This document shows positions 1-64,000 of a stretch of DNA of 64,000 nt, piece by piece (position 1 is the stretch's first letter; every line of letters starts with the position of its first letter). The notes below the pieces were generated by a model. That model did no database searches and had not been told where the DNA came from. It saw nothing but the letters and a program-made list of their open reading frames with translations. A program made the translations under genes and the position numbers. Source of the stretch: Nanobdellota archaeon (GTDB lineage: Archaea; Aenigmatarchaeota; Aenigmatarchaeia; QMZP01); the NCBI GenBank assembly GCA_043814765.1, contig JBDRJQ010000020.1, positions 3,028-67,027 on the forward strand, in the 5' to 3' direction.

Positions 1-1433
1 TTTGGCTCTACCCTATGAAATATTTCAGACAAGAATGGGTTTTTCCCCCTGTGGAAAATTTCCCTCTGCATAAAACTGCTCATATATTCTGGATATGCCG
101 TATGTATAGCTGTTGCGTCCCAGACCATACCTTCCATATATACTGGATATTTGAAATCACTGCTTCCTAATATAGCCATGACTTCTTGTCCTCTGCCAAC
201 AGCGAAGCTTGGTATTAAAACCCTGCCACCTTTCTTCATCGTATCATTTATAGAATTTATGAGTTTTTCTTCAACCTCTTTTCTTGGTGGAAGTTTATCT
301 TCAGCCCCACCATAAGTAGACTCTGTGATTAACGTTTCAACTCTCTGAAAATCTGTATATGCTGGATCAAAGAGTTTGTTTGGCCCGAACTTTAAATCAC
401 CTGTGTAAAGAACATTATGTAAGCCATTGCCTATATGCAAATGGATAAGAGAAGAACCAAGAAGGTGTCCAGACGGTTGAAGAGTTAGACGCGTATCTGT
501 GGTTATGTCAGAAACTTCACCAAAACCCAATGCTATCGAGTGTGTTACAGTTTTTTCAACAGCCTTCTTCGGATAAGGTGCAGCTTTCCCATTTTTTTTA
601 CAAACATCTATGTAGTCCAAACACAGTAAAACCATCAGGTCTCTTGTAGGAGCGCTGCAGTATAATGGGCCAGTGTATCCCTGATCGTAAAGATATGGCA
701 CAAACGCACAGTGGTCTATATGAGCATGCGATAAAACAACGGCATCTAATTTGTCAATATCAAACTCTGGCGCATCAAAGTAAGGAGATTCATCAGAACC
801 TGGATCAGCACCGCAGTCAAGAAGTATGTTAGAGCTAGGAGTTTCTATTAATAATGAGCTTCTACCAACTTGCCTGAACCCACCAAGAGCGCACAGTCTT
901 ACCCAACGCTTGTTATTATCAATTTCTTTATCTGGTTTGTCATTTATCTTTTGTCCTATATTATTGAGAAATTTCTTACGATAAGGAATTTCAGAGTGCA
1001 GAAGTTTTCTAACAGCACGAACAACATCAGAGTTTATGGCTGGTGCACGCTCTATTTTTGGCAACCAGAATGTTTCGTTTCTGATCCTCTTATATGTTTC
1101 TCCATTCTTTCCTATTACTAAACCAGGCTTTTGCGCCTCTATTATAACTTTACCTAGTTCCGGCTCAAAGTATATTTCTTTGATACCAGCACCCTCTGGT
1201 ACTATTTTTTTAATCATTTCTGAGGTTTTTTCCTGGTCAGTTGTTATGGATATGTCTGGTCTTACTTCTACCCGTTTCTTTAGCTCGCTGACAATTGCCC
1301 TGACAGGTTTTTCACTTTCCCTGAAAAATTTACCGTTCTTAGTGTAGATGACTATTTCAGAACCTTCAAATTTAACCTCTGAAATCATCGCGTCTGCTGG
1401 TAATTTTTTCTGCAGTTCTTTTAGAATGCTCAT
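1..1433 (-). CDS. aCPSF1-type RNA-processing nuclease (KH + metallo-beta-lactamase/beta-CASP), C-terminal part beyond window edge
   Basis: Absent from the ORF track because it runs off the window. My minus-strand translation from the ATG at 1433 gives MSILKELQKKLPADAMISEVKFEGSEIVIYTKNGKF (KH-like), then AVVLSHAHIDHCAFVPYLY (HxHxDH metallo-beta-lactamase motif). The frame stays open to position 1. Confidence 0.8.
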   Translation of the reverse strand, partial: MSILKELQKKLPADAMISEVKFEGSEIVIYTKNGKFFRESEKPVRAIVSELKKRVEVRPDISITTDQEKTSEMIKKIVPEGAGIKEIYFEPELGKVIIEAQKPGLVIGKNGETYKRIRNETFWLPKIERAPAINSDVVRAVRKLLHSEIPYRKKFLNNIGQKINDKPDKEIDNNKRWVRLCALGGFRQVGRSSLLIETPSSNILLDCGADPGSDESPYFDAPEFDIDKLDAVVLSHAHIDHCAFVPYLYDQGYTGPLYCSAPTRDLMVLLCLDYIDVCKKNGKAAPYPKKAVEKTVTHSIALGFGEVSDITTDTRLTLQPSGHLLGSSLIHLHIGNGLHNVLYTGDLKFGPNKLFDPAYTDFQRVETLITESTYGGAEDKLPPRKEVEEKLINSINDTMKKGGRVLIPSFAVGRGQEVMAILGSSDFKYPVYMEGMVWDATAIHTAYPEYMSSFMQREIFHRGKNPFLSEIFHRVEP

Positions 1434-1490
1434 TCTTTCTAATCACCGTTTATAAACTGTTTACCTAATTTGTTTATCAAAATGAACTGT

Positions 1491-2117
1491 TTAATTTTTT
1501 ATAAAATTCTTTACTTCTTCATTGGGTATTTTATGATAACCCTTTGAATCTATTACAACTAAATCTATACCACTTCCGCCTGAAGCTATATCTCTCTTGG
1601 TTGCAGAATATATAGCGTTAGCCACCATCCTTTTTGTTTCTTCTACAGTCATGTCCTTTTTAAACTGGTTTTCAAGCACACCAAGTGCAAAAGGCGAACC
1701 AGATCCTGTAGAAAAGTACTCTTTTTCGTCTGTGACTGCTCCTGATGGGTCAAATATGTATAATCCTGGTTCTTTATCATATCCGCCAACAATAAGCTGA
1801 ACAAAATAAGGAAAAAATCTTCTTGCATAGAGCATGTTTGAAACAAGGTTTGCAGCAGAGTTTACTCCTATCTTTTTTCCCTCATGCAGCTCATACAGCT
1901 TAAATTCTGCTTTCAGGAACCTTCCGAGAGCCTGTGCATCGCCTTGCATCCCAGCTATAGTCATAGCTATATGATTATCTAACTGCAATATTTTTTGAGC
2001 ATTTTTATCAGCTACAAGGTATCCCATTGTAGCCTTTCTTTCTGCGCCCAAAACCACTGCTCCTTTGCACACAACACCAACTGTTGTAGTTCCTGTTTTA
2101 AGTTTCTCGATTTCCAT
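1491..2117 (-). CDS. psmB: proteasome subunit beta
   Basis: A short propeptide is followed by the catalytic Thr context KTGTTTVGVVCKGAVVLGAERKATMG. Length is 208 aa. Confidence 0.9.
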   Translation of the reverse strand: MEIEKLKTGTTTVGVVCKGAVVLGAERKATMGYLVADKNAQKILQLDNHIAMTIAGMQGDAQALGRFLKAEFKLYELHEGKKIGVNSAANLVSNMLYARRFFPYFVQLIVGGYDKEPGLYIFDPSGAVTDEKEYFSTGSGSPFALGVLENQFKKDMTVEETKRMVANAIYSATKRDIASGGSGIDLVVIDSKGYHKIPNEEVKNFIKN

Positions 2118-2175
2118 AGAATCAGCTTATTTATCTTTAACAAGGAGTATTTAAATATTTGTGCATATTAGAGCC

Positions 2176-2562
2176 TTAAAACTCTGTTTTATCCTCCTTT
2201 TTAAGTATTGTTGACAAATCGAGTTCATATTTTCCAGGACCTATTCTAATGACAATCGGCTTTTGTGTGAATAGGTTTGTAACATCTATCCTATATTTAC
2301 CTGGTCTAACAACCCTTATTGCCTCAAGGTCAAGAATTACTGTATCTTCCTTATCCACCTTTTCTGGCAGTATTTCTCTTATATCCTGTTCTATCTCCTT
2401 AACTTCCTCTTTAGTTAGTTTCTCAACCTCTTTTTCATATTTCTCTATCATTTCTTCTCGTATGAAGAAGAAAAACTTTGATCCACAAGCATCACAACCA
2501 TTTACTAGATAGTCAGCATTATCAGAATGTATTTTCCCACAACGAGTACATTTGTTTGGCAT
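2176..2562 (-). CDS. Zn-ribbon protein conserved in archaea
   Basis: MPNKCTRCGKIH...NGCDACGSKFFF gives two CxxC pairs. The internal ATG at 2562 is preferred over the track start at 2589. It lies in an operon with the two genes upstream. Confidence 0.5.
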   Translation of the reverse strand: MPNKCTRCGKIHSDNADYLVNGCDACGSKFFFFIREEMIEKYEKEVEKLTKEEVKEIEQDIREILPEKVDKEDTVILDLEAIRVVRPGKYRIDVTNLFTQKPIVIRIGPGKYELDLSTILKKEDKTEF

Positions 2563-2588
2563 GCAGTTTCTCCAATAATTCAGAAACA

Positions 2589-2942
2589 TTAAGTGTACAG
2601 CATTAAATGTTCAGGATTCTTTTTTATCCTGCGTATTATTTTTGCAGGACCTATTAATGTAAGACCCCTTTTCTTGCCTATAACAGTCTCTATGAATCTA
2701 TTTTTGAATTTTTCAGTAATACTTATATTATTCCTTGAACCCAGTTCAAGTGAACTTAGCTCTATACCGCTAAACTTTTCAGACACTTTTTTCATTGTTT
2801 CCTTTATGAGCTCTGCTTCTTCTTTACTGTTCAATTTTGCATCAACAAGAATAATAGTGTCATCTTTAAGATCTTTGAATATAGAATTGAATTCGTATTT
2901 TTTCAAATTCTCGTATGGCAGTATCTTTATCTTTAGCTTCAA
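2589..2942 (-). CDS. small conserved archaeal protein (DUF2073-like, recalled from gene context)
   Basis: This 117-aa ORF lies between a GTPase and a Zn-ribbon gene, an arrangement I recall from other archaea. No catalytic motif is visible. Confidence 0.4.
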   Translation of the reverse strand: MKLKIKILPYENLKKYEFNSIFKDLKDDTIILVDAKLNSKEEAELIKETMKKVSEKFSGIELSSLELGSRNNISITEKFKNRFIETVIGKKRGLTLIGPAKIIRRIKKNPEHLMLYT

Positions 2943-2950
2943 TTTATCAC

Positions 2951-3580
2951 CTATAACATCTCAAAAAGTTTTGAATATAATTCATCTATGTTATGACCGT
3001 GTTTTGCACTTACAGCTACTATATTGTATTTAGGGAATGTATTTCTTATAACAGCTGTATTAGATCCCTTCACATCGGATTTATTTGAAACAACCAGTAC
3101 TGGTATCTTTCTTGCATCCAAATTTCCTAAAATAGTGATGTTAACCTGATTTATTGGGTCCTCTGTCGAATCCAGAACAACTAGAACCATATCCATATTG
3201 TCAAGCCATTTAATGGATTCTATGACACCCCTAGTTGCTTCTTTAGCTCGCTGTTTCGCAGCATGCTTTTTCATGCCGCTCTTAACAAAATCTTCAAAAT
3301 CTATTTTTGTTGCTATTCCTGGAGTATCTACAAGATTAAATGTGAGGCTCTTGTTACCCCTCTTTATCTTTATTTTCTCTTTCATCTGTATCTCTCGGGT
3401 TTCATGGGGTATTACAGAAGTTTTCCCCATCTCTTCACCAATCCAATCCATGCATATTTTATTGGCTAAAGTCGTCTTGCCCGAGTTAACAGGTCCGTAT
3501 AGGCCTATCTTTATATCCTTCTTGCGTTTGAATATGTTTCTTAGAAAAGAAGTTAGCTTTCCAATTATCAAATCTTTCAC
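2951..3580 (-). CDS. small GTP-binding protein (Era/Obg-like P-loop GTPase)
   Basis: G1 is GPVNSGKT, G3 is DTPG and G4 is NKSD. Confidence 0.75.
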   Translation of the reverse strand: MKDLIIGKLTSFLRNIFKRKKDIKIGLYGPVNSGKTTLANKICMDWIGEEMGKTSVIPHETREIQMKEKIKIKRGNKSLTFNLVDTPGIATKIDFEDFVKSGMKKHAAKQRAKEATRGVIESIKWLDNMDMVLVVLDSTEDPINQVNITILGNLDARKIPVLVVSNKSDVKGSNTAVIRNTFPKYNIVAVSAKHGHNIDELYSKLFEML

Positions 3581-3676
3581 CCTTTGAATTATGTTCTATA
3601 ATTAGAGTTGAGATATTTAAGTCTTGGCTCAAAAGGGTAATTTTTAAATACAATAGTTAAAATTCAATAGATTGAC

Positions 3677-3892
3677 ATGTCTGCGACAGCTACAACTGGT
3701 GCTGCATTGATTATAATAGCAATAGTCATAGCATCTGCTTGGGGAATATGGGTGTTTATAATAGAACCAGAGATACCAATCCTCATACGTGCTATCATGC
3801 TTATAATTGGTCTAGGATTTGTTGCGCTTTTATCTGCTTTGATAGTTGAGAGAGTCAAGGACATGAAGAAGGAACACTACCCTAAAAGGTAA
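3677..3892 (+). CDS. small membrane protein
   Basis: The 71-aa product has two hydrophobic spans, and the gene is co-oriented with the downstream YbjQ gene. An antisense ORF at 3664..3864 is the alternative reading. Confidence 0.4.
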   Translation: MSATATTGAALIIIAIVIASAWGIWVFIIEPEIPILIRAIMLIIGLGFVALLSALIVERVKDMKKEHYPKR

Positions 3893-3907
3893 GGAGGCTA
3901 TGGTAAT

Positions 3908-4222
3908 ATGCTAGTAGCTACAACAGAAACAGTTGAAGGTAAGAAGATTACAGAAAATCTAGGCCTTGTTAAGGGCAACACGGTGCGCGCAAAACACATT
4001 GGAAAGGACATAGTTGCCGGTTTTAGAAATATTGTGGGCGGAGAGATAAAAGAATACACTGAAATGATTATAGAAGCTCGAGAAGATGCATTAAAAAGAA
4101 TGATAGAAGACGCAAAAAAGAAAGGAGCAGATGCAATAGTGGGAACAAGATTTACCACGTCAATGATAACAAGTGGTGCTGCAGAGCTCTTGGTTTATGG
4201 AACTGCTGTGAAAGTGAAGTAG
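3908..4222 (+). CDS. YbjQ/UPF0145 family protein
   Basis: Family-typical full-length pattern: TTETVEGKKI...GNTVRAKHIGKDIVAGFRNIVGGEI..Y...EAR..A..RM...A...GADAIVGTRF. Confidence 0.75.
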   Translation: MLVATTETVEGKKITENLGLVKGNTVRAKHIGKDIVAGFRNIVGGEIKEYTEMIIEAREDALKRMIEDAKKKGADAIVGTRFTTSMITSGAAELLVYGTAVKVK

Positions 4223-5215
4223 TTATTTTCTCAGCTCTTTCCAGAGACCGTATATAGACACAGCAAGATTTTTCTTAACACTTCCAATTCCTCGAGTACA
4301 TCCATAGAAGCAGGGCGAATTTGTGTAGCAAGTCTTTATTTTATCTTTCATGCTCTTACTCACTTTTTTCCACTCTTTGTTTATGTCATTTGTTCTTAAA
4401 TCCAGAATAGGTGGAAATTCTATGCAGGGACTTAGCTTTCCCTCTGATGAAACCCTTAAAGAATTTGTAAAGGCGTCACATGATCCAACATTTTCATCTC
4501 TCATATATTTAATATTTTCATCAATAAATGGTCTTGAGATTCTTGATACTCCGCTTCTTACCTTTTTCATTTCCTTTATAACAAGTTCCTGTTCAGTGTT
4601 TTTGAGATTAAGATTTTCATTCGAAGCTGAAATGTAGTTTATATTATCATTATACGTGTTGAAGCTGTGGTCAAGTTCCAGTCCTGTAGCAAACTTATTG
4701 ATATCATCAAGTTCTTTGAAGTTTATACTGGTAACCGTTGTATGAATATTTCCATTAAGACCTTTGTATTTTGCTAAATGTTTTATATTCTCTAATACCC
4801 TTTCAATCTGATCAACGCCTCTTATTTCAATGTATTTTTTCTTATCAAATGTGTCCAAACTGATGGTTACCATAATTCTTCCATTCTTATTCATTTTATC
4901 CAGTTTGCCCAATGCATCATCTGACATTAAAATGCCATTGCTGATTATGTTTTGAGTGAAACCCATACCGTCAAGCATTGATACAACTTCAAACAATTCC
5001 TTTCTTATGAGAGGTTCTCCTCCCTGCACAAAAACAGTGTGAATGCCAAACTTTTTTAGATCAGTAAAAATCTTTCTGATTTCATTAACGCTCATCTCAT
5101 CTTCTTTCCTTTTCCACATGTTGCACATTGAGCATTTAGAATTGCATCTAGCAGTAATATCATAAATGCAGAGTGTTGGTTTTTTCTTTAATAAATTAAT
5201 AAAGCTCGTTAACAT
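4223..5215 (-). CDS. radical SAM protein with C-terminal auxiliary Cys cluster (SPASM/twitch-like)
   Basis: CNSKCSMCNMW is a CX3CX2C motif near the N-terminus. C-terminal cysteines are CDAF...SPCIEF...CYTNSPCFYGC. Confidence 0.75.
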   Translation of the reverse strand: MLTSFINLLKKKPTLCIYDITARCNSKCSMCNMWKRKEDEMSVNEIRKIFTDLKKFGIHTVFVQGGEPLIRKELFEVVSMLDGMGFTQNIISNGILMSDDALGKLDKMNKNGRIMVTISLDTFDKKKYIEIRGVDQIERVLENIKHLAKYKGLNGNIHTTVTSINFKELDDINKFATGLELDHSFNTYNDNINYISASNENLNLKNTEQELVIKEMKKVRSGVSRISRPFIDENIKYMRDENVGSCDAFTNSLRVSSEGKLSPCIEFPPILDLRTNDINKEWKKVSKSMKDKIKTCYTNSPCFYGCTRGIGSVKKNLAVSIYGLWKELRK

Positions 5216-5295
5216 ATTGAAGATAATCTTGTTTTAACCATTTAAATTCTTGAAATAACCGTAACGCATTAATTACCAGTTGTTATAAGAAAACT

Positions 5296-5790
5296 ATGAA
5301 GCCAGAATTATTGTTCTTTAGATATGCATTCCCATGCACCCGTACTATTGTTGATCGTGGAGACATAGACCAGGAGACTTATTCTAAACTCGAAGAACTG
5401 GCAAAACAGGGCAGGGCACCGGGGTTTGATGAACTGGAAAATACGTACAAGAATGCCTTTAAGATAATGAAAAAGCTTTACGGTGATAAACATAAAAATG
5501 GAAAATCCATTGAAAAGTACTGGCGCGAGGGAGATCATAACAAAGAGATAGACGAACATCCAGACTATAAAGATAAGACTGAAGAATTCAAGAAACTTTG
5601 TAAAATACGACAGGTAAAAGTGGCAGGAAGAGCGCCTTATTTTAAGGAGACTTTAAACTGGCTTGTTGTTAAGGAAAGTGAGAACAGCGACGAACAAATA
5701 GCATGGAATCCCTATAACTTAGAACTGAAAAAAGGAGAGACAGTAAATATACATCACAATATAATCATTGAAAAAGTCACGAGTATTTAA
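5296..5790 (+). CDS. hypothetical protein
   Basis: 164-aa ORF that I cannot assign to any family. Confidence 0.4.
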   Translation: MKPELLFFRYAFPCTRTIVDRGDIDQETYSKLEELAKQGRAPGFDELENTYKNAFKIMKKLYGDKHKNGKSIEKYWREGDHNKEIDEHPDYKDKTEEFKKLCKIRQVKVAGRAPYFKETLNWLVVKESENSDEQIAWNPYNLELKKGETVNIHHNIIIEKVTSI

Positions 5791-5837
5791 GTAGCCTCAG
5801 AGAAAATAATATTATAATAAATAGGAGGCAATTAAAA

Positions 5838-5882
5838 ATGGCAAAAAAGAAAGCAGCAAAAAAGACAACAAAAAGAAGATAA
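5838..5882 (+). CDS. 14-codon Lys-rich micro-ORF (MAKKKAAKKTTKRR), copy 1
   Basis: GGAGG lies 9 nt upstream of the ATG. The first 28 nt are identical to a second copy at 18576..18620. The peptide is too short to call by composition alone. Confidence 0.3.
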   Translation: MAKKKAAKKTTKRR

Positions 5883-5926
5883 ATAATGTTATTAAATCTT
5901 TTTAATTTTTTAAATTATTTATTTTT

Positions 5927-6046
5927 ATGACTAGTCTGATGTCAGCTATAGTTCTTGGTGCAGTTCAGGAAATAACAGAATGCTTATCCGTATCAAGTTT
6001 TGGGCGTCTAGCTATATTAGAAAATTTTAATCAAACCGGTTCTTGA
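5927..6046 (+). pseudogene. uppP: N-terminal remnant of undecaprenyl-diphosphatase (UppP/BacA)
   Basis: The 39-codon ORF MTSLMSAIVLGAVQEITECLSVSSFGRLAILENF matches the UppP N-terminal signature (ILGxVQGxTEFLPxSSxGHL). Signature residues are altered (F to C, P to S, H to R), and the ORF stops after 39 aa. Confidence 0.5.
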
Positions 6047-6123
6047 TAAAAAATTCTATTTATTCTCCATATACTGCTGGATTTTAGGCGTAATTATTAT
6101 ATACCTATCACTAATCTGATAAC

Positions 6124-6807
6124 ATGAAGTTAGCAGCGCTCTTTTCAGGCGGAAAGGATTCTACTTTCGCTGTTTATGACAGTATTAAGAAAGGTCACGA
6201 AGTGAAATGCCTAGTTTCATTGCTACCAAAGAACCCAGAATCCTATATGTTTCATTATCCCAATACAGAATTTACCAAGCAGCAAGCAGAAGCAATGAAC
6301 ATTCCTATCATAATCAAAGAAACTCTGGGTGAGAAGGAAAAAGAACTGGAGGATATGGAATCTGCTCTTGCTGAAGCAAAAGAAAAATTCAATGTAGATG
6401 GTGTTGTAGCAGGAGCGATAGCAAGCGAGTATCAAAGACAGAGGGTAAATGATATAGCCAAGCGATTAGGTCTAATGGTTTTGACACCCCAATGGAATAT
6501 GGATCCAGAAAAATACTGGAATATTCTCTTGGATAGTGGCTTCAAAGTTATGATAATAGGTGTTGCATCTGATGGGCTTTCTAAGGAGTGGCTAGGCCGT
6601 GTTATAGGCGAAGCAGAGCTCAGAAAGCTCAGAGAATTGAGCCAGAAGCACAGATTTCACCTAGCTTTTGAGGGCGGTGAGGCAGAGACCTTTGTTCTGG
6701 ATTGTCCGCTGTTCAAAAGAAGGATAGAAATCAAAGAAGCAGAAATCAAATGGGAAGGAGATTCGGGATTCTATTTTTTCAAGAAGATAAAATTAGTGGA
6801 CAAGTAG
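6124..6807 (+). CDS. diphthine-ammonia ligase (Dph6-type PP-loop ATPase, MJ0570 family)
   Basis: The N-terminus is MKLAALFSGGKDSTFAV (SGGKDS PP-loop). The 227-aa size is typical of the archaeal family. Confidence 0.75.
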   Translation: MKLAALFSGGKDSTFAVYDSIKKGHEVKCLVSLLPKNPESYMFHYPNTEFTKQQAEAMNIPIIIKETLGEKEKELEDMESALAEAKEKFNVDGVVAGAIASEYQRQRVNDIAKRLGLMVLTPQWNMDPEKYWNILLDSGFKVMIIGVASDGLSKEWLGRVIGEAELRKLRELSQKHRFHLAFEGGEAETFVLDCPLFKRRIEIKEAEIKWEGDSGFYFFKKIKLVDK

Positions 6808-6814
6808 ACTATAT

Positions 6815-8902
6815 TTAAAACTGTCCGAAGGTTAGCTTCTTTATTTCTGCAAGATCTATCAAAGAGTTTGCTTTTATCGCAGCGTTTGATACAGTATACA
6901 ATACATCTCCTATGTAAAGGCTTCTCTTTATGTTCTCATCTCCACCATACCAGTAATATCCGCTCTTCTTGAACGCTTCATCACTTTCATAGTGTGTTAT
7001 TCTGCCTTTCAACTGGAAACCGTTTATGAGATCTACATTGTATACGTAAGCTCCCTGGAAAACATAGTCACCATAACTGTCGCTTCTAGCACCTTCTTTT
7101 AGATTATCTGGTATCTCTGCTAGTGTTACTGGAATTACCATCAAATTCTTGTCCTTATCAAACAAGAATGCTTTATGCGTGTTTAAGGCTTCTGATTGAG
7201 TTCCTCTGTCTCCAATTATCTCTCTGTGAAGCTCTATTGGATTAGAGACATCTGTTACATCAAATATGGCTATCTTAATACCTTGATACCATGCAAAGTT
7301 ACCCCAAGATTCTTCTGCTTCAACAGTGTCTTTTCCTATTCCTATTATATGATTTTCATCATAAGGATGCATGTAGTCTGAGTACCCTGGCAGCTTGAGT
7401 TTACCTAATATGGTTGGATTGCTTGGATCAGACAAATCTATAACAAAGAAAGGATCAATTTTCTTAAAGGTAACCAAGTAACCTCTGTCACCCATGAATC
7501 TTGCAGAGTATATCTGTTCGCCAGGAGCTATATCTTCTATGCTTCCAACCTGATCGAGACCGCTATTAAAAATGTAAACATTATTAGTTGAAATATCTTC
7601 ACCTGATCTTGAAACATGACCAACAGTTGTTGCAATGCGGAAGTATCCGTTATTCTCATCCATGGAGAACTGATTCAATATTCTGCCAGGAGCTTCCATA
7701 TTTCCTAAGTAGTTTATTTTACCATTATTCAATTCGAATTTATGTATTATACTCTTTTCTGTTATCTCTTCTGCAGTTCCGTCATCTGCTAAGAGAGGTC
7801 TTATATTCCAATAAGGATAGTTGGTCTCTGCTAGATACAAATTATTTTGCGAAGCATAAACATTCTGTCCAGAGCCTACCACAACTTCCTTTTCTATGTC
7901 AGCATTAGGATTGCTTATAGACATTGATGCAATTGTAACAAAATTCTGTGGATTAATTGGTTCAAAATATCTTACATCACTGCAAGAGGCTATTTCAGTA
8001 AACTCTTTGCCAGTATCTAATTTAATCTCTTGTGCTGACATCTCTCTATATAGAGGAACTATATCTCCTTGCCCATTCTCCATAATATAGTAGCTAGGAT
8101 AAGAGTTCACAACAAAATAAACATTATCACCTATCTTTCTTGAAGAAACATAATTGCCCTCAAAATCAACAGAACGCACAGCTTCTGGATTTGTTTTGTC
8201 TGATACATCAAAAACCTTAACAGTCATAAACGTTGTTGTACGAGGATAAGGATAAATATTGGGTGCTATCATGCCACTAGCACCAGGTTCTTCCATTGGC
8301 ACAACCATGTCAACCTCTTCATATGTTATACCAAAAATCATGACATTGTTGCCTTCAATAAATATCTCTGTTGGATAGAAGTTTCCAAGATTTGTTTCAC
8401 TCAGAACTTCTGCTGTTTCAGCAGGATATGCATTTACTATAACTAGTTTACTTTTTGAATTGGAATCATCCCTGTAACCGTAATAACCATTTCCTGCAGA
8501 AAGGGTGTATATATACTGTCCATCTGACTTAACAATATCAGCTTCATCAACGCCTTCCACTTGTATGTTAGTTGTTGAGAAGTCACCAGTTGCTTGTGGG
8601 GCAGCTGCTTTTCCAGCTGAACCGCCACCGCCCGCAGAATCCGTAGTTAAGGCCTCAGCTATGCCGTATCCGCTGTAACCCCTTTGAGCTGCCTGTTTAA
8701 AAGCAGCACTTAGTGCTCCGCACGTTTCAAAAGTGTTGTAAGAAGCAGCAGGTGTTTGTGATACTAAATAATAATCTGTGAGTACAACACCCGATGCGAT
8801 TAGAATCAAAACTATTACAATCGGCAAAGTTGCAATTCCTTTCTTGTAAGATTTTGTACTCATATTCCTTAATAATTGTTTCAGCCTTTTAATATAACTC
8901 AT
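6815..8902 (-). CDS. secreted beta-propeller domain protein
   Basis: N-terminal TM/signal is IATLPIVIVLILIASGVVL. Family-typical motif is TNIQVEGVDEADIVKSDGQYIYT. The start is uncertain (8944, 8902 or 8863). Confidence 0.7.
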   Translation of the reverse strand: MSYIKRLKQLLRNMSTKSYKKGIATLPIVIVLILIASGVVLTDYYLVSQTPAASYNTFETCGALSAAFKQAAQRGYSGYGIAEALTTDSAGGGGSAGKAAAPQATGDFSTTNIQVEGVDEADIVKSDGQYIYTLSAGNGYYGYRDDSNSKSKLVIVNAYPAETAEVLSETNLGNFYPTEIFIEGNNVMIFGITYEEVDMVVPMEEPGASGMIAPNIYPYPRTTTFMTVKVFDVSDKTNPEAVRSVDFEGNYVSSRKIGDNVYFVVNSYPSYYIMENGQGDIVPLYREMSAQEIKLDTGKEFTEIASCSDVRYFEPINPQNFVTIASMSISNPNADIEKEVVVGSGQNVYASQNNLYLAETNYPYWNIRPLLADDGTAEEITEKSIIHKFELNNGKINYLGNMEAPGRILNQFSMDENNGYFRIATTVGHVSRSGEDISTNNVYIFNSGLDQVGSIEDIAPGEQIYSARFMGDRGYLVTFKKIDPFFVIDLSDPSNPTILGKLKLPGYSDYMHPYDENHIIGIGKDTVEAEESWGNFAWYQGIKIAIFDVTDVSNPIELHREIIGDRGTQSEALNTHKAFLFDKDKNLMVIPVTLAEIPDNLKEGARSDSYGDYVFQGAYVYNVDLINGFQLKGRITHYESDEAFKKSGYYWYGGDENIKRSLYIGDVLYTVSNAAIKANSLIDLAEIKKLTFGQF

Positions 8903-9011
8903 TTTACTTCGGTTTAAACCGAAGCAATACGAAACCAGTAGCAATAATAACCTCTATGGTGATGATTTTTGGCTAAATTTATAAAGGCTAATCTCAAATA
9001 TCATTGATTCA

Positions 9012-10178
9012 ATGACAAGTAAACATCTATTAGAGGCGTATGAGTCTGGTTTAATGCCAGCTGACATTGTGCCAACTGTTAGTTCCACTGCTCTTTCAAG
9101 GCTTATGAACTCCAAACAAACTTATCATGATGAATATGTTGAAGGCATAAGATCGCTGCAAACCATGGATATGGTGTTCGGTAAAAGAATTCACAGCATG
9201 ATTAATACTTTTTATGGCAAGATTTTTGCATCATCTGATTCTTTTGTAAAGGCGTGGTCCAGTGACTGGTATCGAACTGAAACTGACGATCTGGATATTG
9301 TTATTCCTGAAGGAACAACAAGAGCCCATGAATTCAGAAAACGCTATGGTAAAGGAACAAACATTCTCAGTTCCTTTTATAGTAGGCATATTAGAGAAAG
9401 AATGGCACTTGAGAGAAGAAGACATGATGTTTTAGAAAGTGACGGTTCTGTTCATCTAAAAGGCAAAAAGAAAAAAGAAAGGCTGAAAGAATTGGAAATT
9501 ATTGCTGCAAACGGTTTGTTTCCAATATCAGAACTTTACACTGGTAGCGCAGAATTCAACGGCTTCAAGCTAAACGGGTTTATTGACAGAGTTGATACGG
9601 TAGAAGACAGTTTTGTTATAATTGACTATAAAACAGGCGATATAAATGTTGATGGCAATCAACTCGTATTTTATTACATCGCAACTGAACAACTGCTTGG
9701 AAAACCTCCTGCAGCATGTTTCTTATATGATCTAGGAAATGGGAAACTCGTACCAAAAATAGTAACGTATAATGATGTTCAACGTTTAAGAGAGACTCTT
9801 GATGAATGCAGGGCAACACTTACACTTGTAGAATGGCTGAGAGATTTAAGAAGAGAAGAGCGTGGTTTAAATGGAAAGATTGCTAATAGGCAAGAAAAAG
9901 CAGATAATGATATCCAAACAGGACTCTTTAGCGCTGATCCTGCTGTGAGTCAAATGAGCGCAGAACTACAAAAAACAAGGGATAGCATAAGCGCAGTTAA
10001 ATCGTATTTATCTCTTGATAATCTTCCTGATCAAAAAATTATTCAAGAGCTACCGACTGAACCGATACCGAATAGTGTGTATGAAATAAGAGACAGGCTA
10101 ATTGCTTCATGGGGAGAACCAATGGACAGGATTCCTTATAATGAACCGGAAACAGAAATTGATATAGATATGGATTGA
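9012..10178 (+). CDS. PD-(D/E)XK nuclease superfamily protein (RecB/Cas4-like fold)
   Basis: GFIDRVDTVEDSFVIIDYKTGD gives the D...(D/E)xK motif. No Cas4-type Cys cluster is seen. Confidence 0.5.
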   Translation: MTSKHLLEAYESGLMPADIVPTVSSTALSRLMNSKQTYHDEYVEGIRSLQTMDMVFGKRIHSMINTFYGKIFASSDSFVKAWSSDWYRTETDDLDIVIPEGTTRAHEFRKRYGKGTNILSSFYSRHIRERMALERRRHDVLESDGSVHLKGKKKKERLKELEIIAANGLFPISELYTGSAEFNGFKLNGFIDRVDTVEDSFVIIDYKTGDINVDGNQLVFYYIATEQLLGKPPAACFLYDLGNGKLVPKIVTYNDVQRLRETLDECRATLTLVEWLRDLRREERGLNGKIANRQEKADNDIQTGLFSADPAVSQMSAELQKTRDSISAVKSYLSLDNLPDQKIIQELPTEPIPNSVYEIRDRLIASWGEPMDRIPYNEPETEIDIDMD

Positions 10179-10179
10179 A

Positions 10180-10473
10180 TTATCCTTTAATGTCATCAGA
10201 ATCAATATGTTCATCTTTTTCCGCCACTTCAAGTCCGTATTTTTTAAGAAACGATATGTCTTCCTCTCCCACATCAGAACCGGATACTCTTCTTATTTCA
10301 TAATACTGTTGCGGTTGTCTATCATAATCTAATTCAGAACCTCTTTTATTTATGTCTTTTATCAAATTTTCATCTGTATAAATTTGCCAGTTTATGTAAA
10401 AATCTTTCATATATCCTTCTATCAGCAAATCACGATCAGGAAACGGTTTACCTTGAGGAGCTTTGAACTTCAT
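10180..10473 (-). CDS. hypothetical acidic protein
   Basis: The track ORF (to 10533) overlaps tRNA-Gly, so the internal ATG (MKFKAPQ) at 10473 is preferred. Confidence 0.35.
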   Translation of the reverse strand: MKFKAPQGKPFPDRDLLIEGYMKDFYINWQIYTDENLIKDINKRGSELDYDRQPQQYYEIRRVSGSDVGEEDISFLKKYGLEVAEKDEHIDSDDIKG

Positions 10474-10503
10474 AACCGCTATTATAAGAATAAGAGATAA
10501 AAA

Positions 10504-10608
10504 TGCGTCGACCGGGATTCGAACCCGGATCATTAGCTACCGTCTAAACCTTTTCTTAAAAAAAGGCTTATTGGAAGGCTAAGGTCCTAGCCGTTAGACT
10601 ATCGACGC
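10504..10608 (-). tRNA. tRNA-Gly(UCC) with 33-nt intron at 37/38
   Basis: Hand fold gives acceptor GCGTCGA/TCGACGC, D arm GTCT-AACGGCTA-GGAC, anticodon stem TTAGC/GCTAA, loop CTTCCA^A and T arm CCGGG-TTCGAAT-CCCGG. The intron maps to 10539..10571. Confidence 0.85.
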
Positions 10609-10620
10609 AAAACAACTGGA

Positions 10621-11121
10621 CTATACGTCCAGGTCAAAGTCATCATCCATGTCGCTTTCACTTACAATCTTTTCTGGAGTTATATCTTTTACTTGAGATT
10701 TGCCTTTTTTGATTGCAGCCGCGACTTGATCCAACATTTTGTCGTCCATTCTTTTGACTTCAAGTGCTCCTTCAAGACCTATTGGACCCTCATTCATGAA
10801 CCTTGGTATTACGTGGAAATGAACGTGATTAACCAACTGTCCTGCTGCTGCGCCGTTGCTCTGCCCAATTGACACTCCGTCTGATTTCATAGATGTTTTT
10901 ACCTGCCCAGCTAGTTTCTTCACTGCTAAGAAAAGATCTGAAGCTTCCTTGTCTGGCATATCCAAGATATTTGAATAGTGTTTTTTTGGAATTACTATGC
11001 TATGCCCTGGGTTCCTTGGATTAATGTCTAGGAACGCTAAATGCTTTGCATCTTCATATACCTTTCTTGTAGGTATTTTTCCTGCAGCGATACCGCAAAA
11101 CAGGCATTGTTCTCCTGCCAT
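10621..11121 (-). CDS. HIT family (histidine triad) nucleotide hydrolase/transferase
   Basis: Contains HSIVIPKKH and the HVHFHVIPR histidine triad, plus an acidic C-terminal tail. Confidence 0.85.
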   Translation of the reverse strand: MAGEQCLFCGIAAGKIPTRKVYEDAKHLAFLDINPRNPGHSIVIPKKHYSNILDMPDKEASDLFLAVKKLAGQVKTSMKSDGVSIGQSNGAAAGQLVNHVHFHVIPRFMNEGPIGLEGALEVKRMDDKMLDQVAAAIKKGKSQVKDITPEKIVSESDMDDDFDLDV

Positions 11122-11142
11122 ATTATCACCTTAGTTTTTGAA

Positions 11143-11346
11143 TGGGGCTACCCGGATTTTCATACCATGAAAATCTTCAGACTTCCTTTTGGATTAAACC
11201 TTTTTTCAAAAGGTTTATTTTGAACCGGGGTCGTAAGCTCTTTTTGAATCCATTTCAATTGGAAGCGTCAGCTCCTTTTACTGAAGCTTTTCTTGAAAAA
11301 GCTTCACCCAAAGCTTAAATGCTAGACCAAGCTACACCATAGCCCC
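11143..11346 (-). tRNA. tRNA-Pro(UGG) with two introns (67 nt at 37/38; about 62 nt in the T-loop)
   Basis: Hand fold gives acceptor GGGGCTA/TAGCCCC, D arm GTGT-AGCTTGGTCTA-GCAT, anticodon stem TAAGC/GCTTA, loop TTTGGG^A (G37) and T stem CCCGG/CCGGG split by an insert. The introns map to about 11240..11306 and 11158..11219. The second boundary is ambiguous because AAAAT is repeated. Confidence 0.72.
11184..11217 (+). repeat. dispersed hairpin repeat, copy inside the T-loop intron of tRNA-Pro
   Basis: TCCTTTTGGATTAAACCTTTTTTCAAAAGGTTTA. Confidence 0.7.
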
Positions 11347-11392
11347 ATAATACCGTAATTGATTATTATAGTTTATAAAAGTAATAATATTC

Positions 11393-12106
11393 ATGACTTT
11401 GGAAGCCATTGTTTCTGAAATCAGGAAGGATTTGAAGGAAAATATTGACGAGGAGTACAGGAAAGGTTGCGCGAGAGCTTTCAAGGAAGAAATAAAGCCT
11501 TATGGTGTCCGTTTCGGAAAATTGAGTTGTATAACCAAATCTCACTTAAAGGAAATAAAAAAACTAAGTTTTGAACAGACAGCCGAGCTATGTGAAAAGC
11601 TTCTTAAAAGCGGCTGGTTTGAAGAAACCTCTGTAGCATTCGCCTTTATGTACAGCCACAGGAAAGAATTCAAAGAATCTACAATAGATTTGTTTGAAGA
11701 GTGGATAGAAAAATACGTGCACAATTGGGCTCATTGTGACGATTTCTGCACACATACTATAGGTTTCTTGCTTGAGAAATACCCGTTACTTGTAAATAGG
11801 GTTTTCTCTTGGACAGACTCAAAAAACAGATGGATGAAAAGAGCATCCGCTGTTAGTTATGTTATTCCAGCAAAAAACAGTCATTTTTTAAAGGAAATTT
11901 TACAAACCGCAGAGAAGCTTCTGTATGATGAAGATGATTTAGTTCGCAAAGGTGTAGGGTGGATGTTAAAAGAATATGCAAATCATAATCCTAAACCTAT
12001 AATAGAATTCGTAGACAAATATAAGAAGACAATGCCTAGAACAACACTGCGCTATGCAATAGAAAAACTTCCTAAGGAAACGAGGAAGAGGCTGATGGAA
12101 AAATGA
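11393..12106 (+). CDS. DNA alkylation repair protein (AlkD-like HEAT-repeat family)
   Basis: The 237-aa product has the pattern WFEETSVAF...WAHCDDFC...RWMKRASAVS...VRKGVGWMLKEY that I recall as typical of this family. Confidence 0.6.
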   Translation: MTLEAIVSEIRKDLKENIDEEYRKGCARAFKEEIKPYGVRFGKLSCITKSHLKEIKKLSFEQTAELCEKLLKSGWFEETSVAFAFMYSHRKEFKESTIDLFEEWIEKYVHNWAHCDDFCTHTIGFLLEKYPLLVNRVFSWTDSKNRWMKRASAVSYVIPAKNSHFLKEILQTAEKLLYDEDDLVRKGVGWMLKEYANHNPKPIIEFVDKYKKTMPRTTLRYAIEKLPKETRKRLMEK

Positions 12107-12396
12107 AAAAAATAAATAAAAAAAAGGAGAAGGCGTCGATTGTAGCAGGCACAACAGCTGCAACAGCTGGTTCTGTCGGCGGAATTCTTGGCGCGCTTGG
12201 CATATGCGGGTTTTGCATTGCGCCAACTGCCATAGCAGGATTGGCACTAATAAGCGTTATTTTGGCTGTCATAACCCAATACAGTTCTATTTTCCTGATA
12301 ACAGGAATGGTTTTGCTCATCTTCAGTTTTATTCTTAGAAAAACCCACCAAAAGAAATGCAAGGTGTGCAAAGCAAAGATTAATACAGAGAAATGA
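12103..12396 (+). CDS. small membrane protein
   Basis: Two hydrophobic spans and a C-terminal CKVCK. ATGA overlaps with both neighbours indicate translational coupling. Confidence 0.45.
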   Translation: MKKINKKKEKASIVAGTTAATAGSVGGILGALGICGFCIAPTAIAGLALISVILAVITQYSSIFLITGMVLLIFSFILRKTHQKKCKVCKAKINTEK

Positions 12397-13730
12397 CAAT
12401 TATAAACATGGTAAAACTTGTTTCGCATATACCTTCTAAGAACGTAATATCTTGCCTGAAAAGAGATATTCTGATTGACGGGTTCCATATAGTTGTTGAT
12501 TTGAAAAAAAGCAAAGGCAGTTACATGTATTCAGCTGTTGACAAGAAAAAATACCTGGACATGTACTCTTATTTTTCAACGCTTCCTATAGGCCATAACC
12601 ATCCAAAGATGATTAACAAAAGTTTTTTAAAAGAGCTCACTGCTGCTGCCATAGAAAAACCAGCAAACTCAGACGTATATACAGAAGAATATGCGCATTT
12701 CGTTAAAACCTTCTCAAAGTTTGCTAAGCCTCCTCATATGAAACACTTATTCTTTATATCAGGAGGAGCCCTGGCAGTAGAAAACGCACTCAAAACTGCT
12801 TTTGACTGGAAGATAAGACACAACTTCAAGAAAGGTTCAATAAATGAAACAGGCACAAAAGTCATGCACTTCAGAGAAGCTTTTCACGGCAGAAGTGGAT
12901 ATACATTATCTTTAACTAACACAGATCCTGTTAAAACAAAGCATTTTCCCAAATTTGACTGGCCCAGAATAATTAATCCAAAGCTTCACTTTCCTGTAAC
13001 AAAGGAAGTTCTTGAAGAAGTTGAAAGGGTAGAAAAGAAAGCAGTCACACAAATAAGCAAGAACATAAGAAAATACGGAAACGACATAGCATGCTTGATT
13101 ATAGAGCCAATTCAAGGAGAAGGAGGAGACAACCATTTCAGAAAAGAGTTCTTACAGAAACTTGAAAGCATATGCAATAGACACAGCATAATGTTTATTT
13201 TAGACGAGATTCAAACAGGCTTTGGCACCACAGGCAAGATGTGGGCGTATCAGCATTTCGGAATAAAACCAGATATCATAGCTTTCGGCAAAAAAACTCA
13301 GGTTTGCGGTATAATGGCTTCAAAACGCGTTGATGAAGTTGAGAACAATGTCTTTGAGAAATCCAGCAGAATAAACTCTACGTGGGGCGGAAATCTGGTT
13401 GACATGGTTCGCTGCAGAAGATACCTTGAGATAATGGTTAAGGACAAATTAATTGAAAACGCAGCAATTGTTGGCGAATATTTCTTGAAGCGCTTAAGAG
13501 AGCTCTCAGAAGAATGCGGACAGTTCAATAATGTTCGAGGACGGGGATGTTTTGTTGCAATAGAATTTCCTTCTGTAAAAGAAAGAGACGAGTTCAGAAA
13601 GAACTGCTGGAAGAATGGCTTGGCGACCTTAAACTCTTGGCCAAAATCCATTCGTTTCCGTCCACCATTAAACATATCCAAGAGTGAAATCGATGAAGCA
13701 ATTGAAGTAATGAGAAAATGCTTGAATTAG
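12393..13730 (+). CDS. lat: class III aminotransferase, L-lysine 6-transaminase-like
   Basis: Contains DGFHIVVDLKKSKGSYMY...YLDMYSYFSTLPIGHNHP, PLP-Lys context IIAFGKKTQVCG and DEIQTGFG. Confidence 0.7.
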   Translation: MTIINMVKLVSHIPSKNVISCLKRDILIDGFHIVVDLKKSKGSYMYSAVDKKKYLDMYSYFSTLPIGHNHPKMINKSFLKELTAAAIEKPANSDVYTEEYAHFVKTFSKFAKPPHMKHLFFISGGALAVENALKTAFDWKIRHNFKKGSINETGTKVMHFREAFHGRSGYTLSLTNTDPVKTKHFPKFDWPRIINPKLHFPVTKEVLEEVERVEKKAVTQISKNIRKYGNDIACLIIEPIQGEGGDNHFRKEFLQKLESICNRHSIMFILDEIQTGFGTTGKMWAYQHFGIKPDIIAFGKKTQVCGIMASKRVDEVENNVFEKSSRINSTWGGNLVDMVRCRRYLEIMVKDKLIENAAIVGEYFLKRLRELSEECGQFNNVRGRGCFVAIEFPSVKERDEFRKNCWKNGLATLNSWPKSIRFRPPLNISKSEIDEAIEVMRKCLN

Positions 13731-13806
13731 TAAGTACCGATAAGTTGACATTATAAAACAAAACCCCCCAAATGTTTGGAGGGAATTGATTCTTGAAAAT
13801 ATGCGC

Positions 13807-14814
13807 CTACTGAGTATTGGCTTTAGCTTCGGCGATTTCTTCCTCTGTGTAGAGAAGCCGACAACCATCGTTGTGAATCGAAAGGCCATTGTTGAGATAG
13901 GTCTTATCTCCAGGCTCAATCCGCTCCCCGCAGATTGCGCATACACGGTCGCACTGGCAAGGAAATGTGTTGCATACGGGGCACTCCATTGAATACTGCT
14001 CCATACCCCACCACTGCCCATACAGTTTGAGAAGGTCAATTATCTCCCCATGCCTTGTAAGAGCAACTCTTTTGCGGGTGAACTCCACGGTCTGCCAGGT
14101 AGTCACGAAAGTTCCGTCAACGAATGGTCCATCTTTCTCGAGCTGCACTCTGACAGGCGCGCCTTCACGAAAGTTGTTTCGGATGTCTTTCGCATAGAGC
14201 CACATACTTGAAATACCTTGAGGAGAGAATGAGCCTTGAATTGCAATATTTTCACCTTTGACTATAACCTCCATGTAGAGGCCGAAGCCTGTGTTGAAGA
14301 TGTGAGGCATTTCTCTGCGCTGTTGGGAGAGGTTTTCAAACCAATCCGTTTTGAAAAGGAGGATGGGATCGAGCCGCAACCAGAGAGGTCTTCTGTCGGG
14401 TGCATAAGTAATGCTTTTTCCTGCGGAAGGAAGCGCGTTGCAGATGCATTCCGACCTTTCCGCTAAAATTTCCAACATCTTTTCCGAGACGATAACGGCG
14501 AAGTTTTCTTTAACCTTCGCCTTCCCCCAGGATTTCAGGCCATACTTCATGGTTGCGAAAGCGACTATAATGAAGTTTTCGTCGCTGTTGATGAGTGCTG
14601 AAATCCATGGCCCTTCTTCCACATCAAAGATTTGAATATCCTTGAATTTTACAACGTCTCCAACCTTGAATTCGCCCGATGATGTGAGGCCCATGTTTAG
14701 TACACAGCCCCTTTCGTCATACCGGAGATCTGAATATCTTACAAACAATCGAGCTCCGTCTTCTGCAAACGCTGTTGGCAGAAACTCTCTAATCATTTCG
14801 ATGATAGCTTTCAT
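13807..14814 (-). CDS. hypothetical protein with C-terminal Cys-rich (zinc-ribbon-like) region, on a GC-rich island
   Basis: The 335-aa ORF ends in CPVCNTFPCQCDRVCAICGERI...CRLL. AGGAG lies about 7 nt before the ATG. Several antisense ORFs overlap it, as expected for higher GC. Confidence 0.6.
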   Translation of the reverse strand: MKAIIEMIREFLPTAFAEDGARLFVRYSDLRYDERGCVLNMGLTSSGEFKVGDVVKFKDIQIFDVEEGPWISALINSDENFIIVAFATMKYGLKSWGKAKVKENFAVIVSEKMLEILAERSECICNALPSAGKSITYAPDRRPLWLRLDPILLFKTDWFENLSQQRREMPHIFNTGFGLYMEVIVKGENIAIQGSFSPQGISSMWLYAKDIRNNFREGAPVRVQLEKDGPFVDGTFVTTWQTVEFTRKRVALTRHGEIIDLLKLYGQWWGMEQYSMECPVCNTFPCQCDRVCAICGERIEPGDKTYLNNGLSIHNDGCRLLYTEEEIAEAKANTQ

Positions 14815-15054
14815 GGCTATCTCCTCATACTGAGGGAGTCTGACTCAGACCCTTTCAGCGCCATTGTTTATCCCCTAATGGCAGGGAAATTTGCTGTTTT
14901 AGAAAAAGCTACTAACATCTATCAAATCTGGTTCCAATCATGTCTCGCGTTCTATGAGAGTCACAATCAGATCTTGGATCTGATAGTCGTTTTTTGTTAA
15001 TTTTTGATAACCCAGCGAACCTTTTACCGTTCAAAAGGCTAATATATTTAATGA

Positions 15055-15104
15055 GTTTTTGGATACAACCTTTTGTAGAAGGCGAAAGCCTCTAAAAGGT
15101 TGTA
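15055..15104 (+). repeat. dispersed hairpin repeat, copy with extra GAAGGC-GAAA-GCCTC hairpin in the loop
   Basis: GTTTTTGGATACAACCTTTTGTAGAAGGCGAAAGCCTCTAAAAGGTTGTA. A weaker CCTTTT...AAAAGG hairpin lies at 15017..15040. Confidence 0.65.
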
Positions 15105-15152
15105 ATGTTACTATTAAATAGTGACAAAGGGTTTATAAAGCTTACGCTTAAA

Positions 15153-15398
15153 TCATGCAATAAGTTGCTTTATATATACTGGTTCTGGGCCTTGCTGTCT
15201 TTTGATATCCATCCTTACAAAACCCAAATCAGTGTAGGTTGATTTATGACCGTAATCGCATTCAAAATAATCATGCTTTACACCGTTTCCTAGCTCGCCT
15301 ATGTATCTCAAATCTTGTGGTTCATCAGAGATGCCTAGTATGTGGCACATTGGACAGACTTCTTCTATTACGTCTCCTAAGATTGGATATTTCATCAC
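15153..15398 (-). CDS. hypothetical small protein (CPMC...CDYGH)
   Basis: 81-aa ORF with a possible Zn-binding pattern. No family recognised. Confidence 0.4.
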   Translation of the reverse strand: MMKYPILGDVIEEVCPMCHILGISDEPQDLRYIGELGNGVKHDYFECDYGHKSTYTDLGFVRMDIKRQQGPEPVYIKQLIA

Positions 15399-15506
15399 TC
15401 AAAGAATAAACTTCGGCAAACCGAACAGTTATTAATTGTTTTAGCTTGCTTATAAACAAAGATTTCAAACGCTAACTGATTTATTCCTGCTATACCATAT
15501 GTTACT

Positions 15507-16082
15507 ATGTCTGCAGATAACAAGGAGATAGAGATAAAGATACCTCTTACTGAAAACGAGTTTTTTGAGCTGAAAGAAAGACTAAGGCAAATCGCTACAA
15601 TGAAAAACAACACTAAACATGTAGACACATATTTTACTCCGCCGCACAGAGACTTTTCAGAACCGCAATATCCGTTTGAATTTTTCAGCATCAGAAAAAG
15701 AGGGGACAAAACCATATTAAATTACAAGCATTTCCACCCACCAAACTCCCCGGAAACAACGCACTGTGACGAGTTTGAGACAGAGATAACTAATGCAGAG
15801 GGCATAGAAAAGATAATATCGTTGCTTAATTTCAGGCAATTGGTTGTTGTTGAAAAGGAAAGAGAAACATTTATCTACAAAGATGATTTTGAAATCTGTA
15901 TGGATAAAGTAAAGGATCTAGGGTTTTTCATAGAGATTGAAGCAATGAAATCTTTTGACGGTGTTGAAGACACAAGAAATAAACTGTTTGAGTTTGCAGA
16001 ATCTCTGGGAATAGATACTTCAAAAACAGCTCCAAGAGGGTATGTTTGCATGCTTATGAAAAAAGGGCAATATGCTAATTAA
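15507..16082 (+). CDS. CYTH domain protein (class IV adenylate cyclase / triphosphatase fold)
   Basis: N-terminal EIEIKIPL (ExExK) motif and an FIEIE strand near the C-terminus. Confidence 0.7.
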   Translation: MSADNKEIEIKIPLTENEFFELKERLRQIATMKNNTKHVDTYFTPPHRDFSEPQYPFEFFSIRKRGDKTILNYKHFHPPNSPETTHCDEFETEITNAEGIEKIISLLNFRQLVVVEKERETFIYKDDFEICMDKVKDLGFFIEIEAMKSFDGVEDTRNKLFEFAESLGIDTSKTAPRGYVCMLMKKGQYAN

Positions 16083-17067
16083 ACAACGCCTTTATGGCCA
16101 TTGTTGCGTAAGCACCCTTTGGCAGTCTGAAAGAAACCACGCATTTTCTTTTACCCTTGTTTAGTTCGTCTTTTTCTAGGGAAGTTATACTAAATTCTTC
16201 CAATGGCATCATCAGGTTTCTATCTGCCCCGCTTGATACCATTTCTGGCATTTCAGGAATCTTGAAATCCTCTTTCTTTACGCCTTCTGAAGACATAATC
16301 TCGTTTGCTATGAAAGCTATATCATTCGGTATCTTTGTTTCATAACCAATTAGCGGCACGTTTATGTTTTTTACATTCTCTGTTGGAAAAATCAGTTCCC
16401 CTAGCGGATATTTCAGTTTTTTGTGTTTGAACTTCTTCATATATTCGCTTACCATGCGATTCCACAAAAAAGACTGGTAAGCATGAACATACAGCCACAA
16501 AGTTCTCTTGGGAATTATTCTTAGTGCACCAATTGCATCATTATGATGGTTTCTAAGATGCTCTAAACATTCGGGTATCATTCGAGCAGCCTCCTTAAAC
16601 TTCTTCTGCACTATAAGTTTTCCTATGAAATGGTTGTTAGCTTCTCTGCCAAAACGCTGTTCATCAAAATAATTTGGCACCCATTTCATTTTCTTTGGGG
16701 TTTTTATCTCATCAATTGCCCTTACTGTTATCTCAAAATCATTGGCTACGTGCGTGGATAAATTCATTCTTTCATCAACGCGACCCAAATAAGTTAGCTT
16801 TATGTTGTTCAAATCAAGGTTTTTGTTCGGTCCGTTTAATATTGATATATACTGTTCTGTAACAGCAAATTTGTCCTTTGTTCCAGAGTAGTTGATATAT
16901 TTTCTACTTTTTTTAAGTGAATAAGCTATGGCAGAGATAGCCCTTTCAGTGGTAACATTATTCTTCCATAAGGAATAGCAAGCGTATTTTCCGCCCTTAC
17001 CGATAAAAACATCTATAACTTCGCTTACAAGAAAATCTTCTGGTATCTGCTTTATTTTATATGCCAT
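16075..17067 (-). CDS. truD: tRNA pseudouridine synthase TruD/Pus7
   Basis: N-terminus has IKQIPEDFLVSEV. The catalytic motif is GTKDKFAVTEQ (GxKDxxAxTxQ). Confidence 0.8.
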   Translation of the reverse strand: MAYKIKQIPEDFLVSEVIDVFIGKGGKYACYSLWKNNVTTERAISAIAYSLKKSRKYINYSGTKDKFAVTEQYISILNGPNKNLDLNNIKLTYLGRVDERMNLSTHVANDFEITVRAIDEIKTPKKMKWVPNYFDEQRFGREANNHFIGKLIVQKKFKEAARMIPECLEHLRNHHNDAIGALRIIPKRTLWLYVHAYQSFLWNRMVSEYMKKFKHKKLKYPLGELIFPTENVKNINVPLIGYETKIPNDIAFIANEIMSSEGVKKEDFKIPEMPEMVSSGADRNLMMPLEEFSITSLEKDELNKGKRKCVVSFRLPKGAYATMAIKALFN

Positions 17068-17127
17068 GAATAATTTTAAGATAGGAGATTAAAAAACGTT
17101 TTTTAACCCATACAGCTTAATTCACGT

Positions 17128-17994
17128 ATGAAAAGGGAAGATGCAGTCTTTATGGGCAATTTTGAAAGAGAAGTCAATGATACAGTAAAAAAGTACAAAC
17201 TATTCGATAAAAAAGACAAGATGTTTGTTGCTTGTTCTGGTGGAAAGGATTCCACAACTCTACTGTATTTAATGAAAAAGTTTGGCTATAATCCAGAAGC
17301 TTTGATAATAGATTTATCAAAGACAGATTATTTTCAGACTCATCTCAAAAACATAGAAAAGTTCTGTAAAGATCAGAAGATAAAATTGCATGTCATTGCA
17401 CTGGAAGACGAACTGGTTTATCCAATGTGTCACATGACTTCTGTAATGAGAAAAAAAGAAGGTTACAAATCATGCGCAGTTTGTGGCGTGATGAAACGCC
17501 ATCTTTTAAACAAAAAACCAAGAGAGCTTGGTGCAACAAAAATTGCTGTGGGACACAACTTAGATGATGAATCACAAACAGTCATCATGAATCTTTTTAG
17601 GGCTGATATGATTTCTTCTGTTAACGCAGGGCCCAAAGTTGATGTTGTAAAGGATGATAAGTTTATTGTAAGAGTTAAACCATTTTATTTCACAAAAGAA
17701 GCTGACATAAAAAAATATTCTGAATTAATGAAATTTCCAGTGCAGTATACAAAGTGTCCGTGTTCAGGAGATTCACTGCGCAATTTCATGAGACAATATC
17801 TGAACAAACTAGAAGAAAAATATCCTGATATAAAAAGAAGAATACTTGATAACTCTCTCTTCATTTCAGAAGCTATTAGAAACTCTTTACCCAATGAAAT
17901 AAAGATAAACCATTGCAAGAGATGTCATGAACCAACTAAGAATGAATATTGCGCAGCATGTATTATGTTAAAAACGATGAGCACGCCTCGGTAG
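17128..17994 (+). CDS. tRNA 2-thiolation PP-loop ATPase (TtuA/NcsA-like)
   Basis: PP-loop is ACSGGKDST. Cys pairs are CAVCG, CPCSG and CKRCH...CAAC. The stop codon lies inside tRNA-Thr. Confidence 0.75.
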   Translation: MKREDAVFMGNFEREVNDTVKKYKLFDKKDKMFVACSGGKDSTTLLYLMKKFGYNPEALIIDLSKTDYFQTHLKNIEKFCKDQKIKLHVIALEDELVYPMCHMTSVMRKKEGYKSCAVCGVMKRHLLNKKPRELGATKIAVGHNLDDESQTVIMNLFRADMISSVNAGPKVDVVKDDKFIVRVKPFYFTKEADIKKYSELMKFPVQYTKCPCSGDSLRNFMRQYLNKLEEKYPDIKRRILDNSLFISEAIRNSLPNEIKINHCKRCHEPTKNEYCAACIMLKTMSTPR

Positions 17995-18058
17995 CTCAGT
18001 TTGGTAGAGCAATTGCTTCGTAAGCAATGGGTCGAGGGTTCGAATCCCTTTCGAGGCT
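17985..18058 (+). tRNA. tRNA-Thr(CGU)
   Basis: Fold is GCCTCGG TA GCTC AGTTTGGTA GAGC A ATTGC TTCGTAA GCAAT GGGTC GAGGG TTCGAAT CCCTT TCGAGGC T. There is no intron. Confidence 0.9.
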
Positions 18059-18090
18059 TCTTTTTATTTAACTGAAACTATTTCATTATC

Positions 18091-18525
18091 ATGGACCACG
18101 TTGCTATAATGAAAAAATCATGGGGACTGACACCTAAAATTCTCAGCGGTGAGAAAAAGATTGAGTCAAGATGGTACAAAAACAAATGTTCTCCATGGAA
18201 TAAGATTAAAGCCGGTGAAACTGTCTATTTCAAAGATTCAGGTGATCCTGTAACAGTAAAAACAGAAGTCAAAAAAGTAATTCAGTTCTCCAACCTGACT
18301 CCTGAAAAAATCAAAGAAATTCTGTACAAATACGGCAAAGCAGACGGGCTTGGAATAGGCGATATTCCAAAATTCATCGAACTTTTCAAATACAAGAAAT
18401 ATTGTATGCTAATTTTTTTGGAAAATCCCCAGAAAGTTAAACCTTTCTGTATTGATAAAACAGGCTTCGGAATGATGTCAGCTTGGATAAGCGTGGATGA
18501 CATCAATAAAATAGAAGCAAAATAA
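18091..18525 (+). CDS. ASCH (PUA-like) domain protein
   Basis: Contains LSGEKKIESRW...AGETVYF. The assignment comes from this pattern only. Confidence 0.5.
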   Translation: MDHVAIMKKSWGLTPKILSGEKKIESRWYKNKCSPWNKIKAGETVYFKDSGDPVTVKTEVKKVIQFSNLTPEKIKEILYKYGKADGLGIGDIPKFIELFKYKKYCMLIFLENPQKVKPFCIDKTGFGMMSAWISVDDINKIEAK

Positions 18526-18575
18526 AAAACCCCTAAACTAAAGAGGGGGTTAAAAACAAAGAGCTATCTATTTAA

Positions 18576-18620
18576 TTATTTTTTCTTTTTGCTCTTTTTT
18601 GCTGCTTTCTTTTTTGCCAT
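18576..18620 (-). CDS. 14-codon Lys-rich micro-ORF (MAKKKAAKKSKKKK), copy 2
   Basis: The reverse complement reads ATGGCAAAAAAGAAAGCAGCAAAAAAGAGCAAAAAGAAAAAATAA. GGAGG lies 7 nt upstream. It is paralogous to 5838..5882. Confidence 0.3.
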   Translation of the reverse strand: MAKKKAAKKSKKKK

Positions 18621-18680
18621 TTTAACCTCCAATAATTCAATAATATTATATTATTCTACTACCTAATAAATCAGCATTTA

Positions 18681-19250
18681 TTATAAAAAACTGACAACTC
18701 CTGTCAATAAAAATTCTATGCCCCAAGCTATTGTTACTATACCCATAATTGTTGAAAGCATTTTTACACCGCCGTCACCCAAAACATTGTATATTCTAAC
18801 TGCGAAAACGATTGATAAGAATGTTACAAACAATGCTCCGGTACCAGCAAGCATTGTAGTTAGTAAACCTACGTCTCTTACTAGAAGTATAGTAGCTATT
18901 ATTGCTGCTGGTCCAGTTATCAGTGGCGTTCCTATAACAATTGCAATATCACTTGCTTTATCCATTTTATTGAACGACAAACCGAGAACCATTTGTATGC
19001 CAAGAATGATAAGTATCACTCCACCCGCAGCCCTGAAAGTTTCTATGTTTACACCCATAAGAGCCATAATAGAATCACCAAAAATAGCGAATACAAAGAA
19101 AACCAAAGCGGCAACCAATATACCTTTCTTAACTATCTGCATCTTTTTGTCCATCTTCTTTCCTTTGGTAACAGAAAGCAAGACAGACAAGCTTAATGGA
19201 GGATCCATTATAACAAGAAGCAATATGAAAGCCTCAATTAGTTCTAACAT
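18681..19250 (-). CDS. MarC family (UPF0056) integral membrane protein
   Basis: N-terminus is FILLLVIMDPPLSLSVLLSVT, with multiple TM segments over 189 aa. Confidence 0.7.
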   Translation of the reverse strand: MLELIEAFILLLVIMDPPLSLSVLLSVTKGKKMDKKMQIVKKGILVAALVFFVFAIFGDSIMALMGVNIETFRAAGGVILIILGIQMVLGLSFNKMDKASDIAIVIGTPLITGPAAIIATILLVRDVGLLTTMLAGTGALFVTFLSIVFAVRIYNVLGDGGVKMLSTIMGIVTIAWGIEFLLTGVVSFL

Positions 19251-19331
19251 AATAACTAATTGTATTTTTTGGTAATAAGCTTTCTGTTCACATATCGCTT
19301 ATTATTTAAGCTAACATAACAATTAAAGAAA

Positions 19332-20339
19332 ATGATTTTTATGTCTGCAATAGAAGTAAAAAATTTAACAAAGAAGTTCAACGGGTTTACTGCAATAGAT
19401 CACATATCTTTTGACGTGAAGGAAGGAGAGTTGTTTGGTCTTTTAGGACCAAACGGGGCAGGCAAAACAACAACATTGAACATACTTTCTACTTTGCTTA
19501 AACCAACTTCTGGAAAAGCTGATATTGTAGGATTTGATATAGTAGAAAATAAGGATGACGTTAGAAAAAGCATAGGGATAGTATTTCAGGATCCTGCGTT
19601 GGATGCGGAGCTTACTGGAAGAGAGAACTTGGAATTCCATGCTATGATGTATGGAATGAACAAGGAGAGCAGAAAAAAAAGAATAAAAGACGTCATTAAT
19701 CTGGTTGAACTATCAGATAAAGCCGATATTCTCGTAAGTAAATACTCTGGCGGAATGAAAAGAAGACTGGAAATAGCAAGAGGTCTGATGCACAGACCAA
19801 AAGTGCTTTTTTTAGACGAGCCAACACTTGGATTGGATGCACAGACCAGAAGAAAAATCTGGGAATACATAAAAAAGCTTAACAAAGAAAGCAATGTTAC
19901 GATAATACTTACTACTCATTACATGGAGGAAGCTGACTATCTTTGTGAAAGGGTTGCCATAGTGGATAATGGCAAAATAGTTGCAATGGACACTCCAAGC
20001 AAACTGAAGAACAGTTTGGGCGGCGATGTTGTTTCACTTGAAGTCGGCCAAAAATCAGACCAATTGATGAAAATATTAGAAGAATGCAAGTGGATAAAGA
20101 AAATGAAAAAGCATGACGGCACATTAAGCCTTACAATGGAAGATGGTGAAAAAAGAATTCCAGAACTTGTTAAAACATCCGAAAAGCATGGAATAGAAAT
20201 ATTGTCTGTCAATTTCAGAAAGCCAAGCCTTGAGGATGTTTTCATTCATTTCACTGGTAAAAGCATCAGAGATCATGAAGCCAGTCGCGAAGACGTAAAC
20301 AAGCAAATAATGAAAAGAAGAATGGGCATGAGGCACTAG
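19332..20339 (+). CDS. ABC transporter ATP-binding protein (DrrA/ABC-2 type)
   Basis: Walker A is GPNGAGKTT, the signature is YSGGMKRR and Walker B is LFLDEPT. Confidence 0.85.
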   Translation: MIFMSAIEVKNLTKKFNGFTAIDHISFDVKEGELFGLLGPNGAGKTTTLNILSTLLKPTSGKADIVGFDIVENKDDVRKSIGIVFQDPALDAELTGRENLEFHAMMYGMNKESRKKRIKDVINLVELSDKADILVSKYSGGMKRRLEIARGLMHRPKVLFLDEPTLGLDAQTRRKIWEYIKKLNKESNVTIILTTHYMEEADYLCERVAIVDNGKIVAMDTPSKLKNSLGGDVVSLEVGQKSDQLMKILEECKWIKKMKKHDGTLSLTMEDGEKRIPELVKTSEKHGIEILSVNFRKPSLEDVFIHFTGKSIRDHEASREDVNKQIMKRRMGMRH

Positions 20340-20347
20340 GCGATTTT

Positions 20348-21108
20348 ATGATTAACACTAATGCAATATACGTTTTGTGGCTGAGAGAAGTGAAGAAATT
20401 CATCAGAAACAAGTCGAGGATAATTGGAATGCTCGGCATGCCATTATTCTTTTTGGCCTTCCTTGGCATAGGATTTTCAAACATGCCTGTTACAGGCATG
20501 TCAGGAGTCGATTATCTATCATTTCTCATACCAGGCATAATCACGATGGGAATGGTTTTCACTTCAATGTTCGCAGGCATTTCTGTCTTGTGGGACAGGC
20601 AATTCGGCTTTCTGAAAGAAATCATGGTTGCTCCTGTCAAAGAGTTTCCATAGTTATAGGCAGAGTTCTAGGCGGAGCAACAACTTCACTAGCGCAAGGA
20701 ATAATGATACTCATTATAGGATTGCTAGTAGGATTTCAAATAACCAGCATACTAGGCTTTTTCATATCCATTTTGTTCATGCTTCTGCTTTCAGCCACGT
20801 TCATAGGCATAGGCCTTATAATAGCGTCAAAAATGAAAGACATGCAGGGCTTTCAGCTGATTGTTAATTTCCTTGTGTTGCCTCTGGTTTTCCTCTCAGG
20901 AGCACTTTTCCCTGTGGACAATCTGCCTGGATTTGTCAAAACATTGACATACTTGAATCCAATAACTTATGGTGTGGATGGCATCAGAGCTTCACTTATA
21001 GGAGTTTCATCACTTCCAATACTATATAATCTTGCAGCATTGATTGTGTTTTCATCTGTAATGGTTTTTCTTGGTGCATATTTCTTTGACAGAAGCGACA
21101 ACGTTTAA
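20348..21108 (+). pseudogene. ABC-2 type permease interrupted by a single-nucleotide frameshift
   Basis: ORF 20348..20653 ends ...IMVAPVKEFP*. The protein continues in another frame from 20641 as RVSIVIGRVLGGATTS... Adding one A to the AAA run at 20639..20641 restores VAPVKRVSIVIGRVLGG. Confidence 0.7.
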
Positions 21109-21142
21109 AAGAGTAATTTCACAAATATATAGTAGTGATTAT

Positions 21143-21913
21143 ATGGAACTCAAAAAACTTTTAGTAATGCTAGTCGTTCTAGCGTTCTTAATTCCTACAG
21201 CAATTGCTGACGGATCTGATTCAGGTAACGGTGCACAAACAAGCAGCAGTGAAACAACTGAACGTGGTGAAGAAAACCAAGTGACAGACGATTCTGTTGT
21301 CACTGACAACAGTTCAGATGATCTAGTAATAGCTCCTAATAAAAACCAGCAACAAACACAAAACACAGGAGATTCCGGCCAGCTAAAAGTCACTAACACA
21401 GAACAAGTGAAAGCAAAAACACTTTCTGGTTTGACTCAATCCATTCAAAACAGAAACCAAGAGATGAATCAAGAAATGGAATCTTTAGGCCAGACACAGC
21501 AAAATGTTTTACAAAACCAGAATAAGGTGAGACTGGCAGTTCATGCCTTTCTTGCAATGGAAGATTTGGTTGGTGGCATAGGCAAGAATGTTTCAGAAAT
21601 AGCCAGAGAATTTGACAATTCTATGCAAAAGACAGTTCAAGCTGAAGAAAGAATGCAAACAAGGAACATCTTCATGTTTTTCTTCTTCGGTGGCGATGAA
21701 GTTTCTGCTGCTGAAATAGAAGAAGAACTCAACATGAATCAGAACAGAATGGAAAAATTGCAGGAATTAAAGGAGCAATGCCAGTGCAATGAGGAATTAA
21801 AAAACATGTTTCAGGAACAGATGCAGAACATAGAGATGGAACAAACAAGGCTTCGCGAACTGGCGCAAGAGCATAATATGAACAAAGGATTGTTTGGTTG
21901 GTTGTTCAAGTAA
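21143..21913 (+). CDS. secreted Gln/Asn/Glu-rich protein
   Basis: The signal-like N-terminus MELKKLLVMLVVLAFLIPTAIA is followed by low-complexity, coiled-coil-like sequence. Confidence 0.5.
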   Translation: MELKKLLVMLVVLAFLIPTAIADGSDSGNGAQTSSSETTERGEENQVTDDSVVTDNSSDDLVIAPNKNQQQTQNTGDSGQLKVTNTEQVKAKTLSGLTQSIQNRNQEMNQEMESLGQTQQNVLQNQNKVRLAVHAFLAMEDLVGGIGKNVSEIAREFDNSMQKTVQAEERMQTRNIFMFFFFGGDEVSAAEIEEELNMNQNRMEKLQELKEQCQCNEELKNMFQEQMQNIEMEQTRLRELAQEHNMNKGLFGWLFK

Positions 21914-21955
21914 CAACCATTTTCTATTTATTTCTCAAAATCAATTATTTTACCA

Positions 21956-22906
21956 ATGAGGCATTTAATTTCTCTTAAAGAACAATCAAAGGAAGACATA
22001 AGCGAAATTCTGCAAATGGCCCAAAAAATAAAAAAGAAACGCAATTCAGGCGAGCTAACAAATTATCTTCCGAACAAAACCCTGATAATGCTTTTCCAGA
22101 AAAGTTCTACAAGAACCAGGCTGTCATATGAAACAGGAATGACAGAACTTGGCGGGCATGCCATCTTTCTTGATGCGAGAACCACACAATTCTCTTTGAC
22201 TGATTTTGCTTATGAAATAAGAGCAGTTATGAGATTTGGTCATGCGCTAATGTTTCGTGCTATTAAAGCAAAGGATGTAGAAACCGCTGCTTCATTTAAT
22301 ACGATACCTGTGATAGACGGCAACAGTGAAAAATATCATCCTTCTCAAGCACTTAGCGATATACTAACAATGGCAGAACACTCTGGTGGTTTGAATAAAG
22401 TGAAAAAAATAACCTGGTTGGGAATAGAAAATAATGTTTCTAACACACTGAAATTGGCCTGCGCTAAGCTAGGAATAAAAGTTGCTATAGCGGCACCTAA
22501 GATTGACAAGAACAGTGTTGATCTAGAGCTCAATAAAATGGCTGAAGCAACAGGCATGATTACAAGAACACTGGATCTCGAAGAGGCCCTAAAAGATGCT
22601 GACTACGTGCATACAGACACATGGATGAATATGGAGTTATTCAGCAATGGAAGAGTAATACCTGCTTATAGAAAGGATTATGAGAAAAGAAAAAGGCAGC
22701 TACTTCCGTTCCAGCTCAACGCAAAAATAATTGATAAATATGCGCCGAAAGCAAAGATAATGCACTGCATGCCTTGCCATGCTGGATATGAAATAACTCG
22801 TGATGCAATAGGCCATAAAAACTCTATTATTTTTGATCAGGCAGAGAACAGATTGCATATGCAAAAAGGAATGATAATGTGGCTTCTGGGCAACGAGGCG
22901 AAATAG
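21956..22906 (+). CDS. carbamoyltransferase, ornithine carbamoyltransferase-like
   Basis: Contains SSTRTR, HPSQAL, HCMPCHAG and DQAENRLHMQK. The OTC SMG loop reads NME (HTDTWMNME). Confidence 0.7.
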   Translation: MRHLISLKEQSKEDISEILQMAQKIKKKRNSGELTNYLPNKTLIMLFQKSSTRTRLSYETGMTELGGHAIFLDARTTQFSLTDFAYEIRAVMRFGHALMFRAIKAKDVETAASFNTIPVIDGNSEKYHPSQALSDILTMAEHSGGLNKVKKITWLGIENNVSNTLKLACAKLGIKVAIAAPKIDKNSVDLELNKMAEATGMITRTLDLEEALKDADYVHTDTWMNMELFSNGRVIPAYRKDYEKRKRQLLPFQLNAKIIDKYAPKAKIMHCMPCHAGYEITRDAIGHKNSIIFDQAENRLHMQKGMIMWLLGNEAK

Positions 22907-22964
22907 CTTTATTTAAAAAGAAAAGATACAAATTATAAAAAAATATATTTTTGGAGGTAATTAT

Positions 22965-23246
22965 ATGTTATCGAGTTTGCCAACAGATTTAAGCAAAGTC
23001 AGAAAAGAGCACATAGACATGGAAATTCTTCGTGCAGGCATGATTGCAGAGCTTGATGCAGTCAATTTTTATGAGCAGATGGCTGCAATGACCCAACGCA
23101 GCGATATAAAGAAAGTCCTTTTGGACATCGCGAAGGAAGAAAAAACACATGTTGGAGAATTCGAAGCGTTGCTCTTGAAACTTGACAGTGAGCAGGTAAA
23201 GGAAAGCGAAAAGGGCAGAAAGGAAGTTGAAGAATTGACAGAATAG
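22965..23246 (+). CDS. small ferritin-like/rubrerythrin-fold protein
   Basis: Contains [12 protein letters not shown]...[16 protein letters not shown] (ExxH di-iron-type motif) in 93 aa. Confidence 0.6.
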
Positions 23247-23254
23247 GTGGTAAA

Positions 23255-23629
23255 TTGACAGAACTGAATCAAATCTACAAATGCAATATCTGCGGAAACA
23301 TAACCGAAGTCCTGCATACAGGTGCAGGAGAGCTTGTCTGCTGCGGCCAGCCGATGGAGCTTTTGGAAGCCAAAATGCAAGACCAGGGACATGAAAAGCA
23401 CGTTCCTGTCATTGAAAAAACAGAAAAAGGTGTAAGGGTAAAGATAGGCTCGATTCCTCATCCAATGGAAGAAAGCCACTTCATTGAATGGATACAAATC
23501 ATCGCAGACGGCAAGAGCTACAGGAAATTCCTTAAACCAGGCGACGTGCCAGAAGCAAAGTTCTGCATCAAGGCAGATAACATGGCTGTGAGAGCATACT
23601 GTAATGTGCACGGTTTGTGGAAGGCGTAA
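23255..23629 (+). CDS. dfx: desulfoferrodoxin (2Fe superoxide reductase)
   Basis: N-terminal desulforedoxin Cys are YKCNICGN...VCCG. The SOR centre is HVPV...[11 protein letters not shown]...CNVHGLW. The start codon is TTG. Confidence 0.85.
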
Positions 23630-23630
23630 G

Positions 23631-23720
23631 CCTCCTTTTGGATCAAATCTCTTATTGTAATGGATTAGAGATATCTCTTATCCTATTATATTGGAGATAA
23701 GACCTTTTTCTAAAAGGTTT
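23631..23720 (+). repeat. dispersed hairpin repeat, copy split by a nested palindromic insert
   Basis: CCTCCTTTTGGATCAAA[...GGATTAGAGATATCTCTTATCC...]GGAGATAAGACCTTTTTCTAAAAGGTTT. Confidence 0.6.
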
Positions 23721-23756
23721 GTGTGGAAGGCGTAAGGCTTTATTCCTTTATTTTAA

Positions 23757-24389
23757 TTGATTATTATGAAAACCCTAGTCGAAACAATTAACCAGCTAAA
23801 GAACAGCGAAGTGAAACAATTAGTTGATTCTCGGACAGAGGAATTCAAGAAGATTAGAAAGAACGAAAACAACTCTCTTTTCAAAGAGCTATGCTTCTGC
23901 CTTCTTACTGCAAACTACAGTGCTGAAGGCGGCATAAAGATACAGAAAAAGATAGACAATGATTTCATTACTCTTTCTGAGGTTGATCTCAGGAATGAAT
24001 TGAAGTTTTTAGGGCACAGATTCTACAGCGCCAGGGCAGCCTATATCGTGCTTGCAAGAAAGCATCTTGAAATGCTAGAAATGCTGACAAGGACTTTGGG
24101 AGAGCAGGCATTGAGAAAATGGCTTGTGGAGAATGTCAAAGGCTTAGGATACAAAGAGGCCAGCCATTTCATGCGCAATATTGGCTATAGTGATGTAGCC
24201 ATAATTGATTTTCACATAATCGACCTTTTAGTTAAAAACAAAATCATAAAAAGTCCGAAAACTCTGACATCGAAGAAATACCTTGAGATTGAAGCCCTTC
24301 TAAGGAAGATTGCTGACAAAACAAACCTCAATCTCGCTGAATTAGATTTCTATCTCTGGTACATGGAGACAGGGAAGATTTTAAAGTAG
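23757..24389 (+). CDS. ogg: N-glycosylase/DNA lyase (archaeal Ogg, HhH-GPD)
   Basis: Contains LFKELCFCLLTANYSAE and VKGLGYKEASHFMRNIG, followed by D. An ATG at 23766 is an alternative start. Confidence 0.7.
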   Translation: MIIMKTLVETINQLKNSEVKQLVDSRTEEFKKIRKNENNSLFKELCFCLLTANYSAEGGIKIQKKIDNDFITLSEVDLRNELKFLGHRFYSARAAYIVLARKHLEMLEMLTRTLGEQALRKWLVENVKGLGYKEASHFMRNIGYSDVAIIDFHIIDLLVKNKIIKSPKTLTSKKYLEIEALLRKIADKTNLNLAELDFYLWYMETGKILK

Positions 24390-24408
24390 TTTAAACTAAT
24401 TTTATATT

Positions 24409-25281
24409 ATGAAACAAGCCGACTTCTGGACGAAGTTGGATGATAAGAAAGTCCAATGTCAGTTATGTCCTAGAAACTGTATAATAGCTGATGGTAAGCG
24501 TGGAGCATGCAATGTCAGAGAAAACAGAAAGGGAATATTATACTCTCTTGTCTACGGCAGGCCTGTAACAGTGTCAGTTGATCCGATTGAGAAGAAACCA
24601 TTATACCATTTTCATCCAGGCACACAGACTTTGTCTATAGCAACAGTAGGCTGTAATCTGCGCTGCAGCTTCTGCCAGAACTGGGAGATATCCATTGCTA
24701 CGACTGTAAGTGGCCAGCATCTGTCTCCAGAGCAAGTGGTTGGCATTGCAAAGGATTACGGAGTAAAAAGTATAGCCTATACGTACACAGAACCCACTAT
24801 ATTTTTCGAATACGCTTATGATATCATGAAAATCGCTCGCAAGGAAGGCCTCCTTAACGTGTGGGTATCCAATGGCTACACTAACCCAGAACCAGCTAAA
24901 AAAGCTGCAAAATATCTTGATGCAATAAATGTTGATCTGAAAGGTAACCCAAAATTCTACAAAGATTTATGCATGGTTCCCAGCGAAGAACCAATACATG
25001 AAGCTCTGAAGATATACAAGCAAAACAAAGTTCACATAGAGATTACAACACTCCTTATCCCTGATCATAACGATGATGATAAAACGCTTCAGGGAATAGT
25101 TGACTGGGTTAAAATAAACCTTGGAACAGATACACCGATGCATTTCTCAAGATTTCATCCTGACCATAAACTAAAGAACGTTCCGTCTACGCCAATTGAA
25201 ACAATTAAAAAAGCAATGGAAATAGCAAAAAAGAGAGGAATGAAGCACGTTTATGCAGGCAATGTGCCTAATCTTATATAA
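24409..25281 (+). CDS. AmmeMemoRadiSam system radical SAM enzyme
   Basis: Contains CQLCPRNC...GACNVREN and ATVGCNLRCSFCQNWEIS, which I recall as typical of this family. Confidence 0.8.
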   Translation: MKQADFWTKLDDKKVQCQLCPRNCIIADGKRGACNVRENRKGILYSLVYGRPVTVSVDPIEKKPLYHFHPGTQTLSIATVGCNLRCSFCQNWEISIATTVSGQHLSPEQVVGIAKDYGVKSIAYTYTEPTIFFEYAYDIMKIARKEGLLNVWVSNGYTNPEPAKKAAKYLDAINVDLKGNPKFYKDLCMVPSEEPIHEALKIYKQNKVHIEITTLLIPDHNDDDKTLQGIVDWVKINLGTDTPMHFSRFHPDHKLKNVPSTPIETIKKAMEIAKKRGMKHVYAGNVPNLI

Positions 25282-25303
25282 ATATCATCTACAAATTGAT
25301 AAC

Positions 25304-25732
25304 ATGGCTGAAGATAAAGAACAGATAGAAAAGAAGATGAAAGAAGGCTGGATTAAGACCAGCATGATGATTGAGCTGTTAGCTGCTGATCCAGACAAAA
25401 CAAAGGAATTTCTAGAGAAACATGTTGAAAAGATAGAGAAAGAGGATAAAATTATACTTTACAGAAAGGACTTTAAAGAGGTTATAGAAACAACTAGTCC
25501 ATTTCCAAACGTACCAAAGGCTTATTCTGGAATTGTTGAGATAGAGCTTGTAGCAGAGACTCTAGACAAAATAGTTTATATTGTAATGAACTACGGACCA
25601 ACTAACGTGGAGATATTGGAACCTACAAGGATTGCAATAGATATGGGAGAAGCACAGGGCATAGTTAATTCTGTCTCCACAATGATGCACAAGTTCGCCG
25701 CAGCAGGCGTCGGTGGCATAATTACTAGTTAA
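25304..25732 (+). CDS. hypothetical protein
   Basis: The ORF starting MAEDKEQIEK is preferred over the track start at 25253, which overlaps the upstream gene. Confidence 0.4.
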   Translation: MAEDKEQIEKKMKEGWIKTSMMIELLAADPDKTKEFLEKHVEKIEKEDKIILYRKDFKEVIETTSPFPNVPKAYSGIVEIELVAETLDKIVYIVMNYGPTNVEILEPTRIAIDMGEAQGIVNSVSTMMHKFAAAGVGGIITS

Positions 25733-25780
25733 AATCAATACCAAGCAAAGCTTTTTATACCCCAAAATTAACATTTTATT

Positions 25781-26260
25781 ATGTACGATAATCCTGAAGA
25801 CGTTATTGAGAATGGTGTACCAGCTGCTGTTAGAAAAGACTGGGATATGGTAGACGAAGCAGTAGTTCCAGCATTTGAAAAAGCACTTAAAGGTAAAGGC
25901 GAATGCGGAGCATTAGATAAAATTGATGAATATCTAAAAGATGAAAATCCAGATGTTAGAGATTATTCAGCAACTCTTGCAACTAAATTTTTTCAAGTTA
26001 TTCCGTATAGGCATAGTGATCATATAATGATATTAGCATTACTAAAGGAAGTTGCATACGATGATCCAGAGATCTTCCCAAGATTTAGAGCTTCAACAAC
26101 TTTAGTAGAAATTGATAGAAGTAATATGCAAGATGTCGATCTTGGTATAAATTATGGAAGATTGCTTGAGAACTTCAATGATACTGTTGCCGAAGAGGCT
26201 GATTTGTCAGAAGTAGCAAATCAATACATATCATATGTATCTGGTAAAATTAAACAATAA
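25781..26260 (+). CDS. hypothetical protein (helical repeat-like)
   Basis: 159-aa ORF, no family recognised. Confidence 0.4.
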   Translation: MYDNPEDVIENGVPAAVRKDWDMVDEAVVPAFEKALKGKGECGALDKIDEYLKDENPDVRDYSATLATKFFQVIPYRHSDHIMILALLKEVAYDDPEIFPRFRASTTLVEIDRSNMQDVDLGINYGRLLENFNDTVAEEADLSEVANQYISYVSGKIKQ

Positions 26261-26894
26261 TTCTAGCATCCACAGCAACAGCGCCTCTAAAACTGACAAA
26301 AACTGGATTCAAGTCTAGTTCTTTTATTTTCTTCTCTTTTGTCATCATTCTTGATATTTTTAGCAGAATATCCTCTATGGCTTTGAAGTTCACCGCTTTG
26401 TGACCGCGCACGCCTTTTAGAATGCTGTAGCCCTTTATTTCCCTTATCATCTCTTGCGCGTCTTTGCGCTCTATAGGAATCAGACGGAAGGAAACGTCCT
26501 TTAGAACCTCTACGAATATACCGCCCATGCCAAACATTATAACAGGACCAAACTGCTGGTCATAGTTCGCTCCGATAATTGTTTCATGACCGCCAATCAT
26601 CTGCTGAACTAAGATGCCTTCCACTTTGGCTCTGGGCTGTTTTCTCTTGACATTGGCATGAATTTTTTTGTAGGCATGCCTGACTTCCAGATCATCCTCC
26701 AAGCCAATCTCAATTCCGCCAGCCTCTGTCTTGTGCACAATATCCTTTGAAACAATTTTCAGAGTGACCGGGTAGCCAATTGACTTGGCTTTCTTTGAGC
26801 ACTCGTCCTCAGTTCTCACTATAGAATAAACAGGATAAGGTATGCTGTATTTACGCATAAGTTTCAATGTTTCAGTGTCAGAAAGTTTCGGCAT
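26250..26894 (-). CDS. ATP-grasp domain protein, ADP-forming acetyl-CoA synthetase beta-like
   Basis: Contains ETLKLMRKYSIPYP...GYPVTLKIVSKDIVHKTEAGGI...LDLNPV. Confidence 0.6.
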   Translation of the reverse strand: MPKLSDTETLKLMRKYSIPYPVYSIVRTEDECSKKAKSIGYPVTLKIVSKDIVHKTEAGGIEIGLEDDLEVRHAYKKIHANVKRKQPRAKVEGILVQQMIGGHETIIGANYDQQFGPVIMFGMGGIFVEVLKDVSFRLIPIERKDAQEMIREIKGYSILKGVRGHKAVNFKAIEDILLKISRMMTKEKKIKELDLNPVFVSFRGAVAVDARIIV

Positions 26895-26935
26895 ATTAAA
26901 TAATTGTTTCGAGTAATAAAATAATTTAATAAACC

Positions 26936-27688
26936 ATGCGAAATAATTCTATGGAAGAAAAAAAGCCAATAATTACATATGCACTCATAATCATAAACAT
27001 TTTGGTGTTTCTTATAGTCTTTTCAATGCCAGAAGAGATGCTTAATGTGGTGTTTCAAAACTTTGCTTTTTCCTCTTCTCAAGCAGGAGAAGTATGGAGA
27101 TGGTTTTCATCACTCTTCCTTCATGCCAGCGCTTCTCATCTTTTCTTCAACATGATTGGTCTGTTCTTCTTTGGAAAGATACTGGAGAAAGAGGTTGACA
27201 AGCAATGGTATCTGGCAATTTACTTCATAGGCGGTTTAATAGGCACTTTTGCCTTTATGTTGACTAGTATAGAGCCAGTTGTAGGAGCATCCGGTGCTGT
27301 GTTCGCTCTGATGGGTGCGGCCATGTTTTTGAATCCAGTCAAGCGCGTGCACTTCTTCGTGTTCCCATTACCGTTAGCCTTTATAGCAATAACATTCCTA
27401 TTGACAACAACCATTGTTGTGTACTTTCAGCCAGAGATGGGTGGAGTTGCGCATATAGCTCATTTGGCAGGACTGATAACAGGATCGATATTTGCGTTTT
27501 TCTATGACCCGAAACGGGTAATGAAAGGGCTTCTAGTGCTCATAGTAATGGGTGCCTTGCTTTTGATACTGGGTCCAATTCTAGGACTCATAACTGGTTT
27601 TGGCAGCATAATGCTGTCTGTAATAGACACTGTGATAGGTGCGGTTCTTTACACCATTGCAAAGCTTCTAGGATTCTTATGGGCATAA
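26936..27688 (+). CDS. rhomboid family intramembrane serine protease
   Basis: Contains HLFFNM, the catalytic Ser in GASGAVFALMG and the His in AHIAHLAG. Confidence 0.8.
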   Translation: MRNNSMEEKKPIITYALIIINILVFLIVFSMPEEMLNVVFQNFAFSSSQAGEVWRWFSSLFLHASASHLFFNMIGLFFFGKILEKEVDKQWYLAIYFIGGLIGTFAFMLTSIEPVVGASGAVFALMGAAMFLNPVKRVHFFVFPLPLAFIAITFLLTTTIVVYFQPEMGGVAHIAHLAGLITGSIFAFFYDPKRVMKGLLVLIVMGALLLILGPILGLITGFGSIMLSVIDTVIGAVLYTIAKLLGFLWA

Positions 27689-27743
27689 GTTCTTTTCTAA
27701 ATTTTAATTTATTAATCCAATTGTCAATTTTATGGTATACAGT

Positions 27744-27775
27744 AAACCTTTTTCAAAAGGTTCAATTCAAAAGGA
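27744..27775 (-). repeat. dispersed hairpin repeat, inverted orientation
   Basis: The plus strand reads AAACCTTTTTCAAAAGGTTCAATTCAAAAGGAG. The reverse complement matches CTCCTTTTGxATxxAACCTTTT...AAAAGGTTT. Confidence 0.6.
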
Positions 27776-27875
27776 GTCTAAGGACTTCCATAGCATTGTT
27801 TGGGGTTTCCCATATAGCACAATAATAGGATGTGTAGAGGAGTGATGACTTGTATAGTCATTTTTTAAAATAGAG

Positions 27876-28373
27876 GTGATTGTATTGTTTAGCAGAAATA
27901 AAGAAAAGCTTTCTTCTAGGTCTAATGTTGCCTGTTTTGTTGACGGTCCTAACATAATAAGGAAAGAGTTTAATCTGGATTTAGATGAGCTTCGCAGAAC
28001 AGCTCAGAAATACGGAAGAATAATTGTAGGAAAAGTTTTTCTCAATCAGCATGCTTCGGATAAATTAATAGAGGCCATAGCAAATCAGGGATTTGAACCG
28101 ACGGTTATGCTGAGTGGTGAAACAGATCCTGATGTTGATGTTGCTCTTGCTGTTGCAGTAGTTGAAGCGGCATATAATAGTGACATAGATATCATAGTAA
28201 TAGGATCAAGAGATGCTGATTATCTGCCTGCAATTCAGGCTGCAAAGAAGCGCAACAAGAAAGTTGTTGTTATGGGCACAGAACCAGGCTTCTCAAAAGC
28301 GCTTCAGCATTCTGCTGATTATGTTGAGTTTCTAAGAGGAAGATCCAGTCCTCCAAAAAGGAGCTTCAATTAA
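27876..28373 (+). CDS. NYN (LabA-like) domain protein
   Basis: Contains ACFVDGPNI...DVDVALAV...IVIGSRDADYLPA. The start is GTG. Confidence 0.7.
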   Translation: MIVLFSRNKEKLSSRSNVACFVDGPNIIRKEFNLDLDELRRTAQKYGRIIVGKVFLNQHASDKLIEAIANQGFEPTVMLSGETDPDVDVALAVAVVEAAYNSDIDIIVIGSRDADYLPAIQAAKKRNKKVVVMGTEPGFSKALQHSADYVEFLRGRSSPPKRSFN

Positions 28374-28405
28374 TCTTATTAAACGTGCAAACTTTAACTA
28401 TTAAC

Positions 28406-29320
28406 ATGAAAAAAGCAGTTATTGCTCTTGGCGGGAACGCTTTTTTAGAAAGGGGTCAGAAAGGGACTTTTGAAGAGCAGGTAGAAAATCTGCAAAAAGC
28501 TTCTAAGGAAATTGTTAAGCTAATCAAATCTGGATGGGACATAACAATTACTCATGGTAATGGTCCTCAAGTCGGTGCTATTCTTCTTCAACAAGATACT
28601 ACCAAAGAGGTTCCAAAAATGCCAATGTATATCTGCGGGGCAGAAAGCCAGGGACTCATGGGTTACATGATATGCGAGTCCTTGGGGAATGAGATGCGAA
28701 AGAACAAAATAAATAAAGATGTTGTTAACATAATGACGCGCGTTGTTGTTGACAAAAATGATCCTGCTTTCAAGAACCCGGAAAAAGCAGTAGGACCATC
28801 ATACAAGTCTTCAGAAGGCTTGCCTAAAGACTGGACTATAAAGAAAACCTTCCGCGGTTTCAGACGTGTTATAGCATCACCAGAACCCAAAGAAATAATG
28901 GAAGCAGATGCTATAAGAGACGCCTCAAAAAACGCGGTTGTTGTTGCGTGTGGCGGTGGAGGAATACCTGTTGTAAAAGATGGCAGAAGTATCAGAGGCA
29001 TTGATGCTGTTATAGACAAAGACAAGGCATCAGAGCTTCTTGCCCGCAAAATAGGAGCTGATACACTAATCATACTCACAGATATTAATTCTCTGTATCT
29101 AAACTGGCGCAAAGAGAATGAACAAAAACTAGATGCAATTACATTAAAAGAAGCAAAAAAATACTACAAAGAAGGACATTTCCTTGCCGGTTCAATGGGA
29201 CCAAAAATGGAAGCTGCTATAAAATTTTTAGAGAACGGCGGTAAACAAGTCGTAATTTGCCTTTTTGAAGATCTAGAGAAAGCTCTGGAAGGTAAAGCAG
29301 GCAGTATTGTTAAGAACTGA
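28406..29320 (+). CDS. arcC: carbamate kinase
   Basis: Contains MKKAVIALGGNAF, ITHGNGPQVG, ACGGGGIPV and DKDKAS. Confidence 0.85.
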   Translation: MKKAVIALGGNAFLERGQKGTFEEQVENLQKASKEIVKLIKSGWDITITHGNGPQVGAILLQQDTTKEVPKMPMYICGAESQGLMGYMICESLGNEMRKNKINKDVVNIMTRVVVDKNDPAFKNPEKAVGPSYKSSEGLPKDWTIKKTFRGFRRVIASPEPKEIMEADAIRDASKNAVVVACGGGGIPVVKDGRSIRGIDAVIDKDKASELLARKIGADTLIILTDINSLYLNWRKENEQKLDAITLKEAKKYYKEGHFLAGSMGPKMEAAIKFLENGGKQVVICLFEDLEKALEGKAGSIVKN

Positions 29321-29337
29321 TTTTTAGGAAGCGTTAG

Positions 29338-29370
29338 TTTTTGGATAAGACCTTTTTTCAAAAGATTTTA
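29338..29370 (+). repeat. dispersed hairpin repeat between convergent arcC and ftsZ
   Basis: GTTTTTGGATAAGACCTTTTTTCAAAAGATTTTA. Confidence 0.6.
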
Positions 29371-29428
29371 TGAGGAGAGGCGGGAAAGGCAACCGAGCCT
29401 CGATTACCTTTCACCAATCTCTTTATAC

Positions 29429-30676
29429 TCATTTTCCTATTACAGGAATTCCAAGATCCTTTGCGAATTCATCTCTGTGTGCAGCTTCTTCTTGTGCCAG
29501 GGGACCCAGTATGTATGGCGATTTTATTCCCGTGACAATTGTTATAACTCTTATCTTGCCCTTGAATGTTGGGTCAATTCTTGAACCCCATATAACCTGT
29601 GCCTCTGGATCAAGTTGTCTTGATACATATTCTCCTATTAAATTCACTTCATCAAGTTTTAGATCCTCGCCGCCCGTTATGTGTATCAAAGCACCTGTTC
29701 CACCTTCGTAGTTAACTTCCAAGAGCGGGTTTGCCATAGCCCTTGTTACAGATTCTTCTGCTCTGTTCTTTGTGTCAGATTCTCCGAAACCAACGCTTGC
29801 AACTCCGCCTGAGTGCATTATCGTTCTGACATCTGCATAATCCAGGTTTACAAGTGATGGTGTTGCGATTGTTTCTGTAACACCTTTTATTATTGTTGAT
29901 ATCAAATTGTCTGCTACACCAAAAGCCTGCTGAAGTGGCAGGTCGCCAGCTATCTTCAACAATCGGTCATTCTCTATTACCATAACAGTATCACAGACCT
30001 GTCTTAAGTGGTATAAACCATCTTCTGCTTTTCCCATTCTAGCTCCTTCTATCTTAAATGGTAATGTTACACAACCGATAACAATTGCTCCCATATCTTT
30101 GGCTATCTGAGCTATTACTGGTGCAGCTCCTGTACCTGTTCCGCCACCAAGACCGCAAACAAGATACAGCATGTCACATCCTTCAAGTATCTTCTTCAGC
30201 TGTTTTTCGCTTTCTTCTGCAGCTTTTTTGCCTGTTATAGGATATCCTCCTGCTCCAAGACCTCTTGTAAGTTCTCTTCCTATAAGAACTTTCTTATCGC
30301 TTTTACTGATGCTTAAATGTTTTGCGTCTGTATTAACAGCAATTGTATCAGCTCCTTTTACTCCCATTTCTGTTAGCCTTGTTACACAGTTGTTACCTGC
30401 ACCGCCAACGCCAAGAACAAGTATCTTTGCTTGCAAGTTTTCAAGGCCAAACTCATCCATTATATCCTGATCTGCATTCTTTGGTGTCTCGTTTGGAACC
30501 ACGTAAGCAGCTGGCTCTCCTGCAGATATTTCATTTGAATAACTGAAAGAATTTGCTTTCTGTGGCTCTATGTTTGTTTCTTGGACACGCTCAACCGGTG
30601 AATATCGTGTTGGTTCTCTTACCGGTTCAATATTTTTTACTTCATTTTCAAATACTCTTTGTATGATCGAATCCAT
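29429..30676 (-). CDS. ftsZ: cell division protein FtsZ
   Basis: Contains GVGGAGNN and the tubulin signature GLGGGTGTGAAPV. Confidence 0.92.
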   Translation of the reverse strand: MDSIIQRVFENEVKNIEPVREPTRYSPVERVQETNIEPQKANSFSYSNEISAGEPAAYVVPNETPKNADQDIMDEFGLENLQAKILVLGVGGAGNNCVTRLTEMGVKGADTIAVNTDAKHLSISKSDKKVLIGRELTRGLGAGGYPITGKKAAEESEKQLKKILEGCDMLYLVCGLGGGTGTGAAPVIAQIAKDMGAIVIGCVTLPFKIEGARMGKAEDGLYHLRQVCDTVMVIENDRLLKIAGDLPLQQAFGVADNLISTIIKGVTETIATPSLVNLDYADVRTIMHSGGVASVGFGESDTKNRAEESVTRAMANPLLEVNYEGGTGALIHITGGEDLKLDEVNLIGEYVSRQLDPEAQVIWGSRIDPTFKGKIRVITIVTGIKSPYILGPLAQEEAAHRDEFAKDLGIPVIGK

Positions 30677-30689
30677 TTTTTCACCTCTC

Positions 30690-31010
30690 CTCTTATATTA
30701 AAAGACGACTATACACAATCATTGTAAGTCGTCAACCATTCGGAAGCGGAAACAGACGGACGACCTTAGCCAATCGGTTTAAGTCGTCATGCTGTTCGCT
30801 CCTTTTGGATAAAACCTTTTTCTAAAAGGTTTTATATACTGTAAAACATATTTTCCAGTTCGGAATTGCATTTAAATACGTTCAACCAAGTATATACATA
30901 AAACTAGAATTGTATCAAGTTCCCCAACTTGATGACCAAATTCATTGATATTCAATAAACGTTTATTCGATCCCCATCGAATGCGCGTCTGTTTCTGATA
31001 CCCTAAAACC
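30690..31010. ncRNA. candidate structured RNA or structured ftsZ leader (unclassified)
   Basis: No ORF is present. GAAACAGACG (about 30749..30758) is exactly complementary to CGTCTGTTTC (about 30986..30995). Several local hairpins lie between them (GACGAC...GTCGTC twice, TTCGAT-CCCC-ATCGAA, ATCAAGTT-CCCC-AACTTGAT). Confidence 0.3.
30799..30834 (+). repeat. dispersed hairpin repeat, best copy (12-bp stem)
   Basis: CTCCTTTTGGATAAAACCTTTTTCTAAAAGGTTTTAT. Confidence 0.7.
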
Positions 31011-31054
31011 TTACAAACATTGTAGTTATTATTAGATTTTTTGGTATATAAAGC

Positions 31055-31651
31055 TTAAAGGGACATAGCCTTGTTTTTATCCTTCAGCCATAAACCGAAG
31101 TCCCTAAATATCGGTTCTTTTTGCACTCTCCAACTCATATATTCGTCATATTCTTTGTCTGTCATTTCTGCAAGGGTTTTATTAAATGTTTCAGGTATAA
31201 AGATTGAGTGGAGCTTGGACCAGCTGCGTTTGTGAGAACTGCCCCTAGATTGTTCCGAAGCTGTTCCGTTTATATTGCTTTCGAAAAATATTGGTTCCTT
31301 GAGGCTACCATCAATGTAAGCTAGAACGTTCTTGAACTTGCAAGACCTGTCTTCCCCTTCAATTAGCTTGAGCAGACCTTCCAACCCGAGACCTTGAAGC
31401 GCGTGGTTTGTGAACGGGCCAGGAAAGTCCTTCCACTTTTTCAAATAAAATCCCGCATCGTGCACTATCAGCGGTTTCTTGAGAATTTCATAAGCCTTTA
31501 TTGCCTTTTCTCTCGCTATCTCCATTATGTCATAGCTTCTCGGTTCAGGAATATCAATGTCTTTCTGTACCAACTGTATGTTGAATTCGGAAAGCTCCTT
31601 CTGAGCTGTCAGGAATTTCCCGTTGTTTCCAGTGACAAAAAAAATTTCCAT
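31055..31651 (-). CDS. non-canonical purine NTP pyrophosphatase (Ham1/ITPase)
   Basis: The N-terminus is MEIFFVTGNNGKF, with EPRS...EIAREKA further on. Confidence 0.8.
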   Translation of the reverse strand: MEIFFVTGNNGKFLTAQKELSEFNIQLVQKDIDIPEPRSYDIMEIAREKAIKAYEILKKPLIVHDAGFYLKKWKDFPGPFTNHALQGLGLEGLLKLIEGEDRSCKFKNVLAYIDGSLKEPIFFESNINGTASEQSRGSSHKRSWSKLHSIFIPETFNKTLAEMTDKEYDEYMSWRVQKEPIFRDFGLWLKDKNKAMSL

Positions 31652-31725
31652 AATTAATGTAATTAATGTGAGAGTTATAATTGTTACATTAAACTATATT
31701 TAAAGCAACAACACAAATTGGTCTT

Positions 31726-32130
31726 ATGGGATATGAAGAACTGCTCTCAAGGGCTATGAAGAAGGTGCCTGATAAAACAGGTAGCGGTGAGAGGTTTGAA
31801 ATGCCTAAATCAAAGATGCTGAAGCAGGGCGTGCGCACAATTTTCATCAATTTTAACGAGGTTATCAGCAAGCTCAGAAGGGATCAGAAACATTTCCTGA
31901 AGTTCCTTTTAAAGGAACTTGCCACGTCATTTGAAGAGAGGGACGGCAAGATGATTTTTCAGGGCGTTTTCACAGAGGAACAGGTAAACAGGAAGATTGA
32001 ATCTTACGTGAAACATTTTGTAATATGCCCTAAGTGCAGCAGGCCTGACACAAAGATAGTCGAAGAGGGAGAATCAGCGTTCCTAGTTTGCGAAGCTTGT
32101 GGAAACAAACAACAAATAAAGAAGGTGTGA
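31726..32130 (+). CDS. translation initiation factor aIF2 subunit beta
   Basis: Contains YEELLSRAMKKVP...RFEMPK and the Zn ribbon CPKCSRPDT...CEACG. Confidence 0.85.
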   Translation: MGYEELLSRAMKKVPDKTGSGERFEMPKSKMLKQGVRTIFINFNEVISKLRRDQKHFLKFLLKELATSFEERDGKMIFQGVFTEEQVNRKIESYVKHFVICPKCSRPDTKIVEEGESAFLVCEACGNKQQIKKV

Positions 32131-32132
32131 AC

Positions 32133-32543
32133 ATGAAATATAAATTCATAGAAGACCTTACTTCTGATGTAATGTTTGAAGCATACGGTAAGGATCTTAA
32201 AGAACTGTTTCAAAATGCAGCAGAAGCCATGTTCAGTGTTATCTGCCAGATGGATAAAGTGAGACCAAAAAAAAGCATGGAAATAGAAGCTGAAGCCAAT
32301 TCTAAAGAAGAGCTTATGATAGCATGGTTGCAAGAGCTTATCGCTGCAGTGGATACAAAGGAGATGTTTTTCTCAAAATTTGAGATTACAGAGATAGATG
32401 AAAAACACATCAAAGCAAAGGTTTATGGTGAAGATGCTGATCCGACTAAGGGTGAAACAGTAGTCAAAGCCGTTACTTACTATAAATACAAACTAGAAAA
32501 AACACCAAAGGGATTTGTTACAAGGGTTAGTTTGGATATATAA
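32133..32543 (+). CDS. archease (RtcB activator)
   Basis: The sequence runs MKYKFIEDLTSDVMFEAYGKDLKELFQNAAEAMF...KAVTYYKYKLEK. The internal ATG is preferred over the track start at 32088. Confidence 0.8.
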   Translation: MKYKFIEDLTSDVMFEAYGKDLKELFQNAAEAMFSVICQMDKVRPKKSMEIEAEANSKEELMIAWLQELIAAVDTKEMFFSKFEITEIDEKHIKAKVYGEDADPTKGETVVKAVTYYKYKLEKTPKGFVTRVSLDI

Positions 32544-32568
32544 AATTTGGTTTCTAATCAGTTTTATG

Positions 32569-33705
32569 ACTGAAAAGGGAAGATGTCTCGCTTCTCAAGA
32601 AATACGAGAAATGATAAAGAGAAAGAAGATTGTTTCTTCTGGTAAGATTGACAAGAAACAAATAAAACCATCAACATTCGAACCTACAGTTGGTGAAAAC
32701 GTATTTGTCATTACAGACAGCAATTTATTCCGTCCTGCAAACGGTGAAAGAGTAGAGGAAGCATTGGCAAGACTTAATAAAAGCGACATAAAGGAGTATG
32801 ATATAAGAGATGGATTTGATTTGCATGTGGGATTTTCGTATCTCTTTCCTCTTAGAGAAAGACCTATACTTGACCCACTTAAAAATGAAAGAATAAGATC
32901 TTCAACAAGAAGCAGTTTCGGAAGAATGTTCTATAATATACGCACATTGAGCAGTGGAAATTCTCGTTACGAAACACTTTTTCCTGGGCATGAAGCAACA
33001 GAATTGGATCTCTGGTTATTTGTTCAGCCTCAGGCTTTCAATGGCATAATTCGTACAGGAGACTCTCTAACACATTCTAAAATTCTTACAGGCTACGATC
33101 CAAGACTAACAGATGCTGAAATAAAGGATGCTGTAGAAAATAATCCAATTCTTTGGGATAAGTATGATGAAGGGAAACAGGCAGACCATGTAATTGATGA
33201 AGGGTTAGAGCTTAATCTAGATTTATTAGGATGGGGCAAAGAAGGTATAGTAGCCCTAAAAACCAAGAAGAATCCTGAGGAAATAGATTTTCGCGAAATA
33301 GGTAAATATGAACCATTAGAATTTTTTGAACCTGTAAGAATAGATAGTTATGGAGGCATTTCAATAGGCAATGAACACTGTTTATTCTCATCCTGGGAAT
33401 ATTTAACTGTTCCAGAGAACATGAATGCAGAGCTTGTAGCGCATTCACCAGTTGGTTTTATAGGACCGCTGCATCGTGCAGGTTTTGTAAACAATGGTCA
33501 TAAAGGACCTTTAGTTTTTGAAATAACACCGTATGAAACAGTAAACATACATATGAGAAGGGGCATGAAAATGCCTATAAGTTATCTTAACTTTTATAGA
33601 ACAGCGATTCCAGATGTATCATACAGCAAGACAGGATATTTTCATGAACAAAGAGGCATCTGCCTACCAAAACAATTCAAACAAATAGATTGGGACAACC
33701 TTTAG
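32569..33705 (+). CDS. 2'-deoxycytidine 5'-triphosphate deaminase (DCD) family-like protein, long form
   Basis: Collinear with my recollection of the roughly 360-aa DCD-like family: IKPSTFEPTVG (vs IQPASLDLRLG), TRSSFGRMFYNIRT (vs PKSSTGRLDIFTRV) and IIRTGDSLTHSKI. The start is taken at MTEKG. Confidence 0.55.
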   Translation, partial: TEKGRCLASQEIREMIKRKKIVSSGKIDKKQIKPSTFEPTVGENVFVITDSNLFRPANGERVEEALARLNKSDIKEYDIRDGFDLHVGFSYLFPLRERPILDPLKNERIRSSTRSSFGRMFYNIRTLSSGNSRYETLFPGHEATELDLWLFVQPQAFNGIIRTGDSLTHSKILTGYDPRLTDAEIKDAVENNPILWDKYDEGKQADHVIDEGLELNLDLLGWGKEGIVALKTKKNPEEIDFREIGKYEPLEFFEPVRIDSYGGISIGNEHCLFSSWEYLTVPENMNAELVAHSPVGFIGPLHRAGFVNNGHKGPLVFEITPYETVNIHMRRGMKMPISYLNFYRTAIPDVSYSKTGYFHEQRGICLPKQFKQIDWDNL

Positions 33706-33766
33706 AACATATGCAGTGATGAAGAGCGAATTACTATTTAAAAGCCCAAGAAATAAAATTGATACT

Positions 33767-35173
33767 ATGAAAGAAAAGCTAAAACAGGTCAACGATTTCG
33801 AATGGCTTCTACCAAAAAACTCCCGAGACAAAATGACTGTTGATGCAAAGATAATAGCCAACAAAAAAATTCTTGATGTCATTGAAGATGACGCAGTGCA
33901 GCAACTAACAAATGTTGCAACGCTTCCTGGCGTTGTTTCACCTGTTGTTGGTTTACCTGATATGCACTGGGGATACGGTCTGCCAATGGGAGCTGTGGGC
34001 GCTTTTGACGCAGAAGAGGGCATTATATCTGCAGGTTTATGCGGGTTTGATATAAACTGCGGCATAAATCTTATTCGCACCAATCTCACTGTAAAGGAAA
34101 TCAGACCAAAACTCAGAGAATTGGTTCCTGCTTTATTTGATGCCATTCCAAGCGGTGTGGGAGCAAAAAGCAAGCTTAGACTCACGCCAAAGGATCTAGA
34201 TGACGTTCTAGTTAATGGTTTAGATTGGGCCCTAGAAAAGGGCTACATAACAAAGCAAGATAAAGAAAACACAGAAGAGAAAGGCGTAATGAAAGGAGCT
34301 GATACTTCCAAAGTAAGCGATATGGCAAAAAAGCGCGGAATACCGCAGCTAGGCACTCTGGGAGCAGGAAACCATTTTCTTGAAGTGCAGGAGATAAGTG
34401 ACATTATTGATAAAAAAACTGCAAAAAAATGGGGAATCACAGAACCAGGACAAGCTATGATAATGATTCATTGCGGATCTCGCGGCCTTGGTCACCAAGT
34501 CGCTTCTGATTATCTTAAAATTCAGGAACAGGCTGTAAAGAAATATAAAATATGGCTTCCTGACCAGCAGCTAGCATGTGCGCCTGCTAATTCCCCAGAA
34601 GGCAAGGATTTCTATGATGCTATGAGAGCAGCTGTTAATTATTCTTTTACGAACAGAGCTGTTATGACTGGATGGCTTCGCGAAGTTTTTGAAAAAGTCT
34701 TTAATCGTTCATGGGAAGACATGGACATGCAGACATTATACGCAATTGCCCATAATATTGTGAAGCTAGAGGATCATAAAGTCAATGGCAAAAAGAAAAA
34801 ACTTTATATTCACAGGAAAGGCGCCACAAGAGCTTTCCCTGATACGCCTGTTATAATAGCAGGTTCCATGGGCACTTCCTCTTATCTTCTCAAAGGAACA
34901 GAAGAAGCACTAAAAAAGACTTTTGGTTCTTCTGCTCATGGAGCAGGAAGAGCCATGAGTAGACATGCAGCTATTAAAAAATACAGAGGAGATGTCATAC
35001 AGAAAGAGCTTGAAAAACAGGGAATAATATCAAAGGCAACGCATCCTAGAAGCTTTGCTGAAGAAGCACCTAATGCTTACAAGGATGTGGAGTCTGTTGT
35101 AGACAGTGTTCATGGTGCAGGGATATCAATAAAGGTTGCTCGCATGGTACCATTAGGAGTAATAAAAGGTTAA
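33767..35173 (+). CDS. rtcB: RNA-splicing ligase RtcB
   Basis: Contains GLPDMHWGYGLPMG, GFDINCG, GAGNHFLEVQ, HCGSRGLGHQ, HRKGATRA and SSAHGAGR. Confidence 0.92.
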   Translation: MKEKLKQVNDFEWLLPKNSRDKMTVDAKIIANKKILDVIEDDAVQQLTNVATLPGVVSPVVGLPDMHWGYGLPMGAVGAFDAEEGIISAGLCGFDINCGINLIRTNLTVKEIRPKLRELVPALFDAIPSGVGAKSKLRLTPKDLDDVLVNGLDWALEKGYITKQDKENTEEKGVMKGADTSKVSDMAKKRGIPQLGTLGAGNHFLEVQEISDIIDKKTAKKWGITEPGQAMIMIHCGSRGLGHQVASDYLKIQEQAVKKYKIWLPDQQLACAPANSPEGKDFYDAMRAAVNYSFTNRAVMTGWLREVFEKVFNRSWEDMDMQTLYAIAHNIVKLEDHKVNGKKKKLYIHRKGATRAFPDTPVIIAGSMGTSSYLLKGTEEALKKTFGSSAHGAGRAMSRHAAIKKYRGDVIQKELEKQGIISKATHPRSFAEEAPNAYKDVESVVDSVHGAGISIKVARMVPLGVIKG

Positions 35174-35174
35174 T

Positions 35175-36086
35175 ATGGTTATTGCTTATCTGAGTATGAT
35201 TAAACCAGTGAAGGCTTTGATTCCACTTATAGCTGTATTCTTTGGAGGCTTACTGGTTATAGGATGGGATTTTCAACATTTATCAGGCTATTCTCCATTG
35301 TATCCTGCGCTGTTAGCTGTTTTTCTCATAGCCGGTGGCGGAAACATAATAAACGATTATTTTGATGCAGAATCAGACAGAATAAACCATCCAAAAAGAC
35401 CAATACCTTCTGGAAAAGCGTCAAGGCGTGGAGCTTTAGTTCTATCAGCTATGTTCTTTTTAGCAGGAGTATTATTTGCAGCTTTCATAAACTGGCCAGC
35501 TTTTATTATAGCTGTTGTTAACAGTTTACTTTTAGCTCTTTATTCCTCCCAGCTGCAGAACAAAATATACACAGGTAACATATTAATAGGTTATCTTATC
35601 GGTTCATCTATTTTATTTGGTGGCATAGCAATGAACAATGTAGTTCTTCCTATATGGCTTGGTTTATTGTTGGGATTATCAGTAATTTCTCGTGAGATGA
35701 TAAAGGATTTGGAAGATGCAGAGGGTGATAGAAAAAGTATTTTAAAACGGCTGGCATCAAAATTCAGAAAAGCGTCAACACCAATAACAGAGAAATTTGG
35801 TATTCCTAGTAAAAGTGTTGAAGTGAAAGTGAACAAGAGAATAACCATTTTGTTATCAGCTGTATCATTAATGGCAGCTGTTGTGATATCACCAATGCCT
35901 TATATCTTTGGCGTGCTTGGTTTCAATTATCTTATGGCTATAATACCTGCAGATATAGTTCTCTTCTTTACGGTTTATCAGTTAAACAACATAAACGGCA
36001 AAGCAAATTATCGAACAGTACAGAAGATGATTAAACTGGGAATATTACTCACTTTGATAGCGTTTATTGTCGCTATCTGGTTTTGA
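35175..36086 (+). CDS. UbiA-family prenyltransferase, digeranylgeranylglyceryl phosphate synthase-like
   Basis: Contains NDYFDAESDRINHPKRPIPSG, a second Asp-rich motif KDLEDAEGDR and multiple TM segments. Confidence 0.75.
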   Translation: MVIAYLSMIKPVKALIPLIAVFFGGLLVIGWDFQHLSGYSPLYPALLAVFLIAGGGNIINDYFDAESDRINHPKRPIPSGKASRRGALVLSAMFFLAGVLFAAFINWPAFIIAVVNSLLLALYSSQLQNKIYTGNILIGYLIGSSILFGGIAMNNVVLPIWLGLLLGLSVISREMIKDLEDAEGDRKSILKRLASKFRKASTPITEKFGIPSKSVEVKVNKRITILLSAVSLMAAVVISPMPYIFGVLGFNYLMAIIPADIVLFFTVYQLNNINGKANYRTVQKMIKLGILLTLIAFIVAIWF

Positions 36087-36116
36087 TTTATTAAAATAAA
36101 ATCTATTAATTTTCAT

Positions 36117-36309
36117 GGCCCTGTATTTTAACGGATAGAATGTGACCTTGCGGTAGGCTCTTGTCTCCAATAACATGGAACAAGAGACATCTCTCATTCA
36201 GAATAATGGGAGATGAGATTTTCCTCAGGGCAAAATCCTAGGGAAAATAGGAGGCTAAGGCCTTCCCTGCGAAGAGGTTGTGATCTGGGTTCGAGTCCCA
36301 GCAGGGCCA
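36117..36309 (+). tRNA. tRNA-Arg(GCG) with 121-nt intron at 37/38
   Basis: Acceptor is GGCCCTG/CAGGGCC, T arm is CTGGG-TTCGAGT-CCCAG and anticodon stem is TGACC/GGTTG. The pre-tRNA forms a canonical BHB: TTGC[GG^T]AGG ... CCT GCGA[AG^A]GGTTG. The intron is 36154..36274. Confidence 0.78.
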
Positions 36310-36359
36310 CTGAACATAAAAAGGAAAGCTTTATATACTTATTGTTATAAATATATAAC

Positions 36360-36381
36360 ATTGTGTTAGAAAAACACAACA
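36360..36381 (+). promoter_or_regulatory. inverted repeat upstream of the XRE regulator gene (possible operator)
   Basis: ATTGTGTT-AGAAA-AACACAAC lies about 35 nt upstream of the ATG at 36414 and is preceded by an AT-rich TATA-like stretch. Confidence 0.25.
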
Positions 36382-36413
36382 ATATATGATATATAATTAA
36401 CATTAGTGATTAG

Positions 36414-36620
36414 ATGAAAACCAGAATAAAGGAATTCCGAGCGCGCCACAACATGACGCAGGAAGATTTAGCAAGAAAAGTAGATGTTAGAAGAGAGACT
36501 ATTGTGTTTTTAGAGAAGGGAAAATACAACCCTTCTCTGAAACTAGCTCATGAAATTTCTAAAGCTTTGGAAGCGAAGATAGAAGATATATTTATCTTCG
36601 AGGATGAATATATACTATGA
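36414..36620 (+). CDS. XRE-family helix-turn-helix transcriptional regulator
   Basis: [48 protein letters not shown] is a classic HTH_3 pattern. Confidence 0.8.
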
Positions 36621-36982
36621 GCACAGCGCTGCCATGGGTTTTTATCGGAGTATTAGCAGGATTGATAATAACATTGGGTTTAGTTCTATTTTTATTTAAA
36701 AGAAAGAAAGGTGTTGCAGGACAGGATCCGGATTATAGATCATTTTTTTTAATTGGATTATCATGGCTTATTATTGGAATACCTTTTATCTTTATTTATG
36801 ATATGGCTTTCAATGGATTATTTATAATGGGATTAATATTCTTCATAATGGGTGCAGCAAACTTTAAGAAGTGGAATAAAAAACCAATAACAAAAAACCA
36901 AAAGATAGGTTGGGCATTGACTTTTATCGCGATGATTATATTACTAGCTTTTGTTTGGTTTGTTAATATACTAAATCAATAA
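36617..36982 (+). CDS. membrane protein coupled to the HTH regulator
   Basis: Four hydrophobic spans. A 4-nt overlap with the upstream gene. Confidence 0.5.
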
Positions 36983-36990
36983 TTAAATAA

Positions 36991-38163
36991 TCATTTTAGC
37001 AGCTCTAATTCATCTTCTGTGATTTCCAAGTGGTTTATGATTTCTTTGTTCATAAATTGTTTCAGGTAAGGCAAATAACCAGATTTTACTGTTCTCGTCG
37101 AACAGTGTAGTGTTGCGCCCAGGCGAGTGCATAATCCCTTCATAACAGCCCGCTTCATTCTAGTTCTTCCAAGCTCAATTAACCGCTTAGGTGGTTTATA
37201 GGCTACATAGCCATGATCACTATGCGACTTTGCGAGTGATATGCCTGAAATCATGTCAACCATAAAGGCCTTGAACCTCCAGTTCTGTTGTTTCATGACA
37301 CGATTTCTGAAGATGTCAGCCTTTGATAGTATATCATAAGCCTTTATTATTTCTTCTGGGGATCTGAAAATCATTGAAGCGTTGCTCTCAATCCACCATA
37401 AAATCTCATCAGGATCTTTATCACTGTCAAAAATTGCTTTACGAGTTGCTTTTATGTTTCTAGAATTGAATACAGCAGGCATGATGTCAAAAATACTAGA
37501 CTTCCTCTCCCTGTAGCCCAAAACTTCCAATGAGGCATTATCTATGCATTTCTTACCAGCGCAAACCATGTGCAGATCACTTATTGCAGATCTTATATCT
37601 CCTTGTGACCAGCGTGCTATATGTTTTATTGTTTCACCCTCTGGTTTTATTCCCTCCAATGAACATATTTCATTGAGTTTCTTTTCAATAGAAGCACTGT
37701 GCACCTTTGAAAACTTTACAAGTTTGCAATAGTTTCTAAGAGGTTTTAGCTTATTTTTCCAAGGATCGTTTGCTATGAGCACTACAGGAAATGAAGAGTT
37801 TTTTATCAGTTTTATTATAGCTGTTACAGCTCCTCTGTCATTGCCTGATATGCCGTCAACCTCATCCAGAAGTATTATCTTACCTTTATGAAAAAGTGAG
37901 TGAGTTTTAGCTCCGGAAAACAGGCTTTCTATCTCCTCTGCGTTGCGCTTGTCTGAAGCATTAAGCGCAATCAAATGAAGCTTGTTTTCGTTGGCAAGAG
38001 TCTCTATTAACAGAGATTTACCCACGCCTGGCGGTCCATGAATAAACAACGCTTTTCCAGGCTTCCATTCCCTGAACCATGTTAATGCTTCATCTATGCC
38101 TTTCTTCTGACTGATTATATTCTCTACTTTTCCAGGCTTGTATTTGTCTGTCCACGATTCCAT
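36991..38163 (-). CDS. rfcL: replication factor C large subunit
   Basis: Contains WTDKYKP, Walker A GPPGVGKS and Walker B LLDEVDG. Confidence 0.8.
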   Translation of the reverse strand: MESWTDKYKPGKVENIISQKKGIDEALTWFREWKPGKALFIHGPPGVGKSLLIETLANENKLHLIALNASDKRNAEEIESLFSGAKTHSLFHKGKIILLDEVDGISGNDRGAVTAIIKLIKNSSFPVVLIANDPWKNKLKPLRNYCKLVKFSKVHSASIEKKLNEICSLEGIKPEGETIKHIARWSQGDIRSAISDLHMVCAGKKCIDNASLEVLGYRERKSSIFDIMPAVFNSRNIKATRKAIFDSDKDPDEILWWIESNASMIFRSPEEIIKAYDILSKADIFRNRVMKQQNWRFKAFMVDMISGISLAKSHSDHGYVAYKPPKRLIELGRTRMKRAVMKGLCTRLGATLHCSTRTVKSGYLPYLKQFMNKEIINHLEITEDELELLK

Positions 38164-38204
38164 ACCGTATAATTCGATCTAACGGTTAAATTGTTTAACT
38201 TGCA

Positions 38205-39029
38205 TCAGCAGTTGTTGTCAACAGTGTAATTGCAGCCGCCTGGACAGAAGCCGTCATCGTTTACGCACTCTGATATTACTATGTTACGGCAGTGCCTTGG
38301 AGTTCCAACACATATATCCTTGGTAGTGTCGTCACCGTCATCGCAATCAAAATGGAAATTGCACTTATCTTCAAGTATATTTGCACAATGCGATTTAGTT
38401 GTTCCACCGTAATTGCATACATCTAGTGTTTCATCATTACCGTCATCACAAGCCGAATCATCACAGCATTTATAATTAAGGCATTGATGATCCTTTATGT
38501 ACTGACAGTTGCCACATACTATGTTTAAACATTTGTTGTCTTGACAAAATTGGTTACCTAAACAAGCCGAATCATCACAACACTTGTAATTCAAGCACCT
38601 GTTATTAGAAAAATATTGGCACTCTCCACAGATTCCTTCAGTGCATACATTGTTTTCGCAAGGTCCTCCACCAAAACAGCCTGTATCTTTACAGCAAGTT
38701 TCTGGTGTTTCGCCTCTTTCAATAAAACCGTTTCCACATATGGGTGTAGAATAAGATATTATTAGAACTATTATAGCGATTGAAAAAATAAAAATAATTA
38801 TCATTAAGATGGTTTTAGCATCAGTAGGTCTTCTAACCTTAGGCACTTCTTTAATTTTCTGCGCTTCTTTTACCTCTTCCCTTTTTTTCTTATTTAAAAT
38901 TTGCTTAGCAGTCTCATCAATTTCCTTTTCAGACCATGCATTTTGCATTAAAGCTTCCTTTATCTCTTTGATTTTCTTACCTTCTTTTAATTTTTTAATT
39001 ATATGCTTAACTAGATTCTTGTCTGCCAT
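38205..39029 (-). CDS. membrane-anchored Cys-rich surface protein with internal tandem repeat
   Basis: A Lys-rich cytoplasmic N-terminus is followed by one TM (ILMIIIFIFSIAIIVLII). The repeat is CGECQYFSNNRCLNYKCCDDSAC / CGNCQYIKDHQCLNYKCCDDSAC. Confidence 0.6.
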   Translation of the reverse strand: MADKNLVKHIIKKLKEGKKIKEIKEALMQNAWSEKEIDETAKQILNKKKREEVKEAQKIKEVPKVRRPTDAKTILMIIIFIFSIAIIVLIISYSTPICGNGFIERGETPETCCKDTGCFGGGPCENNVCTEGICGECQYFSNNRCLNYKCCDDSACLGNQFCQDNKCLNIVCGNCQYIKDHQCLNYKCCDDSACDDGNDETLDVCNYGGTTKSHCANILEDKCNFHFDCDDGDDTTKDICVGTPRHCRNIVISECVNDDGFCPGGCNYTVDNNC

Positions 39030-39072
39030 AAAAACTCTTTTTATAAATTGATATTTTTTCTATAAATCTCTG

Positions 39073-39987
39073 CTAATCATTTTCCTTTACGTACTCGTAT
39101 GCAGAAGTAGATGCAATTGCGCCGTCTCCGCAGGCTGTTATCATCTGCTTTAATGGGCCATTAGTGCAATCTCCTGCAGCGAACATGCCTCCAACATTGG
39201 TTTTCATTTCTTTGTCAACCACTATGAATCCCCGATCATCAACCTTTATTTTTAGTTTTCTTGCAAGCTCTGATGTTGGCACGCTACCTATTTCTATGAA
39301 AATTCCTTCTACGGGTATCTCAGTTTCCTTTTTTGTTTTAACATTGCGAACAGTTATTGATTTAACTGTTCTATCGCCCTTTATCTCAACAGGAATTGTA
39401 TTCCACATAATCTTTACGCTTGATTTTTCAAGTCGTTTAACCAGCGATTCAATAGCTCTGAATTTATCACGCCTGTGCATGATTGTAACCTCTTTTGCAC
39501 CGATATTTTCTATCATCAAACAGGCACTAATAGCTGCATCTCCACCGCCAATAACAACAACTCTTTTTTCCTTGAAAATAGGACAATCGCAGGTTGCACA
39601 GTAAGAAACACCCTTTCCGCTGAATTCTGCTTCTCCTTTTATGTTGGTTTTTCTGTGTTTTGCTCCTGTCGATATTATAACAGAACGACCATTATACTCA
39701 TTTTTATCGGTTTTTACGACAAAATGTTTCTTAATTTTTGTTATTTTAAGCACTTCTTCTTCTATTATTTCATTGCTTAGCTTCAAAGCATGATCTTCTA
39801 GTTTTTTCATTAATTGCATACCACTCAAATTCATAATGCCGGGATAATTGTCCACGTTTGTAGCTTCTGTCATTTGTGACAGCTCGCTTGGATTGCTAAG
39901 AATAAGGGTCTTCAGGCCTCTTCTAACAGAAAATACACCAGCTGTTAAGCCTGCTGGACCTTTTCCAATAATTATAATATCGTACAT
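39073..39987 (-). CDS. trxB: thioredoxin-disulfide reductase
   Basis: FAD site is IIIIGKGPAGLTAG, redox CATC is in YCATCDCPIF and the NAD(P) site is VIGGGDAA. Confidence 0.85.
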   Translation of the reverse strand: MYDIIIIGKGPAGLTAGVFSVRRGLKTLILSNPSELSQMTEATNVDNYPGIMNLSGMQLMKKLEDHALKLSNEIIEEEVLKITKIKKHFVVKTDKNEYNGRSVIISTGAKHRKTNIKGEAEFSGKGVSYCATCDCPIFKEKRVVVIGGGDAAISACLMIENIGAKEVTIMHRRDKFRAIESLVKRLEKSSVKIMWNTIPVEIKGDRTVKSITVRNVKTKKETEIPVEGIFIEIGSVPTSELARKLKIKVDDRGFIVVDKEMKTNVGGMFAAGDCTNGPLKQMITACGDGAIASTSAYEYVKEND

Positions 39988-40039
39988 AACATCCTCTCAT
40001 CAAACTGATTTAGATATTGGTTTAACTGGTTTTTTAAAC

Positions 40040-40621
40040 TTATATCTTTCTTACGTCAATCACAGTTTTGTTTCCTATTACCCCGTTGTTGGTTGCTATC
40101 AATGTTTGAGTACCTAACTGGAATATGCTAACACCAGTTATATTAAAGGTGCTGTATTCCAGCAAAATCTTTAAAGGTAAATATAACCCCATTCCATAAG
40201 AGAAGCTGGGTTCAAAGAAAGTGAAAAAACTGCTAGTTTCTATTTTGGATATGTCATCTTCTATTGTTTTCCAGTCGCCTTTTGTAAATGCCAGAAGCAC
40301 CTTGGAGTTTGTAAAAGAAACATTTATTCCAATAGTATGAATGTTTCCATTACCGTCAACAAGCAATGAGTTGAACTGATTATTTGAGAACACTAAAGCG
40401 CTTAGTATGTTGGTGTTGTTATAGGAAGCTATGTACTTATGTGTTGGACTAGAGAATATGTTTTCTGAACCCCAATCACTAGAGTTGCTGGTATCATTGC
40501 CTGGTATGTAAACTGTGTTCTCAATGTTGTTTAAAGATAATTTTATTTGAACGCTATGATCTGCCTGCACTAAAGGCAACATCAACATCAACAGCAAAAA
40601 CACAAAAATAATCCAGCGCAT
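40040..40621 (-). CDS. secreted hypothetical protein
   Basis: Signal-like MRWIIFVFLLLMLMLPLVQA. Its start abuts the stop of the upstream gene. Confidence 0.45.
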   Translation of the reverse strand: MRWIIFVFLLLMLMLPLVQADHSVQIKLSLNNIENTVYIPGNDTSNSSDWGSENIFSSPTHKYIASYNNTNILSALVFSNNQFNSLLVDGNGNIHTIGINVSFTNSKVLLAFTKGDWKTIEDDISKIETSSFFTFFEPSFSYGMGLYLPLKILLEYSTFNITGVSIFQLGTQTLIATNNGVIGNKTVIDVRKI

Positions 40622-41317
40622 CTACCACACCATCGTTCTTATTAAAACACGGTTATCATCGTCTAGTATCTTGTTCCAAACCTCTTTTACGTATACGTTT
40701 GTGGAGTTTGGAGGAAGCAGGCCAAATATGTTGCTTACAGTTTCGTTTACTTCCAATTCAACTCTAAATGGCCTGTTTATGCTCAGATTACCCTGTATGT
40801 CATAGTAAGACATAGCGTTCAATTCGTTTATTTTTGTCTGTGAGACCATCAACATTTTCTCCTTTGCGCTGGGTTTTAGTTTAATATCTCTACTAAGAGG
40901 CGTATCAGGATTGCAGAAAGAACTACCGCTTATGTTCTGAAATTTAATAGTAAACTCTGTGTTGTTTGATGGTGTAACTATTGCTTGAAACAAGACTTGA
41001 TTCGTTCTCACTTCACAGGAAACAGCGGATATCAAAACACCCTCTTTGTACACTCTTGTTGAGAAATTAGTGCCTTCTGGAAAATCCATATCCATATAGA
41101 AATTGAATGTTCCAGCTCCTAGTTTAGATGTGTTTGTATAATTCGCATAAACTACGTAAGTGTCAGTTGTTAGATAGTCAACAAATTTGTCACTTATACT
41201 GTTTAAAACATCGGATAGTGGCTCTGTTTTAAAATCAAAGAAATCAGCATAGAAAGTAAAAGACCACGCAACTACAGCAATAAACATGCCAATAGCAACC
41301 ACCCAATCAATATTCAT
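40622..41317 (-). CDS. N-terminally anchored hypothetical protein
   Basis: N-terminal TM is WVVAIGMFIAVVAWSFTFY. No family recognised. Confidence 0.45.
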   Translation of the reverse strand: MNIDWVVAIGMFIAVVAWSFTFYADFFDFKTEPLSDVLNSISDKFVDYLTTDTYVVYANYTNTSKLGAGTFNFYMDMDFPEGTNFSTRVYKEGVLISAVSCEVRTNQVLFQAIVTPSNNTEFTIKFQNISGSSFCNPDTPLSRDIKLKPSAKEKMLMVSQTKINELNAMSYYDIQGNLSINRPFRVELEVNETVSNIFGLLPPNSTNVYVKEVWNKILDDDNRVLIRTMVW

Positions 41318-41399
41318 GTATTATTTTTGGTTTTGACTTGTTATATTGTTTCTTGGAGTGTGTTTTTAGTATTTATTTATAAAAAACAAAATTAACTAT

Positions 41400-41783
41400 A
41401 TGGATATAAGTGATAGAATGACTAAAACAAAACTCTTTTTAAAAAATCATCTTATACTTGTTGTTATAGTTTTAATACTGATTCTTAGTGCAGCCTATCT
41501 TGTAACTTTTGGTTTGGTTTATGTATCCTTTTCAGAGCCTGCTGCACCCAATACCCTTCCTTCTGGAACTAGGTTTTGTGTGGACTATGATGGAGGATTA
41601 GAATTTAGCGTAAAAGGAAAAACCACGCTTACAGAGGGAACTTCTATAACAGAGAAAATCGATTATTGCGTAGATGGCAGCAACGAACTGAGAGAATTTT
41701 ACTGCGAAAGCAACAAAATTAATAGCATATATGTTGAGTGTACAGGGCATGGTTCACGGTGTTCTGATGGCGCCTGCGTTTAA
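41400..41783 (+). CDS. membrane-anchored protein with one copy of a Cys-containing module
   Basis: One TM, then CVDYDGG...KG...DYC...LREFYC...VEC...RCSDGACV. Confidence 0.5.
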   Translation: MDISDRMTKTKLFLKNHLILVVIVLILILSAAYLVTFGLVYVSFSEPAAPNTLPSGTRFCVDYDGGLEFSVKGKTTLTEGTSITEKIDYCVDGSNELREFYCESNKINSIYVECTGHGSRCSDGACV

Positions 41784-41813
41784 GCTTTTATTTTCTTATG
41801 ATTAATATACTAT

Positions 41814-42395
41814 ATGGCTAAAAAGAAACAGCTAAAACTAACACAAAACCAATTAATTTTGAGTCTCATGTTAATAATATTGTTAATTTCATCGATTGCT
41901 TTTGTTGCAGGGTTTGGTGCGATTAATATTGGTCGTGGAAGCGAACCACTTGCACCCACACGCTGTGCTGATAGTGATGATGGTTCCAATTACCAAACAA
42001 AGGGAACAGTGGAATATCTAGAAGAACCACTACCTGTGCAGTATTTTACAGATCGATGCTTAAGAGGCAGTATTTTAATGGAATATTCCTGTGATGATAA
42101 TAGAGTTGAATCAGTAGAATATGACTGTGTTTTAGAAGGATCATCGTGTTCTGATGGCGCCTGTGCATCAATAACCCATTGCGAGGAGACTGATGATGGA
42201 ATAAACAAATTTGAAAAAGGTACAGCTATATTCAAACTGCCTGACTTGCCTCCAGAATATTACACAGATAGATGCGAAGATTCCACACAACTGAAAGAAT
42301 ATTACTGTAATCAAAACATATTGGAAGAGATTGTTATAGACTGCGTATCATCAAGAGACAAGACGACTAAATGCATTCAAGGCGTTTGCGTATAA
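41814..42395 (+). CDS. membrane-anchored protein with two copies of the same Cys-containing module
   Basis: The modules are CADSDDGSNYQTKG...TDRC...LMEYSC...YDC...SCSDGAC and CEETDDGINKFEKG...TDRC...LKEYYC...IDC...KCIQGVCV. Confidence 0.5.
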   Translation: MAKKKQLKLTQNQLILSLMLIILLISSIAFVAGFGAINIGRGSEPLAPTRCADSDDGSNYQTKGTVEYLEEPLPVQYFTDRCLRGSILMEYSCDDNRVESVEYDCVLEGSSCSDGACASITHCEETDDGINKFEKGTAIFKLPDLPPEYYTDRCEDSTQLKEYYCNQNILEEIVIDCVSSRDKTTKCIQGVCV

Positions 42396-42397
42396 TC

Positions 42398-44587
42398 CTA
42401 CTCTTCATCCTCTTCTTTTACATCTTTTATGCCCTTTCTTTCCTTAATTTGATTGACTATCTTTTGTTCAAGGTCTTTTGGAAGAGGTTCATAAACAACA
42501 TCTATTAGCCAATAGAAACCCTGTCCGCCTGTGGCTGATTTAAGATCAGAGTTGAAGCCAAACATCTCTGCAACAGGCAATTTGCACTTTATAGTTGTTG
42601 TGCCGCGCTCATCGCTCATTTCAAGAACTTGACCACGCCTGTTGCTTATTTCTTTTATTGCTCCACCCATATTATCAGTTGGCACATCTATTCTAATAAT
42701 CTGCTTTGGTTCAAGCATGTATGTTTTTGCTCCTTTCATAGCATCTCTTACAGCACGTCTTACAGCAGGTATTACTTGTGCAGGCCCTCTATGTATTGCG
42801 TCTTCATGCAGTTTGGCGTCAACTAATTTTATTTTTATGCCAGCACATGGTTCTCTAGCCATAGGACCTTCTTTCATTGCTTCTATAAAAGACTGTTTTA
42901 CCATTTCCATTATTTCAAGAATTGCACCAACACCATGCGTGGTGTCAATAAGCATGCATTTGTTGTAGATAAGCTTTATCTTTTTTATCTCTTCTCTGTC
43001 CATTCCCAATTCTGCAAGCTGGTCATTCAGAGCAACGTTCTTTTTCTTTAGTTCCTGATCTGCTATCTCTCCACGAACCATTGCCCGGTAAACTTTATCT
43101 TCAAGTTTTTCTGCAACAATATAGAAACGGTTGTGTTTGTTTGGAGATTTACCTTCAACCGGTTCTGGCGTGATATTTTGTACGCTCTCCTTGAAAATAA
43201 CAATTGGTGGAGAAACACTAGCATCTATACCCATTTCTTTAAGCTTGTTTTCTATTTTTGCGTTGATGTGCAGTTCTCCAAGACCAGATACCAAATACTC
43301 GCCGGTATCTTCGTTTATGCTGACTCTTAGTGTTGGATCCTCTCTGCTGGTTCTCTTAAGCAACTCTATGAACTTTGCAAGGTCTTTTGGATGTTTTGGT
43401 TCAATAGCCTTTGTAACAACAGGCTCGAATATATGTGTTATTGATTCGAAACCCTCTATCATATAGTCAGGACTGCATATTGTTTCACCTGAACTAGCAT
43501 CCTTCAAACCAACTATGCCAACAATATTACCTGAAACAACTTCATCCATTGAAACTCTCTGTTGTCCCTTGTAAACTGAAACCTGCTGTACCCTTTCTTT
43601 CTTCTGTTTAGACAACAAATAAACATCCTGTCCTCTCACTATATTACCTGAGAATATTCTAACAGTTGCAACATAACCTGCATGCGGATCAGGATACATT
43701 TTTGTTACAACGCCTGCTAGTTTACCTTTAATGTTGCATGTATACATGTCCTTTCCTATTTCAGATTCCATATCACCCGGCCAAATCTTTTCTATCCTGT
43801 ATTTTTGGGCTTCAAGTGGATTCGGTAGATGCTTGATAACCATATCAAGAACAACAACATGAAGCGGAGCCTTTTCAGCCAGTTCTTTCTCTTTGGCTTG
43901 CTCGCTGTAATCTATAATACTCTTAAAAGAAACGCCAGCTTTCTTCATTAAAGGAATGGATATTGCCCAGTTCTTTACAGCAGAACCAAATGCAACAGAA
44001 CCGTCGTTTACGTTGACCTGCCACGCTTCTTTATACCGATCTTCTGAATACTTCTTAATAAGAAGGTTTACTTCTGTTATTATCTTTAGGAACTGCTCCT
44101 GCATCTGTTCAGGTGTTAACTTAAGTTCCTTTATGAGCCTGTCAACCTTGTTAATGAATAGCAAAGGTTTAACTCTTTCTTTTAGAGCCTGCCTGATAAC
44201 TGTTTCTGTTTGAGGCATCACACCTTCCACAGCATCTGCCAGAACTAACACACCGTCCACAGCTCTCATGGCCCTTGTAACATCACCGCCAAAATCAACG
44301 TGACCTGGCGTGTCAATAAGATTGATTAAAAAATCTTCGTCATTATATTCATGAACCATTGAAACATTAGCTGAGAATATTGTTATACCTCTTTCCTGTT
44401 CTTGTTTATCGAAATCCATTACCAGCTGTTTACCTGCAAGATCTGTTGACATCATTCCTGCACCAGCAAGTAAGTTATCAGTTAGAGTTGTTTTACCATG
44501 GTCTATGTGAGCTACTATGCCTATATTTCTAATATGATCTTGATTTGACATTAATTTTTGTACGAGTTCTGCTTTATCTTTTGCCAT
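42398..44587 (-). CDS. fusA: translation elongation factor aEF-2
   Basis: Contains IRNIGIVAHIDHGKTT, DTPGHVDF and the diphthamide-loop context LHEDAIHRGPAQ. Length is 729 aa. Confidence 0.95.
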   Translation of the reverse strand: MAKDKAELVQKLMSNQDHIRNIGIVAHIDHGKTTLTDNLLAGAGMMSTDLAGKQLVMDFDKQEQERGITIFSANVSMVHEYNDEDFLINLIDTPGHVDFGGDVTRAMRAVDGVLVLADAVEGVMPQTETVIRQALKERVKPLLFINKVDRLIKELKLTPEQMQEQFLKIITEVNLLIKKYSEDRYKEAWQVNVNDGSVAFGSAVKNWAISIPLMKKAGVSFKSIIDYSEQAKEKELAEKAPLHVVVLDMVIKHLPNPLEAQKYRIEKIWPGDMESEIGKDMYTCNIKGKLAGVVTKMYPDPHAGYVATVRIFSGNIVRGQDVYLLSKQKKERVQQVSVYKGQQRVSMDEVVSGNIVGIVGLKDASSGETICSPDYMIEGFESITHIFEPVVTKAIEPKHPKDLAKFIELLKRTSREDPTLRVSINEDTGEYLVSGLGELHINAKIENKLKEMGIDASVSPPIVIFKESVQNITPEPVEGKSPNKHNRFYIVAEKLEDKVYRAMVRGEIADQELKKKNVALNDQLAELGMDREEIKKIKLIYNKCMLIDTTHGVGAILEIMEMVKQSFIEAMKEGPMAREPCAGIKIKLVDAKLHEDAIHRGPAQVIPAVRRAVRDAMKGAKTYMLEPKQIIRIDVPTDNMGGAIKEISNRRGQVLEMSDERGTTTIKCKLPVAEMFGFNSDLKSATGGQGFYWLIDVVYEPLPKDLEQKIVNQIKERKGIKDVKEEDEE

Positions 44588-44588
44588 G

Positions 44589-45257
44589 CTACTCTCCCAC
44601 TTTTATTACTTCTACCTTCTCTATTTCCGCAAACTTTACTGGGTAAATTTTGCTTCCCTCTTTCTTTATTGATCTTTGTATGTTGCCTGCTATCAGAGAA
44701 CTAATAAAATCATCTATTTTGGATTTCTTTGTTGCACCTGAAACCATTTCTTCGATTAAATTGCGAACCTTTCGCTGTATATTGGCTTCAATGTTATTGT
44801 TTAATATGGCTGTAATAGTTAATTGAAGTTTCCATCCGTCCTTTGTAGTAAAGTAACTTATTAGAGTTACTTTCTGGCTGCGTTTTCTAACGCTTCGCAT
44901 CATGAACTCTTTTGGAACAGTATAACCATTAAAACGTGTCATTGCGTTCTTGCCTTCTATTTTAACTATTTTGAAAACTATTTTCATCTGTTGTTTTGTT
45001 GGATGACCTATAATATCACTAAGATTAACATCCACGTTTCTATTTATCAGATTTTTGGGATCAGTGCATGGAGTTTCAGCTATTATTTTCTCACCAAACA
45101 TCTTAGGAGACAAAACAGTAAACCAATCCTTTCCTTTCCATTTCTTTACTGTTGGTTTTTTAGCTTCTGGCTTGTCTGATTTAGCTTCTTTTCTGTCCCC
45201 TTTTTCTTTGGATTTTTTATCCAACTGACTTTCTGTCTGTTTTTTCATATTATCCAT
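44589..45257 (-). CDS. rps3ae: 30S ribosomal protein S3Ae (eS1)
   Basis: Contains KKWKGKDWFTVLSPKMFGEK...GHPTKQQ...FKIVKIEG. Confidence 0.85.
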   Translation of the reverse strand: MDNMKKQTESQLDKKSKEKGDRKEAKSDKPEAKKPTVKKWKGKDWFTVLSPKMFGEKIIAETPCTDPKNLINRNVDVNLSDIIGHPTKQQMKIVFKIVKIEGKNAMTRFNGYTVPKEFMMRSVRKRSQKVTLISYFTTKDGWKLQLTITAILNNNIEANIQRKVRNLIEEMVSGATKKSKIDDFISSLIAGNIQRSIKKEGSKIYPVKFAEIEKVEVIKVGE

Positions 45258-45325
45258 TTCCTATTTATTGATTATATAATTATATAAGAATACAATATGT
45301 GCGCTATATTTATAAATAAAAGTGG

Positions 45326-46750
45326 TTAGACCCCTTTATTCTCATAAAATTGTTTAACAGCTTTTTCAACATTTTTAATGAAATCCTCTTCCTCACCCTT
45401 AATTATTGTTGCTCCAGCTGCTCCTGCATGGCCACCACCTTCAGCTTCCTTGTTTTTTATAGCGCTTCTTATAATTTCCTTAAGATTTAGCCCCTTTTCC
45501 ACAAGGTCATCGCTTGTCCTGGCGCTGACTTTCACTTCTTTTCCGCCCTCAACATCAGCCAGTGCAAAAACAGGTTTGTTAGGCAACATACCTGATCTGT
45601 GCATTATGGATGCAACATTTGATATTATGTGCTCTGAGATCTTGTTGCCTACAATTATAAACACTACATTGTCCTTTTCCTTTATCACTTCTTTATGAGA
45701 TTCGACCCAACTCAGAGCTTTTCCTATCCTTTTTCTATATTCCTTAAAAATTGGTTTTACTTCATCGAATGCCTTATTTTCATTGAGACATAGAGCAACT
45801 CCCAGATACGCCTTACCCAGTTTGCCACAAGAATTGAGCATTGTTGCAAATTCATTTGCATCTCTGAACTCATTCTTCTTATCTAACAGTTCGTATATGT
45901 CACCAAAAATCCAATCAGGATTTTCATGATTTGCTCTTATTCGCTCCTTTATTATTCCAGAAATCATCCTTTTTGTTTCCTCTTCAGATAGTTCTGCAAG
46001 TGTTCTCCAAGTTCCATCATTTCTTTTAATTTCTATGCCCATTTCTTGAAGGAACTGTACGCTACCAGACTCTGATTCTGATACGCCTGGTATATAAGGA
46101 TCCAACGAGTATTCTAGTGCTTTATGTAATGGCCTAGTGTATCTGCCCCATATCCTAATGCCTTTGGTGACCTTTATCTTGTTGATTATTTGAGCATCTT
46201 TTAGTATCTCTTTATTCAGCCCCATGAGCCCCCATTCAGAACCGATTGATCCTATCTGGGAATCTCCTATTGCTCCTACTACAGCCAAAGCACTAAGATC
46301 CTTATTTTCAGGATTCATTGATCTGGCTATAATATAAGCCATACCAGCACCTGAAACATTATCTCCCATACCAAAACTCATAGAATTTAAGTGCAAAAGG
46401 CCTTCTCGTTCACTTCCTTCTGTTTCATGGTGGTCTGCCACTATAATCTTTCTTTTGCCGTCTAGAAGATATTTGCCCAATAAATCAAGATACCCAGAAC
46501 CTAGGTCAGTAAATATGATAAGGCTCTCTTCACCGGCTGCAAGTTCTTTTATAAAATCCTCTTTTAACTGTTTCATAAAAGATAATCTAAAATCCTTTCC
46601 CTCACGAAAAAGAGCCCTGCTCATGATAGCAGCAGATGTTATACCATCACAGTCATAATGAGAAACAAGTCTTATCTTACCAGGGAACGAATTTATTGTT
46701 TCTGCTATATTTTTAGCCTTGTTTATCATTGATTCTATTTTCTTTAACAT
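45326..46750 (-). CDS. DHH-family phosphoesterase, RecJ/GAN-like
   Basis: Contains HYDCDGITSAA, VADHHE and GGGHAGAAG (DHHA1). The start is taken at MLKKIES. Confidence 0.75.
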   Translation of the reverse strand: MLKKIESMINKAKNIAETINSFPGKIRLVSHYDCDGITSAAIMSRALFREGKDFRLSFMKQLKEDFIKELAAGEESLIIFTDLGSGYLDLLGKYLLDGKRKIIVADHHETEGSEREGLLHLNSMSFGMGDNVSGAGMAYIIARSMNPENKDLSALAVVGAIGDSQIGSIGSEWGLMGLNKEILKDAQIINKIKVTKGIRIWGRYTRPLHKALEYSLDPYIPGVSESESGSVQFLQEMGIEIKRNDGTWRTLAELSEEETKRMISGIIKERIRANHENPDWIFGDIYELLDKKNEFRDANEFATMLNSCGKLGKAYLGVALCLNENKAFDEVKPIFKEYRKRIGKALSWVESHKEVIKEKDNVVFIIVGNKISEHIISNVASIMHRSGMLPNKPVFALADVEGGKEVKVSARTSDDLVEKGLNLKEIIRSAIKNKEAEGGGHAGAAGATIIKGEEEDFIKNVEKAVKQFYENKGV

Positions 46751-46819
46751 AAGATACAAATAAGCCTTTAATACGATTGGTACGCAAGACATTTAAATAT
46801 AAGAGGTAATAAATGTGTT

Positions 46820-47830
46820 ATGAGCGAAGAAAACACAGATTCTGAAAAATGGACATTCCAGCCAAAGGAAGCAGCAACAGAACCGGTAAAAAAAAGCAAA
46901 TCAGATAACAAGATTTTTAAATACGCTATAATAGCTGTTGTTTTCCTAGTGGTGGGTTTCTTGGCAAGCAGTATGACAGGCATGACAGGACAGTTCGTTG
47001 GTGCAGAAAAAATTTCTTCTGAACAAGTACGCGAAAAAACAGAGGCTTACATAACAGACAATTTCTTAGCAGCAGGCTCTGAACTAATTATCAATAATGT
47101 TACAGAAGAAAATGGATTGTATCTAATTTCTATGAGCATTGACGGCAGTGAATTCGTATCCTATGCTTCAATAGACGGAAAATTACTTTTACCAAGCGGA
47201 TTGGACATGGATACTCCTATTAAAACTCAAGATACTGAACCAACCCCGCAGGATATACCTAAGACAGAAACCCCGTTAGTAGAGCTGTTTGTTATGAGCT
47301 TCTGTCCTTATGGATTGCAAGCGGAGAATATAATGCAGTCTGTAGTTGATTTATTGGGCGACAAAGTTGACATAATTCCTCAATATATATTGAGTCTTGA
47401 TGGTGACGGAGTACGTTCACTTCACGGACAGTACGAATGGGAAGAAGACGGAAGACAGCTTTGCATAATGGAAGAATACAACGTGGCAAAACTTTGGGAA
47501 TATCTTGAAGTTTTCAATAGTGAATGTAACAGTGGTAATTTGAACACATGTTGGAAGGAGAGGGCTGAAGAAATAGGTATTGATGTATCAGTGATTGAAC
47601 AATGCTTTGAAGAAAGAGTCACCGAATTGCTTAGGGCACAGGCAACTCTATCAGATGCTAAAGGTGTTACAGGATCACCAACACTGTTGATAAATGGAGT
47701 TAAATACACTGGAGCAAGAGATTCAGAGTCATATAAAGAAGCAATATGCTCGGCTTTCATAGACCTACCAAAAGAATGTTCAGAAATAATCAGCACAGGT
47801 GATAGTAATACACCATCAGGAAATTGTTAA
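46820..47830 (+). CDS. membrane-anchored thioredoxin-fold (DsbA-like) protein with single-Cys CPYG site
   Basis: One TM (IIAVVFLVVGFLASS), then the extracytoplasmic domain ELFVMSFCPYGLQAE and GSPTLLINGVKY. Confidence 0.45.
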   Translation: MSEENTDSEKWTFQPKEAATEPVKKSKSDNKIFKYAIIAVVFLVVGFLASSMTGMTGQFVGAEKISSEQVREKTEAYITDNFLAAGSELIINNVTEENGLYLISMSIDGSEFVSYASIDGKLLLPSGLDMDTPIKTQDTEPTPQDIPKTETPLVELFVMSFCPYGLQAENIMQSVVDLLGDKVDIIPQYILSLDGDGVRSLHGQYEWEEDGRQLCIMEEYNVAKLWEYLEVFNSECNSGNLNTCWKERAEEIGIDVSVIEQCFEERVTELLRAQATLSDAKGVTGSPTLLINGVKYTGARDSESYKEAICSAFIDLPKECSEIISTGDSNTPSGNC

Positions 47831-47851
47831 TTTTTTTCTTTTTTTCCTTTT

Positions 47852-50281
47852 TTATAACCCTTCTATTTCTATTGTTCTTCTTTTCATCGAAGGGTATATA
47901 ATGAACATTATAATTACTATCACAAAAGCAGCTGCTGCAGCTATTATCAGCCATGGTATTTCTATGCATGGCATGGCGCAGGGACCACCACAATCCACAC
48001 CTGCTTCATACTCATCCTGTATGCCGTTAAGGCATGCATCACACTGAGCGTCATATTTGTCTGTCTTTCCGTCACAGTTGTCATCCTGTTCGTTTCCGCA
48101 TAATTCATGAGGAGCAGCTTTTACAGCAGTTATGCATGATTCCCATAGATAGTTTTCACCACATATTGATACGCCCTTTTCGCATATTCCTATATCAGTT
48201 CCGCAGGTTCTTGTTTCTCCTGCACTGCAGCATTCTGAATTTTCATCTACCTGCCCGTCACAATCATCATCAATACCGTTGCAGCTTTCTTTTGTGGGTT
48301 CTTCACCACCATAACACTGGCACTGCGCATATAGCGCACTAGCTTGAAAACCAACATTATCTATCTTTCCATCACAGTTGTCATCCTTTTGGTTGCATAT
48401 CTCATCTATTGGTCCTACTTCACCATAACACTCGCTCCACATGCCGCCTGAACAGACTGATAAGCCTTTTTTACATATGCCAACTTCAGATCCTCCGCAC
48501 TCCCTAGTTTCACCAGATACGCATAAGCAGCCGGATTCATCTACCTGTCCGTCACAATCATTATCTAAATTATCGCACACCTCTGTTGATGATAAAACGC
48601 CGCCAATACATTCACCCCAAACACCGTTTGTATTGCATATTTTGTAGCCTTGTTGACAGACACCAATATTGCTACCACAAGAAATGTTAGTTCCTGCTGC
48701 GCAAATCGTATTAATACATATGTTGGCTGTACATGTTTGATTGTTAGAACAGCCGCAAGCATCACAGTTATTAATCAGATTTCCATCATCACAATAAAGG
48801 GGCTTGGTTGCTGAACATTCGCCGTGCAATGTTCCGTCAGAGCATTCCTGCGGCGGAATATCTGAAACTTTTATATTGAATAATATAGTGTCTGTAGATA
48901 TTTTGTTGATGCTGGTGTCTTCATACCATATTTTCCATGCGATTGTTGAGCCTTCAGCAATCGTGCTGCTTGACCAGTCAAAAACCGTAGTCACAGGCGT
49001 TGCAACACCTCCGCAATCATAGGGGGATCCATATGTGCCGTCAGTTATGTTTACCCATGTGCCTGACTCGTTTGTGGCTAATACAGCTTGCAATAGGCCT
49101 GTTTCATCCGTACCCTCTGCTTCTAGCTCATTGATATCAATTCCGTCTGCAAAAATTGCATCATAATGCTGTTTTTGGTTTTTCCATGTTGGCGGATTCT
49201 CATCAACAGATTCTTCTTCATCACTTAATACATAAAATGCTGGAGCATCATGTTGATTGTTATATGCTGTCTTTATCCAGTCTGCCGACCTCTTTGTTGT
49301 TGATAATCTTATTTCATCTGCCTCTCCGTTATAATTTCCACCCAAGTCCCCTCTTGAATGTATCTTTACCGAGCTTATTCCACCAAAACCGCTGATATCA
49401 GATCGGCTGTCCTTCAAATCACCGTCAATATAAAGTGCTATGGTATTTGTCCCGTCGAATGTGAAACATAAATAGTGCCATTCCCCATCTGATATTATGT
49501 TGTTTCCATCTATCGTCATCGAACGCATCCATACTCCACCATTCTGGTAGCCGAGTATCCAGTCTGATGAGTATCCTCCAATGGCGTGCGTCTGCACGAT
49601 AAGGTATTTGTTTCCAGGTGATGTGTCTTTCGTCCACATAGATGCTGTAAATTCGCCTCCGCCTGAGAAATCATAATCCTGATTTGTGTCTACATAGCCA
49701 GTATCGCTTGTGAAACTCTGTGCTCTGTCTATCTGTCCGGTTGTTGTTTCTTGTGGCTTGTTTTCTGATGCCTTTGAGCCGTTGCTTAGCCCAGCACTGT
49801 CTTCTACTGTGGATGTCGTTAAGTCATCCATATGGTAAACAAGCTTGTAATTGTTGCTCCATGTTCCTGCTGAATTTGACTGGTCTGCCGCACCATTATT
49901 CCCATAATACATATAGATTTCAGTGTCTATTGATAGTGTTGGCACTTCAACATATGCTTCCAAGAACTTTGTTTCTGTATCAGAGTACCTGACTATTTCA
50001 TGGTCTAGCTTCGTTCCACTCGAGTCTACAAACACTATATCATAAGCGTTTGCGTTTGCCTTTCCAAATAAAGGGTTGTCTTGGTCTGTTATTTCTATAA
50101 GAACTGGGAAATTCACAAAGTTCACTGATCCTTCTATCTTGTCATTGTTTATTGTCACCTTTTGCCTGTACTGCCAGTTTTCATTCCACCATGCAGCTTG
50201 AGCATTTACACCACTATAAAAAATAACACTGTTCATAACTATCATAACTATGACTAAAAATGCGAGTTTTTTCAGTGTCAT
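47852..50281 (-). CDS. large surface protein: DUF2341-like N-domain + LamG/concanavalin-like domain + Cys-rich CDGxDNxCDG repeats + C-terminal TM anchor
   Basis: The signal peptide is followed by WWNENWQYRQKVTI...NFPVLIEI, then GEWHYLCFTFDG...LYIDG. Repeats are CDNLDNDCDGQVDE / CNQKDDNCDGKIDN / CNGIDDDCDGQVDE. The C-terminus is WLIIAAAAAFVIVIIMFII. Confidence 0.7.
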   Translation of the reverse strand: MTLKKLAFLVIVMIVMNSVIFYSGVNAQAAWWNENWQYRQKVTINNDKIEGSVNFVNFPVLIEITDQDNPLFGKANANAYDIVFVDSSGTKLDHEIVRYSDTETKFLEAYVEVPTLSIDTEIYMYYGNNGAADQSNSAGTWSNNYKLVYHMDDLTTSTVEDSAGLSNGSKASENKPQETTTGQIDRAQSFTSDTGYVDTNQDYDFSGGGEFTASMWTKDTSPGNKYLIVQTHAIGGYSSDWILGYQNGGVWMRSMTIDGNNIISDGEWHYLCFTFDGTNTIALYIDGDLKDSRSDISGFGGISSVKIHSRGDLGGNYNGEADEIRLSTTKRSADWIKTAYNNQHDAPAFYVLSDEEESVDENPPTWKNQKQHYDAIFADGIDINELEAEGTDETGLLQAVLATNESGTWVNITDGTYGSPYDCGGVATPVTTVFDWSSSTIAEGSTIAWKIWYEDTSINKISTDTILFNIKVSDIPPQECSDGTLHGECSATKPLYCDDGNLINNCDACGCSNNQTCTANICINTICAAGTNISCGSNIGVCQQGYKICNTNGVWGECIGGVLSSTEVCDNLDNDCDGQVDESGCLCVSGETRECGGSEVGICKKGLSVCSGGMWSECYGEVGPIDEICNQKDDNCDGKIDNVGFQASALYAQCQCYGGEEPTKESCNGIDDDCDGQVDENSECCSAGETRTCGTDIGICEKGVSICGENYLWESCITAVKAAPHELCGNEQDDNCDGKTDKYDAQCDACLNGIQDEYEAGVDCGGPCAMPCIEIPWLIIAAAAAFVIVIIMFIIYPSMKRRTIEIEGL

Positions 50282-50321
50282 ATATGTTAATTATTGGTTG
50301 GGTCCTGTTAAATATAATGTC

Positions 50322-50588
50322 CTAACCAGACTGTTTTGCAGAATTAATATATCTCCATTTAACATATTCTATTGGATCATCATATTCCTCATCTATATCA
50401 CTGTCAGTTGGATAATTGAACCCTACTGAGAATGGGACCAAGGCGCTCACAGCTGTTGTGGAAGAGAGCTCAGAAGCTAGAATAGTTCCCAATTCCTGCT
50501 CATTGGGCACCAACGTGGTTGTACCAGCACTTATGCTGTTTCCATCAATATAACTCCCTACAGATACACTATCAAAGTGGCCAAATCA
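50322..50588 (-). pseudogene. start-less ORF remnant between two surface-protein genes
   Basis: The open frame HFDSVSVGSYIDGNSISAGTTTLVPNEQ...EYVKWRYINSAKQSG* has no ATG (only a TTG at 50513). Its 3' end duplicates the 3' end of the neighbouring gene. Confidence 0.3.
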
Positions 50589-50644
50589 TCACTAACAACA
50601 TATTTATGGTTTGTTCAGAAGAGTAACCAGACTGTTTTGCAGAA

Positions 50645-52855
50645 TTAATATTTCCACTTTTCCTTTATGTCACTCCATGATTCTTCTTCTGATTTGCCCA
50701 TTGATTTGAATACAACGAAAACCAGTACGATTATTATAACAATAACCAATATGACTGCAATCAGCATTATGTCTAGATTTTCTAGGAATTTGAAAGGGCC
50801 TTCACATTCAGCAACACAGACTCCGCCGCAATCAATACCGTCTTCATTGCTATCCTTTATATCATTGAAACAGTTGACTGTTGGTAATGAACAGTCAGTG
50901 TCCTGTCCATCAACATATCCGTCACAGTCGTCATCAATGCCATTCGAACACTGCTCACCACTACCGGGGTTTATACCATAAAAATTATCATTGCAGTCAG
51001 GCATTCCTGGGTAATAACTGGCTGAGTTGGTTTTAGATCCGCATGTTGTGTAATAATCAGAATCTGAGTCGTATGCCTCGTCTATTTCATTGTTGCAGTT
51101 GTTATCCTTACCATCGCAGATCTCTGCTGTTGGACCAACATCGCCAACACAATCATCCCATTCTCCATCATTGCATTCCCTCTCTCCAAGACTGCATTCT
51201 CCTATGTCGGAGTCACCGCAACTCTCTTTTATTGGTTTGCCGTCTTCCTCGTCTATGTCGCCGTCACAGTTGTTGTCAATACCGTCGCACTTCTCGGCTT
51301 TGCCTGGATTTATGTTTTTATCAGAATCATCACAATCGTCTATCCCTGCATAGTATTTATCGCCATCTGCATCAATTTTGTCAACAATTGTTTTAACATC
51401 AAGAGTAAAGTCTTTATCAGCAAACGATGAATTGAATGACTTGTCTATTGCCTTGCAGTTCCATGTATAGTTGCCAGGTGTAACATTTTCAACTAAGAAA
51501 GTGTGTTCAGCTGTTTTAACTTTATCAAAGTTTATCTGCTCCTTTGCGGTCTTGTTCTCACCTTCTGCTCCAAAATACAGAATAAGCGAAGCAATGGAAA
51601 AAGTATCAGAAGCGCTGCAGGTAAGGTTTATATCGCCCTCAGCAACAGTTGCATTGAAAACAGGTGATACCAATGTTACTTCCGGTGCTGTATTGTCTAG
51701 CTTAGAAGACTTTACATCGAATTCTATAATTTCACTGCCATCTATGTTAACATTTGTCGAATAATCTAAGAAATTAACAGTGTGTGGATTGAAACTCAAT
51801 TCTATTTCCTTAGAATTATCATACCTTACGTTCTTTTCAACAACAGCATGAACACCTGTTAAACCATCTTCGTCTGTAACGTCTACTTCAAATGCAGGGC
51901 CGCCAGCATTGTTTTTTACCTCAACCTCAACACCTTCCTGTGGTACACTGTCTACAAGAATCTTAAATTGAGTGTACCATTTTATTACCAGGCTTGCATC
52001 AAAGAACATGGTATCAGGATGAAACACGTATCCATTATCAAGAGTAACATTAAATAGCTCAACTCCTTTTGAAAAACGAATGTATACGCTTGGTCCACCG
52101 CTGGCTGCACCAACAGCTGTTTCAATTATGCTGTCTTTTATAAGAGTATTATGCGAATATGACAATAGGATTCCTTCTCCAGAGGGTACTGTGTAAGGAG
52201 GTGGTCCCCAACCAGCACCTTGTATTCTGTTGTTTTTTATAATATTATCATCAGAATAAACCAGTCTTATAGCGCGAAAGTATGAGTTTAATATTTGATT
52301 ACTGTCTACTATATTTTCTGCAGAATATTCATCATCTTCAGCATTGCCCATAATTTCTATGGATGTTGGATTGAGTCTGAAATAATTGTCTACTATGCTC
52401 ACACCCTTTGTTCTTAAAAGTTTTACGCCCTTACTGCCACCATTACCTAGAAAACTATTACCTGATATCAATCCACTGGTTATAGTAGGAGTAGCACCAA
52501 GCGTTCTCTCGCCGTTGAATAATACACCCATGCCGAAATTATTTGTTTGGCAATTTCTTATTTCAACATTATCATATCCGTTGTTAACTATAAAAGCTCC
52601 TGTGTTTAGTGCATCCGGATCAATTTTCCATACATCAAAAAGAGCATTGTTGCAATCGATTACTATGTCGTCGTCACCGACTATAAGAAACCCTGTTTCT
52701 GGCGGATTTGTTACTGTGCACGTCATGTATTCAAAAGTCACATCTTCTGTTATTGTGACTGGTTCACTAGGGCACGGAGCCAACTGCGCTTCTGCACTGG
52801 AAACCATAGAAGCAACTAGAATTATAGCAAAAACAGAGAATAACAGTTTTTTCAT
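50645..52855 (-). CDS. large surface protein: right-handed parallel beta-helix + Ig-like region + Cys-rich CDGxDNxCDG repeats + C-terminal TM anchor
   Basis: Signal is MKKLLFSVFAIILVASMVSSAEA. Beta-helix repeats include IVDNYF..., IKNNRI... Further motifs are DADGDKYYAGIDDCDDSDKNINPGKAEKCDGIDNNCDGDIDE and TM IAVILVIVIIIVLVFVVF. Confidence 0.7.
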   Translation of the reverse strand: MKKLLFSVFAIILVASMVSSAEAQLAPCPSEPVTITEDVTFEYMTCTVTNPPETGFLIVGDDDIVIDCNNALFDVWKIDPDALNTGAFIVNNGYDNVEIRNCQTNNFGMGVLFNGERTLGATPTITSGLISGNSFLGNGGSKGVKLLRTKGVSIVDNYFRLNPTSIEIMGNAEDDEYSAENIVDSNQILNSYFRAIRLVYSDDNIIKNNRIQGAGWGPPPYTVPSGEGILLSYSHNTLIKDSIIETAVGAASGGPSVYIRFSKGVELFNVTLDNGYVFHPDTMFFDASLVIKWYTQFKILVDSVPQEGVEVEVKNNAGGPAFEVDVTDEDGLTGVHAVVEKNVRYDNSKEIELSFNPHTVNFLDYSTNVNIDGSEIIEFDVKSSKLDNTAPEVTLVSPVFNATVAEGDINLTCSASDTFSIASLILYFGAEGENKTAKEQINFDKVKTAEHTFLVENVTPGNYTWNCKAIDKSFNSSFADKDFTLDVKTIVDKIDADGDKYYAGIDDCDDSDKNINPGKAEKCDGIDNNCDGDIDEEDGKPIKESCGDSDIGECSLGERECNDGEWDDCVGDVGPTAEICDGKDNNCNNEIDEAYDSDSDYYTTCGSKTNSASYYPGMPDCNDNFYGINPGSGEQCSNGIDDDCDGYVDGQDTDCSLPTVNCFNDIKDSNEDGIDCGGVCVAECEGPFKFLENLDIMLIAVILVIVIIIVLVFVVFKSMGKSEEESWSDIKEKWKY

Positions 52856-52897
52856 ATATAATATATAGTTGTTCAATGCTTAAAAATAATAACACTT

Positions 52898-55513
52898 TCA
52901 ACGCCATTTTCTGCGCAATATTCTTTGATATCCTTTGCTTAGCTCTTCCCAGGACTTTTCATTTCCGCCCCTAATCGCAAGAACTACTGCTAATACCACT
53001 ATGCCAACTGCAATTACTATTAAAATCAAAACTATCAGCAAAGTATTTTCACCGAAAACTGGAGGCAAAGGAGGTTCTTCCATACAGTCAGTGTCCTGTC
53101 CGTCAACATATCCGTCACAGTCATCGTCAAGACTGTTGTAACAATTCTCAAATTCTGGGTTTACTTCACCCACGCATTCTGACCATCCTGTATACAAACA
53201 CTGTTTTGTTCCCTGCCTGCATATGCCAACACCAGCATTTTGCGAACCAACTCCACACGGTGCTGATTTTCCGATAGGGGAACAACATGAAAGATCATCA
53301 TCTGGTTCACCGTCACAGTTGTTATCCAAACCGTCACATATCTCTGCTGAAGGACCAATATCGCCAATACAATCACTCCACTCACCATCACTGCAGTATT
53401 TTGTTCCCTGTGAGCACGTTCCTGTTGATTTACCACAAGACAATTCAAGCTGGCTTAAATCATCTACTGCACCACTGCAGTCATTGTCAATGCCATCACA
53501 TTCCTCATCTTCACCTGGATTTATATCAGCATTATCATCATCGCAATCATCTATGTTTGCGTAGTAGTTATCACCATCTTCGTCTACCATAGTTGATGCT
53601 TCCTCAAATATATTGAGAGTAAAATTTGCACTTGCAAATATCTCATTAAACGCGTTGTCAAACGCCTTACAGTTCCAGATGTATGTTGCTTTGCCTAGAT
53701 TTGTCATGTTGAATGTAACGTTTGCACTGGTTTTATCAGAGAACTCTACACCGCTCGTTGATTTGAAAGTTCCTGATTCGTTCCAGAAAAAGTACATACT
53801 ATAAAGACCAGCATCTGCATTGGCTTCACATGTAAACTGCATGTTTCCGGGCAAAGAGATTTTGTTGTTACCAGGAGCATGAAGAGTTACAGATAAAATC
53901 TCTGTGTCACAGTCACCGTCATTTGCTGAAGTGCAGTCAGCTGGACAACAGCCATCACTAGTACCTATGCATTGGGTTATTGCTGGATAAGAGCACGTTT
54001 TTGGAGTGCCTGAACAAGTGTTTGTTGTGCACGCATTATTATCATTGCAGTCCGCATCACCGCTGCACTCATCTTCAGGACTGCAGTCCTGCGGGCAGTT
54101 GGAGTATGTCTCGCTTCCTTCGCATGTTCCGTCACCGCAAACAGTTCCAACCACTAAAACCTTGGTTTCAGTCTTGTCTATCAGTATGCCGTTAACATTG
54201 TAGGTAAGGAAAGTGGCTCTGTGTGGATTATAAGATACTCCAGCAGGTCCTCCCCAATTAGGATCATTAATGTATTTTTTTTCCACTGCTTCAAATTCAG
54301 CAGTTAATCCATTTGAGACAATTTGACCAGACCACACCAATTGGTTGAATTGATTGTTATTGTATAAATTAACTGTTGTTCCCTGCGGAAGCGGATTATC
54401 ATCTTTTGCTATATTAAGTTTGACAAACCAGCCTATTGATACGCTTGAATACAAACTAGTTCCAAACAAAATAGGTTCAGGATTAGTTGCATTCATAACT
54501 TCAGTGTCAGGCGCTCCACTCAGATATAGAACATTTCCATTACCTTGAGGACTCTTTATAATATTGCTTTCAAACCTGTTGTTTTTGGCCCCGCTTACAA
54601 CAACTGATCCACCTGTCTGGGAACCAGAATTTGTGATTGTGTTACCTGTTATATTGTTATTATCAGAATGCTGTCCTATACCTATTGCGTACGGAGCAGA
54701 ACCAGCTATAACATTAGAATATACACTAGTCCCTCCGCCTGCACCCATAAGTCTTATGCCTCTACTGTTTGCAGTTAATAAGTTGTTGTTTATAGCAATA
54801 CTTCCTACACGGAGATCCATTGCTATTTGGTTGTTTTTGAAAGTGTTATGTCTTATACCACCACTGTTTATTACAGTGTCTGTGTCAATAATTTCAAATT
54901 CAACTTTGTTTTCTGATAGAATACTTGTCGAATAGGTTACTTCTATTATATAAACATCAACAGGGCCTTTCGATCCAGTCAATGTGTACATATCACCCTC
55001 TGTTACAGATTTAAATTTTCCGTCGATTGTTATGCCAGCTACTGTATCACTTCCTATGTAGTTAACTGTGACATCATGCGTTACGCCGTTTACTGCAACC
55101 TGTTCAGTGTATCCTGAGTTTATTATCACTCTTTCATAAATATGGGAAGCGAGTATACCAACATCAAAACCATCTATTATGCAGTTTTCCAAAGTTAAAC
55201 CGTTATAACCGTTATTTACTATGAATTTCCCCTCATTACCAGGGATGCTATCATTGACAGGTTTTATTGTAGCTCCGTGACAGTTTATGGAAACATCATC
55301 TGCAGCTATTCTGTAGAAACCAATATCAGGAGCATTAATGTAACAAATAACATTATCTTTATTTTCTTGGTTAATGTTAACATCACTGGTTACATCCTTA
55401 TATCCATTAATAGGCGGACAATCAGCCTTTGATATTTGTGATGAAATATTAGGAAGCATTAATGCAAGAATTATAAAAAATGACACCAAAATCAGTACTT
55501 TATGGGTTTTCAT
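52898..55513 (-). CDS. large surface protein, paralogous architecture (beta-helix + Cys-rich repeats + C-terminal TM anchor)
   Basis: A signal peptide is followed by beta-helix repeats (NNQIAMD, NNNLLTANS, GNTITNSG, ESNIIKS). Further motifs are CGDGTCEGSETYSNCPQDC, DEDGDNYYANIDDCDDDNADINPGEDEECDGIDNDCSG and TM LLIVLILIVIAVGIVVLAVVLAI. Confidence 0.7.
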   Translation of the reverse strand: MKTHKVLILVSFFIILALMLPNISSQISKADCPPINGYKDVTSDVNINQENKDNVICYINAPDIGFYRIAADDVSINCHGATIKPVNDSIPGNEGKFIVNNGYNGLTLENCIIDGFDVGILASHIYERVIINSGYTEQVAVNGVTHDVTVNYIGSDTVAGITIDGKFKSVTEGDMYTLTGSKGPVDVYIIEVTYSTSILSENKVEFEIIDTDTVINSGGIRHNTFKNNQIAMDLRVGSIAINNNLLTANSRGIRLMGAGGGTSVYSNVIAGSAPYAIGIGQHSDNNNITGNTITNSGSQTGGSVVVSGAKNNRFESNIIKSPQGNGNVLYLSGAPDTEVMNATNPEPILFGTSLYSSVSIGWFVKLNIAKDDNPLPQGTTVNLYNNNQFNQLVWSGQIVSNGLTAEFEAVEKKYINDPNWGGPAGVSYNPHRATFLTYNVNGILIDKTETKVLVVGTVCGDGTCEGSETYSNCPQDCSPEDECSGDADCNDNNACTTNTCSGTPKTCSYPAITQCIGTSDGCCPADCTSANDGDCDTEILSVTLHAPGNNKISLPGNMQFTCEANADAGLYSMYFFWNESGTFKSTSGVEFSDKTSANVTFNMTNLGKATYIWNCKAFDNAFNEIFASANFTLNIFEEASTMVDEDGDNYYANIDDCDDDNADINPGEDEECDGIDNDCSGAVDDLSQLELSCGKSTGTCSQGTKYCSDGEWSDCIGDIGPSAEICDGLDNNCDGEPDDDLSCCSPIGKSAPCGVGSQNAGVGICRQGTKQCLYTGWSECVGEVNPEFENCYNSLDDDCDGYVDGQDTDCMEEPPLPPVFGENTLLIVLILIVIAVGIVVLAVVLAIRGGNEKSWEELSKGYQRILRRKWR

Positions 55514-55563
55514 ATAATAATATATAGTGCATAGAATCTTAAAAAAGAATTGTTAGTGGTTTA

Positions 55564-56421
55564 ATGAAGGAAGCAATACTCATTCGGTATGGAGAAATTG
55601 CGCTGAAATCAAAACCTGTGCGCAAACGGTTTGAAATGAAACTAGTCAGCAACATAAAAAACGCACTGGGAAAAAACGCAAAAGTCAGGCTAACCTATGG
55701 AAGAATTATGGTAGATAACGCAGACAAAAAACAAATAAGCATACTGAAAAATATTTTTGGTGTTGTTTCATTCTCCAATTGCATTGTTGCAGAATCAAAA
55801 AAGGAAAACATTCTAGAAACAGGGTTGTATGTTGCCAAGAAAATCACAAAGAAGACGTTTGCAGTCAAAACAAACCGTGTTGGAGATCACAGTTTCACAT
55901 CAGATCAGATAAACAAAGAATTGGGTGCTTTAATTGTTGAGAAGTTTGGTAACAAGGTCAATCTATCCAATCCGGATGCAACTATTTTTGTAGATATTCG
56001 GGACAGAAGAGCTTACATTTATACTGCTGTTATAAGAGGTCCTGGAGGTCTTCCAGTTGGTGCTGCAGGCAAGCTAGCTGTTTTAATGGACAGCAAAAAA
56101 AGCATAGCAGCTGCTTGGACTGTTCTCAAGCGTGGATGTTCAGTTGTTCCTATCTTCATAAAGAAACCCAATGCCTCATGGATTAAGACGATAGAAAAGT
56201 GGTCATATGGCTCTACTGTTAAACCTAAAATTATAGAGTCTAATGAACAAAAAAACATAGAAAAAGCTATATCTGAAACCTCTGTACTGGGCTTAGTTTT
56301 ATCTGACGACATAAGCAAGGCAGATTCTTTTAAGCATATCAAAAAACAGTTTTCTGTGCCTGTTTACAGACCGCTTCTGTGCCTTTCAGAGAAGGACGTG
56401 CTTAAGAGCATGAATAATTAA
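55564..56421 (+). CDS. ThiI-like THUMP domain protein with degenerate PP-loop
   Basis: The ThiI-type N-terminus is ILIRYGEIALKSKPVRKRFE. Where SGGxDS is expected the sequence reads LAVLMDSKKSIAAAW. At 285 aa it is shorter than ThiI. Confidence 0.55.
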   Translation: MKEAILIRYGEIALKSKPVRKRFEMKLVSNIKNALGKNAKVRLTYGRIMVDNADKKQISILKNIFGVVSFSNCIVAESKKENILETGLYVAKKITKKTFAVKTNRVGDHSFTSDQINKELGALIVEKFGNKVNLSNPDATIFVDIRDRRAYIYTAVIRGPGGLPVGAAGKLAVLMDSKKSIAAAWTVLKRGCSVVPIFIKKPNASWIKTIEKWSYGSTVKPKIIESNEQKNIEKAISETSVLGLVLSDDISKADSFKHIKKQFSVPVYRPLLCLSEKDVLKSMNN

Positions 56422-56446
56422 TAAATCAGTTAATCAATTATTTATT

Positions 56447-57430
56447 ATGGTTAAAATAGGTAGTGGTAAGAGGATAAGGAAGAAGATTAGGAAGAATATT
56501 AGGAAACCCAACATAAAAAAGCCTCATATTAAACTCAAACACAGGGAGCCTGAAAGGACAATTAAAGCTATATCTGAAATGAAGATACAGGGAGCAAGGG
56601 AGATAGCAAAGGCTGCTATCAAATCCATGGGCGAAGTTGCGAAGAACAGCAATATTTCTAATAAAAGGGAATTTTTAGCTAAGCTTGAGAGTACAAAAAA
56701 ACAACTGGTTGCATCCAGACCAACAGAGCCTATGCTAAGAAATGTTTTGTCTTTCATAATAAACGAGGCAAGCAAATATGAAGGAGATAATATTACACGT
56801 TACACACACCTGTTTTCAGGAAATTATCTCAACGAACTAGAAATGGATCTTGATAAACTGATTCGCATAGGAGCTGAAAGCATACAAAAAAGAGATGTGA
56901 TATTGACTAATTGTCACTCAAACACTATCGTAGAAATTTTTAAAAAAGCAAAGAAAAAGGTTAATTTTTCAGTCATAGTAACAGAAACTCGCCCCAGAAA
57001 TCAGGGATTAATAACAGCTAAGGAATTAACAAAAGCTGGTATAGAAGTGACTTTATGCGTTGATTCTGCGATAGGAACTGTGATGGACAGAGTAACCAAG
57101 GTCATAGTCGGTTCTGATGCAATACTTGCAGACGGCTCAGTTGTTAACAGAATAGGCACACTGCCTATAGCAATGGTTGCAAAGAAATTCAATACCCCTT
57201 TCTATGTTATTGGCGAAACTCTAAAATATGATTCAAAGACAGCTATGGGTCAGTTAGAGCCAATAGAGCAAGGTGATCCTAAGGAAGTTCTTTCACCTAA
57301 AAAAATTAAAGGGTTAAAAATAATAAATCCAGCTTTTGATGTGACACCAGAAGAGTATATACACAGCCTAATAACCGAGAAAGGTATAATGAAACCAGAA
57401 GTACTCAGAACAGTAGTGAAGCTGAAATAA
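56447..57430 (+). CDS. eIF-2B alpha/beta/delta family protein (ribose-1,5-bisphosphate isomerase-like)
   Basis: Contains MKIQGAREIAKAA..., TNCHSNTIV, VTETRPRNQG, VGSDAILADGSVVNRIGT and FDVTP. It has a Lys-rich N-terminal extension. Confidence 0.65.
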   Translation: MVKIGSGKRIRKKIRKNIRKPNIKKPHIKLKHREPERTIKAISEMKIQGAREIAKAAIKSMGEVAKNSNISNKREFLAKLESTKKQLVASRPTEPMLRNVLSFIINEASKYEGDNITRYTHLFSGNYLNELEMDLDKLIRIGAESIQKRDVILTNCHSNTIVEIFKKAKKKVNFSVIVTETRPRNQGLITAKELTKAGIEVTLCVDSAIGTVMDRVTKVIVGSDAILADGSVVNRIGTLPIAMVAKKFNTPFYVIGETLKYDSKTAMGQLEPIEQGDPKEVLSPKKIKGLKIINPAFDVTPEEYIHSLITEKGIMKPEVLRTVVKLK

Positions 57431-57519
57431 GCTTATATTTCTGGCTTAAAACAAATCTGTTGCTAAAGATAAATTTAACCTGAAACAATAATTAAGCATC
57501 AATAAGAGAGGCAGAATAA

Positions 57520-58347
57520 ATGCTCTTCTGGAGAAGGTTCAAATCTAACGTTTCGTGCAGGTGGACAGAGGCATGGACATTCAAGGTTGATGTATTCCTG
57601 AATATAGTAAACACAGTTCTAGCTGTGTTCATGTGGTATTTCATGTCCATAATGATACATCCAGCTATACTAGGATATGTAAATGTCGGTTACCTGCCAT
57701 TCATTATGGTTGGTAGTGTTGCGCTCTTCTTTGCCAGCAGAGTAACAGCAAGCTTCTCAGGAAGTTTTTACAGAGATATAGAAAGCGGTATATTTAAATT
57801 GGTGTACTTATCCGATATGAATTTAATACATTATTTTTTCATGAACTTCTTTACAGGACTGATATTTGATTCTTTCTTGATATTGGTTCCAATGATATCA
57901 GCATACTTCTTTTTGATACAGATAGTGGCATACGAGACAACGACATTTTTCAGTATGGGTATTCTATTGACAATATTAGCGTCATTCGCAATATTTGTGG
58001 TTGGTCAGCTAGGATTCACCATGATGACTGTGGGATCCAAACTGTACCTTAAGAAAGGAGATCCTATAAGCTTTACCATAGAAAAGCTAAATCAATTCTT
58101 CTCCGGACAGGTATTTCCACTAAGGTTGCTTCCTGCATTTTTGGCATTCCTGCCTACGGTGTTGCCTGCTGCTTACGTGATTCTGATTTGGAGGGATTCT
58201 CTCTTCTTGGGCAAAACAATCTTTGACGGAACAATGACTAACATCATGATTGGAGGAATTGTAGTAAGCGCTGTTATATTTGCTGTAGGGTTGCTCTTCT
58301 TTTACAAAGGCATAGAGAGGGCCAAGGTGGAGGGAAGATGGCTGTAA
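57520..58347 (+). CDS. ABC-2 type transporter permease
   Basis: About six hydrophobic spans. A 10-nt overlap with the downstream ATPase gene. Confidence 0.55.
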   Translation: MLFWRRFKSNVSCRWTEAWTFKVDVFLNIVNTVLAVFMWYFMSIMIHPAILGYVNVGYLPFIMVGSVALFFASRVTASFSGSFYRDIESGIFKLVYLSDMNLIHYFFMNFFTGLIFDSFLILVPMISAYFFLIQIVAYETTTFFSMGILLTILASFAIFVVGQLGFTMMTVGSKLYLKKGDPISFTIEKLNQFFSGQVFPLRLLPAFLAFLPTVLPAAYVILIWRDSLFLGKTIFDGTMTNIMIGGIVVSAVIFAVGLLFFYKGIERAKVEGRWL

Positions 58348-59348
58348 AAAATGATATAGAAGTCAGAAACCTGAGAAAGAATTACTATGAGTACAAGGTT
58401 TTCAAAAAAGGAAAACTTCTGACAAGGGCACTGAAAGGAGTTTCGTTTAATGTAAAACGTGGTGACTTTATCGGACTTCTGGGGCTCAACGGCGCAGGCA
58501 AAACAACACTGATGAAGATACTTACAACCAATATGAGGGAGACCTCAGGCAAAGTGCTAGTTAACGGATTTGATGTGAACAGTGATCAGAGGAAGGTAAG
58601 GAAGAGCATATCTTGGATGTATGGTGTGGATTATTATGGTGTTGGGTGGGCATCTGTTCAGAAGAACCTAGAACTCGCTGCCAACATACTAGGATTAGAA
58701 AAGAAAAAATCAAAGCAAATCATAGACAGGACAATAAAAGAATTTGGCTTGCAGAAGTTTAGAAAGCTGGATGTATGGAGGCTCAGTACTGGTTTAAGAG
58801 CAAGATATTCGCTTGCTGTTGCCATGATGAAAAACCCAAAAATTCTTTTCCTTGATGAACCGCTGATAGGTCTTGACGTGGAGAGCAAGGATGCTGTAAG
58901 AAAAAAACTGAATGAACTGAACCAAAATGGATTGACAATATTGTACACATCACACCAGCTAAATGAAGTAGAAAAAGTCTGTAAAAAAATCATACTGATA
59001 AATGACGGAAAAATAGTTCATCAGGGATATACAGACGACCTGAAGAACAGGTACAGGAAAATAAATCTGTTAGAGATTCGCTGCAAGACAGAGGATCTGG
59101 TTGGCATCAGGAAATCCCTTCTCAGAGAAAAAAACATAATAAACGACATAGAGGTTCTAGGAAGCAGGGGAAACGAACATCAGCTCAAGATCTATACAAA
59201 TGTTGATTCAAGCGAAGCTCTGCTACCCATAGGCAAGCTCTTCAAAAACAAAAACGTTATCCTGCAGAGCCTTAATGTTGGAACAGTTGATCTTGAGACT
59301 GTCTTCAAGAAGGTTATAAAGAAGAAGTTATTTAAATCCTTTTATTAA
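58338..59348 (+). CDS. ABC transporter ATP-binding protein
   Basis: Walker A is GLNGAGKTT, the signature-like motif is LSTGLRARY and Walker B is LFLDEPL. Confidence 0.8.
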   Translation: MAVKNDIEVRNLRKNYYEYKVFKKGKLLTRALKGVSFNVKRGDFIGLLGLNGAGKTTLMKILTTNMRETSGKVLVNGFDVNSDQRKVRKSISWMYGVDYYGVGWASVQKNLELAANILGLEKKKSKQIIDRTIKEFGLQKFRKLDVWRLSTGLRARYSLAVAMMKNPKILFLDEPLIGLDVESKDAVRKKLNELNQNGLTILYTSHQLNEVEKVCKKIILINDGKIVHQGYTDDLKNRYRKINLLEIRCKTEDLVGIRKSLLREKNIINDIEVLGSRGNEHQLKIYTNVDSSEALLPIGKLFKNKNVILQSLNVGTVDLETVFKKVIKKKLFKSFY

Positions 59349-59378
59349 ACATTTAATATCAAAGTTTGAGGTGAATAA

Positions 59379-59507
59379 ATGCCTAAAGAGAAAGTTGTTA
59401 AAAAAAAGGTTTATGCAGAAAATGTTGAAGTCAAAAAACTAAAAGACGGCAATTTCCGGCTAATCGTTAAGGGTTTAAGAAAAAAAAATGACGGAGGTAA
59501 CAAATAA
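59379..59507 (+). CDS. small peptide P1 (42 aa) with shared leader-like motif
   Basis: Hand-translated as MPKEKVVKKKVYAENVEVKKLKDGNFRLIVKGLRKKNDGGNK. GAGGTGA lies 4 nt upstream of the ATG. It is not in the ORF track because it is under 60 aa. Confidence 0.45.
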   Translation: MPKEKVVKKKVYAENVEVKKLKDGNFRLIVKGLRKKNDGGNK

Positions 59508-59508
59508 T

Positions 59509-59730
59509 ATGAAAGATATACATTTTAAGATAAAAGCCTCTAACGTAAATGTTAAGAAACTAGAAAACGGTACCTTTAAAATAGTCTGTGACAACATAAA
59601 GGAGCTTGAAAAAACATCTGAAAAGAGTAAATGGAAAAGCTCATATGGTAAAAAGGAAATAACAATATATCGTGGAAATCATGTTTTCAAAAAAGACATG
59701 AAGACAAAAAATATAAAGAAAATAAGGTGA
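59509..59730 (+). CDS. small peptide P2 (73 aa) with shared leader-like motif
   Basis: MKDIHFKIKASNVNVKKLENGTFKIVCDN... GGAGGT lies 10 nt upstream of this ATG. The track start at 59488 is the alternative. Confidence 0.45.
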   Translation: MKDIHFKIKASNVNVKKLENGTFKIVCDNIKELEKTSEKSKWKSSYGKKEITIYRGNHVFKKDMKTKNIKKIR

Positions 59731-59734
59731 TAAA

Positions 59735-59899
59735 ATAGTAAATGAAGTTATTGATGTTAAAGCATCAAAGGTTGAAGTAAGGAAATTGAGAGATGGTGTA
59801 TTTGAAGTTATAATATACGGAGCAAAGGGTGATCTAGAATGCTGTATGGATTATGCTCCATGTGATGCTACAATACAAGTCAGTATACCTGCAAGATAA
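59735..59899 (+). CDS. candidate RiPP precursor P3: leader-like motif + Cys-rich core, apparent ATA start
   Basis: The frame reads (I)VNEVIDVKASKVEVRKLRDGVFEVIIYGAKGDLECCMDYAPCDATIQVSIPAR*. AGGTGA plus 4 nt precedes the ATA, mirroring the SD-ATG geometry of P1. No ATG, GTG or TTG lies upstream of the conserved motif. Confidence 0.45.
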   Translation: MVNEVIDVKASKVEVRKLRDGVFEVIIYGAKGDLECCMDYAPCDATIQVSIPAR

Positions 59900-59966
59900 T
59901 TGTATAATAATCAAGGGTGAGCCAGAATGCTGTATGGATTATGCTCCATGTGATGCTACAATACAA
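59837..59966 (+). repeat. tandem direct repeat of the core-encoding segment (two identical 42-nt copies, 59837..59878 and 59925..59966)
   Basis: GAATGCTGTATGGATTATGCTCCATGTGATGCTACAATACAA occurs twice. Similarity extends upstream (ATAATA...AAGGGTGA) with a 6-nt in-frame indel. Confidence 0.9.
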
Positions 59967-59984
59967 TTTGATTCAATGAGATAA
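59853..59984 (+). CDS. possible second core peptide P4 (…IIIKGEPECCMDYAPCDATIQFDSMR), no leader homology
   Basis: The only in-frame ATG (59853) lies inside the P3 core. This may be a non-functional partial duplicate. Confidence 0.25.
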   Translation: MLHVMLQYKSVYLQDNCIIIKGEPECCMDYAPCDATIQFDSMR

Positions 59985-60033
59985 ACAATCAGCTAAGATA
60001 GTGGAAATCCTCAATTAAACTTTATTATTTAAT

Positions 60034-61428
60034 GTGGTATTTATGATTAATCTATGTGAAACGATTATTGAATTCTCTGAAAAAGTATCGCCTAAATCTA
60101 AATATACATTTTCTAAATATCTAAATGTTATACCTTACAAATCTAATGTAATCTTGCTATCCGGAAGAACTGGTCGCATAATAGTTTGCACAAACAATGA
60201 ATGGAAACTTGTTAAAAAATATCTTAGATCGCCAAACAACAATGAAGATTTTTTTTATCCTTTCATTGAGACTGGAATGATTGTTAATAAAGAATTTGAT
60301 GAATTTGCTTATTTACTAAACAAAACAAACGAAAATAGGAAAGAATTAATAGAAAGAACCTATGATGGATCAAGAAGTGGTGGGATTTGGCTGACTCTTG
60401 GTAATTCATGTAATCTAAAATGTATTTATTGCTATCTGGAGAAAAACACCAGTTTAATGAGTTTTGAAACAATTAATGACGCCTTAGAGCAATTTCATGA
60501 TGGTTTTGTTAAAGGTAAACTTAAAAACGCACAGATTGCAATTGCTGGAGGAGAACCACTTTTATACAAGGATAGAGTAAAGCATATTTTTATCAAAAGT
60601 AAAATGCTGTTCAAAGAGGATTTTAATAAAGTTATTTTTTTCATAATAACCAATGGTACACTTATAGATGATGATTTGTTGAAATTCATAAAAACGAATA
60701 AGATAAATGTCCTGTTTCAAATAAGTATAGACGGTAATGAGGATATTCATAACAAAAGACGCATGTATGCAGATGGCAAAGGCACATATAATACAATTAT
60801 AAAAAATCTAAAAAGGGTAGCTGAATATGGAAACTTGATAATAATTAGAATACATGCCGACGAATCTAATTACTCGAAGATGGATAAGTTTTTTCATGAT
60901 ATTAAACCAATCCTCAATTCAAAAGTAACTGTTGACTTTATCGCACCAGTATGTGTTGATAAAGACGTTAAGTATGACAGTAAGCAATCATTTATAAAAT
61001 TTGATAAAATGGTAGAATCATTTAATAGTTTTGTTGATAGGAATAAATTAAAACTTTATAATGAAACAGAAACCGATTACAATCCGTTAAGTTCTACAAG
61101 TTATTTAGGACGTAATATATCCTTTTGTTCTGGTTTTGTCGGACAAAAATTTTGGCTAGATCCAAAAGGAAACTGGCTTGCATGTCCCATGGAAGAGTGG
61201 GTTATAGGCGATATAAAAAATGGCATTTCATATTCAAAAGTAAAAGAATTAAACAACATGGTAAAGGAAAACAACAAATGTTTGAGGTGTCCTAGATATT
61301 TTTTTTGCTCTAAACGTGTATGTCATAGAGTTATTTTAACTGGCATGGAAAAGCACACACCATTTATTAATAATAAAGATTTCAAATATATGGCAATAAA
61401 ATATGCAAAAAGTGCTGGTTTGGTATGA
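60034..61428 (+). CDS. radical SAM/SPASM peptide-modifying enzyme with PqqD/RRE-like N-terminal domain
   Basis: Contains GNSCNLKCIYCY (CX3CX2C), IAGGEPL, C-terminal FCSGF...ACPME...CLRCPRYFFCSKRVCH (SPASM-like CX2CX5CX4C) and N-terminal SNVILLSGRTGRIIVCTNNEWKLVKKYL. Confidence 0.75.
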   Translation: MVFMINLCETIIEFSEKVSPKSKYTFSKYLNVIPYKSNVILLSGRTGRIIVCTNNEWKLVKKYLRSPNNNEDFFYPFIETGMIVNKEFDEFAYLLNKTNENRKELIERTYDGSRSGGIWLTLGNSCNLKCIYCYLEKNTSLMSFETINDALEQFHDGFVKGKLKNAQIAIAGGEPLLYKDRVKHIFIKSKMLFKEDFNKVIFFIITNGTLIDDDLLKFIKTNKINVLFQISIDGNEDIHNKRRMYADGKGTYNTIIKNLKRVAEYGNLIIIRIHADESNYSKMDKFFHDIKPILNSKVTVDFIAPVCVDKDVKYDSKQSFIKFDKMVESFNSFVDRNKLKLYNETETDYNPLSSTSYLGRNISFCSGFVGQKFWLDPKGNWLACPMEEWVIGDIKNGISYSKVKELNNMVKENNKCLRCPRYFFCSKRVCHRVILTGMEKHTPFINNKDFKYMAIKYAKSAGLV

Positions 61429-63233
61429 AAAAAACAAAAAAAATATGTCTAGTTTCAATGCCCTTTAATAATGTTTTTTATCCCAATATACAATTAGCTA
61501 GCCTTAAGAGTTACATTAATCAGAACAGCCCAATAAACGTAGATCTTAAACACTTCAATCTTGATTTCTTCAATTTTATTTTAAGCTCCAAAGAAAAGAA
61601 AGAAACCATTCCATATTATAGTTTTTTTAATTCATATAGTAGAGATCTATACAATGGAGACATAGTCTTTGCATGTATGTATTATCCCAAGAAAATGAGT
61701 TCTATATTAGATGTAATATTCAACAAAAAAAACAAGACCACAAAACATAAGCACTGGAGAAAAGAACTTACAAGAAAAGAAACAATAAAAATTATCAACG
61801 ATTTTAAAAAATTCACTGAAGATTTAATAAAATCTGTAAACTGGAAGGATTATTTTTTAGTGGGATTCAGTTGCTCATTTGCTCAGCTATTTCCATCTAT
61901 TTACGCTGCAAAATTAATAAAAAAGGCAAATCCAGATATAAAAATAGTTTTTGGAGGCAATGTTGTTTTTGAAGAACAAGGAAAATACATCTTAAATGAA
62001 TTCAACGAAGTAGATTTTATAATTTCTGGTGAGGGTGAAAAACCCCTTTTAAAAATGATTAGTGATTTAACAAATAAAATAATCCCTGAAAGGTATATTG
62101 ATGGCAGCAAACAACTAGTTAAATTGGATAATTTACCACTACCAGACTATAATAAATTCTTTGAACAACATTCTCAACTAAAGATACCTTATTTGGTTTT
62201 AATGTTATATGCATCAAAAGGTTGTTTTTATAATAAATGTAGTTTTTGTAGCATGAATAAACAATACTCATCATACAGGATAAAGAATGTAAACAAAATG
62301 ATAGATGAAATTATTGAGTTAAAAAGAAAATATCCGAAAACTGTGAATTTTGCATTCACTGATAGCATGATACCAGAACCATACTTAATCAAATTTGCCA
62401 AAGAAATAATAAAAAGAAAAATAAAAATATCATTTTGGTTAGAACTAAAAGCAAATGCAAAAAAAGAGACAATAAAATTATTATCAAAGGCAGGCCTAAA
62501 AGGAGCGCAGATAGGAATAGAGTCATTTAATCAAAACATATTAGAGAGAATGAACAAAGGAACAACAGTAAAGCAAAACATTGAAACAATGAAAATTTTT
62601 GAAGAGCTTAACGTAAAGGTTAGTTCCAATATAATAACACGATTTTTGAACGTTGATAAAAAAGACATAATTAATACTTTTGAGGTACTAAAAAAATTAA
62701 AATACTATCATCCGCTAAGTGCCAGCATTTTAGATTATACTTACGGTTCAAAAGAACACGAAAAACTGGTAAAATCAGGTTCTTATATACTTGCAGATGA
62801 AGAATTGAACTACATAATATATGCAAATCTAGAAAAATACAATACCTTTCTTCCAATCATTCCTAAAAAACAAGATAATCTGAAAGAATGGAAAGCCGTA
62901 GAGAATTTTATCAACGAAGAAAGAAAAAAGAAAAGATTCATAAACAGCCTTCCAGGCATCTACTATAAAAAACACAAAAACAAGATAACAGTTTACGTCA
63001 ACTATAACAAAAAGCTTGTAGGAACAGATATCACTAAAAAAATAGACTTATTGATATTTAACTTTTGCGATTCATTCAAAAACATACAAGAAATACGTAA
63101 TTGTCTTTCTGGATATTCTAAAAAGGAGATAAGTGAGTCAATAGAGCGTTTATTGAAAAAAGAAATACTTATAGATATAGATGAAGATTATATGACACTG
63201 CCAGTGAAGTTTGACAAGTCTAAATGGAAATAA
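61425..63233 (+). CDS. radical SAM enzyme with cobalamin-binding-like N-domain (class B / RiPP-maturation C-methyltransferase-like)
   Basis: The N-terminus is ICLVSMPFNNVFYPNIQLASLKSYI, followed by IVFGGNVV and the cluster motif SKGCFYNKCSFCSMN. The start overlaps the upstream stop in an ATGA junction (4-nt overlap). Confidence 0.65.
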   Translation: MKKTKKICLVSMPFNNVFYPNIQLASLKSYINQNSPINVDLKHFNLDFFNFILSSKEKKETIPYYSFFNSYSRDLYNGDIVFACMYYPKKMSSILDVIFNKKNKTTKHKHWRKELTRKETIKIINDFKKFTEDLIKSVNWKDYFLVGFSCSFAQLFPSIYAAKLIKKANPDIKIVFGGNVVFEEQGKYILNEFNEVDFIISGEGEKPLLKMISDLTNKIIPERYIDGSKQLVKLDNLPLPDYNKFFEQHSQLKIPYLVLMLYASKGCFYNKCSFCSMNKQYSSYRIKNVNKMIDEIIELKRKYPKTVNFAFTDSMIPEPYLIKFAKEIIKRKIKISFWLELKANAKKETIKLLSKAGLKGAQIGIESFNQNILERMNKGTTVKQNIETMKIFEELNVKVSSNIITRFLNVDKKDIINTFEVLKKLKYYHPLSASILDYTYGSKEHEKLVKSGSYILADEELNYIIYANLEKYNTFLPIIPKKQDNLKEWKAVENFINEERKKKRFINSLPGIYYKKHKNKITVYVNYNKKLVGTDITKKIDLLIFNFCDSFKNIQEIRNCLSGYSKKEISESIERLLKKEILIDIDEDYMTLPVKFDKSKWK

Positions 63234-63236
63234 ATT

Positions 63237-64000
63237 ATGAAAATGTTAAAAATATGTCTGGTTTCCATGCCATTTCATACTGTTATCTATCCCGATGTTC
63301 AATTGTCAAATCTGAAGAGCTACATAAATTCTAAGAATAAAATTAATGCAGATTTAAAATATTTTAATTTGAATCTATTCTACTTTCTATCTAAAATTGG
63401 TTCAGAAAAAATGTACCTTAGGTGTCTTCATAATTATTATTCTCCAGATATGTGCTACGGTGATTTGTTTTATTCTTGTTTATATTACCCAGAAAAAAAG
63501 GATAATATAATAAACATAATTATGGATTCAAACGACAAATATTTCCACTCCCATAACTATCTAAGAAAACCATTTTCAAAAAAAGAAACGGTAAATTTTA
63601 TTAATGAATTAAAAAATGAGACTGACAAAATCATAAAGTCTGTGAATTGGAAAGATTATCTTATAGTTATACTTGGCTGTTCTTATGGACAGCTTTTCCC
63701 ATCACTTTATGCGGCAAAACTGATAAAGAAACTCAATCCATCAATTAAGATTTGTGTGTATGGTAATCTCATTTTCAAAGAATATGGAAACTACATATTA
63801 AACGAGTTTAGAGACATAGATTTTATTTTTTCAGGAGAAGACGAAAAAACGTTTTATAAATTAATTTATGATATAATTAACAACAGAAAACCTAATAAAA
63901 ACATAAACAATTTTAAGAATCATATTAAACTTGATCAACTACCTTTTACAGATTATAAGGACTTTTTTGAGAAATCTAATTTAATGGGTATTGAGCAGAA
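63237..64000 (+). CDS. second, paralogous radical SAM enzyme of the same type (N-terminal 254 aa only; continues beyond window)
   Basis: Hand-translated as MKMLKICLVSMPFHTVIYPDVQLSNLKSYI...SVNWKDYLIV...LYAAKLIKKLNPSIKICVYGN..., collinear with 61425..63233. It is absent from the ORF track because it is open-ended. Confidence 0.6.
   Translation, partial: MKMLKICLVSMPFHTVIYPDVQLSNLKSYINSKNKINADLKYFNLNLFYFLSKIGSEKMYLRCLHNYYSPDMCYGDLFYSCLYYPEKKDNIINIIMDSNDKYFHSHNYLRKPFSKKETVNFINELKNETDKIIKSVNWKDYLIVILGCSYGQLFPSLYAAKLIKKLNPSIKICVYGNLIFKEYGNYILNEFRDIDFIFSGEDEKTFYKLIYDIINNRKPNKNINNFKNHIKLDQLPFTDYKDFFEKSNLMGIEQ

Follow-up and report, generated by a model that had tools for sequence, protein, structure and literature searches.

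The locus described here raises the question of whether a core-coding segment found twice at the end of a small precursor gene gives rise to a second peptide product, or is only a fragment beside its parent gene. An earlier note on this DNA had reported a tandem duplication with an in-frame indel, leaving a second core without a leader, and had offered two accounts of it: a very recent partial duplication, or a core expressed by an unusual route. Here we report an analysis of the repeat, of the gene cluster that carries it and of the host genome. The duplication is confirmed and lies far beyond chance. With moderate confidence we favour the view that the second copy is a recent, probably untranslated or barely translated core fragment, and not a second product.

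Gene cluster and host genome

The host genome totals 859 kb (roughly 0.86 Mb) in 39 contigs and is 88% complete. The window, that is, the whole stretch of 64,000 nt that was analysed, covers positions 3028-67027 of a 69.5-kb contig (C20:3028-67027). It encodes RFC-like, RtcB, EF-2-like, DHH-CID RecJ-like and FtsZ proteins, a set that reads as archaeal. The P3 locus, named after the precursor gene that contains the first copy of the repeat, is an orphan RiPP cluster in this small archaeal genome, and all of its genes are on the + strand.

A 275-aa hydrophobic ORF (57520..58347), overlapping the ATPase gene, encodes a permease-like polytopic membrane protein, probably of ABC-2 type, for which Pfam and NCBIfam gave no match. 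The ATPase itself (58338..59348) is a DrrA-like ABC transporter ATP-binding protein, with PF00005 at 5.4e-27 and TIGR01188 (drrA) at 210.7 bits, under the cut-off. After the precursor genes comes a radical SAM/SPASM peptide maturase of CteB/PapB-like type (60043..61428; PF04055, 6.6e-18), followed by three B12-binding radical SAM paralogues. The first of these (61425..63233; PF02310, PF04055) resembles RiPP C-methyltransferases and falls just short of TIGR03975, scoring 268 bits against a cut-off of 281.85 with profile positions 1-606 aligned; the second (63237..64000) runs beyond the end of the window to contig position 68084, and the third, 3' of it, is cut by the contig end.

The best NCBIfam match of the SPASM enzyme is NF047865 (PapB), at about 143 bits (143.3) and thus below the cut-off of 340, so that it probably works like the PapB family without being an equivalog-level member. 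Its CX3CX2C motif, C123-N-L-K-C127-I-Y-C130, is invariant in the alignment, and the SPASM-domain cysteines C362, C381, C413, C416, C422, C425 and C440 are conserved or nearly so. Alignments to CteB and anSME reach residues 424-429, and the final Cys spacing, as read from the translation, is CX4C, the usual last SPASM spacing being CX3C. CteB is the best match both among PDB sequences (5wgg, 7.8e-20) and by fold, where Foldseek aligned the model (mean pLDDT 59.9) over its full length in 446 columns at 4.4e-16. For a candidate N-terminal RiPP recognition element (RRE; three strands, then helices), the model shows strands at residues 28-50 ahead of helices at 51-106, in a region (residues 1-112) where pLDDT is only 28-63.

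The precursor and enzyme genes have a GC content of 27.5-30.7%, while the two ABC genes, at 38.9%, are typical of the genome. Over the genome, GC averages 37.4% (sd 2.9 and minimum 27.2 in 2-kb windows), and by this measure the enzyme block looks foreign.

Precursor genes

Three small adjacent genes, P1 to P3, have in common the leader motif (A)xxVxV[K/R]KLxxGxF, and a regular expression for it, applied to all six frames of the whole genome, matches these three only. P1 (59379..59507) encodes 42 aa, with the motif as AENVEVKKLKDGNFRLIVKG and no Cys core, and starts at GAGGTGA-ATAA-ATG. P2 (59509..59730) encodes 73 aa, with the motif as ASNVNVKKLENGTFKIV and a Lys-rich C-terminal part. P3 (59735..59899) combines the leader motif with the Cys core ECCMDYAPCDATIQ and the tail VSIPAR; in its core, Cys is followed downstream by Asp or Thr (CCMD, CDAT). 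The P3 frame is closed upstream at 59723-59725, and the sole start-like codon before the leader motif is an ATA four nucleotides after GGTGA, in the initiation region AGGTGA-TAAA-ATA. The three genes are probably old paralogues, from a family that had duplicated before. In public protein annotation P1 and the 73-aa form of P2 stand as singletons, and P3 and the copy-2 frame are absent in every form tested.

Extent and identity of the repeat

The repeat is an ungapped direct one, with 52 of 54 nt matching and 88 nt from start to start. Copy 1 (59825-59878, + strand, KGDLECCMDYAPCDATIQ) lies in P3 and copy 2 (59913-59966, + strand, KGEPECCMDYAPCDATIQ) beyond it; the 42 nt reported as identical at 59837-59878 and 59925-59966 are indeed so, the longest exact run being even one nucleotide longer, at 43 nt. 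By comparison, 500 first-order Markov shuffles of positions 59300-60100 gave longest exact direct repeats of 10.9 nt on average and 17 nt at most. The repeat unit is 18 codons, KG[D/E][L/P]ECCMDYAPCDATIQ, comprising the last four residues before the core and the 14-residue Cys core. From copy 1 to copy 2, GAT becomes GAG (D to E) and CTA becomes CCA (L to P), so that each mismatch alters a residue. Both are confined to the 12 nt 5' of the core, whose 42 nt are free of differences (p = 0.046). In the 859-kb genome there are two occurrences of the full Cys-core sequence, both of them at this locus.

Between the copies lies a 34-nt spacer (59879-59912, + strand), which takes in the P3 tail, the TAA stop (59897-59899) and the next 13 nt. 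The offset of 88 nt equals 3 x 29 + 1, which places copy 2 in the +1 frame relative to P3.

Outside these 54 nt the two regions have little in common. The similarity said to continue upstream was quoted with the correct letters, but the common ATAATA is at chance level: in local alignment, the DNA 5' of AAGGGTGA in the two copies is no more alike than shuffled sequence (p about 0.32). A gapped alignment can be extended upstream to a common TATAATA with a net length difference of 6 nt, so the 6-nt in-frame indel is a possible reading, yet the same test (p about 0.32) lends it no statistical support. The tails VSIPAR* and FDSMR*, described earlier as different, are so, their likeness being at shuffle level (p 0.88); the same holds for the 34 nt after copy 1 and the 34 nt after copy 2 (p 0.75), and k-mers common to the surroundings of both copies are confined to the repeat itself. 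With tails, spacer and upstream flanks all at shuffle level, the robust unit is exactly 18 codons.

The label of tandem duplication does not hold. The spacer has no counterpart 3' of copy 2, and Tandem Repeats Finder found no tandem repeat at the locus. An 88-nt head-to-tail duplication by slippage or unequal crossing-over was considered and rejected: only 54 of the 88 nt are common, the flanks are unrelated and no register fits. Since only 54 nt are common and the spacer, the tails and the upstream DNA are at shuffle level, the event looks like copy-and-paste of one segment and not a true tandem duplication.

Local segment copying appears normal in this genome, which contains about ten local exact repeats of at least 40 nt. 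Most of their offsets are multiples of 3; the out-of-frame offset of the repeat described here is unusual among them.

Search for relatives

The earlier note had proposed a comparison with homologous clusters, and none was found in any collection searched. For P3, a word-based search of 5.8 billion proteins gave no relative, and scans of genome and metagenome contigs with back-translated P3 patterns gave no match. Exhaustive phmmer against 1.84 billion representatives returned two marginal matches, both large repeat proteins, which were judged not homologous; in the one with aligned stretches the match was to a repeated LRDGGFEVFIVG-type hairpin (E 1.5e-4). Among the 5.8 billion proteins the SPASM enzyme had no match at E <= 1e-20 except itself, and genome contigs gave no relative of it. 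The cluster is absent from 60 related genomes (same genus, family and order), whose radical SAM enzymes are only 26-35% identical; neither the leader nor the full core motif is present in the loci fetched around these. Elsewhere, the nearest B12 paralogue has 43% identity and lies on a 2-kb contig, and others are in unrelated contexts.

Initiation signals

Genome-wide, GGTGA is enriched about 4-fold before starts, with a sharp peak at 4-nt spacing (19/33), and such Shine-Dalgarno motifs precede a minority of the genome's starts. A TTTAWA peak 27-31 nt before ATGs gives the pattern of leaderless transcripts. P1 and P3 have GGTGA at 4-nt spacing. P3 is, however, the only case in the genome of GGTGA-N4-ATA with a closed upstream frame, so initiation at ATA has no independent genome-wide support.

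The open frame that contains copy 2 and the tail FDSMR (termed P4; 59853..59984, + strand) reads ..KGEPECCMDYAPCDATIQFDSMR. As stated before, copy 2 is without leader homology; the leader motif is absent from its frame. It had also been said that the only ATG of copy 2 lies inside the first core in another frame. The upstream starts do lie inside core 1, but ATG 59853, GTG 59862 and ATG 59865 are in frame with copy 2, each without a Shine-Dalgarno motif, and the core itself contains a further in-frame ATG, 59934, which is the first canonical start after the P3 stop and lies 34 nt from it. The copy-2 frame has neither GGTGA at 4-nt spacing nor a TATA-like box 27-31 nt before an ATG, and so is without an initiation signal of its own; the GGGTGA within the repeat serves the alternative frame only. 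In Haloferax volcanii, termination-reinitiation is 60% lower at 13 nt and absent at 22 nt (PMC10666635), which rules out the copy-2 ATGs for coupling, given the 34 nt before ATG 59934.

Several other candidate signals were rejected. A programmed +1 frameshift at AGA-TAA-T would require a re-pairing of the P-site tRNA that is impossible, and inspection showed no plausible +1 slippery site. An RNA element is contradicted by a fold of 59800-60045 that is less stable than that of shuffles (z +1.8), and there was no Rfam match. A sigma-70-like promoter, TTGAGA-17-TATAAT (59786-59814), was disregarded in view of window proteins that read as archaeal. The TATA-like TGTATAAT at 59900 precedes the alternative-frame ATG by 27 nt and the in-frame ATG by 34 nt, and chance matches of this kind are expected in 30%-GC DNA. 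The earlier suggestion of a core expressed by an unusual route thus finds no positive support: GGTGA at 4-nt spacing is missing, the canonical start is 34 nt off and no +1 slippery site is present.

Origin and fate of the second copy

In the explanation that we prefer, a 54-nt segment of P3 would have been copied and inserted 34 nt downstream, 13 nt beyond the P3 stop, at a point between ...GATAATTGTATAATAATC and TTTGATTC... (TTG | TTTGATTC flank). The tail FDSMR* would then be former non-coding sequence, in which a stop is reached by chance after five codons. Copy 2 appears young relative to the gene family, because the two cores are 96% identical (52/54 nt) and the P1 and P3 leaders only about 71% (over 41 nt); together with the missing leader motif, this fits the recent partial duplication with a leaderless second core that the earlier note had put forward, and its view of how precursor arrays are born is a reasonable gloss.

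P1 to P3 may dock via their N-terminal motif onto the N-terminal domain of the CteB/PapB-like enzyme, which would cross-link core Cys to downstream Asp/Thr-type acceptors; the three B12-radical SAM enzymes would add C-methyl groups, and the ABC pair would export the product. PapB recognition is reportedly driven above all by the leader's binding to the RRE, with the acceptor residue C-terminal to Cys (PMC12373016). The core (CCMD, CDAT) appears compatible with the acceptor rule, and copy 2 would fail the leader rule. We infer from the missing signals that copy 2 is most likely silent: it has no docking motif, stands in the +1 frame relative to P3 and is without GGTGA at 4-nt spacing and without a nearby canonical in-frame start.

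A silent copy may still have consequences. The 43-nt exact repeat is a likely recombination substrate, and an 88-nt deletion would leave a single in-frame gene, ...GAKGDLECCMDYAPCDATIQFDSMR*, with the tail FDSMR. Since recombination between the copies would yield one in-frame gene, the fragment could serve as a substrate for tail swapping.

Alternative explanations

The main rival is that copy 2 is a working second core, translated non-canonically by reinitiation at ATA 59904 or from ATG 59853/59865, and matured without a leader in cis; maturation could be leader-independent, or the leader could act in trans, P1 being a possible trans leader. The in-frame ATA lies 4 nt after the P3 stop (TAA-TTGT-ATA), the same geometry of stop, 4 nt and ATA as at the P2/P3 junction (TGA-TAAA-ATA), but it has no GGTGA before it, and to the lack of genome-wide support for ATA starts is added the weakness of near-cognate starts in general: in E. 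coli, ATT is given as reaching roughly 0.3% of the ATG level (Hecht 2017, as cited in PMC10666635). The internal ATGs would in turn have to work beneath ribosomes translating P3. The copy-2 frame is open for 30 codons upstream, as are about 6% of 30-codon +1-frame stretches in the genome's real genes. A decaying fragment is expected to change evenly, so the sparing of the core by both differences mildly favours constraint on both cores, weakly since there are only two changes. P1 is a core-less leader peptide, and leaderless RiPP precursors are documented in fungi (PMC12912989); PapB-type enzymes, on the other hand, are described as leader/RRE-driven (PMC12373016). The core-sparing differences, the open frame, the ATA parallel and the core-less P1 are each weak and were noticed after the fact, and taken together they leave a functional second core unlikely. 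Its more specific form, a naturally split precursor in which copy 2 is translated at a low level from ATA and P1 activates the SPASM enzyme in trans, we regard as highly improbable; if true, it would be native trans-leader RiPP biosynthesis in an archaeon, caught just after core-module copying. Less credible still is that the functional unit is the 8-codon ORF MLYGLCSM in an alternative frame of both copies (59839-59865 and 59927-59953, + strand). The earlier note had rightly seen it as duplicated, but the gap between GGGTGA and ATG is 6 nt in both and not 7. This is the best initiation signal of the copy-2 region, and 5 of the 33 GGTGA-preceded starts in the genome use a 6-nt spacing, yet the genome prefers 4 nt. 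Moreover, the K-G-D/E and E-C codons yield GGTGA and ATG as a matter of course, the ORF is duplicated automatically by lying inside the repeat, and its copy 1 version lies inside a translated gene. We know of no class or partner for an 8-residue product of this kind.

Other readings concern the history of the locus. P3 and copy 2 may be, or may once have been, one two-core precursor (leader, core, roughly 11-aa linker, core, FDSMR) split by a 1-nt indel within 59879-59896, be it an error in the consensus or a mutation that is real and recent. The copy-2 frame has no stop throughout the spacer and on into core 1, fusing both cores would take a change of one base, and the enzyme's best families (PapB, Cys-every-fifth CefB and CXXX-repeat maturases) act on repeat-containing precursors. 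The spacer, however, holds no indel-prone homopolymer, AGA-TAA-T makes no credible +1 slippery site, and P3 as it stands ends normally, in a short tail and a stop. The repetition covers just 54 nt and leaves out the linker, which means that an in-frame internal tandem duplication is not what happened, and we consider the two-core precursor very unlikely. Slightly better, if still quite unlikely, is the proposal that copy 2 is the remnant of an old, leader-less fourth paralogue whose core was lately overwritten from P3 by a short gene-conversion tract. P1 to P3 testify to earlier duplication in the family, and identity ends sharply at both edges of the 54 nt, but homology that could have seeded conversion is absent from the flanks (p 0.32-0.88), nothing remains of a leader and just 13 nt lie between the P3 stop and copy 2. 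AGA-TAA closes both tails, as conversion might suggest; in AT-rich DNA, however, AGA and TAA are expected to be the commonest Arg and stop codons. An assembly artefact, with one precursor gene joined to itself head to tail from two alleles or strains, might be suspected in an assembly of 39 contigs at 88% completeness for which no independent assembly is on record. Against it, tail 1 is joined to copy 2 by 34 unique nt that share no k-mer with the rest and must presumably exist in the reads, which makes an artefact hardly likely at all; the repeat is also internal to its contig, and the copies have two mismatches and different flanks. A diversity-generating retroelement was rejected, as PF00078 is absent from the genome in a search with positive controls and the repeat is short, with two mismatches.

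Significance and comparison with known systems

The event behind what we read as a recent and largely silent core fragment is real but of an ordinary kind, a partial gene copy, in an unusual orphan cluster. Partial gene copies beside their parent gene are ordinary, and the duplication alone is therefore a small finding. What it adds is a young event in precursor evolution, the copying of a core module without its leader, and a concrete question: whether such fragments are silent, are recombination substrates for tail swapping or are already used. The repeat also draws attention to a pair of unannotated precursors; the RiPP cluster around them is low in GC and apparently foreign, and its archaeal host has a tiny genome. 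The whole cluster is of more interest than the repeat, with a SPASM enzyme and precursors that have no relatives among billions of public proteins.

The closest known systems are the ranthipeptide pairs CteA/CteB (thermocellin) and PapA/PapB (freyrasin). Common to them and the present cluster are the CX3CX2C motif, a seven-Cys SPASM domain, an N-terminal domain of roughly 110 residues, a small precursor in which acidic or Thr residues stand C-terminal to its Cys residues and an adjacent ABC transporter; the best match is CteB in the PDB, by sequence as well as by fold, and PapB in NCBIfam. The present cluster differs in being archaeal, in having three B12-radical SAM methyltransferases and in its PapB score (143 against 340), and its chemistry is predicted. 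Its enzyme is without a homologue at E <= 1e-20 among 5.8 billion proteins, and its precursor without one in the collections searched.

In multi-precursor RiPP loci such as the prochlorosin/Nif11-type arrays, divergent cores go with a common leader; P1 to P3 likewise are neighbouring paralogues whose N-terminal motif is conserved and whose C-terminal parts are unrelated. Copy 2 is the opposite case, an identical core without a leader, derived from the copying of a 54-nt segment and not from whole-gene duplication. PatE-type cyanobactin precursors and the PapB, CefB and CXXX-repeat substrates carry repeated cores; here too there are two near-identical cores within 90 nt, one base change from a single frame, but they are split by a stop codon and a +1 offset, and the linker is unrepeated. 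Finally, fungal MSDIN genes (PMC12912989) and leaderless bacteriocins resemble copy 2 in coding for a core without the family leader. Those genes have starts of their own and are demonstrably expressed, whereas copy 2 is without a canonical start or a ribosome-binding signal.

Initiation signals and the start of P3

Across the whole source genome, TTTAWA shows a sharp peak 27-31 nt upstream of ATG starts, a spacing which implies that most of the mRNAs would be leaderless. Shine-Dalgarno motifs of the GGTGA type precede a minority of genes, with a strict spacing of 4 nt. The start region of P3, the last of three adjacent small genes sharing a leader motif (P1 to P3) and the one that carries the Cys core, has AGGTGA followed after exactly 4 nt, the spacing preferred in the genome, by ATA. 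The frame of P3 is closed upstream by TAA at 59723-59725, and no ATG, GTG or TTG lies in this frame ahead of the conserved leader motif (59723-59740). In a genome-wide scan P3 was the sole case of GGTGA-N4-ATA with a closed upstream frame. Taken together, these features point either to initiation at ATA or to recent silencing of P3 through an ATG-to-ATA change.

At all three junctions the downstream frame is shifted by +1: TAA-T-ATG between P1 and P2 (59505-59511), TGA-TAAA-ATA between P2 and P3 (59728-59737) and TAA-TTGT-ATA between P3 and copy 2, the near-identical repeat past the P3 stop (59897-59906). Such agreement has a chance of about 1 in 27, and the shared offset may represent either a coupling geometry or a coincidence.

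Leader motif and promoter-like match

Residues 5-31 of P3 (59747-59827) gave marginal phmmer matches (E 1.5e-4) to repeated LRDGGFEVFIVG units, which suggest that the leader motif could be a beta-hairpin. The protein bearing these repeats, which is 1127 aa long and also has a long non-repeat region, was judged not homologous.

A near-perfect match to a sigma-70-like bacterial promoter (TTGAGA-17-TATAAT, 11/12; 59786-59814) was also observed within P3, immediately upstream of copy 1, the repeat inside that gene. It is probably without meaning in an archaeon but would become relevant if the cluster were expressed in E. coli.

Radical SAM genes and their origin

Among 5.8 billion clustered proteins, the radical SAM/SPASM enzyme (60043-61428) matched only itself at E <= 1e-20, and the cluster was not found in 60 related genomes, including those of the same genus. 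Downstream are three consecutive B12-binding radical SAM paralogues of 602, 606 and at least 495 aa (61425-64000; contig positions 64452-69552), of which the third is interrupted by the contig end. The first, in which GCFYNKCSFC has CX4CX2C spacing, is 51% identical to the third, and there is a 17-nt overlap between the second and the third.

The genes for the precursors and the radical SAM enzymes (59379-64000, continuing to the contig end; contig positions 62406-69552) have a GC content of 27.5-30.7%, compared with a genome mean of 37.4%, and rank among the lowest-GC 2-kb windows of the genome; the neighbouring ABC transporter genes have 38.9%. The enzyme block looks horizontally acquired, beside native-looking transporter genes.
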